Assembly: GCF_035594765.1 (NCBI RefSeq)
Contig: NC_085846.1
Span: forward strand, 18,339,190 to 18,403,189
Length of the DNA stretch: 64,000 bases
Reading direction: 5' to 3'
From: Anolis carolinensis
Taxonomy: Eukaryota
Shown: piece by piece, positions 1 to 64,000 of the stretch
Layout: every line of letters begins with the position of its first letter
How positions within the stretch are numbered: the stretch's first letter is position 1
The notes under the pieces: generated by a model
Database searches by the model: none
The model's input: the letters and a program-made list of their open reading frames with translations, nothing else
What the model was told of the DNA's origin: nothing
Made by a program: the position numbers and the translations under genes

Positions 1-103
1 ATTGGAAATTCCACGAAGGAAACAATCAGGGCCAGCTAACACCTCCCAAGGAAGGATTCTTCCAGAAAGGAAGCTGACAATGAAGCAGTGTGTATTACCA
101 AAG

Positions 104-157
<54 letters not shown>

Positions 158-425
158 GTATTGTGTTGCTGTGAACCGTGAAAATGAATACAATCTGCCT
201 CCAAGTATTCAAGAACACTAAAATCAGAATATATAAAAATTACTGTGGTATAATAAAACAGAACAATACAATCTCTAAAACCAGAACACTAAATAAAGAA
301 CAACACTCTGAAAACAGGGGAATTCCACACAGTAAACAATCAGGGCCAGCTAACACCTCCCAAAAAAATTCACTCAGGGAGGAAACAGCCAGGCTTTAAA
401 GCTGCAAGACCATTACATGCTAATC
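1..425. mobile_element. Penelope-like element fragments interrupted by an (ATT)n tract
   Basis: The motif 'aaacaatcagggccagctaacacctccca' occurs twice here and again at about 34550 and 54660 in Penelope-type repeats. (ATT)n lies at about 106-158. Confidence 0.55.
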
Positions 426-454
426 TTTCCCCCTAATTACAGCATTCATTCAGG

Positions 455-680
455 TTTGAATTGGGGGAGCGGACAGAGCCCCCACTGTTAGCCACAGCTT
501 CTGCCAACCCTAAAGTTCAAAAACATGCAAATGAGAGTAGATGAATAGGTACTGCTCCGGCGGGAAGGTAACGGCGCTCCATGCAGTCATGCCACATGAC
601 CTAGGAGGAATCTACGGACAACCCCCAGAGTCAGACACGACTGGACTTAATGTCAGGGGAAAACCTTTACCCTTTACCTT
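455..680 (+). mobile_element. Sauria SINE, 3' portion
   Basis: Body 'aaaacatgcaaatg...gtaacggcgctccatgcagtcatg' and an (ACCTTT)-like tail, matching other copies in the window. Confidence 0.8.
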
Positions 681-760
681 AACTACCACCAATTCCTCAG
701 TACTTCATTTCCCAAACCACCATACTTCACCACAGCAACGCATGGCCGGGCACAGCTAGT
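681..760 (+). mobile_element. Helitron 3' terminus
   Basis: 'cacagcaacgcatggccgggcacagCTAG|t': GC-rich subterminal hairpin followed by CTAG. Nearly identical to the end of the element at 27017. Confidence 0.6.
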
Positions 761-1506
761 ATTAATATATGATACAATAAAAATATTATTGACATTAATA
801 TAAATTATAATTATATAATATAAATTATAATTAAGTATTTGTAACTACCCAAGCAGGATGCGAGGTAAATAAATGCCTGTGTCAAGATGAACTCGAGAAA
901 GAAAATTCAGTCAGAGTACACACACAACTCACGAATCATGTGCACACTTGAATATGAATGGGTGTGGTTGCATCTATTACGAATCTTCATCGTTCAATAC
1001 ATCATATGTTGAAACGGACATAATTAATGCACTTGTGTGAAATGTTTTCTTAATTTGGTGGACCATCATTCTTAACTCATCATTTTTCTTGCCACTCCTG
1101 TCTCGTAAATCTTCAGTTAACAGTTGATTTAATGGTAGATTTAAATGAATAAATGTAAATTGCTGTACATGAAAAAAAAATAAGACATCTCCTGAAAATA
1201 AGCCCTAATGTTTCTTTTGGAGTACAAGTTAATATAAAACCTGATTTTATTTTTGGGAAGACAAGGTAGTACAATTCCTAGAATTTCCCAAGCAAAAAGT
1301 AGTTCTTTCAGGCTCTGGATATGTCAGTTCTGTCAGGAACAGTAGGTCCTAATGGTGCTGCTGGTATCTGTATTCTTCCTTAATAATATTGTCTTTTCTT
1401 TGAATCAGTAGAGGATTCCTGTCTTCTCAAAGTCCTAATGGCTACAACATATTCTCACGTTGTCTTTTTTCTTCTTTTTGTTTGCTATCCCTCCTTTAAT
1501 TGGCAG

Positions 1507-4500
1507 TCGCAGTTTTGTGCTGTCATCATTAGGTTTCACAGCAGTGGCCTTTGTAACCGGGTCCCTCGCTCTGTGGGCCCCAGCGTTCCTGTACCGATCA
1601 TGCCTGGCCAATGGAAGCCACCAGTCTTGCTCCTCCGACTCTGACAGGTGGGTTAGCAGCAGGGAATGACATCCGGTCAAGACTTCCACCTCTGATCTCA
1701 CTTGGGATCTGGGTAAATAGTGAAGTTTCCAATACCCCTCTTTCTTGTCACTGAACATTTGTGTCATGGCAACTAAACAGCTGACCTGTAAATTGGGAGA
1801 TTTGTGAATCTTGCCACAAATTTATTAATGGTGTCAGGTCTGCCACTATCTTTTCGTTTCAGTGCCTTATCTGTGAACTGGAGATAATAACGGGGAACTC
1901 CTGTATGTGTCTTGTAATTCTCTCCCCCTATCCAATATTTTTAATTAAAATTCTTGACAGTAAAAACACACACACACACACACAAAGAAAAGCAACAATG
2001 CTTGTAAGTACATGAACATAGACATATTTAGACAACAATTACTTAACAAACATACATCTCTCCCTATAACTCTATAACTCCTATAATTAGTTTTAAAAGT
2101 AGATTTCCAGCCTTGGTCAGGTTCTCTATAAATTTAACATTTTTTCTTCCACTTCATATCCAGCAAATCTCTTACTTCTGTTTATTTTAATACTTACAAA
2201 TGAATATACCAACATTTTATGTCTCTAGACCTGTATATGAAGTCTTTCTCTTCAATATGTATTGATACCTATATGTGTCTTGTAATCTGCATGTGAATTA
2301 CTCTGAACTCTCTGCCTAAAATCATTGTATGAGTATCTCTTCTAACTTTATCTGCAGCTTCACCTTTGGCATCATCACGTGTGTGACTGGTGTGCTGGGT
2401 GTTACTTTGGGGGTGGAGATTTCTCGGCGCTGGCAGCGCACCAACCCCCGTGCAGACCCTCTGGTGTGTGCCACTGGACTCCTTGGCTCCGCCCCCTTCT
2501 TGTTCCTGGCAGTTGTGTGCGCTCAGCACAGCATTGTCGCTACTTATGTGAGTTTACTTTTCTCACCAACTTTCACTACAGATTTGGTGCAGTCATTATG
2601 TGTGGTCAAGCCTTCTTGTTGCCTTTGGTGACATAACTAGACTGTTGGGGTGCCGTAATTAAGCAAGTGGAACTGAGTGTGCAGGATTGGATGCAAATTT
2701 CTACCAAGTTATAAACGTCACTGGGTAACCTTGGTCCCAGCCACACACTCTTCGCCAGAGCTGTCTCACAGAGTTGTTGGATGAATAAAGTGAAGAGAGC
2801 CAATTCTGTTACATTAAGTTCATTGTAGGATAGACGGTGTCCAAATATAATCAAATAAAAGCAAAGGGCTTTGGGATATTTTACTCAAAAACATAGACAT
2901 TTTAAACTGTCCTCTTCCTTTTCTCTTTTGAAGGTATTTATTTTTATCGGTGAAACTCTCCTTTCTCTGAACTGGGCCATAGTAGCAGACATCCTCCTGG
3001 TAAGAATTGTGGGGAAGGGGAAACAATCTATAGTAGTGTGCAATGATTTGTTGTATTACTTGTTAGAGCTGCAGGTTTTGATGTAAGCCTGCCTCACCAT
3101 AGGCCATGCCTCTTCAACCATTGGGCCTACAACTCCCAAAAGCCTGATAGCTTGTTCAATGGTTAGCAATTCTGAGGGTTGGAGTCTCAAACAGCTGTCC
3201 TGAGTTGTTGTTGTTGTTGTTGTTATTGCTGTTGTTGTTGTTGTTACCATTCTTGGTGGCACTTTATCATGCACTATGCCAGCCTAGCAGTGCTACCATA
3301 TCTTATACAGTGTTCCCTCACTACTTCACAGTTCACTTTTCGCGGATTCGCTGTTTCGCGGTTTTTCAATAAACTCTAAAAGCCTATTATAAATCATAAA
3401 AAATTACAATTTACAGCTTAAGGAAGGGAGGAAGGAGAAGCCGAAGGGAGAGAAAAGGAGCCCAAGTGGCAACGGGAGGAGGAGGCAATTTATCAACACA
3501 CGATTGGTTGATAAAGACTTAAAATAGTGTATAAGTACTAAAATAATGTATAAATTTTAAAATAAATATAGTTTCCCTACTTCGCGGATTTTCACTTATT
3601 ACCGGTGGTCCTGGAACCTAGCCCCAGCGATAAGTGAAGGAACACTGTACAGTGTTTTAGCCAGTGTAATCTCAGGCACATAGTATTTTGTAAAATACTT
3701 CATATGTAACTGTAACTGTACGTATATGTGGAAAAATATATGGGTTGTGGGTATAGATAGAAAAGCAGGATCAGGGGAGCTACTAAGGGGAAAGATACAC
3801 TTTTTGACTCTGTATCAACTTGTGAAGCCACATGGGGACCTGTGCACTTCCCACTAGAGGGTGCCAGTAAACTGTCTGAATTCTTTCTTGTAGTATGTTG
3901 TCATTCCCACACGACGATCTACAGCAGAAGCTTTTCAGATCCTGATGTCCCATCTCCTTGGTGATGCTGGCAGCCCTTATCTCATTGGATTGGTGAGTTC
4001 TTGTGGAATTTCTTTTCCCATCAATTCCACCCCATAAAAATCTCCCCTCCCATCCATTTCTATATGGGTACAGATGAAATTTTTACTCTACTCTTATTTT
4101 TAACTTTGAATATGTTTTTAGTAGGTTTTAACTGTGGTTTTTTAAGTGTTGTTTGTGTTGAATTCTGTTCTAATGTTTGTAATTTTAAATTGTATACTAA
4201 TGCTTTTATGCCAAGCTGCTTTGAGTCCCCTATAGGGAGATAAAGTGGGGTATATATATAATAATAATAATAATAATTCATGATTTAATAGGAAATGTGT
4301 CATTTGATTGTTGCTTTGAATTTGTATTCTGATTTTAATTTTTTTAATGAAATTCTACTGTGCGTTTTGGAGTTTCTTTAACAAAAAATCTCTGTATAGT
4401 CTTTGGAAAGTGATTACATTTATAAATAGGCATGTGATCGTGTCCCTTTTTCAACCTACAGATAATTCAGTAATCATACATCCAGGAGCATTATTCCAAT

Positions 4501-6608
4501 ACAGATAATTCAGTAATTATTAATCCAAGAGCATTGTTCTAATGTGTGCAAAAAGGGAAGTGGGCAATACAAATCACTCACCCATTGTTCCAGTTTGGGA
4601 TTCTTTTTTCCATTGGTTCTGCTTCTTTGTGTACTTTTTGTATGCAGTTTTCATGACCTTCTGCTTAATTTGTGCCCCAGATCAGTGACCGAATCCAGCG
4701 TGATCGCCCCTTGTCATACCTGTCGAAGTTTCGAAGCCTTGAATATGCCCTTATGGTCTGTGCATTTGTTGGAGTTATTGGAGGAGGCTTCTTCCTAGCA
4801 ACAGCTTGCTTTGTCCAGGCAGACCGAAAACGTACAGAGCTTTTTGCACAAGGTAAACTCACTCCCCTCCTATTTTCATGGAGTGGAGTGCATAATGTGG
4901 GCCCCAATAACACAATGGGGCCTTTGTGGTGAACATGGGAATGTCTCTAGTATCTAGAAGCCTTTCCTACTGTTTACAGTGGAATAATGGAACTTACTTA
5001 GGCAAGGAAATGAGGAGTCACCTGTGTTATAACAACATATTTCGATCATGGATAATAATTGGCACGAAATTCCAAACTCTGGTAGCATCTTTAACTAGAA
5101 GACCTCACATCTATCATTTTGACCAAAACTTTCTCAGAACTTTTTATCCCATTCAGGTGATGTGAGTAATGGATCTCCTTATACCTACAAGTTCATCTCA
5201 TCTCTTCCTGTTGTGGTTTGAGAAGCAGATATTGTAGCAAGTTCTGGGTTACATGAGTGGCAACTGACTTAAAAAACATAATAAATAAAGGCCAGGTCCC
5301 TACTGTTAGTGTTTGCATCCACACAGCACATGAACACTTAACTGCATACAGTTTATATAGGCCTGTTCCCAGAAGCAACTTGTCTCATTCTTGGGTGAGT
5401 TGCTTCTTACAATATGTAATTAAACAATAATAAATAGACCTCTACCCTTCGCCTATTTCCAATTTCGGTGTCTTCCCGTTGTTTCTACCCTGTTTCCCCT
5501 AAAATAAGACATCCCCAGAAAATAAGACCTAGTAGAGATTTTGCTGAATTACTAAATATAAGGCCTCCCCCAAAAGTAAGACCTAACAAAATTTTTGTTT
5601 GGAAGCATGCCTGCCAAACAGAACACTAGAACATGCAGGATTGGTAAATGTACGTAATAGGGTGTTGTACATGGAAATAATGGTAGTAACAAGAAATTCT
5701 TGATAGGACTCACAGTTTGTGTGGTTTGTGATGACAACTACTTTACAGTATATAAGAAATTTTCATTTTTTTGTTCACAAATAAATGTGAATTCTTCTTC
5801 ATAGAAAAATAAGACATCCCCTGAAAATAAGACCTAGCGCATCTTTGGGAGCAAAAATTAATATAAGACACTGTCTTATTTTCGGGGAAACACAGTATTG
5901 CTAGAATTATGGCCAGTGGCTAACTAAGGTCATCAGAAGGAATGATAAAAGACCCAAGAGTCTGGTTTTAACACCTTTTTTTCTCCTTATCCATTGATCG
6001 AAGTATGATGCACTCTTTTTATCACTCTCGGATGCTTGACTATGTTGGTTAATTTTAAAAAGCAAAAAGCATTTTAAAAATTAAAGCAGCAGCAACAGCA
6101 GCAGTTTTTGCAGATCAAAGCGTTTTGAGCAGAGCAGTAGAGTGAATGAGCTTCAGCAATTACAGGAGCAGAGTCAAGCTTTAAAAGTTTGAAAGAACTA
6201 CATTTCTATATAGGAAAATTAGGGCCTAGATATCTTAACTATTTCTCTGGAGACTTCTTATCTCTCTCAATGCTCACAGGAGAACAGAAATGGAGGGCTT
6301 AGGGGTTTGCTATGTGGCTAGATACTTTGAATAAACAGAGGCATGTCTATGAGAAGTATCAGTCTAACAAACATGAAATAAAAGGAGAGAACAGAGAGAG
6401 AGGGGCAGACAAGGAAGACATCTGCCTATTTTTATAAGGACTATAAGCTTGTGCAGGATGTGGTTGGGTTCCAGCAGAATACGGGTTGTCACCTCCTCTT
6501 CTTTTCCTTCCAGGGCAGTTACAAGAGTCATCAGAACGTGAAGATCGCATTGTTGTCCCCCAGCGTGGCCGATCAACCAAAGTCCCTGTCTCCAGCGTCC
6601 TGATCTGA
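1507..6608 (+). CDS. SPNS1: Spinster homolog 1 (lysosomal MFS lysophospholipid transporter), last six coding exons; 5' part lies outside the window
   Basis: Exons 1507-1647, 2358-2547, 2934-2999, 3894-3992, 4681-4852, 6514-6608 (TGA), all AG/GT and phase-consistent. Peptides [70 protein letters not shown] and the C-terminus [21 protein letters not shown] match SPNS1 as recalled. Confidence 0.96.
3307..3650. mobile_element. Tc1/mariner (Tigger-like) non-autonomous DNA transposon
   Basis: Inverted termini ta-cagtgttccctcact ... agtgaaggaacactg-ta with TA flanks. Confidence 0.7.
4458..4542. repeat. Tandem duplication of a ~42-bp unit
   Basis: 'tacagataattcagtaat...atcca.gagcatt.ttc.aa' occurs twice in tandem. 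Confidence 0.7.
5486..5897. mobile_element. Tc1/mariner-type MITE
   Basis: Termini ta-ccctgtttcccctaaaataagaca ... tgtcttattttcggggaaacacag-ta, with internal 'aaaataagac' repeats. A related fragment lies at about 1175-1270. Confidence 0.7.
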
Positions 6609-7380
6609 GTCCCACTGACCTGCACCATGTCTCTCTACTTGTGGATGGAGAAGGAGACTGGACTCATGGCTTCCACATTCACAAAAAATGGGGAGATAAG
6701 GACTCTCTGAAAGGACCCAGGAGGGTGGTCTTTGTGAATAGCAAGGGAAAGCCAACTTTTTTGTTGTTGTATTTGGGATTTTTTTTATAAAGCACAAACT
6801 TTATCCTGAGTCATGTTGTATTTTTCAGGTGGAGGGGGTGAGGTGGTGAAATTCACAGTCATTATTTCAATTTCATTCATTTCCCCTCACATTTTGACCC
6901 CTCTCTTTCAGACATGTTTCAATGTTTTTGAATGCATTTGTAAACTTGGTTGGCTTGAGGAATAGGACAGGGAGGTGAGACAATCTGTCTGCTGGATGAA
7001 GGATGGTGTTTTGGTGCCTGCAATTCATTACTGCCTATTGAGTGAAGAGACACCGGTGTGATTATTAGCAAGTTGCAATGTTTGAAGAAATTTTGGATGG
7101 CCCTGCATTCATCTGGCCTTTTTCTATCCTTAACTGGCACAATTTACTTGTTTGACTAATCTATTGAAGTTTTCTGTGCCACAGCAACCTGGATATGATG
7201 TGACTTAATCCCTTCCATTTTCAGCCTGGGGTGCCGGAGAATGCAGATTACATAGTGGCATTCCTAGAATAGGATCTGGAAAACATTTCTTTTTGCTTTT
7301 TCCTGCAATTGACTGAATATTTGAATATTTAAAAAGATAGATACGCTTTTATTGTTAACATAAAATTACACATTCTAGTG

Positions 7381-7500
7381 CAGGCATGGGCAAACATGGG
7401 CCCTCCAGGTGTTTTGGACTTCAACTCCCACAATTCCTAACAGCTGGTAGGGGGAGTTAAAGTCCAAAATACCTGGAGGGCCCAAGTTTGCCCAGGCCTG
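7381..7500. mobile_element. Palindromic hAT-type MITE in the SPNS1 3' UTR
   Basis: CAGGCATGGGCAAAC...GTTTGCCCAGGCCTG with near-identical 8-bp flanks ttctagtg / ttctagag. Confidence 0.8.
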
Positions 7501-8998
7501 TTCTAGAGACCATTGTGTCAAGTGAAAATGAACTGATAGTGAGGTTGATCACTATTTTTGTAAAGTCAAATATTCAGACAGGTACAGCGAATGTAGCTGT
7601 GAATTGGGTGGTGGCTGCTTTTATAGATGATAATGATCATTTGTCCATGTGGGATAAGAATAATGCAACTCCCAACAACCCTAGCTAACATGGACAATGG
7701 CAAGTAGTGCTGGAAACTACAGTTCAACATCTGGAGAACTGCCCCATCCTTACTCCTGCTCTGTACCATTAAAATGGAGAGGAGAGTTTTCCATTGCCTT
7801 TTGTACTATGTGGCCTTTTAATGCCAAAACTATTTTTCTCTCTACCTATGAGCATGTGATTGTATGTGAGAGATGAGAAAATTGAAGACGTTATTTTATA
7901 CACCCAAGGAAGTTAGACTGTGGCCCCTTCAAAATTTATGCTACAATATTTTTGAGACTTTGGCTAGAATAACTTGTACTTTTCCCTTTTACAGACAAGA
8001 TGATTTTGCCTTAAATTAGGAAATTAAATTGGTGTCCCTAGGTTCAGTCCACTTACATTTCCAACTCTGTTTCTGAGGTCAGTTGAAGTTTTGCGTTTTA
8101 GTCTTTCCCTGCACTAGAAGAAGCAAAAAGCATTGTCTTACGGGGGAATGCAGGCCAGTTAGTTGAGAGTTACTCGCTCAAGTTCAAATTAATTTCATAT
8201 TTAACTTAGAACTTCGTTTCAATATTTATTTTATTTCTTAATAACCTAAGCACAAAACCACTCTTCTTTTGCAAGAGAGAGACTGTGTAGCTGCTGTTCA
8301 AAGTTTAGTTTGATAGCTGAGGAAGTCTGCCTATTACTCTATTATAAATGAACATAGATCTGTGTGGCTTACTGATTTATGCAAAAAAAGAAGAGAGAGG
8401 TGCCAAGGAGGAGGTGTAACTGCACCTACTAATGGACTAGAGGACCCCCCTCCCCCCATGGGCTCAGTGTTGAAATGGAAAGATAATGATTTTTGTTTTA
8501 CAATGTCTGCATTTACAAGCCCAGCCTGTTTCTCAGCAGCAGCATGAGAAGGGAAGGTGGGGCCGAGTATTTCACTATAACAACGTGTGACTTTGATTGC
8601 TTAGCACCTCTGTGCACTGAAAAGGCTTACTTGCAAAACTTGGCAGAACTGTTAAAAGCTTTTCCTGGGCTAAAACCACGTTTTATGAGAAGTGCAGAGG
8701 GTGCATATTTGAAGAACTCACGTGTGTGGGGAAACAGCTGATCAAGAGAAGAGTGAGCCAAAATGGACTGTGGATGGCTATCACTAGCATAACAAATGCG
8801 GAGGTTTTTTATGACTTGATACTACTGAACATGTAAACCAGGAGTGGGTGGCCTGGAGGTTTATTTGTCATATTAAACTTCCCCACAATATCATACAGCT
8901 TTTATAAAGCTTTATTCCTGTGTAAAAAAGTTTTAAATACCTCTCTGGGTACTGGCAGTAAATGTTTCAAATATCTCTCCTAAGACTTGTATAGAAGT

Positions 8999-9004
8999 AA
9001 TAAA
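8999..9004 (+). promoter_or_regulatory. Probable SPNS1 polyadenylation signal (about 2.4-kb 3' UTR)
   Basis: AATAAA followed by T/GT-rich sequence at the end of a repeat-poor UTR-like stretch. Confidence 0.55.
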
Positions 9005-9067
9005 CATTTTACCTAATATACAATGGTATTTTTAATCTGGTCCTTTGGTTTCATCTGCTGCAGAAAT

Positions 9068-9297
9068 TTATTATTTATTTATTTACATCATTTATATTCC
9101 GCCCTTCTAACCCCGAAGGGGACTCAGGGCGGATCACATTACACATATAGGCAAACATTCAATGCCTTTTAACATAGGACAAAGACAAACAACATAGCTC
9201 CGAGCGGGCCTCGAACTCATGACCTCCTGGTCAGAGTGATTGATTGCAGTTAATTGCAGCTGGTTTGCTGGTTTGCTCTCCCGTCTGCGCCACACGG
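9068..9297 (-). mobile_element. tRNA-derived SINE with L2-type 3' tail (Anolis SINE2-like)
   Basis: Reverse of 'gtgatccgccctgagtccccttcgggg...gggcggaatataaat(aaat)n'. Same family as 33112 and 54809. Confidence 0.7.
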
Positions 9298-9734
9298 AAA
9301 TGTGGCCCTCAAGAAAGTCTTTTGAGTAGAATTTGGTTGTCGGGCAAAGAGACATTTCTTCCATCTCACTGGTATAAGCCCCTGTTCTTATGTCCATGCC
9401 TTGACAAGATACTTCTTTTATATGAATGGAAATCTTTGATTGTTGGTATCTATATCCTCTAAGACATAATGCTAATGCTGTCTGTGTTGGTCTTCCTAAA
9501 TTGCTGTTAGTCAGCTAAAGTGAATAGAGGTGTCATTTTCTATTTACATTTTCTTGGTTTCGTTTGTACTACAAACTTAACAGAATTAGCGGATTTGACA
9601 ATTGTGATAAGAATTTGAGAGTACAAAAATCAGATGTGGGGCAAAGGTGAGAGATCTATTGAGCTTGATGAATTTGACCAGTGAAGATGGCTGGGAATTT
9701 TACTGTGTTTATAACAGTACCAACAAGTATTTTC

Positions 9735-9955
9735 ATAAATTCCATCTGAGCATTAGGATGAACCTCCTAACTGTGAGAACTGTTCAGCAGTGGAACTCTC
9801 TGCCCCAGAGTGTGGTGGGGGCTCCTTCTTTGGAGGCTTTTAAATAGAGGCTAGATGGCCATCTGTCGGGGGTGCTTTGAAAGCAATGTTCCTGCTTCTT
9901 GGCAGGGGGTTGGACTGGATGGCCCATGAGATCTCTTCCAAGTCTATGATTCTAG
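9735..9955 (+). mobile_element. CR1 LINE 3' end
   Basis: Typical CR1 tail 'cagcagtggaactctctgcc...ggggttggactggatggccc...ttccaa.tctatgattcta'. Confidence 0.75.
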
Positions 9956-10030
9956 GAAATCTCATGGAGAAAGCAAATATGAGAGGAAGCAAAATGGTCA
10001 GATTGGTTACTCCCCTTTGCTCACGTAAGA

Positions 10031-10285
10031 GGGGCTGCAGTGGTGCAATGGGTTAAATACTTGTGCTGGGTGAACTGTTGACCTGAAGGTTGAAGGTTTG
10101 AATCTGTGAGATGTGGTGAGCTCCCGTCTGTCAGCCCTAGCTTCCCATGTGGGAACATGAGAGAAGCTCCCAGCAGGATGGTAAAACATCTGAGCATCCC
10201 CTGAGCAATAGCTCTGTAGACGGCCAATTCTCTCACACCAGAAGTGGCTTGTCTAAATTTGCTTCTGATACGATAAAAAAACAAA
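10031..10285 (+). mobile_element. tRNA-derived SINE with a Vingi-like 3' tail
   Basis: A/B-box-like head and the end 'gcttctgatacgataaaa', shared with the Vingi 3' end at about 51550. Other copies at 28098-28360 and 62056-62295 (-). Confidence 0.6.
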
Positions 10286-11189
10286 AAACGTCCGGGTCAA
10301 GACCTTGCCTGCAAATCAGTTATTTGTGCCTAGGGTCTATCATCCCAGCACATTCAGAGAATTGTCAGACTAGAATGGAACATATGACAGTTTGGAAAAT
10401 GTGGAGTAGTGAGACTTATAGAAAGAGGCTCAGAGGTGCACCAAACACTATTGATGGAACTAATGTCATCCATTAACAGGTTACCTGAAGAAGCAGTAGA
10501 GCTGTGCTTCTGGTTCTTTTAAGCTTTGCAAACAATTCTACTCAAGCATCTAGTCCCCAGGATTTCTTTTAAAACTGTTCTGTAGATAAAATAATCTGAA
10601 GTAGGATTTCAAAGAGTGAGCTGTATTAATCTGTTTAAGTGGAAGAGGGGATTCGAATGTAGCAGAACCTTTGAAACCTAACCAATTCATTTGAATTGAG
10701 TTTTCATGGATTTTGATCCATTTCTTCCTCCGGTGTGCCCAAAGAAGTCGATTGAATTCCATAAAAATGTATGCTTGAAGAAATAAGTTTGAAAAGTGTT
10801 GCAAGATTCTCGCCCTCCTTGGCCCTTTTTAATTCCCCCCCCCCCTTTTCAAGTCTGTAAGATAGAAATAAACCCTTGTCTTCTTGTACTGAGGCATTTC
10901 AACCCAATCCTGACATAATGATTACTTACAGGTCCTGAGTCAATCCAAGGAGGCCTTGAGCACAAGTGTATTCATTATGTCTGACTTGGCAAAGTTCAGG
11001 ACCCTCTTGGAAATGGAGAGGGATCTGGCATGGAGCAATGAAGAAAGTCAGAAACATCCTCAGAGGGCCACTTGAGGCTTGGACATTATTCACCCAGATC
11101 ATGAATGCGAATAATGTTCAACATGGTGTGCCTGCACCCTGTTTCTTCTCTTTCTCCCACTTTATGTCATGGTTTAGCGCACCTGCCCT

Positions 11190-11317
11190 TTGACTTCCTG
11201 CTGGCGGCTGTGGTGTTTCCTTCCTGCCCAAGCAATTCAAGAGCAGCCGCCGCATCTGCCACAGCAGCAGAGACTTCCTCCAGACATGGAACTGGGAAGA
11301 GAACTCCAGATGTGAGT
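11190..11317 (+). promoter_or_regulatory. Putative LAT promoter and first (5' UTR) exon with clustered ETS and RUNX sites
   Basis: ACTTCCTG 11193-11200, TGTGGT 11209-11214, TTCCTTCCTG 11217-11226, then a strong donor T|GTGAGT at 11311/11312. Confidence 0.55.
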
Positions 11318-12705
11318 CTATACAGAATTGGGGAAAGCAGGGGAGACTGGGAGGAAAGAAATTGCAAGGGGTGAAGTTATGGCCTGGCAGGGTTTATCTC
11401 CATAAGTTGTCATACTTGGGTCTTTTGGGAAGAAAAGAAACTAGACCTAGAAATTGTACTCAACTGTGTGACTTGGGGGGGGGGGGTGGCCAAGGATTAG
11501 ATAAGAGAAATGAATGGTAGAAGTGGCTGATGAAAAGAAAATTGTGGGGCAGCTTGAGAATATTTCTTTTAAATGCTGTTGTAATGTATATTTTTACAAA
11601 TACACTTTTTGCTGCTACGCAGGCTGCTCTCCCCTTCCCTTTGGTTGCCTCCTCCACCCCTAATATTGATGCAATCTCTCTTTTTTTCCTGTGGTTATTG
11701 CTTTCTACTGCTCTCAGATTCCCCATCTCTTATACTGAGTTGAGCAAAAATGAAAGGCAGTGATCATTTTTTTTAAAAAAAATCCCAACTAATTTTTGGA
11801 AGAGAACAGAGTAAATGTGATCCGTTCATGCAATTATCCTCTTCAAAACCAAGCCTAGGTAGGTGTATACATGGCTTTTCTCCACACACTCATTTTTTTA
11901 AAAGGTTTGCTCCCGTTCTTTTTAACAAACTCCCACTTTCTGTCCTGCAACGGAACCTGTGGTTTGTGGTCAATCTGGCCGATTGCCAGGGCTCCATTCA
12001 AGCAGAGTGTATTTGTATGTGTGAAGTAAGGCATTGTATAGAAAAGCCCAAGTGGGCAATACCTATCCTTTTCTTGGTGCACACACAGAGAAACATGTAC
12101 TGCTTTGTACTGAGAGGTTGCCTCAGCACCATTCCCTGCCCCCATCCCTCAAAAAACCGGGTTGTGCAAAGTTGCAGCTGCACATTCCCTCCCACGGCAC
12201 CCACAACACAGAGCAAACCTCGTTTGTCGGTACCCAAATCCGGCTGTGGGTCGCTATTGCTAGCATGAGTCACTCTGCTCCCTCCTCTGTTCCCACACTC
12301 TCTTCTTTGGGGGTGATGAGGAGGGGGGCACCAAGAACCCTCCAGATAATTTTTGAGTTCTGGGCCTCAAAGTATTCAAAAGTTGTTTTTTCACTGTGTG
12401 GGAAGTGGAGTAGCAAACAATATATGGCACATTTCTGGAGGTTTCTATCTGCAAGTGTAGTAACCACTCATATATGGATCCATAACTCATTGATGAAGTT
12501 TGTACTTTGCCTGTAGAAATTCAGTCCCCAGCATCTTCTGTTACAAATATTAGACAGCAGGTCTAATTATGGGGTTTGCTATTATTATTGTCATCCTCCT
12601 CCTCATCATTGTAACCTATCTTGACATTTTCCCAGTTTAAGATTCAAACTAGCTTACAACAAAATTAAACCATATTGCTAAACAACATAATGATACAAAA
12701 ATGAA

Positions 12706-13030
12706 AGTAAAGGTAAAAGTTTCCCCTTGACATTAAGTCTAGTCGAGTCTGACTCTGGGGGGTGGTACTCATCCCCATTTCTAAGCCGAAAAGCCGGCGT
12801 TGTGCGTAGACACCTCCAAGGTCATGTGGCTGATGTGACTGCATGGAATGCCATTACCTTCCTACCGAAGCGGTACTTATTGATCTACTCACATTTGCAT
12901 GTTTTCGAACTGCTAGGTTGGCAGAAGCTGGGGCTAACAACAGGAGCTTATCCCATCCACGGATTTGAACCACTGGCCTTTCCATCTGCAAGTCCTGCAG
13001 CTTAGCAGTTTAACCTGCTGCACCCCCGCA
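12706..13030 (-). mobile_element. Sauria SINE
   Basis: Reverse-complement full body with a (GGTAAA) tail. Confidence 0.85.
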
Positions 13031-13099
13031 GCCCCATCTACTGCGCCATCGCAGCCCCATCAAAAGTGAAAATGTGATTTAAAAAATTACATCGAATTA

Positions 13100-26990: not shown

Positions 26991-27016
26991 TTATTTTTTA
27001 TTATTATATATAGATA

Positions 27017-27570
27017 CTAGCTGTGCCCGGCCACGCGTTGCTGTGGCGAAGTCTAGTGGTATGGGAAATAAAGTATCGAGGAATTGGTGGTAGTTAAGGT
27101 AAAGGGTATAGGTTATCTCCTGACATTAAGTCCACTTGTGTCCGACTGCACACTGAAGTGGATTATATGGCAATGTGGAGTCAAGATAATCCAGTTCAAA
27201 GCGGATAATATATTATAAATGGGTTATATAACTGTGTGGAAGGGCCTTGAGTCTACACTGCCATATAATCCAGTGCAAATTAGATAATCTGTGGAAGAAG
27301 CCTAAGTGAGGCCTAAATCTGCCTGTCCCCTCAGCTGAGTTGGTTGCTAGGAGACCAAGTGGGCAGAGATTAGTCCTCTAACTGGCAGCAATTGGATAAA
27401 AACAATTATTCCTTCCCCTCTAATTAGGACTTTTATTTTTCTTTTCTTTTTGTTGTATCAACCTTGAGGCATGGATGATGGGTTGTGTTGTCAAATTTCG
27501 AGGTTGGGGGGCCTGTAGTTTTGTTGTTTTGTTGGTCGCCGTGATGCCATCAGTCTTTTATATATATAGA
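27017..27570 (-). mobile_element. Non-autonomous Helitron
   Basis: On the minus strand: 5' TCTATATATATAAAA, 3' hairpin (cgccacagcaacgcgtggc) plus CTAG, inserted between A and T with no TSD. Confidence 0.7.
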
Positions 27571-28589
27571 TACAAATACAGGTATCAGAAAATCTGGAAA
27601 AAAATCCAGTATCCAAATCAGGCTCAGTATTTTGGATAAGGATGCCAACTTGTACTGTATAGGCCAAGTCTTTTGCGTAGAGTTTGATGCCATATTGCTA
27701 CCATCTTGGTTCAATTGTGTCTCCATCCGTGAAGGAGTACTCCTCATGGAGTCATCAGGAATACCATTAGTCCCAAACATTCACTGGGGTTAAGGACACA
27801 AGACCCCTGTGAAAGTGAAAAGGCACATAATAAGAAATTGCTGGGCTTGTTTACTTGAGAGAACACATGCCTAGAATTTTTTTAAGTTCTTCCTAGAAGC
27901 TGACCAAAAATCACCTGAGAATCTAGACAGGTGTTCTGTCTAGAAATCCAGCATGACTGCAGGAAGTTGACTATAGGGTCACACTCGCAGACCTGGTAAT
28001 TTCTAGAGAGAACATTTTAATCAATGTGAAAAATTAAGTCAGTGAATAATCAAATCCACAAGACAAAACAGTGAATGTGGAGGGATGACTTTATTATGGA
28101 GCTGTGTTGACACAATGGGTGAAAGCCTTGTGCCAGCTGGACTTCTGACCTGAAGGTTGGGTTGCTGACCTGAAAGTTGCCAGTTTGAATTTGTGAAATG
28201 GGGTGAGCTCCCGTCTGTCAGCTCTAGCTTGCAGGGACATGAGAGAAGCCTCGCAACAGGATGGTAACACATTCAGGCATCCCATGGGCACGGCCAATTC
28301 TCTCACACCAGAAGTGACTTGTAGTATGTTCTCAAGACACTTCTAACAGGATTAAAAAAAATCTTTATTATGAATTTTATTGAATATGGAATATGCATGA
28401 AAAAACAGTTCCCTTCTTGCTCAGTACTGAGGAAAATGATAAGTGGACATACCAGAATTTAAACCACGATAGGAACGGTGCCAGGCAGACACTGACACCC
28501 CCGTTATCGTGGGATGCCAGTGGGTATTTGCCGTGTCTGTTGATGATACAGGTCAACACCCAACACCATTCCCTCTTGACTTGTTGACT

Positions 28590-28600
28590 CTCATATAAGG
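28590..28600 (+). promoter_or_regulatory. TATA-like box of the IgV gene
   Basis: CATATAAG about 50 bp upstream of the ATG at 28643. Confidence 0.45.
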
Positions 28601-28642
28601 TGCATTTACCATTTCTAGAAGAGCTGAAGCCACCTTCAAAAA

Positions 28643-30722
28643 ATGGACATCTTGCCATTGATCTTTCTTGCTGCCTTTTGCTGCCTTGGAAATGCCAGTG
28701 AGTTCTTGTTTAAACAATAATTCCTGCTTGTATTCGTGTTAGTGTTTAACAAGCTGTGCATTGTGTTTACTTGGGTTGCTGATTGATTTTTGGTAAACCT
28801 CTAAAAATAGTTTAAACATATTTATTATACCAACTTTCTTCCAATTCTCTATATTATTTTGAGTGCTATTAGTCATTACAACTTGATTAGCCACCCAGCC
28901 TTAAATGTCATATTACGAGTAACATAATTGCTTGTGACTTGTTACTTCAGAGACCTTTACTGTTGTGTGCCTTAGAGTAGTTTCTGACTTATGGGGACCC
29001 TACGGTGACTCTACCACAGGGTTTTATTTGGCAAGATTTCTTTATGTCTTCCATTGTCATTGTTTCCCATTGAGGCTGAGTGTGTGTGACCTGTCCATGG
29101 CTGAGTAGGGATTGGAAACCTGGTCTCCAGAATCATAGTCCAATACTCTCAAACTACTACACTGGTTCTAGAAGTTGACCATAAGGTTGCATAGGAGTGT
29201 ATAGAGATTCCCAGAAAGAATCAGCAAAAGTCAAACCCACAAATGTGAGGTTGACCTTAATAAAGTTTATGTAGCTGAAAATTATTTCAAGGGTTCCTCT
29301 GGGGTTCACAACAGCTTTAACCAGCTGTAGCATTTTATCCCTTGGATTTCTTTTAATTCCAAACCTACACTGAAATAGGGACAATGCTGGCTCTCATGCA
29401 TTTTTATTTTGTACTCTTTCATGCGTCCTGACCAGCCAAGAAGCTCCATGTGCAGACAGATCCTTCCCTGGTGAAAGCTGCAGTGGGTGATGATGTTTTG
29501 CTGGATTGCAGGTTTACCGTCAATGCGACGACACTGGACCTCAGCCTTTTCTCAATCTTGTGGTTTCACCGGGGCAAACAATTGGCAGAGTTTGATGACA
29601 CAGTGACTGTGTTCAAGCAAGGAATCAGCCTGAACAAGGAAGAGCTGGTGAAGGGCAATGCTTCCCTGGCCATCTCCCAGGTTTCAGCCGAAAACTCTGG
29701 CAAATACAGATGTTACGTCACATATTCACCAGAGGTTGTCATCAGAGAAGTAACTTTGCAAGTTGATGGTAAGAGAGTCGATAGTGGGTTGGTAGCGAGG
29801 CAAGAGTGGGTACGTTTAACAAATTAGGACTGGAAGCCCTTACACAGTAAGGTTGCACCTAAATGGTAGAATTAATGTAGTTTGGCACCACTTAAACTGC
29901 TATGACTCAATGCAATGGAATCCTGGGATTCTATAGCATTGTTGAGGCACCAGGCAGAGAAGGCTAAAGACCTTATAAAACTACAATTCACATTATTCTA
30001 TAGCATTAAGCCATGTTGGTATAACACTGCATTAATTCTACAGGGCAGATGTCCCCTTAGGCCCCTTCTACACTGCCATATAATCCAGATTACCAACACA
30101 GATAATCCACATAATCTGCTTTGACCTGGATTATATGAGCCTACACTGTGATATAATCCAGTTCAAAGTAGATAATCTGGATTTCATAAACAGTTTAGAA
30201 GGGCCTTAGTGTCCCTCAATATCACACAGCAGTGGAATATCGAGAAAGAAATGACACTTATCTCTTGGTGCATATGTGCCTTCGAGTGCCTGTTGACTTA
30301 TGTCAGTTTGAAAGCAATGAATACTTAAGAGTTGGCTTTGCCAGTTCTTTCCACTGAAATGCAACCTACTGCATCAGTTATTCCTTGGCAATACCCCATC
30401 CAAGTACTGACCAGAGCTCACCCTGCTTAGCTTTCAAGATCAAACAGGATCTGGTGCTTTGGGTCAATGAATTTCCAGCATTGTGTGTGTGTTTGTCATC
30501 TTTTTTCTATTTTCCGCAGACCCCTTGCAGAAACAGGAGGATGATCTGGAAGAGGATTCTTTTCTCTCCAGACCGTGTTTTGGCCGTTCGGAGATCCTGA
30601 GCAAGCTGGATCAGATCACCATAGCTTTGGATCAACTCATGGCAACCCTCCAGGAGTTTGTGAGCAGCAAGGCTGTCAACGGATGCCGTTCTGACGTAGC
30701 CTCCCAGGAGCCCCTGGGCTAA
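28643..30722 (+). CDS. Predicted secreted single IgV-domain protein, B7-H6/NCR3LG1-like, with a C-terminal coiled coil (196 aa)
   Basis: Exon 28643-28697: signal peptide MDILPLIFLAAFCCLGNA. Exon 29436-29768: V-set domain (DVLLDCRF, ILWF, GNASLAISQVSAENSGKYRCYVTYSPE). Exon 30520-30722: acidic linker plus heptad tail, TAA. Phase-1 introns, 591 nt in frame, AATAAA at 30828. Confidence 0.85.
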
Positions 30723-31760
30723 TTCCGTTTCTTCTCTCCCATGCATTAAAATGGATTTCAGTCCCATTTAGTTTCAATCTTCCTGGGACCATAGTACATA
30801 CCATTATGTTACATATATAGGATAGCTAATAAACCATTCTTGCTGTGCTGCATTTCCTAGGATTCTCAGCCTCTGAGTAATATATCCATTAAATCTGCTT
30901 TGTAGTAGATTAAATAAAGAGTGTGTCCTGATTCTGTTTGCATAGACAGGAATGTGGCGAGGTTGGGATCAAAGCATTTTCTGAAATGGAGTACTGTATG
31001 ACCCCTGAATTTATGTGAGAGGTATTCCCAGATACACAAAGCCACAGATAATAGCAAACCCTATGGAAATGAAGGACTTATGGCGCAAGGAACAATAGAA
31101 TGGCACTGGAGGATCACAATGTTGTTGTACATTGATAAATAACACTGTGGATACTGGGATCATACTGTCCTATATACCAGGATTTTGGGGAGGAATGGAA
31201 GCAGGGCAATGAGACAGAGATTTTGGGGCAGATAACTCCTGGTACATGCCTGTTGTACGGCATTCAATAAACTACTCACTTAATACCTAACTAGAACAAA
31301 CAATCTTAGGGGATGAAGTCTAACATCACTGAGCATTGTCATGTTTATTTTAACAGAAAATTTACATTGGTACCTATTCAGAAAACAATATTCATAATGT
31401 GAGTTATTTATCTAATCTGCCAAATCGGTATTATATAGCAAGGAAAAGTCAGGTAGGTAAATTATGTGTAGATGGCCTCATCAAAACTGCCACATAATGC
31501 AGTTTCAGAATGCATTGAAATGCATTATATGGCAGCGTAGTCTCATATAATACAATTCAATGCAGTGAAACTGCACTATGAAACTGCATTATATGACAGT
31601 GTAGATGAGGCGTAAGTAATGAAATGGAATGTACAAAAATCTAAGAAGGGAAGAATCAAATACATACCCGGCTGAACTAATTCTAGGGATCAGTTTACAC
31701 TAATACAGTTTGATATCATTTTAACTGCAATGGCTCAATGCTATGGAATCATAGGAGTTG

Positions 31761-32876
31761 AACGGCCTGCCTCAGGGGAGCGTGCTTGCTCCAGAAATGT
31801 TTAACATTTATACAAATGATCAGCCACTGCCTGAAGGGACAGAGAGTTTAATCTATCCTGACGATTGTGCCATCACCACCCAAGCAGGGAGCTTTGAAAT
31901 GGTTAACAGAAGCTCTCTGAAGCTTTAGGTGCTCTTACTGCCTATTACAGGGGAAACCAGCTGATTCCTAATCCATCTAAAATACAGACATGTGCTTTTA
32001 GCCTTAAGAATAGACAAGCATCTCGAGCTTTGAGGATTACCTGGGAAGAAATCTCACTAGAGCATTGCAGCACACCAAAATACCTGGGAGTCACTCTGGG
32101 CTGTGCTCTGACTTATAAGAAGCACTGCTTGACTATTAAGCAAAAAATGGGTGCTAGTCATAGAAATAACATACGAAAGCTGAATGGCACAACCTGGGAA
32201 TCACAACCAGACACAGTGAAGACATCTGCCCTTGCTACTCTGCTGCTGAATACGCATGCCCAGTGTGGAATACATTTCACCACATGAAAACAGTGGATGT
32301 GGCTCTTATTGAGACATGCTGCATTATCACAGGATATCTACACCCTACACCGCTGGAGAAATTATACTGTTTAGCCGATATTGCACCACCTGACATCCGC
32401 TGGGAAGTAGCAGCGGATAATGAAAGGGCCAAGGCATTGACACCTCCAGCCCAACACCTGTTAGGATATTAGCCAGCATGCCAATACCTTAAATCAAGAA
32501 ATAAGTTTTCTGAGATCTACAGAGATACTCACAGGAACATCTCAGCAAGCGAAATCCTGGAACCTCAAGCCATGGCTGATACCGAATGAGAGACTCCCCC
32601 CTGGGCACACAGAAGACTGGGTGACTTGGAAGGCTCTGAACAGACTGGCACCACGAGTGGAGTCCACAACATGCGAGTGTGGAGAAGAGCAAACCACAGA
32701 CCACCTATTACAATGCAGTCTGAGCCCTGCCACATGCACAATGGAGGACTTTCTTACAGTGACACCAGAGGCACTCCAAGTGGCCAGTTACTGGCCAAAG
32801 GACATTTAGTATAATGCCAATTTTTGAACTTTGTGCTTTTAAATATATTAAACTGACACAATAAATAAATAGATAG
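31761..32876 (+). mobile_element. 5'-truncated Vingi (Ingi-group) non-LTR retrotransposon
   Basis: RT motifs GLPQGSVLAP/FNIYTND, PKYLGVTL and a C-terminal CxCG...HLLQC knuckle; (AAAT) tail; 10-bp TSD ATAGGAGTTG at 31751-31760 and 32877-32886. Confidence 0.8.
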
Positions 32877-33111
32877 ATAGGAGTTGCAATTTGACAAAGT
32901 CTTTAGACTTTTTTTGCCAAAGAGTGTTGTGCGTGAGTAAACTACAACTCCCAGGATTCCATAGCATGGAGCCATGACAGTTAAAGTGGTTCAAACTGCA
33001 CCAATTCTACAGCGTAGATGTACCCTGTATGTATAAGTCTTATGACTTATGGCATTCTCACGGGTTTTTTAAAATGTAGGAAAGGAAGAATCAGAAGTGC
33101 TTCTTCCTTTG

Positions 33112-33566
33112 GGCTGGGCTGTGGCGCAGGCTGTTGAGCAGCTGCAATAAATCACTCTGACCATGAGGTCATGAGTTCGAGGCCAGCCCGTGGCAGGGTG
33201 AGCACCCGTCAATTAAAAATAAAAAATAGCCCCTGCTTGTTGCTGACCTAGCAACCCGAAAGATAGTTGCATCTATCAAGTAGGAAATAAGGTACCACTT
33301 ATAAAAAAAGTGGGGAGGCAAGTTTAACTAATTTAATACCTGGAATGAGGAAGTGCCGTCAGAGTGGATGATGAACAGCTGCTCCCCCCTGTGGCCAGAA
33401 TCGAACATCCCCTCAGGAGAAGGTTAAATTGCCTCTGTCTGTCTTGTTCTCTGTTTGATGTGTTTATGGGCATTGAATGTTTGCCCTATGTGTGTATAAT
33501 GTGATCCGCCCTGAGTCCCCTTCGGGGTGAGAAGGGCGGAATATAAATACTGTAAATAAATAAATA
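33112..33566 (+). mobile_element. tRNA-derived SINE with L2-type tail (long form)
   Basis: Head 'gctgggctgtggcgcaggct...gagttcgagg', tail 'gagtccccttcggggtgagaagggcgg...aaataaataaat'. Confidence 0.75.
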
Positions 33567-33584
33567 CATCCCCTTCTATTCAAC

Positions 33585-33660
33585 GGTGGCCTCCCATCCA
33601 AGAACTAACCAGGGCTGACCCTGCTTAGCTTTCAAGATCAGACAGGATCTGGTGGTTTTT
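33585..33660 (-). mobile_element. 5S rRNA-derived SINE fragment
   Basis: 'cccatccaag.actaaccagggc..accctgcttagct...aagatcagac.ggatc' is a degenerate reverse-complement of 5S. A second fragment lies at 30390-30460. Confidence 0.55.
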
Positions 33661-33824
33661 TGAGTTAGAGGGTCAGTTTATGGGGCTTTTCCTTTAAGAC
33701 CCTCCCCTTGGACTTTGGCCGGCTTACAAGGAGGCGTCCCTTGGCTTCGCAACTCCGGAGGAAGTGCCTGGAGGAGGAGGAGATCAGCTGAAGTCGGGCC
33801 GAAGTCTTGCAAAAAAAAAGCGTC

Positions 33825-41026
<7,202 letters not shown>

Positions 41027-41292
41027 AACACTTTTCCCTTTTCTAGCATATTAGACTTGCCCACTTCTGGGTTGTGGGGAAAAGATGCCGAGCATAGCAT
41101 TTAACATGTCTATTCTAGAATAAATTTTAGCCAGGTTTGCAACTCTACCTCTGTGTTTTGGGTTGTGCGGGAGGGAGCATTTCTAATTTTCTATTAACCT
41201 CTGAAGGAGTACCCCTTTTGTCCTGAAAGATTTTCCCATTGTCCTCACTTTTATTCTAAAGATATGAAGGGGTGTTGCGATTACGTGATGGT

Positions 41293-41957
41293 AAGGTGGC
41301 GCAGTGGGTTAAATCGCTGAGCTGCTGAACTTGCTGACCAAAAGGTCAGTGGTTCGAATCTGGGGAGCAGGGTGAGCTCCCACTGTTAGCCCCAGCTTCT
41401 GTCAACCTAGCAGTTCAAAAACATGCAAATGTGAGTAGATCAATAAACACTGTTCTGGTGGGAAAGTAACAGTGCTCCATGTAGTCATGCTGGCCACATG
41501 ACCTTGGAGGTGTCTACGAACAACGCCGGATCTTTGGTTTAGAAATGGAGATGAGTGCCAACCCCCAGAGTCGGACACGACTAGACTTAATATCAGGGGA
41601 AAACCTTTACCTAAGGAAAAATGTGGAGCCTCTGGTGGCTCAGTGTGTTAAAGCACTGAGCTGCTGAACTTGCAGACCAAAAGATCCCAGGTTCAAACCC
41701 AGGGAGCGGAGTGAGCACCCGCTGTTAGCTCCATCTTCTGCCAACCTAGCAGTTCAAAAACATGCAAATGTGAATAGATCAATAGGTACTACTCCGGCGG
41801 GAACGTAACGGCGCTCCATGCAGTCATGCCGGCCACATGACCTTGGAGGTGTCTACGGACAACGCTGACTCTTCGGCTTAGAAATGGAGTTGAGCACCAA
41901 CCCCCAGAGTCGGACATGACTAGACTTAATATCAGGGGAAAACCTTTACCTTTACCT
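41293..41957 (+). mobile_element. Two tandem full-length Sauria SINEs (41293-41612 and 41626-41957)
   Basis: tRNA-like heads and (ACCTTT)n tails. Confidence 0.85.
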
Positions 41958-42981
41958 AAGGGAAATGCACTCTACACATGCCTGAAGGCACTCTTCTTTA
42001 TTATTGTTTCATATATTTGATGGCTTAGCCCTAGTAGAGGGACCAAAAACAGTTTATGGAACTAAAATCTTCAACTTTTCAGAAAATACAGGAGTCATGA
42101 GGTGCTTGCAGCTGAGTTTTTTTATTTTACCCCATGTCATTGATATTATTTTACAGCATATCATGATCTTCCACTTATAACCTGCCATTTTTCCAGTTGT
42201 TTCTTTGACAGTTCTTCTTAATGCCAGAAAAAAATCCATTAAGAAGAGAAGATAAAATGCTTTCTAACTATCCGTGCCAAAAGAAGCTTCAACCTGGAAG
42301 TAGCCAGAGCTGCCACCTGCTCCGCTCATGTATGGGCAGATCTCATTCCTTTCCCAAAGAACTCAGGGATCCTGTACACACAAGTGGTCATATGGTTTAA
42401 TTTGGCACCAAGGCAGTGTTTTATGACAGCCGAGTTGGGAAGAGGGAGGGAGGGAGAGAGATCTTAGCCCCTGGGCAGGGACGACAAATTTATGCAGAAA
42501 TACAAGGGCAAACTTCCAAACATTTGATTAAAAGTGTACTGTAATGGAACAGGCTTCTCACCTATGTCCTCATGATTTGGTACAACAAGGGATTATGCGA
42601 TATGTTTCAACCCCAGAGACTTCTGGTAACATTACCTAGTCTGATTAGTGCATATTAGATGACAGCAGCAGTCAATAAGAATACAGCAAGAAAGTATACA
42701 GGGGTGATCATGAAAGAAGAGAAGGTTGAAGCTGGTATGGCGAATCTGCCCTTGATTCAAAATGGGAAAACATCCATGAAAGTAAACCATGATTTGGAAG
42801 GCACAGTGTCTTGCATCGCTGACGGGAGAACATGATGAGAAGATGTGAATATAAACAGGACGTGCTGGGATCGACCATGATCAGCAATACAAGTCCTTAG
42901 TGGAAGACCATGATTTGTCCATACCGAGGTGTTGGTGGCATCTCTCCTGGTGGGTGCAAGAATCCCACTTTAAAGGAAGGT

Positions 42982-45900
42982 TCAGGGTCGTACAGGAGTC
43001 TGTGCCAGGAACAAGGAGTTCAGGGAAGTGGCTGCTAAGATCCCGCGGCTGCTGATATGGGTGCTGTAGACCCCTCCAGGCAGCCCATTCAGTGCCCCCG
43101 TACTCTGGCAGGAAAGTGAGAGAACAATGGATTAGAAAGTCTCCAAATCTTTTTTCCATCTCATCTTTTGATAAGCATATCCCAAAATGTACAGTCATCT
43201 TCTATTTTTATATAGAAATTGCTTAAAAAACAGTCTGACATTTGGAGAAACTGAACCTGACTGATTTGTTCTAGGTTTTGAATGCAGAGAAGCGGATAGA
43301 TTTGTTGTTGTATGCCTTCAAGGCATTGCTGACTTATGGCAACATTATCACAGGGTTTCCTTGGCAAGATTTGCCTTTGCTTTCCTCAGAAACCGAGGAG
43401 ATCATCTGGTTAGCAAAGGGAATTGTACAATTAGATCCCCAATCGTCCTATTTCAAGTTCTGTCTTCTCATCACATATGTTTCTCTCTTCATGTTTTAGC
43501 CCGTTGTTGCCCACGTCTGAAACCATCACACAGGAAACCCTTTTCTCTGCCCTCTCTGTATTACTATTTTTTAAATCAGGGAAAATTTCAAGATCAAAAG
43601 CCAAGGTTACTATGGACCTCATCCCAGGGGAAATTTTAAACCCCTTTGCACTAAACTGGCTCACAAGCTGATACGACTAGTGGTTAAATGTTATCAGTAA
43701 AACAGCATCTCCTGTCATATTGAAGGACAGTACAGTGTTCAGGGTTGTTGTATGTCTTTCGGGCTGTGTGGCCATGTTCCAGAAGTATTCTCTCCTGACG
43801 TTTTGCCCACATCTATGGCGAAACGTCATACTTCGCTACTTCACAGTTCGCTTTTCAACACTGTATTAGGAAACAGAACTGGCCATAAAATATAAGATAC
43901 TGTAGATCTGTCCTCCAAGCATGTATTTATACTGTAGAATTAATTCAGTTTGACACCACTGTAACTGCTATGGCTCTAAACTATGGGATTGGAAGTTTGG
44001 TAAAGCACCAGTACGTTGGAAGGATGCTCAAGATCTAGCAAAACTTTAACTTCCATGATTTCATAGCATCCAAAGATATTAAACCCAGGACTTGAGTCCA
44101 AAAGCACTTATTCCCCCATTCAGACATCCTACTTCTCCAAACAGGTGTCTCAACCATACCATGAGGATCCTCCTGTCAATAAGCCGGCATAAGTTGTTTC
44201 GACTCCCACCAGCTATGATGTGATCAAGACCGAGGAAATGACAGGTATAAATCTGGAGAAGAAAAAAGAGCAAGATCATGAGAATTGGATGGAATCAGAA
44301 GGAATCAGTATTTATCTACAGCAGAAAATAAGTGAGCCAAATCAAATGGAAAAAGGGAGAGGAAGGAAGAGAAATCTAGGCTATTCAATGTATTGCTTTC
44401 ATTGAATGCGTGTCTGAGTGGAAAAAAGAAGGGGAAAGTACATCTTTCCTCAACCTAAATGCCTTTCCACGTCTGTTGGACTGCAACGTTGCTCATCTTC
44501 AAGCAGTATGCAATGGGCAAGCTGAGTAATGATGAGAAAGGTAGTCCAGTACATCCAAAACATGCCATCTTGAGAGCGGACAATCTAATACATTTTGTGA
44601 GCGTCTTTCTTTGTGAAAGGAGGACTCAGTTAATGGATAGACTCAAAAATTTGGTTGGAAAGAGATCTTTCAACCTGCGAGTGACCCCGAAAGTCTTCAG
44701 GGATGTCCATGATTTTGGCACATGTGTCGGCGTCCCAGATCTAGGAAAAGAAAAGAATTTGTATTATTGTATTGTATTGGAGAGAGACAGTAGTGATTTG
44801 AATGTTGAACTATGATTCTGGAGACCAGGGTTTGATTCCTCACTCGGCCATAGAAACCTACTAGGTGACCTTGGTGGGTCACACATATGTTTCCATAAGT
44901 TGAAAATGACTTGAAGAAAGACAACAATTTTATTGCACAGCTGTTTCAGGGAATGCTAAAAATATATATTGAATGCATTTAATGTGTGTATACAAACACA
45001 TACACAAATTTAGTTTTTAATAATATACACCACATAATCCTAAATTACACTCAGTTATAACAGTCAAACTTAATGAAACAACTATAGAGCTCTATTTTTC
45101 ATTTTCGTGAGTAGCTGCCTGAGATAGCTACACTTATGATAGGGAAAATGGTACTCCCGAGAAAGTAATTAATCAATTTTCTGCTCTATTAATTTACATC
45201 TAGCTCTCTTCCAATTTTCAGGCTATAGTTAGCATCACAAGAAGGAGAAGGAAATAGGAACATCACATGTTTTTATCTTTAACAGATTTCTTAGGATTTA
45301 CTGCAGGAAAAATGCATAGACTGTATAACAGGGTGCTTCTACACTGTAAAATTAATGTAGTTGGATACCACTTTACCTGCTATGCTCAATGCTATGGAAT
45401 TATGGGATTTGTGGTTTGGTGAATTACCAGCACCATATGGCAGAAAGGGCGAAAAACCTTGTAAAACTACAGCTCCCATGTTTCCAAAGCATTGAAAAGT
45501 GGTGTTGGCATTACTCAATATTTCGAAAAGCAGTAAGGCATCGCAGTTTTACTCATTACTTGTGAGTAATGAGGAATGTAACAAAACAGGAATTTCCAAT
45601 CGAATTTTGTAAACAACACATTATTGAAAATGATATAAAAACAAGTTATCAGCACCCTCACTTTCCCGAAAAAGTTATTGGAAGATAGTACTGGTTTTTT
45701 AAAGTAATAATTTCAAGATCTGGACCCACCTTAAAAAAAAACAACAACAGAGAAAAGGCAACAGTGTTCTTTGATTGCCTGAAATAAACAGTAATGCTTG
45801 GCTCATCACCATTCCGTCTTATCCAATATCCCACATTTTCTTCCTGGTACAGTTACCCCTCTACATCTGTGGTTTTGACTTTTGAGGACCTGATTATTCA

Positions 45901-48900
45901 TGGACTTGATTTTAAATATTCTCCCAAGGAATTTCTAAGTCCTATAATGTGATTCTGTGGACAACTTTCTACAGTCATGCTACAGATCCTCCAATGCAAT
46001 TCTATAATCAACTTCCAATGGAAGTTGACCATAAAGTCATGGTGGAAGACCTCTAGGACCTCTTCACAGAGCCCAATATTCAGAAACAGTGATTGGTTTT
46101 TTGTACTTTCGCCACGGAGCCCACCAGCTCCCATCATACACATTAAAAGTATTTCTGGGGTGGCTCTGGGGCAGAACTGTCTCAAATACCCTACCACTGT
46201 CAAAAAATTGCCAGTGGCAGATGATGGGAGGTTCCCTGTCTTTCCATAAGGAAAGATGGGTTTAGCCAGCTTAAAGAGGTTTCCCCCCATGTGATGAGAC
46301 GGGGCACGAAGGCGACAGGTTCCCATGCCCCCTGGACGAGTGCCGCCAGTTTCACCACATTCTGCGGGGATTCTTGGCAATTCCGGCAGCGCATGCGGCA
46401 AGGTCCCTAAAAATTCCTAGAGTTGTTTTCTCAGATAATAGCAATTTCTTTATTTCCATTTTTTTTTTCACTTTCATGGAGGTCATATGGAGGACTAATT
46501 GTAATGTGTAAAGAGCCAGTTCCCAGTTCATCCTTCCCTTCTTCTGCAAAATATCCCTGAAATCCATCTCAAGGGCAATTCTTTCATCCAAGTTCTCACC
46601 TGGATTGTGTTATTACGCCTCCAGGAACCTGTCAAAATCTGTGTCCCGGTTTTGTCTATCGAGACAGCATCACCACAAATGTGGGGCCCAGAGATGCGCC
46701 TGTGAAAAGGGCAGAGGAAGGATGGGAAGGAGAGAAGGGCGAGAAAGGAGGAAGAAGAGAGTGGGAGAATCATTAAGGCAGAGGAGAGCAAAAAGCAAGG
46801 AGAGGAGTGGGGAAGGTGAGAAAAGAACGGAAAGAGAACTAGTGGAGAAATAGGAGGAGGAGGATGAGCAGGCATACCGTACAGAATGTGGTGACTGTGT
46901 GTTCCAGAACTGGAGAGACAGAAACCAGAGAAGTGAGGTTAGATGGGGCTCCACCCTCCAATTTCCACCTCTCTCTCCTAGCCCATATCAAGACATGAAG
47001 AGTGGCGGGTTTACAAATAATATGTATTATTTTATTTTGTGACACAGCAAACAAGATAGATAAGCTGGATTTTGTATCACAAAATCACAAGTCGAGCACT
47101 TCCCAAGTGTCTAGGACTGTGTGATGTATTTTCGGATGATACGCGCAGATCATATTATTATTATCATCATGATCATCATCATCATCATTTATAGGAGCTA
47201 TTGGGAGCTCCTATATGCTATGAGGAACTATTGTTTTGCTGTAAAATCTCAGTCAATGAACACTGAGACTGTATCTCAATTTGGAGCACCAATTGCAGGG
47301 TTTAGTGCAGTGGTTCCCAACCTTTTTTTGACTAGGGACCACTCTCCAACATTAGCACCAAAAGGGTTGCGAATCAGTTTTTGGTCAACTTTAGATTCAG
47401 TTTGGTTATTTGAGGTGCTGATTCAGAAAACTGCATTGGATAGACCACATTAGCTCTAGTTTCTGATAGAGAACATATGCCATGCAGTAGTCGCCATCTG
47501 CTCGCCCACAGAAAATAATATTTAATCATCTAGAGCTGATTTCCCCTGCATGTCTTGTGGACCTTATTTTAGGTTTCATGGCCCACCAGTGGGTTGTGGC
47601 CCACAGGGTGGGAACCACTGCTCTAATGCAAGACATTGTCAGAGGACTTCCTTAAAATGGACGATGCACTATGAGAAAACTTCTAATTCTCCCATAGTAT
47701 GTTTGACATACAGGGCCAGCTCAATATATGAGAGCGAGTTAAACATTATTCACACTCTGGCTGTGAACTTTATTTTATCAACTTTCAAGAAAAGAGAAAA
47801 TACATCACTTTTCTACTCTATATCCCTGCCTTTCAGTACATTTTAAATATGTCAACAAACTCTCATATTCCCATATTAAAAATATTCTAGGCTGAGCTAT
47901 GAGCTATGAACACACTGCTGTCTTCACACAAATCTTTGTCCTCTGAGGGCTTCTTTCAATGGACCAAACATGTGATGGTCCAATAGAGCAAAATCAGGAG
48001 TATACAGAGGATGCTTTTTGGAGAGTGTCAATATTATGGGCAGCGGTGTGTGGACATGCATTCTCATGCAACAACACAACTCTCTTGCATAGAGGTGTTT
48101 TGTCCAAATTTTAGGCTTCAGCTCTTCAGTGAGCCTGTTTTGTCCCCTGAAAGAAGCCCTATGAGGTTAAAGATCTTAGATCTGTCTTAGAAATGTTTGA
48201 CCTTCCTTACAGATACTTGGGACTTTATCATGTGAGGTAGATAAATTACAATTACAGCAGGACAGCAACGCTTTGGAGTTAATCATATGATGTTGCTCCT
48301 TTCCGGCCACTCTCTTGGTGGGAAACTACCTGGAAACACAAATAATCCATTAATGGCCTCCTTCTATAAAGGAAACACCTTTCAATAGTTTCCCATGAAG
48401 AGAGAGAATGGAGCGACATCATGTGATAAGCCAAATCAAAGAGACCGTTGTCCTGCTGCAATTGCAATTTGCCTGCCTCTTGCGATAAATTTCTTGACTT
48501 CTGTCTTCTGCATCTGACCTAGAAAATACCCACAGTCTCTCTTCAAACCTCAAATGTTCTTTTTTGTTATCTGCCTTCATTTTAGCTCTGTGCCCATAAA
48601 TCAGGCATGGGCAAACTTGGGCCCTCCAGGCATTTTGGACTTCAACTCCCACAATTCCTAACAGCCGGTAGGCTGTTAGGAATTGTGGGAGTTGAAGTCC
48701 AAAATGCCTGGAGGGCCCAAGTTTGCCCATACCTACCACAGATGCTATACTTTCGTTACCTGAACAGTGTCATCCCATCCTCCAGAGATAAAATTATTGT
48801 CATTTTCTGGAAAGAAGGTCACAGCATAGACCCGGTACACGTGCCCGTCCATCAAACTTGGAGAATCACTGGAAGGAAAAGGAGGTGAGTGGTTAAAGCA

Positions 48901-50380
48901 CAAAAAACCAGCCACAGCACCACTACCAAATTCAGTCTATTTAGTATTTTTTTTTTAGTCTCTCTCTCACACACACACATTCCAACTGCTACCAGATGTC
49001 CTGCTTTCACCAGCTTACCTTGGCTCATAGGTTCCTGTTTTATTCCAGGTCTGAGTATCATACATGTTAATACCAAGCCCTGCTCCTGCTGTGAGGAACC
49101 TGGAACCTGAAGGGTTGAAGCAGGATATCATTGTCTGCCGGTCCTCTGTTAACGTGCGCATACAAGTGCGGGATGAGACGTGCCATAGTTTCACCTTCCC
49201 ACCAGAATCTGTGGATGGGGACGAGATCAGGGATTTCATTATGATAAGGCTCAAAATAATATTTTCTGTTGAAGGTGCAGTCTGTAAATGGGGCAAAATT
49301 GGCAAGTTTATTTTTATAACACGAATTAGCCGCTGATGGTAGAAAATTCAAAATCACTATGTGTTTTGTTTAGCATTCATACTTAAGGGCACCCCTACAT
49401 TTGCTGGGTGAAGGAAACCAAATAGAAACACTGCTGACAAAAGAGTATAATAATAATTCAAGCTAAGTGCGCCCCACATGCCGTTTTCAATAATTGCAAC
49501 TGTATGGCATCCTTCCTAATCTCACAACTTGTGAGAGAATGTGATGCTTGCCCATGCACTTTACTTATTAGCCTACCTTAAATCATTGCTGCACTAGTCC
49601 CACCCATGAAGATAAGAGAAACTTTTAGATAAGATAAGAGAAATTTTGGTTGCTGGTTGATGTCTTTTTATATAGTGCTATAATGTTGTTGTTTTATTCT
49701 GTCTACATTGTTGAATTGCATTTTTATGTAATTACATCTTAAACTGTGTCATTCGGGCTTGGCCCAATGTAAGCTGCCCCGAGTCCCTTTGGGGAGATGA
49801 AGGCAAGGTACACAAATAAAAATATTATTATTATTATTATTATTATCAACACAACAACATTGTATGGCACAGCAAACAAGATAGATATGCTGGATTTCGT
49901 TTCGCAAAACCACAAGTCGAACACTTCCCAAGTGTCTAGGACTGTGTGATGTATTTTCTGATGATGTGTGCAGATCCCAGTAGGGTGGCCTTTTGCAGTT
50001 GGCAGATGGTGATTTTGTCAATGTCTATTGTTTCCAAATGCCGGCTGAGATCTTTTGGCACAGCACCCAGTGTGCCCATCACCACCAGGACCACCTGTAC
50101 TGGTTTCTGCCAGTCTTTGAAGTTCAATCTTGAGGTCCTGATAGCGGCTGAGTTTTTCCTGTTGTTTTTCATCTATGCGACTGTCACCTGGGATGGCAAC
50201 ATCAATGATCCAAACCTTGTTCTTTTCCACAACTGTGATGTCTGGTGTGTTGTGTTCCAGAACTTTGTCAGTCTGGATTCGGAAGTCCCACAGTATCTTT
50301 GCGTGCTCATTTTCCAATACTTTTGCAGGTTTGTGATCCCACCAGTTCTTTGCTGCTGGGAGGTGGTACTTGAGGCATAA

Positions 50381-50431
<51 letters not shown>

Positions 50432-50509
50432 TTATTATGATACAGCAAACAAGATAGATATGCTGGATTTCATATAACAAAATCACAAGTCGAACACTTC
50501 CCAAGTGTC

Positions 50510-50573
<64 letters not shown>

Positions 50574-53500
50574 GACCATTCCAAAAAGGCATTGTATTCC
50601 AATATCCCTCAAAATCCTAAATATGGAATTCTGGTTCCGAGTATTTTGGACAAGGTATACTCAACCTGTATTATACATGCCCACCAACAGACTTCTTTTT
50701 ATCACATTGCCAATATGCATCTTCATAAATGTGACCATCCAATCGGATCTATCTGCCTCATCAGAGCATGGATCCACTTTAAATCCAGTATCTGCCTCCT
50801 GCAGAATTCTGGGGTTAGTAGTTTAGTGAAGCCCAGGACCTGTCTGGCTAAGAGTTTAAATGCCCTCACTAAACTACAAGACTCAGAAGGCAGAAACTGG
50901 ATTCAAAGTGGATCCATGCTCTAGTGTGATGAGATCAGTATTACCTTTGAGAGTTAGTGGGTTAAAGACCTTTTAGTATTTTGATCAGATGCAAGTGGAT
51001 TGCAGTCCATACAACGTATATTAGAGGTTTATTTTTTTCCCATTTAGTCCCAAAGGTGCTACTGTTCCTTTATATCTTTTTATGTTAACTCCCCTCTTAC
51101 ATGACAAACTCTTTAAATACTACTAGGAGTTGGGTAGCATTGATATAGGATCCAGTGTAGTATCATGGTTCGAATGTTGGACCAGGATTCTGGGAGACTA
51201 GAGATCAAACCTGTACTCAGACATGGAAATCCACTTTGGGCAAATAACACTCTCTAAACATCCGAAGAAGGTGACTGCAAACCTTCTCTGAATAAATCTT
51301 GCCTATAAAACTGTTCCACAAAGTGGAGTCCATGACATGCGAGTATGGAGAAGAGCAAACAACAGACCATCTACTACAATGCAGCCTGAACCCTGCCACA
51401 TGCACAATGGAGGACCTTCTTATAGTAACACCAGAGGCACTCCAAATGGCCATCTACTAGTCAAAGGACATTTAGTATACTGTAATGCCATGTTTTTTAA
51501 ACTTTGCTTGTGTTTCAAATACATTACACCTTGTACCCTCAGTTTGCTTCTGACACAACAAATAAAAAAATAAGCACCAGAAAACTCCGTGACAAAGTCA
51601 CCATACATTGGAAACAACTTGAAAGCAGAAAACGACACCATGAGTTAAGCCACCCATGACTTTAAAAAAGGTTCTCTGCGACTGTATCTAGTTGCCATAA
51701 TCTTCATAACCAACAAAACCTAAACTGCTATGTATATTTAAGTCCTTCAAAATGAAAATGTTTCTCTCTCAGGTCAGAATAATAAAAAAGCAAAACAGAT
51801 GCTAGTCAAAGGTTGGTAAGGAAGGCACAAGATGGAACAGATCAGCCTATGGGGCAAGGCATCACTCACAGGTGGCGAGCAAGACGTCTCCGTTGTGGGC
51901 AGGGCCCCGGGGCAGATAGCGCAGGGAGGTGATAGGTAGCCCCAACGTGGCAGTCTCACTGTCAGCAAGAATATGGTGAAGCAGCCCATCGTGGACAGCA
52001 TAAACCTTGGACAGAAGAGAGAATTCATCATCAGGATAGCAACTCGCAAGAACTCACTCTGTGTATGTCTATATGTGTGTATGTGTGCACATATGCAAAA
52101 TCTTGGATCACAGAGTTCTGAAGACCACAAAATTGGTTTCAGTGGATCACTCTTTGCCTACCCCAGTTCTACAATGTAGTCTATAGGCAAAGGTAAATGT
52201 TTTCCCCTGACATTGTCTAGTTGTGTACAACACTGGGGGTTGGGGTTCATCTCCATTTCTAAGCATTGTCCATAGATGCCTCCAAGATCATGTGGCCGGC
52301 ATGGCTGCATGGAGTGCCATTACCTTCTCGCTGAATGGTACCATTTGATCTACTCACATTGTTTTTGAACTGCTAGGTTGGCAGAAGCTGTGGCTAACAG
52401 TGGAAGCTCACCCCGCTCCCCAGATTTGAACCGCCGACCTTTTGGTCAGCAAGTTCAGCAGCTCAGCAGTTTTACGTGCTGCGCCACCGGGAGCTGCTTA
52501 GTGCAGTCTATATCATGGAATAATAATAATGATTTATTTATTTATTTATTATCTGCCTCACATTCGAGGTGGGGCACAATATAGTTAAAAGACACCATCA
52601 TAATAAGGATACAGACAGCCTTTTCTGTGTAATAGGGAGGAACCATTATCCATGAAACTGACCTTAATGGAACCGTTCTTCAATCCTGCTGCAATCCGCG
52701 TCCCATCGTTGTTGAACTGACAACAAAGTAACTGCTCACCACAATCTCTGTTGAATCAAAATATGTATATTTATTTAGTTATCTGGTAATTTTAATATTT
52801 TGCATCTGAAAACCAGAGGCCTTTAAAACAACAAATTATGAAAATATAAATTTATGAATGGAAAAAATAAAGCAAAATAATCAGGCAGAAAGCTAATTGT
52901 CAAGAGCAGAAGCATTGAACATATACTGTATTTCCTCAATTCTAAGATGCACTTTACTCCCCAGATAAGGTAAAGGTAAAGGTTTTTCCCTGACATTAAG
53001 TCCATTCGTGTCTGACTCTGGGGATTGGCGCTCATCTCCATTTTTAAGCCAAAGAGCCAGAGTTGTCCATAGACGCCTAAAGGGTCATATGGCCTGCATG
53101 ACTGCATGGAGCGCTGTTACCTTCCCACCAAAGCGGTACCTATTGATCAACTCACATTTGCATGTTTTCGAACTGCTAGGTTGGCAGAAGCTGCGGCTAA
53201 CAGTGGGAGCTCACCCTGCTCCCTAGATTCCAACTGTCGACCATTCAGTCAGCAAGTTCAGCAACTCAGCAGTTTAACCCGCTGTGCCACGGGGGCTCCT
53301 CCCCAGATAAATATCTCTAAAAACTAGGCGTGACTTAGACTCATGGATGCTCAATTTCGTGTATGTTTGTGTGTGTGTGTGCATCTTAGAATACAAGAAA
53401 TAAGGCAGTTACTAAAAACCCTACAAAACTGCCAGGTGAGGACTATAAAAATCTCAAAGATGATAAATTCTGCAAGAAGCAGAACTTGGGACACTTGCTC

Positions 53501-53894
53501 TTTTGCATGTCCAGAGAAATATGCCTTTCCCCAATTTTGCAACAAGACCTATGCTGCATTACCAAAAGTTATGAAACAAAAACAAATGGTGGGTTCATTT
53601 GGGGCAAAAAGAGGTTTTTCTGATATCTGGTAATTAAAAGGCTTTAAAGATTACAACCAACACTTTAAATTGTGTTCAGAAACATATTTGGAGCTAGGAA
53701 GGGATACGTTGTTAGCATATATGTCTTGGTGAAAGGGTCAACTGTGACATCCTTGGCTTTTTTACCCCAGGTTATACCTACATGACATGGAGCAGCCGAA
53801 GATCACCAGAGATGGAAGGGCTAGTGGTGACATCAACACCCAGGCTAGTACCTACTCCAGGTGTGGACAGGCGGCCCCGCCGTGTAGGCTGCAT
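42982..53894 (-). CDS. Uncharacterised WD40-repeat (beta-propeller) protein, about 348 aa from the ATG at 53894
   Basis: Minus-strand exons 53894-53782, 52747-52663, 52005-51870, 49208-49019, 48868-48760, 46909-46878, 46699-46600, 44740-44675, 44252-44160, 43104-42982 (TGA); 1047 nt in frame. WD motifs CQFNNDGTRIAAGLKNGSIKVY, GKVKLWH, DGHVYRVYAV...FISGGWDDTVQFWN and GPHICGDAVSID...ILTGSWRRNNTIQIWD. Confidence 0.88.
49846..50381 (-). mobile_element. R4/Dong-clade non-LTR retrotransposon, 3' fragment with restriction-like endonuclease
   Basis: Peptides KILWDFRIQTDKVLEHNTPDITVV...IIDVAIPGD and GTLGAVPK...LQKATLLGSAHIIRKY; flanked on both sides by (ATT)n. Confidence 0.85.
50383..50573. repeat. 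(ATT)n microsatellites with an embedded R4 3' end
   Basis: Long ATT runs flank an ~80-bp R4 tail. Confidence 0.8.
51317..51570 (+). mobile_element. Vingi 3' fragment
   Basis: Near-identical to 32657-32870. Confidence 0.75.
52189..52494 (-). mobile_element. Sauria SINE
   Basis: Reverse-complement body and tail. Confidence 0.8.
52967..53300 (-). mobile_element. Sauria SINE
   Basis: (AAGGTA)n tail plus full body. Confidence 0.85.
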
Positions 53895-54808
53895 GGCCTG
53901 GGAGCACAGGCTTTAGAAATGGCAAGAATGAACAGATGAGGTTCGAAATCTGTCTATCTACCAATCTACATGCCCATTCTTATTTTCTTAATCCCTTCCC
54001 AACACACAGAACAATCAAAGCTCAGTAATGTGAATCTATACTTGGCACGCAGAAGGTTCCCAATTCAATTTTTGGTGTTTGCCTGTTTCAAAAAACACTA
54101 ATAACAAAGTATCACATGATGGAAAAGACCTCTGCTTGAAACCACAGCTTGGAAAAGTTAGTGGTTTAGGACTAAGATTCCATCATCCTCATGGCCAATA
54201 GCTTCTTGGAGCTGCATTAGACTCTCCAATTATCCCAGTTTGGGTGGGACAGCCCTGATTAGCCCTCTCTTGTCCCACCTTTTCAGCTGCTATTAGAATA
54301 TCGAAGTTTCTCATTCCTTCTCCCGCTTTCAGCACTTGTGCTCAGCTTATTTCAGTTGCTGCAAACTGAGTTCAAAGTGTTGTCGAAGGCTTTCATGGCT
54401 GGAATCACTGGGTTGCTCTGAGTTTTCTGGGCTGTATGGCCATGTTCCAGAAGCATTCTCTCCTGACGTTTCACCCACATCTATGGCAGGCATCCTCAGA
54501 GGTTGTAAGGTCTGTTGGAAACTAGGCAGGTCCAGGGTGGGAGAAGGAACTTCTGTCTGTTTGAGGCAAGTGAGAATGTTGCAATTGACCAGCATGATTA
54601 GTATTGAATAGCATTACAGCTTCAAAGCCTGGCTGCTTCCTGCCTGGGGGAATCCTTTGTTGGGAGGTGTTAACTGGCCCTGATTGTTTCTTGTCTGTAA
54701 AGAGGTCTTTTTCATCATGTGATACTTTATTATTAGTGTTTTTAACAGGCAAATACCAAACATTAGGTCATGGGAAGCTGAGAAAAGAGAAATGTTTCTT
54801 TTCCTCTA

Positions 54809-55038
54809 GGCTCGGGCTGTGGCGCAGGCTGGAGAGCAGCTGCAATCAATCACTGCAATGAATCACCCTGACCAGGAGGTCATGAGTTTGAGGTCCAGCT
54901 CGGAGCCTATGTTTGTTTGTCTTTGTTCTATGTTAAAAGGCATTGAATGTTTGCCTATATGTGTAATGTGATCCGCCCCGAGTCCCCTTCGGGGTGAGAA
55001 GGGCGGAATATGAATGCTGTAAATAAATAAATAAATAA
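54809..55038 (+). mobile_element. tRNA-derived SINE with L2-type tail (short form)
   Basis: Same head and tail as the 33112 copy, lacking the central part. Confidence 0.75.
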
Positions 55039-55529
55039 GAAGTAAACTTTTGCACCTCTTCTAGCTTGTGGGTTTAACCTCCTAAATAGCTTTGTGATGT
55101 TACTTGATCACACATGTCCCAGTTTTCCTCTGTGAAATATTGGAGGCCGTAATGTATTCCATAAATGTAACTTTCCCAAGCTTTGTCTGAAACCATAGAC
55201 TGAACCTAACAGTCAGAGTAGACAGTGCTCCTCCCTTTGTCCCTGATAAGATATAAACTGTACTGGGTGAATATATTACTATTGCATTATTTTGAAATTA
55301 ATTTTACATTAATTATGAAAACATATAAACTCCTCTCTCCAAATAACATTTTATTACTGGTATATTAATATAATACAATATAATAATGTAATATTTACAC
55401 GATATCCACTCCTCTTGTAAATTTTGATCTTAGACAAATATTCTAACCTAAACCATGATAGATTCTGCTTTTTTCCTAACATTCTGTTCCCTTCTGTGTT
55501 GTTGACATTTGATCCAAGTGGCACTATAA

Positions 55530-56098
55530 TGTTAGGACTTTGGGACAGATCAAATGTCTAGGGACCCACACAGCAGACTGAGACCCACTTTAACACAAGT
55601 AAACAAATACACATTTCTATCTAAATATATACTGCACAAGTTTGAATGCAACACCCAGAGATTAATATTACCTAAACAGACCACCGTTTGTTCCCCTCCC
55701 CACAAATGCCCTTTCCCTTCATGCCGATCCTCAATCCCTTCCTAGCAACCCTCCAGCGATGCCTTATCAGCCACATCTCCCATCATCCAAGCTCCCCCCA
55801 AACCCTGCTGCCCATCTTCCCTGCACCAGCCTTTCTCTCTCTACCTTACTCTCTGGTTCTTCCAGCTCCTAGCAACCAATGAGGGAGAAGGGAGAATTTA
55901 CCTGGTCACCATGGCAGCTGGGAAAGAAGGCCAAAGGTTCTCATTGAAGACAGCATCCCAAGGTCCTACCACCTGGATCCTACACAACACACCTTCACCA
56001 CTCTCATAATACCAACACCAGAATGGTTGAAGACCTAAGAGTAGATCAGAGTGTCCTGGATCCAGCCCTTCAACTGTTGTCTTCTTTCCTTCCTAACA
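55530..56098 (-). mobile_element. Possible solo LTR
   Basis: Inverted 8-bp termini TGTTAGGA...TCCTAACA bound 569 bp with promoter-like content. No clear TSD. Confidence 0.4.
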
Positions 56099-58409
56099 TG
56101 TTCTCTTGACCCAGATTGGCATTAGCCATGCCACAATTTCAACAGGTATGCTTAAACTTAAGACTTCATCAGGTGGAGCTAGGGAAAGTGAGGGAAGGCA
56201 GGGAAAATTGTCTTCTTTGCATGCGCAATCATCTTCTTTGTGTGGTGTTCCATCTTTAAAGAAGACAGAGAATTTACTTACCTGCATCACACAGGATCGC
56301 TTCCTCCCAATTCAACCTTCCACTTGGAGGAGGCAGGAGGCATCATTCTTAAGTCAGACATAATTTCTTTCCACGGGCTCCTTTGCTTTTCCCTCCCAAC
56401 CCCCTTACTCTCAAGGACACAGGAGGCATCATTCATAAGATAGATTTTGGGAGACAAATGGAGCATCAATGCTTAGTAGGAGACTGCCCAAAGGAATGTC
56501 CATTATTCCACGTCACTGAAGTTATTCAACCCAGGCAAATTTAACAGATCCCGTCCCACGTGTTTTTCCCAGCTTTCTCCCATTTCCATGTGCATTGGGA
56601 GCTCAAAAGAGGCTTCTTAACCAGCTCTAGTTCTGCCCTCCTTCCCCCATTTACCTACACTTCAGAGACAGTTCACAGACGAAGCAGCACAGACGAGAGG
56701 CAGGCACCCCCTTGCATCATATGATAGAATCTGTGTTGCTTCATCTATGGATTGTTTTAAAAGTGTTTGAAAACTGGGGCAGATGGGGGTTCGTGTGATG
56801 AAGTCCTTAATCTCAGTTTAGATTAATCTGCCAGTGTCTTAGGGAACAGATCTTCTGGGTCATATATGATGACGAAGACTAGGGTCAGCACCATGATTGG
56901 TAGGACGCTCTGTGGCCTCTACTTTGAGCTGAACCAATCAGCATTAATAGAAAATAGAGAGTCACAGCAACCCCCCCCCCCTCAAAAAAAAAAAACCAGT
57001 GGGATGTAGGAGGCGTAAACCACACTGACTGACACCGTCAGAGAGGGCGACACCAAAATGATTATCTACTATATTTTTGTGCAGTGTTCCAGCAGAAATT
57101 CATTATTTTTGGGTTGCTGTGAATTTTCTGGGCTGTATGGCAATATTCCAAAAGCATTCCTCCTGATGTTTCACCCACATCTATGGCAGGCATCCTTACA
57201 ACCTCTGTAATTCTGGCCATGAAAGCCTTTGACAACTCATTATTTTTTATTTTAGAAATATCCCTGTAGTTAGATATAAGAGAGGCACCAAAGTGTAGTG
57301 GCTTGAGCATGGGACCACAATTCTGGAGACCCATCTGTTGGTATGGTTGTACTGGATGGCCCTTGTGGTCTCTTCCAACTCTTTGATTCCATGATTCTAT
57401 AATTCTAAGTCCATCTTACATGTAGGCTTAAATGTTGTCAATTTGCTTTTTACACCTTCTCATATCATGCACTCTAGCTGTAGTCAGAGCTGTCATCATC
57501 ACTGAATTACAATACTTTAGATTACGTGGTCTTGTCTACACACTCTACGAGCTTGTTGCTGATGGGGTTTTATATAGTTGCTGATTTGGTCAAATTTTAG
57601 CTACCATATTGTAGTATGGGAGGAGGTCCATGTGGGTGTCACCACGACCCTAGAGGCACCAACCCTAGAGGCACCACTGAAAAATCTCAACTTGTGTAAT
57701 ATGTAATTTGTGCTCTTTGGAAGAATTAAAATAGTGGATGCTAACCATAGTTCTGGAACCATACATTTTGTTCTGCAATAGACTGTCCTCTTTTTGGAAG
57801 GCTGTCAAACAAAAGAAATACTATCAACAAGGCTGATTGACCTATGGAAGGGAGAAAAATTGGTTTGGTTCATAGACAGTGTACTTGTTTTTTGCTGGAA
57901 AAGAAGGCAGAGATATTTCTTGGCCTGGACCTCTGGATTCGGGAATGAGGGAGTTGACAAACTAGTGATGCATCTACACTGTAGAATAAATGCAGTTTGA
58001 CCCCACTTTAACTGCCAAGGCTCAATGCTATGGAATCATGAAAGTTGCAGTTTGGTAAAATACCAGCACTCTTTGGCATAAAAGACTAAAGGCCTTGTAA
58101 AATTGCAACTCCCATGATTCCATAGCATTGAGTAATGGCAATTAAATACATAGCATTGATTCTATAATGTAGATGCATCCTAGACATTGGGCAAACAATG
58201 GAGATGCTACAGTATTGGGAATTATTGTGCATTGGGGTGATCTGAATCAATCCTACTATTACTCTTCCTGCAGAGCTGCAAAAATCACAATTTCCAAATA
58301 AACTGCTCTCTATTTTATTAATCTCATGCGTTCCCATCCTGACTCTCTAGCCCCTTTAGCATCCTTCACTCAGTCTGCAAACCCTGTCTACCAGTCCTCC
58401 CCATGTGCC

Positions 58410-58545
58410 CAAAGTTAATCTGGGGAAGGGAGAAAGGATTTATTCAGCAGATGTCACAGCCAGGAAGAGCGCAAAAAGGCCTGGATGGAGCAAAGGATCA
58501 GAAGCCGCAGGGAGAGATAATCCCCTTTTCCCACCCCATAAATCA
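58410..58545 (+). promoter_or_regulatory. CABP5 proximal promoter with OTX/CRX-type sites
   Basis: TAATCT 58416, E-box CAGATG 58448, TAATCC 58518 and ATAAAT 58538 upstream of the ATG. Confidence 0.55.
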
Positions 58546-58620
58546 CCTTCTTCTCAAAAGCCATCTCTTTCCCGGCTAAACTAGGCAGGCATCAGACGAA
58601 GGCACACATTGCCGAACACC

Positions 58621-61600
58621 ATGCAGAACGCCCTTGGACCGGCTTGCATCTTCCTTCGCAAGGGGATTGCTGAGAAGCAAGGGGTATGGGACATCTTCAA
58701 GTTGGGGTGGTGAGGGTGATGAAGATTGTCTTATGGGACAGGGCAAAAGCTCTCAAATATGAAAGCACAGAGGATGGACTACCTATTTTATTTGTGCAAA
58801 CCAACATTCTTGATTTCTCTTTGGATAATATTTAGTATGTTGAATGCATTCAGACTGCTGATATCAATTGGAAAGAGATATTGTTGGTTTGCTATGGGCT
58901 CTCATTTCCATTTTCACATCTGGCAAAAAGGAGTTTTTAAAAATAAATTCCCAAAGCCTTTGTGTTACAGAAGTGACACCGTGGGATGATGAAAAGTCTG
59001 GGCACATCTACACTGTAGAATTAATGCAGTTTGGTGCCACATTAACTGGCATAGCTCAATGCTATGGAATCATCGGAATTGTCTTTGGCAGAAAAGGCTA
59101 AAGAACTTGTAAAACTATAGCTCCCATGATCCCATTGCATTGAGCCATCGTAATCAAAGTGGCATGCCAAACGTCATTATTTCTATAGTGTAGATACAAT
59201 GGTGGTTTCCAGTTTATGGGTCTCATAGCTGGCAATGTCTATCAATATCTTTTGGACCCTTGGCTCATGAAGTCTCCCTTTTGATTCTTTCCCCAAAGCA
59301 GACACTGTCCATCCCAGCTTGTCCTGGGCTAAGTAGCCAGCAGATCCCTCTATTATTTTCCTTAACATCCTCCCTTGTTTATGGACTCACCTTGTATGCA
59401 CTTAAAGTTTTGAGGAAGAGTCTCTCTCTGGAACCATGTCTGTGGATTATTGGAGGCAGGCTGGAATGGTCTCCTTGTCCCCAGACTCCTGTGCTGTGCA
59501 CTTGCTCTTTTGCAGACTCTGTATTCATTGGTTTGCGTAGCTGAATTTTAAGGATCGATAGCTCTTTTGTTCTCTCTCTTGCTGCAATCGCTGGATCTAG
59601 TTTGTCCTTCTCTGTACCTCTAAATATCGAACTGTCAACAAATGGAGCATCGCTGCATTTCTGGCAGTTCAATGCAACGATTTTGACTGGCCTCAGGGAA
59701 GAGAAACACTTTCTATGTTGAAGCATTGCATTCAGTTGGTCTGATGGAACGATGGCTTAGGAATTAGAGCATCTACATTCTTGATTTCTCTAGCTTCAGA
59801 AAAAGGAGGATTTTTAGGGAGTGGGTTGGAGTTGGAGCCTTCCAAGGTGGATGTTTTGCAATGAATGTCTCTGCGTCTCATTTGCAGGAGCGGGAACTTG
59901 GCGCAGATGAAATTGAAGGTAAGTGTGTGGGACGGTGTGTATATGTGTGCATACACAAATTATGGTTGCCAGACCCCCTTTATAAATTATCTCTTTCTTT
60001 TAAATGCTGGAAAGCTTGTCCATTATAGGACTTCTTATAAGGGATGCCCTGAACTTGTGGGCTGGAAAACCTTTTATGCTTTATAGACTCACCAAGAAGT
60101 GGGGAAATCCTATATTTTTTGTGTGGGACTTTCATGAAGATAGAAATCTGTGCACTGTGTTCATTTTACAGAAGCAAATGTTTAAGTTTATTGAAATCAA
60201 TAATGTTATTAATAACTAATTCCTAACTGACAACTCAGCACATTATGAATCTTCACCCTTTTTTGCTATATTGAAAACCTGGCAACACTTATGTGAATGG
60301 ATATGTGATCTTCAGTGAAAGTTTCTCAAGCTCTTGCCCTAAGAACTCTTGAAAACTCTTTGGAAGTCCGTGAGAGAGTTATGTAATGGGACAATCAGGA
60401 ACAGAGTATCTTCCTATGCATGTAATTTTGTCCATCCCTGACAACTTTCCCTTAAATATGAGGATGGAAAGGAGTATCAGTTAAACTGTTAATCCATGTA
60501 AGGTTATAGTGAGACCTCATGCTTTCCTGATTTTTCTGCTAAAAAGATGCTGGACCTATTCTGCATTATGTCTTATATATTAAATCTACAATTTATTCAG
60601 TTACTCATTACAGAATCATGTTTTTTTTAAAAACGTTACAGAGTTGCAAGATCCTAAAATGTACAGAGCACTGGATCTATAAGGAATTTGATATTTTGGC
60701 CCTGGTGGCACAGTGTGTTAAAGTGCTGAGCTGCTGAACTTGCGGACCAAAAGGTCCCAGGTTCAAATCCCAGGAGCTGAATGAACGGCCGCTGTTATTT
60801 ATTTATTTATTTATTTATTTGCGACATTTATATACCGCCCTTCTCACCCCGAAGGGGACTCAAGGTGGTTTACAAGTATATATACATACAATATATTATA
60901 TTATACAATTATATCGCAATATTATTAATAATATTGCATGTAATATAAATATACAATTATAATAGTGAATTATAATTATTATTACATTGTATTACATCAT
61001 AATATTATTATTTATATTACATGTATATACAATGTATTATAATATTAGTATAGTATAATATTATTATATATCATTATATCATTAAATTGATACAGGAGAC
61101 ATGGTGGAAAGATGTCTTCCCGGCCCCGCCTTCTTCATTCTGCTCCAGATATAAAACTAGCATAGCATGTTATTGCGGATAGGGGCCTCTAGCTGATGTA
61201 AAGAGACAAGATGGAACTGTCTTCATGGCTCCCTCTTAGCTCTGGCACCTGAGCGTCAGTTGGAGATGGTGGGAGGGTTAGGGTTAGCCCCAGCTCCTGC
61301 CAACTTAGCAGTTCGAAAACATGCAAATGTGAGTAGGTCAATAGGTACCGCTCTAGCGGGAAGGTAACAGCGCTCCATGCAGTCATGCCGGCCACATGAC
61401 CTCGGAGGTGTCTATGGACAACGCCAGCTCTTCGGCTTAGAAATGGAGATGAGCACCAACCCCCAGAGTCGGTCACAACTGGACTTAACATCAGGGGAAA
61501 CCTTTACCTTTACCTTTACCTTTATGAGAAACAGGAAGAAAGCCCTTCAAAAATATTAAAACCAAAAGAAACCATCAACATTAGCAATGATCATAATCAT

Positions 61601-64000
61601 AATATTGTTTCCTCCATAGGACCAAGCAGGGGTTTTTATGAGGCTGTATGTGACTTGCCCAAATGGTTTCCATGGCCAAACAGGGAATTGAACCCTGGTG
61701 TCTAGAATTGTAATTCAGTGCTCTGGTGTTTGCAAACCGCCCACCAAGGCATAAATGGTCCCTAGATGCTGACGGTATAGAACAGGTCAGCACACGTACA
61801 TACTTAGGTCTAGTCTTCTCGGACTCAGGTTCATGGTGCACACATTTTCACTCATGCGCAATTAAAACAAGGGCACGCTCAAGCACTCTGGTAAGACTAC
61901 TAACCCATAGATACTTGGGGTCCTTAAGTCCAATAATAAAAATTTATAAAGCAAAGATTGTCCCTATGATTTTGGAGTCTAAACAAATTATCAATAGTGG
62001 AACAAGCCCAATTAAAAATTTTAAGACGGATGCTGGGGGTAGACATAAGGACCACTGTGTCAGGAGCGACTTGAGAAACTGCAAGTTGTTTCTAGTGTGA
62101 GGGAATTGGCCATCTGCAAGGACATTGCTCAGGGGACACCTGGATATTTCACCATCCCGTGGGAGACTTCTCTCATGCCCCTGCATGGGAAGCTGGAGCT
62201 GACAGATGAGAGCTCACCCTGCTCCCCGGATTCAAACCACCAGCCTTTTGGTCAGCAATCCTGCCGGCACAAGGGTTTAGTCCATCGTGCCACCGAAGAT
62301 GTATATATTACAAATCAGGGTCTTCAATTATTGGTCAAAAATAAAAAATCTGGAAAATGGTAGACTAATTTGGCGGAACAAACTAGCGGCCAAATTCAAG
62401 ATTCCTGGTCAGACCAATTAATAAGGTTCCTCTGTACTTGTGGATTACAAATCTCGTCTTCAAGTCACAACAGGGAAGTTGAAAAAAGGTTAGTAACTCA
62501 AAGGATTTTAGATTTAGAAGTGCAAAAAGACATAGCCACTCTATCAAACATAGGCTCCTTGAAGTCGTCAGGTCATTTTAGCAGACACTTTACTTAAAAA
62601 TAGATTTGCCAAGACACCCAAGAGTCATTTTTACAAGGGCCAGATTTGAACCAATGGAGTCAGTGGAGAGACACGGTAGATTTAATCAGGTCCCACCTGA
62701 AGAAAGACTCTGAATCTGCAGTGCCCTGGAAGTTGAAAATTAGAACCACATATTACATAAATGCTGTCTGTATGAAAAAGATAGGAAAAAATACATGGTC
62801 TTTAATTTGTAATAAAACGAGCTGGGATACATCAGCCAAAACCACATTTTTACTAGCCGGTTCTAACCCTGTCTTAACAAAAGTTGCTCTTTATCTTTAT
62901 AAAGCAGCTAAAAGGAGATTAGAGTATATTGATCATATTGGCACACAGTGTAAGGAGACGAGGACATCTGATTTTCGTATTTAGGATTAAGGCATATTTA
63001 GTTTCCAGTAGGTCTCCACTTTTTCCTTCTGTATATGTATATTTATATTTATATTCAGACTAGATTTATACTGTTCGTTGTGATTATATTATGTATTTTG
63101 ATAAGGCCAATTGACTGATCAATAAAATCGTTTTGTTTCGTAGTTCAGTGCTCAAACCACTAAATCACACTTCTTACATAATTGACTTTCTGCTATTTAG
63201 GTTTTAGAAATAGTGTCACCGGGGGGAGGGTGGTGGTGGTGGTGGGATAGTTAGTAAATATAACAATACTTTGTTTACATATTGTATTCATCATTATAAA
63301 ATAAAATATTTCATAAAGGTTTTCCCTTGACATTAAGTCTAGTTGTGTCCATCTCTGGGAGTTGGTGCTCATCTCCGTTTCTAAGCCGAAGAGCCGGCGT
63401 TGTCCATGGACACCTCCAAGGTCATGTGGCCAGCATGACTGCATGGAGCGCCGTTACCTTCCCACCAAAGTGGTACCTATTGAATAGACCTATTGATCTA
63501 CTCACATCTTCATGTTTTCGAACTGCTAGGTTGGCAGAAGCTGGGGCTGACAGTGGGAGCTCACCCTGCTCCCTGGATTCAAACCGCCAACTTTTCAGTC
63601 AGCAAGTTCAGCAGCTCAGCGGTTTAACCCACTGTGCCATTGGGGGGGCTCCTAAAATATTCCATAACCCTTCAAAAATATTTTTGAGAAAAATAAGCTT
63701 CAGGAAAAAAAGGGAACAAAGGTGTCTCCCTCCCCCCCTCCCCCCACAAATCTTCACACATTCGATGGAAGGCTAGATTCCCCATTCCACCAGCTTCCAT
63801 AAACCTGATCCCAAAGGACATCACTGGAGCTTACTGCAAACCAGATTCCAACCCTCTGTAAGACAATTTGGCTTCATTGGTTAGGAATCCTACTTTTTCC
63901 TTACTATTTTTTATTGTTTACTTCTCCCCCCCCCCCCCCCCCAACTTAACACCTCTATGATGACAATGTCAAACCAGAGCTCCGTGAGGCCTTTGAGGAG
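58621..64000 (+). CDS. CABP5: Calcium-binding protein 5 (CaBP family EF-hand), exons 1-2 and start of exon 3; truncated by the window
   Basis: Exons 58621-58683 (MQNALGPACIFLRKGIAEKQG), 59888-59918 (ERELGADEIE) and 63978-end (ELREAFEE). Matches the recalled CABP5 N-terminus MQFPMGPACIFLRKGIAEKQRERPLGQDEIEELREAF. Confidence 0.9.
60698..61522 (+). mobile_element. Sauria SINE split by a ~485-bp insertion
   Basis: 5' half ends '...gctgtta' at 60797; the 3' half resumes 'gttagccccagc' at 61283. Confidence 0.75.
61735..63135 (+). mobile_element. Degraded non-LTR retrotransposon 3' region with a nested SINE (62056-62295)
   Basis: YLGLVFSDSGSW...IYKAKIVPMIL post-RT motif, AATAAA and a simple-repeat tail. 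Confidence 0.6.
63314..63652 (-). mobile_element. Sauria SINE
   Basis: Reverse-complement full body. Confidence 0.85.

What the first reader, a model, noticed from the sequence alone, without database searches (positions are those of the whole stretch)
28643..30833. Secreted B7-H6-like single IgV fused to a Cys-flanked coiled coil, immediately downstream of LAT
Seen: a compact intact gene (TATA, signal-peptide exon, V-set exon, terminal exon, AATAAA). There is no IgC domain and no transmembrane segment. The last exon encodes an acidic linker (EDDLEED), a Cys, a clean 4-3 heptad I-L-I-L-L-L-F (EILSKLDQITIALDQLMATLQEFV) and a second Cys. Known: B7-family ligands such as B7-H6 are normally membrane IgV+IgC proteins, and Cys-flanked short coiled coils oligomerise secreted proteins such as matrilins and thrombospondins/COMP. 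Inference: a soluble, disulfide-stabilised multivalent B7-type ligand or decoy, possibly for NKp30- or CD28-family receptors. I do not recognise this architecture in mammals.
Basis: partly seen in the sequence, partly recalled or inferred. Interest (0 to 1): 0.85.

Follow-up and report, generated by a model that had tools for sequence, protein, structure and literature searches.

The report
Secreted single-IgV B7-like protein with helix tail
This lizard gene is real and expressed, and it belongs to an apparently unstudied family found in amphibians and non-avian reptiles but not in birds or mammals, encoding a secreted B7-type immunoglobulin V domain on a cysteine-flanked helical stalk that probably joins copies into a soluble multivalent ligand.

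Summary
A three-exon gene lies at 28643-30722 (+): signal peptide, one B7-type IgV domain, then a terminal exon with an acidic linker, a Cys, a 3.5-heptad amphipathic helix and a second Cys. It sits about 3 kb downstream of LAT.

Contigs of two independent runs carry the exact GT..AG junction 29768/30520. Exon 3 runs on unspliced past the stop codon. No IgC or transmembrane exon follows.

The model matches a RefSeq prediction misnamed "PD-L1" (196 aa). The same architecture occurs in squamates, turtles, alligator, salamanders, caecilians and frogs. I found none in birds, mammals or fish.

Seven core helix positions in 4-3 spacing are at least 85% hydrophobic across 26 orthologues. Every complete orthologue keeps at least one tail Cys and lacks a membrane anchor.

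Many species keep only the upstream or only the downstream Cys. A parallel, disulfide-linked homo-oligomer is therefore the simplest reading, but this is inferred, not shown.

The V domain is closest to B7-H3 and PD-L1, not specifically to B7-H6. The receptor and the function are unknown. I found no paper on the family.

Verdict: a real gene, a new architectural variant within the B7/butyrophilin superfamily, of moderately high interest.

The parts
28594..28599 (+). TATA-like box (TATAAG), 44 nt upstream of the ATG
   Evidence: Sequence read and pattern scan. Function inferred from position only.
28643..28697 (+). Exon 1: start codon and 18-residue signal peptide (hydrophobic core, G-N-A before the likely cleavage site), phase 1, GTGAGT donor
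   Evidence: Conserved in A. sagrei (78% aa) and gecko. The junction to exon 2 was not seen in RNA contigs.
29436..29768 (+). Exon 2: single B7-type IgV domain (Cys43-Cys111, sequons N48 and N93)
   Evidence: Pfam V-set 1.2e-9. PDB best matches CD276 and PD-L1. AF2 pLDDT >90 and Foldseek PD-L1 IgV, TM 0.8. A run X6 contig equals the exon exactly. dN/dS 0.20 against A. sagrei.
29769..30519 (+). Intron 2 (GT..AG). Contains a very high-copy repeat at about 29990-30235. If retained, the frame runs 19 codons to a stop at 29825-29827, giving a V-only product.
   Evidence: Joint 29768/30520 in runs X4 and X6. Unspliced contigs across both borders are also present. ORF 29450-29827.
30520..30722 (+). 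Exon 3, coding part: acidic hinge-like linker, Cys149, helix, Cys185, short hydrophilic end, TAA stop
   Evidence: No Pfam family. Conserved in orthologues. Contigs run unspliced from 30519 to 30918 (X4) and 31253 (X6).
30576..30578 (+). Cys149 codon (upstream tail Cys). The only tail Cys in turtles and alligator.
30585..30677 (+). Amphipathic helix, residues 152-182, with a/d core I155, L159, I162, L166, L169, L173, F176
   Evidence: AF2 helix with pLDDT 86-95. The Xenopus orthologue has a helix at 143-171. Core columns are 85-100% hydrophobic and b/c/f columns at most 12% across 26 orthologues.
30684..30686 (+). Cys185 codon (downstream tail Cys). The only tail Cys in salamanders, most frogs, Sphaerodactylus and Hemicordylus.
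30828..30918 (+). 3' UTR with poly(A) signals: AATAAA at 30828 and ATTAAA/AATAAA at 30909-30918. A further AATAAA lies at 31266.
   Evidence: Contig breaks at 30918 (X4) and 31253 (X6) fit several 3' ends, but contigs cannot show ends.
22211..25466 (+). Context: 3' exons of LAT carrying YxN motifs, upstream on the same strand
   Evidence: tblastx against the gecko LAT locus. LAT Pfam marks on the upstream gene in A. sagrei and gecko.
33825..41026 (+). Context: ARH1-family (ADP-ribosylglycohydrolase) gene downstream
Evidence: The same neighbour (Pfam ADP_ribosyl_GH) occurs in gecko and loggerhead turtle.

Best explanation
This is a functional, expressed gene of an old tetrapod family. The product is a small secreted glycoprotein of about 178 residues after signal-peptide removal.

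It has one B7/butyrophilin-type IgV head, a flexible acidic linker, and a 25-30-residue amphipathic helix with a canonical a/d heptad core and one or two flanking Cys.

The most likely mechanism is that the helices of two or more chains pair in parallel as a short coiled coil, and the flanking Cys lock them by interchain disulfides. The protein would then circulate as a covalent oligomer (at least a dimer) carrying two or more V heads. It would act as a soluble multivalent ligand, or a decoy, for a cell-surface receptor of the kind that B7 ligands engage.

Shown: the gene structure, the exon 2/3 splice, the lack of a membrane anchor, the V-domain family, the conservation of the heptad core and of at least one Cys, and the phyletic spread.

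Inferred: secretion, coiled-coil pairing, interchain disulfides, parallel orientation, and any immune role or receptor.
For: - Exons, phases and signals are all present.
- The spliced joint 29768/30520 (GT..AG) occurs in contigs of two runs from two studies. Exon 3 continues unspliced past the stop, and there is no loose end at the exon 2 donor.
- No Ig or transmembrane frame lies downstream.
- The model matches a 196-aa RefSeq model: 99% over the V exon, two residues different.
- Orthologues with the same three-part architecture occur in squamates, turtles, alligator, salamanders, caecilians and frogs. Bit scores are at least 108, against at most 80 for anything else.
- The V-domain tree groups them (support 90/87) and follows the species tree.
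- The tail is encoded by one terminal exon in lizards, gecko, turtle and alligator.
- Synteny is LAT > this gene > ARH in Anolis and gecko, LAT > this gene in A. sagrei, and ARH within 10 kb in a turtle.
- Seven a/d columns are 85-100% V/I/L/M/F/W/Y, while b/c/f columns are at most 12%.
- AF2 gives a confident lone helix after a low-confidence linker, both in Anolis and in Xenopus.
- Every complete orthologue has at least one tail Cys and no hydrophobic tail segment.
- Species with a single tail Cys have an odd number of Cys in the mature chain, which calls for an intermolecular partner. Because either Cys alone suffices in different lineages, a parallel arrangement fits and an antiparallel one does not (my inference).
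- Precedent: the human secreted PD-L1 splice variant dimerises through a single tail Cys and is more active than the monomer (PMC6426808).
Against: - The helix has only about 3.5 heptads, which is marginal for an autonomous coiled coil.
- No oligomer prediction or experiment was possible.
- Several e/g positions are also hydrophobic, which could equally mean a higher-order bundle or docking on a different partner.
- dN/dS of the Cys-to-Cys segment between A. carolinensis and one A. sagrei copy is about 0.9, but on only 13 changes. For the whole exon 3 it is 0.40.
- The exon 1/2 junction was not seen, and the two runs are RNA only by inference from the spliced joint.
- The tail has no detectable relative outside the family, so nothing known vouches for its behaviour.
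- An immune role rests only on the V-domain family.
Confidence: 0.55

Rival explanations
1. The tail is a heterotypic docking module. The helix and its free Cys tether the V head covalently to a different protein, such as a membrane or matrix protein with a matching helix. The product would then be a subunit of a mixed complex rather than a homo-oligomer.
For: Most orthologues have a single unpaired tail Cys. The helix is short and has extra hydrophobic e/g positions. In both AF2 monomer models the helix follows a low-confidence linker and the pTM is only 0.56-0.61.
Against: No candidate partner was found. Tandem paralogues in Xenopus and A. sagrei would allow only within-family mixing. Homotypic pairing is the simpler reading of a symmetric a/d core.
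Confidence: 0.2
2. The protein is a monomeric secreted V domain. The helix folds back on the V domain or stays solitary, and where two tail Cys exist they pair within the chain.
For: Anolis has an even number of Cys. Intron-2-retaining transcripts that would give a V-only product exist here and are annotated in other species.
Against: A continuous 31-residue helix keeps Cys149 and Cys185 about 45-50 Å apart (my estimate from the helix length). Most orthologues have only one tail Cys. The strict conservation of an exposed hydrophobic stripe over roughly 350 million years argues for a buried interface.
Confidence: 0.12
3. The three-exon model is an artefact. The V exon would really belong to a conventional membrane B7/butyrophilin gene, or the locus would be a decaying pseudogene.
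For: The exon 1/2 junction was not seen in contigs. RefSeq names the product PD-L1.
Against: The spliced exon 2/3 joint occurs in two studies and exon 3 is terminal. No downstream Ig or transmembrane frames exist. All frames are intact. The same architecture appears in more than 30 species. dN/dS of the V exon is 0.20.
Confidence: 0.03

Closest known systems
B7-H3 (CD276) and PD-L1 (CD274) IgV domains
   Same: They are the best sequence and fold matches of the V exon: profile against PDB 4.7e-17 and 2.7e-15, Foldseek TM about 0.8. They share the canonical Cys pair and the G-x-Y-x-C motif.
   Different: Both are type I membrane proteins with IgV plus IgC (B7-H3 often VCVC). Here there is no IgC domain, no membrane anchor, and a helical tail instead. 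Identity is only about 25-29%.
B7-H6 (NCR3LG1)
   Same: It is a B7-family V domain. Bat and shark B7-H6 are among the nearest non-family hits (46-53 bits). Several orthologues are auto-named 'NCR3LG1-like'.
   Different: It is a weaker match than B7-H3 or PD-L1 (7e-5 in PDB), lies outside the family clade, and has IgV, IgC, a transmembrane segment and a signalling tail.
Human secreted PD-L1 splice variant (secPD-L1, PMC6426808)
   Same: It is a B7 ligand without a membrane anchor. A Cys in its short unique tail makes covalent dimers, and these are more active than the monomer. This is the best functional analogue.
   Different: It is a minor splice form of a membrane-protein gene, keeps the IgC domain and has no coiled coil. 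Here the secreted form is the gene's only architecture and is conserved across tetrapods.
Cys-flanked coiled-coil oligomerisation modules of COMP/thrombospondins and matrilins (from my general knowledge)
   Same: They are secreted proteins in which a heptad helix next to Cys residues makes disulfide-locked parallel oligomers.
   Different: There is no sequence relation (no Pfam hit; no relatives). Those coiled coils are longer and carry two adjacent Cys that close rings in trimers to pentamers. Most members here have a single Cys, which by itself can only lock pairs.
Butyrophilins and chicken BG / MOG (from my general knowledge, and PMC6017450 listed but not read)
   Same: They have a B7-related IgV head combined with a heptad coiled coil that dimerises the protein. 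Some orthologues are auto-named MOG-like or BTN2A2-like.
   Different: In those proteins the coiled coil is cytoplasmic, behind a transmembrane segment. Here no such segment exists, so the helix is extracellular. There is no B30.2 domain.
CD28/CTLA-4/ICOS (from my general knowledge)
   Same: They have a single IgV head followed by a stalk Cys that makes a covalent homodimer.
   Different: They are membrane receptors with a different V subtype. The V domain here matches ligands, not receptors.

Membership tests
B7 ligand family (CD80/86, PD-L1/2, B7-H3, B7-H4, B7-H6, ICOSLG, HHLA2) | N-terminal B7-type IgV domain | tested here: met
   Pfam V-set. Best PDB sequence and fold matches are CD276, PD-L1, VTCN1, PD-L2 and B7-H6.
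B7 ligand family | Membrane-proximal IgC domain | tested here: not met
   The protein ends 85 residues after the V-domain Cys. Exon 3 is terminal in the RNA contigs. There is no Ig frame downstream. None of the orthologues has one.
B7 ligand family | Type I transmembrane anchor | tested here: not met
   Highest 19-residue Kyte-Doolittle mean in the tail is 0.94 in Anolis and at most 1.1 in all canonical orthologues. The C-terminus is hydrophilic, so a GPI signal is unlikely.
B7 ligand family | Binds a CD28-family or NCR-type receptor | not testable with these tools
   No binding data. Needs a receptor screen.
Butyrophilin / BG / MOG group | IgV head plus transmembrane segment (plus cytoplasmic coiled coil and/or B30.2) | tested here: not met
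   The IgV is related (BTN1A1 3e-5, BTN2A1 2.7e-8), but there is no transmembrane segment and no B30.2 domain.
Disulfide-locked coiled-coil oligomers (COMP / matrilin type) | Heptad a/d hydrophobic repeat | tested here: met
   Seven consecutive a/d columns are 85-100% hydrophobic in 26 orthologues. Per-sequence shuffle p is mostly below 0.02.
Disulfide-locked coiled-coil oligomers (COMP / matrilin type) | Cys next to the helix | tested here: met
   There is at least one tail Cys in 26 of 26 aligned members. Which one is kept varies by lineage.
Disulfide-locked coiled-coil oligomers (COMP / matrilin type) | Sequence homology to the COMP or matrilin coiled-coil domains | tested here: not met
   The tail has no Pfam family, no PDB match and no relatives outside the family.
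Disulfide-locked coiled-coil oligomers (COMP / matrilin type) | Forms covalent oligomers | not testable with these tools
   Only monomer structure prediction is available.
The unnamed tetrapod 'IgV + helix tail' family defined here | Signal peptide, one IgV, DP-x-acidic linker, heptad helix with at least one Cys, three exons | tested here: met

The most novel reading that the evidence does not exclude
This is a dedicated gene for a soluble, covalently oligomerised B7-type checkpoint ligand, a cytokine-like 'secreted B7'. It would have arisen by the time of the tetrapod ancestor, would signal through or block a CD28-, PD-1- or NKp30-type receptor in amphibians and non-avian reptiles, and would have been lost independently in birds and mammals. 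Mammals only approximate it by shedding or by rare splice forms.
Probability: 0.25. Interest if true: 0.8.

Novelty: new variant of a known kind. Interest (0 to 1): 0.62.

Why it matters
B7 ligands are textbook membrane proteins that act by cell contact. In mammals, soluble forms arise only by shedding or rare splicing, and a soluble form needs to be multivalent to signal (PMC6426808).

A gene whose only product is a secreted B7-like V head on an oligomerising stalk, conserved from frogs to lizards and crocodilians, would show that contact-free B7 signalling or decoying is an old, selected function in ectothermic tetrapods.

It also gives a tractable system. Xenopus has the gene, so it can be used to find the receptor, to test function, and to ask why birds and mammals appear to lack the gene.

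It corrects misleading database names as well. The products are variously called 'PD-L1', 'NCR3LG1-like', 'tapasin-related', 'MOG-like', 'CD276-like' and 'VTCN1-like'.

Tried and rejected
- An exhaustive single-sequence search with the 66-aa tail found only the Elgaria orthologue. The four other hits were repetitive helical or TPR proteins, which I take as chance matches.
- The nearest non-family proteins (Polypterus, Astyanax 'BTNL2' and a carp tapasin-like protein) align over the V domain only. The carp protein's place inside the family in the tree is a long-branch artefact.
- The fold search against viral proteins gave only generic IgV-plus-helix membrane proteins with large rmsd.
- Long 'isoforms' (Dermochelys X4-X8, Chelonoidis X1, Elgaria X2) are not membrane forms. 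They are read-through of the exon 2 donor into the intron.
- Literature searches by accession, by Xenopus locus name and by keywords found no description of the family. The key B7-evolution paper (PMC3709836) is not held.
- Two of the four runs laid (X12, X21) gave no spliced contigs. X12's contigs cross both splice borders unspliced, like DNA.
- Whole-length analyses used the stored database protein P0001, which differs at two residues (L22P, G151S).
Full report
**1. What is in the sequence**

The stretch 28643-30833 holds a compact three-exon gene on the + strand.
- Exon 1 (28643-28697) encodes an 18-residue signal peptide. It has a hydrophobic core and small residues at -3/-1, and ends in phase 1 at a GTGAGT donor.
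- Exon 2 (29436-29768) encodes 110 whole codons of an immunoglobulin V domain, with the Cys43/Cys111 pair and two N-glycosylation sequons.
- Exon 3 (30520-30722) encodes an acidic, proline-containing linker, Cys149, a helix and Cys185. The helix core residues I155, L159, I162, L166, L169, L173 and F176 follow a strict 4-3 spacing. After Cys185 come eleven hydrophilic residues and TAA.
- A TATAAG lies 44 nt before the ATG. Poly(A) signals lie at 30828, 30909-30918 and 31266.

Whole-length work used the stored database protein P0001.

**2. Is it a real, expressed gene with this architecture?**

I laid contigs of four public runs on 28300-31900.
- Two runs from two different studies (X4 and X6) each contain a contig with the joint 29768/30520 and GT..AG ends.
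- In X6 one contig equals exon 2 exactly (29436-29768).
- In both runs the exon 3 contig starts at the acceptor and continues unspliced through the stop codon, to 30918 in X4 and 31253 in X6.
- No loose end is reported at the exon 2 donor, so nothing suggests splicing of the V exon to other exons.
- Contigs that cross both borders of intron 2 unspliced are present too, so some intron-retaining RNA (or DNA) is in these runs.
- Exon 1 and its junction are not covered by any listed contig. The exon plus its 5' UTR is probably under 100 nt. That junction therefore rests on the splice signals, the phase, and conservation of exon 1 in A. sagrei and a gecko.
- The runs are RNA only by inference from the spliced joint.

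Between the stop codon and the next gene (an ARH1-family gene from 33825) the only open frames are a decayed LINE reverse-transcriptase fragment. There is no Ig or hydrophobic frame. Hydropathy shows no membrane segment after the signal peptide.

**3. What it is related to**

The V exon is a V-set domain.
- Its best solved relatives by sequence are CD276/B7-H3 and PD-L1, then BTN1A1, B7-H6, VTCN1 and PD-L2.
- The AF2 model of P0001 has a high-confidence V domain whose nearest folds are PD-L1 IgV domains, with TM about 0.8.
- So the head is B7/butyrophilin-type, but not specifically B7-H6.

The tail has no Pfam family and no PDB relative. In an exhaustive search of 1.84 billion representatives it has only its own orthologue. 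The four weak extra hits are repetitive helical proteins.

**4. The family**

The window's model matches a 196-aa RefSeq prediction for Anolis carolinensis named 'programmed cell death 1 ligand 1' (99% over the V exon; the two differ at L22P and G151S).

Profile searches found the same signal peptide / V domain / linker / helix protein, 170-215 residues long, in these groups:

| Group | Examples |
|---|---|
| Other squamates | A. sagrei (two copies), Podarcis, Hemicordylus, Elgaria, two geckos |
| Turtles | seven genera |
| Crocodilians | Alligator |
| Salamanders | three genera |
| Caecilians | Geotrypetes (two copies), Rhinatrema |
| Frogs | a dozen, including Xenopus laevis with a tandem pair |

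- Family members score at least 108 bits. The next hits score at most 80 bits and align over the V domain only.
- No bird, mammal or fish member appeared. That search sees only proteins of 108-343 residues that share short words with the query, so this is 'not found', not proof of loss.
- A V-domain tree groups the family (support 90/87). It recovers turtles plus alligator, squamates, salamanders plus frogs, and caecilians, as expected for orthologues. One very long carp branch is misplaced.
- The tail is one terminal exon starting at the same point in lizards, gecko, turtle and alligator.
- The order LAT > this gene > ARH is shared by Anolis and the leopard gecko. LAT > this gene holds in A. 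sagrei. An ARH gene lies within 10 kb in the loggerhead turtle. Alligator and Xenopus have other neighbours.
- The databases name these proteins PD-L1-like, NCR3LG1-like, CD276-like, VTCN1-like, tapasin-related, MOG-like or BTN2A2-like. None of these names fits the architecture.

**5. The tail under comparison**

I examined 26 orthologues.
- Alignment columns 203, 207, 210, 214, 217, 221 and 224 are 85-100% V/I/L/M/F/W/Y. The b, c and f columns between them are at most 12% hydrophobic.
- This is the pattern expected of selection on an amphipathic heptad helix rather than on particular residues.
- The g positions 206 and 220 are mostly Lys. Position 210 (d) is Ile or Val in 25 of 26 sequences.
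- AF2 predicts one long helix after a low-confidence linker, both in Anolis (152-182, pLDDT 86-95) and, independently, in Xenopus (143-171, pLDDT 60-71).
- Between A. carolinensis and A. sagrei, dN/dS is 0.20 for the V exon and 0.40 for exon 3. The Cys-to-Cys segment alone gives about 0.9, on only 13 changes.

Every complete family member has at least one tail Cys, but which one varies:
- Turtles, alligator and Pelodytes keep only the upstream Cys.
- Salamanders, most frogs, Sphaerodactylus and Hemicordylus keep only the downstream one.
- Anolis, several other lizards, ranoid and dendrobatid frogs and caecilians have both.
- Pelodiscus has a hinge-like CPPC, and caecilians have CLC.

**6. How it most likely works**

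- A chain with the Ig pair plus a single extra Cys has a free thiol that needs a partner on another chain.
- A continuous helix of about 30 residues keeps the two Anolis tail Cys too far apart to pair within a chain.
- Because either Cys alone is enough in different lineages, only a parallel arrangement gives every orthologue a like-with-like partner.

I therefore read the tail as a short parallel coiled coil locked by interchain disulfides, giving a soluble protein with at least two V heads.
- A single Cys can only lock pairs.
- The β-branched d positions and the partly hydrophobic e/g positions leave room for a higher-order bundle. That is a weak inference from general coiled-coil rules, not a test.
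- The closest functional precedent is the human secreted PD-L1 splice variant. A single tail Cys makes covalent dimers, and these inhibit T cells better than monomeric soluble PD-L1 (PMC6426808).

Shown: gene structure, the exon 2/3 splice, the absence of an anchor, the V family, conservation of the core and of the Cys, and the phyletic spread. Inferred: secretion, pairing, disulfides, orientation, and any immune role. The receptor is unknown, and the NKp30/CD28 idea is untested.

**7. Rivals**

- The tail docks on a different partner (0.2). A single free Cys and a short helix fit this, but no partner is known.
- A monomer with an intrachain disulfide or a folded-back helix (0.12). Single-Cys orthologues and the conserved exposed hydrophobic stripe argue against it.
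- A mis-modelled membrane B7 or a pseudogene (0.03). This is contradicted by the spliced contigs, the terminal exon, the intact frames and more than 30 orthologues.

**8. Novelty and verdict**

I found no paper on this family. One key review of B7 evolution is not held in the library.
- The gene models already exist in RefSeq, so the gene is not undiscovered, but its architecture and distribution appear undescribed.
- It fails two defining features of B7 ligands, the IgC domain and the membrane anchor. I therefore file it as a new architectural variant within the B7/butyrophilin superfamily, not as a B7 family member in the strict sense.
- Interest is moderately high. The gene is real, expressed and old, appears missing from birds and mammals, and can be tested directly in Xenopus.

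Noticed in passing
window 29769-29827, and P0007, P0025, P0028-P0031: If intron 2 is retained, the frame runs 19 codons to a stop, giving a V-only secreted product without the helix. Contigs crossing the exon 2 donor and exon 3 acceptor unspliced exist in both RNA-like runs. Read-through 'isoforms' of the same kind are annotated in Elgaria, Chelonoidis and Dermochelys. This could be a regulated monomer/oligomer switch, or just pre-mRNA.
   Followed up: partly
window 33825-41026 versus mammalian CD80-ADPRH: This B7-like gene sits next to an ARH1-family gene here, in a gecko and in a turtle. In mammals the B7 gene CD80 lies in the same neighbourhood as ADPRH (sheep gene list in PMC10702769). This may be an old B7-ARH linkage shared by paralogous regions.
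   Followed up: partly
window 29990-30235 (intron 2): A very high-copy repeat. Summed contig depth is in the thousands to tens of thousands in all four runs, with many joints and loose ends at 30056-30092 and 30151-30184.
   Followed up: no
window 31755-32806: A decayed, frame-shifted LINE reverse-transcriptase fragment between this gene and the ARH gene (RVT_1 1.8e-4).
   Followed up: partly
L004 10001-11230 and 18384-19896; P0002/P0003: The family is duplicated in some species. Xenopus laevis has a tandem pair (181 and 179 aa, 7 kb apart), Bombina and Geotrypetes have two copies each, and Anolis sagrei has two copies on one chromosome. The window holds a single copy.
   Followed up: partly
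P0020 (Pelodiscus), P0032/P0035/P0036 (caecilians): There are lineage-specific Cys motifs at the helix ends. The softshell turtle has a CPPC, like an antibody hinge, before the helix. Caecilians have a C-L-C after it. Both would allow more than one interchain bond per chain.
   Followed up: no
window 29444-29446 and 30582-30584: The window differs from the RefSeq protein P0001 at two residues (Leu22 versus Pro, Gly151 versus Ser). A. sagrei agrees with the window at residue 22 in both copies and at residue 151 in one copy. These are probably polymorphisms or assembly differences.
   Followed up: no
L002 17033-17188: There is a weak second V-like match (31% over 52 aa) about 5 kb downstream of the loggerhead turtle orthologue, possibly a further Ig exon or a relic.
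   Followed up: no
L006 (Alligator): The alligator orthologue has different neighbours: a SCAN zinc-finger gene upstream and a zona-pellucida-domain gene downstream. The LAT/ARH linkage is therefore not universal among reptiles.
   Followed up: no
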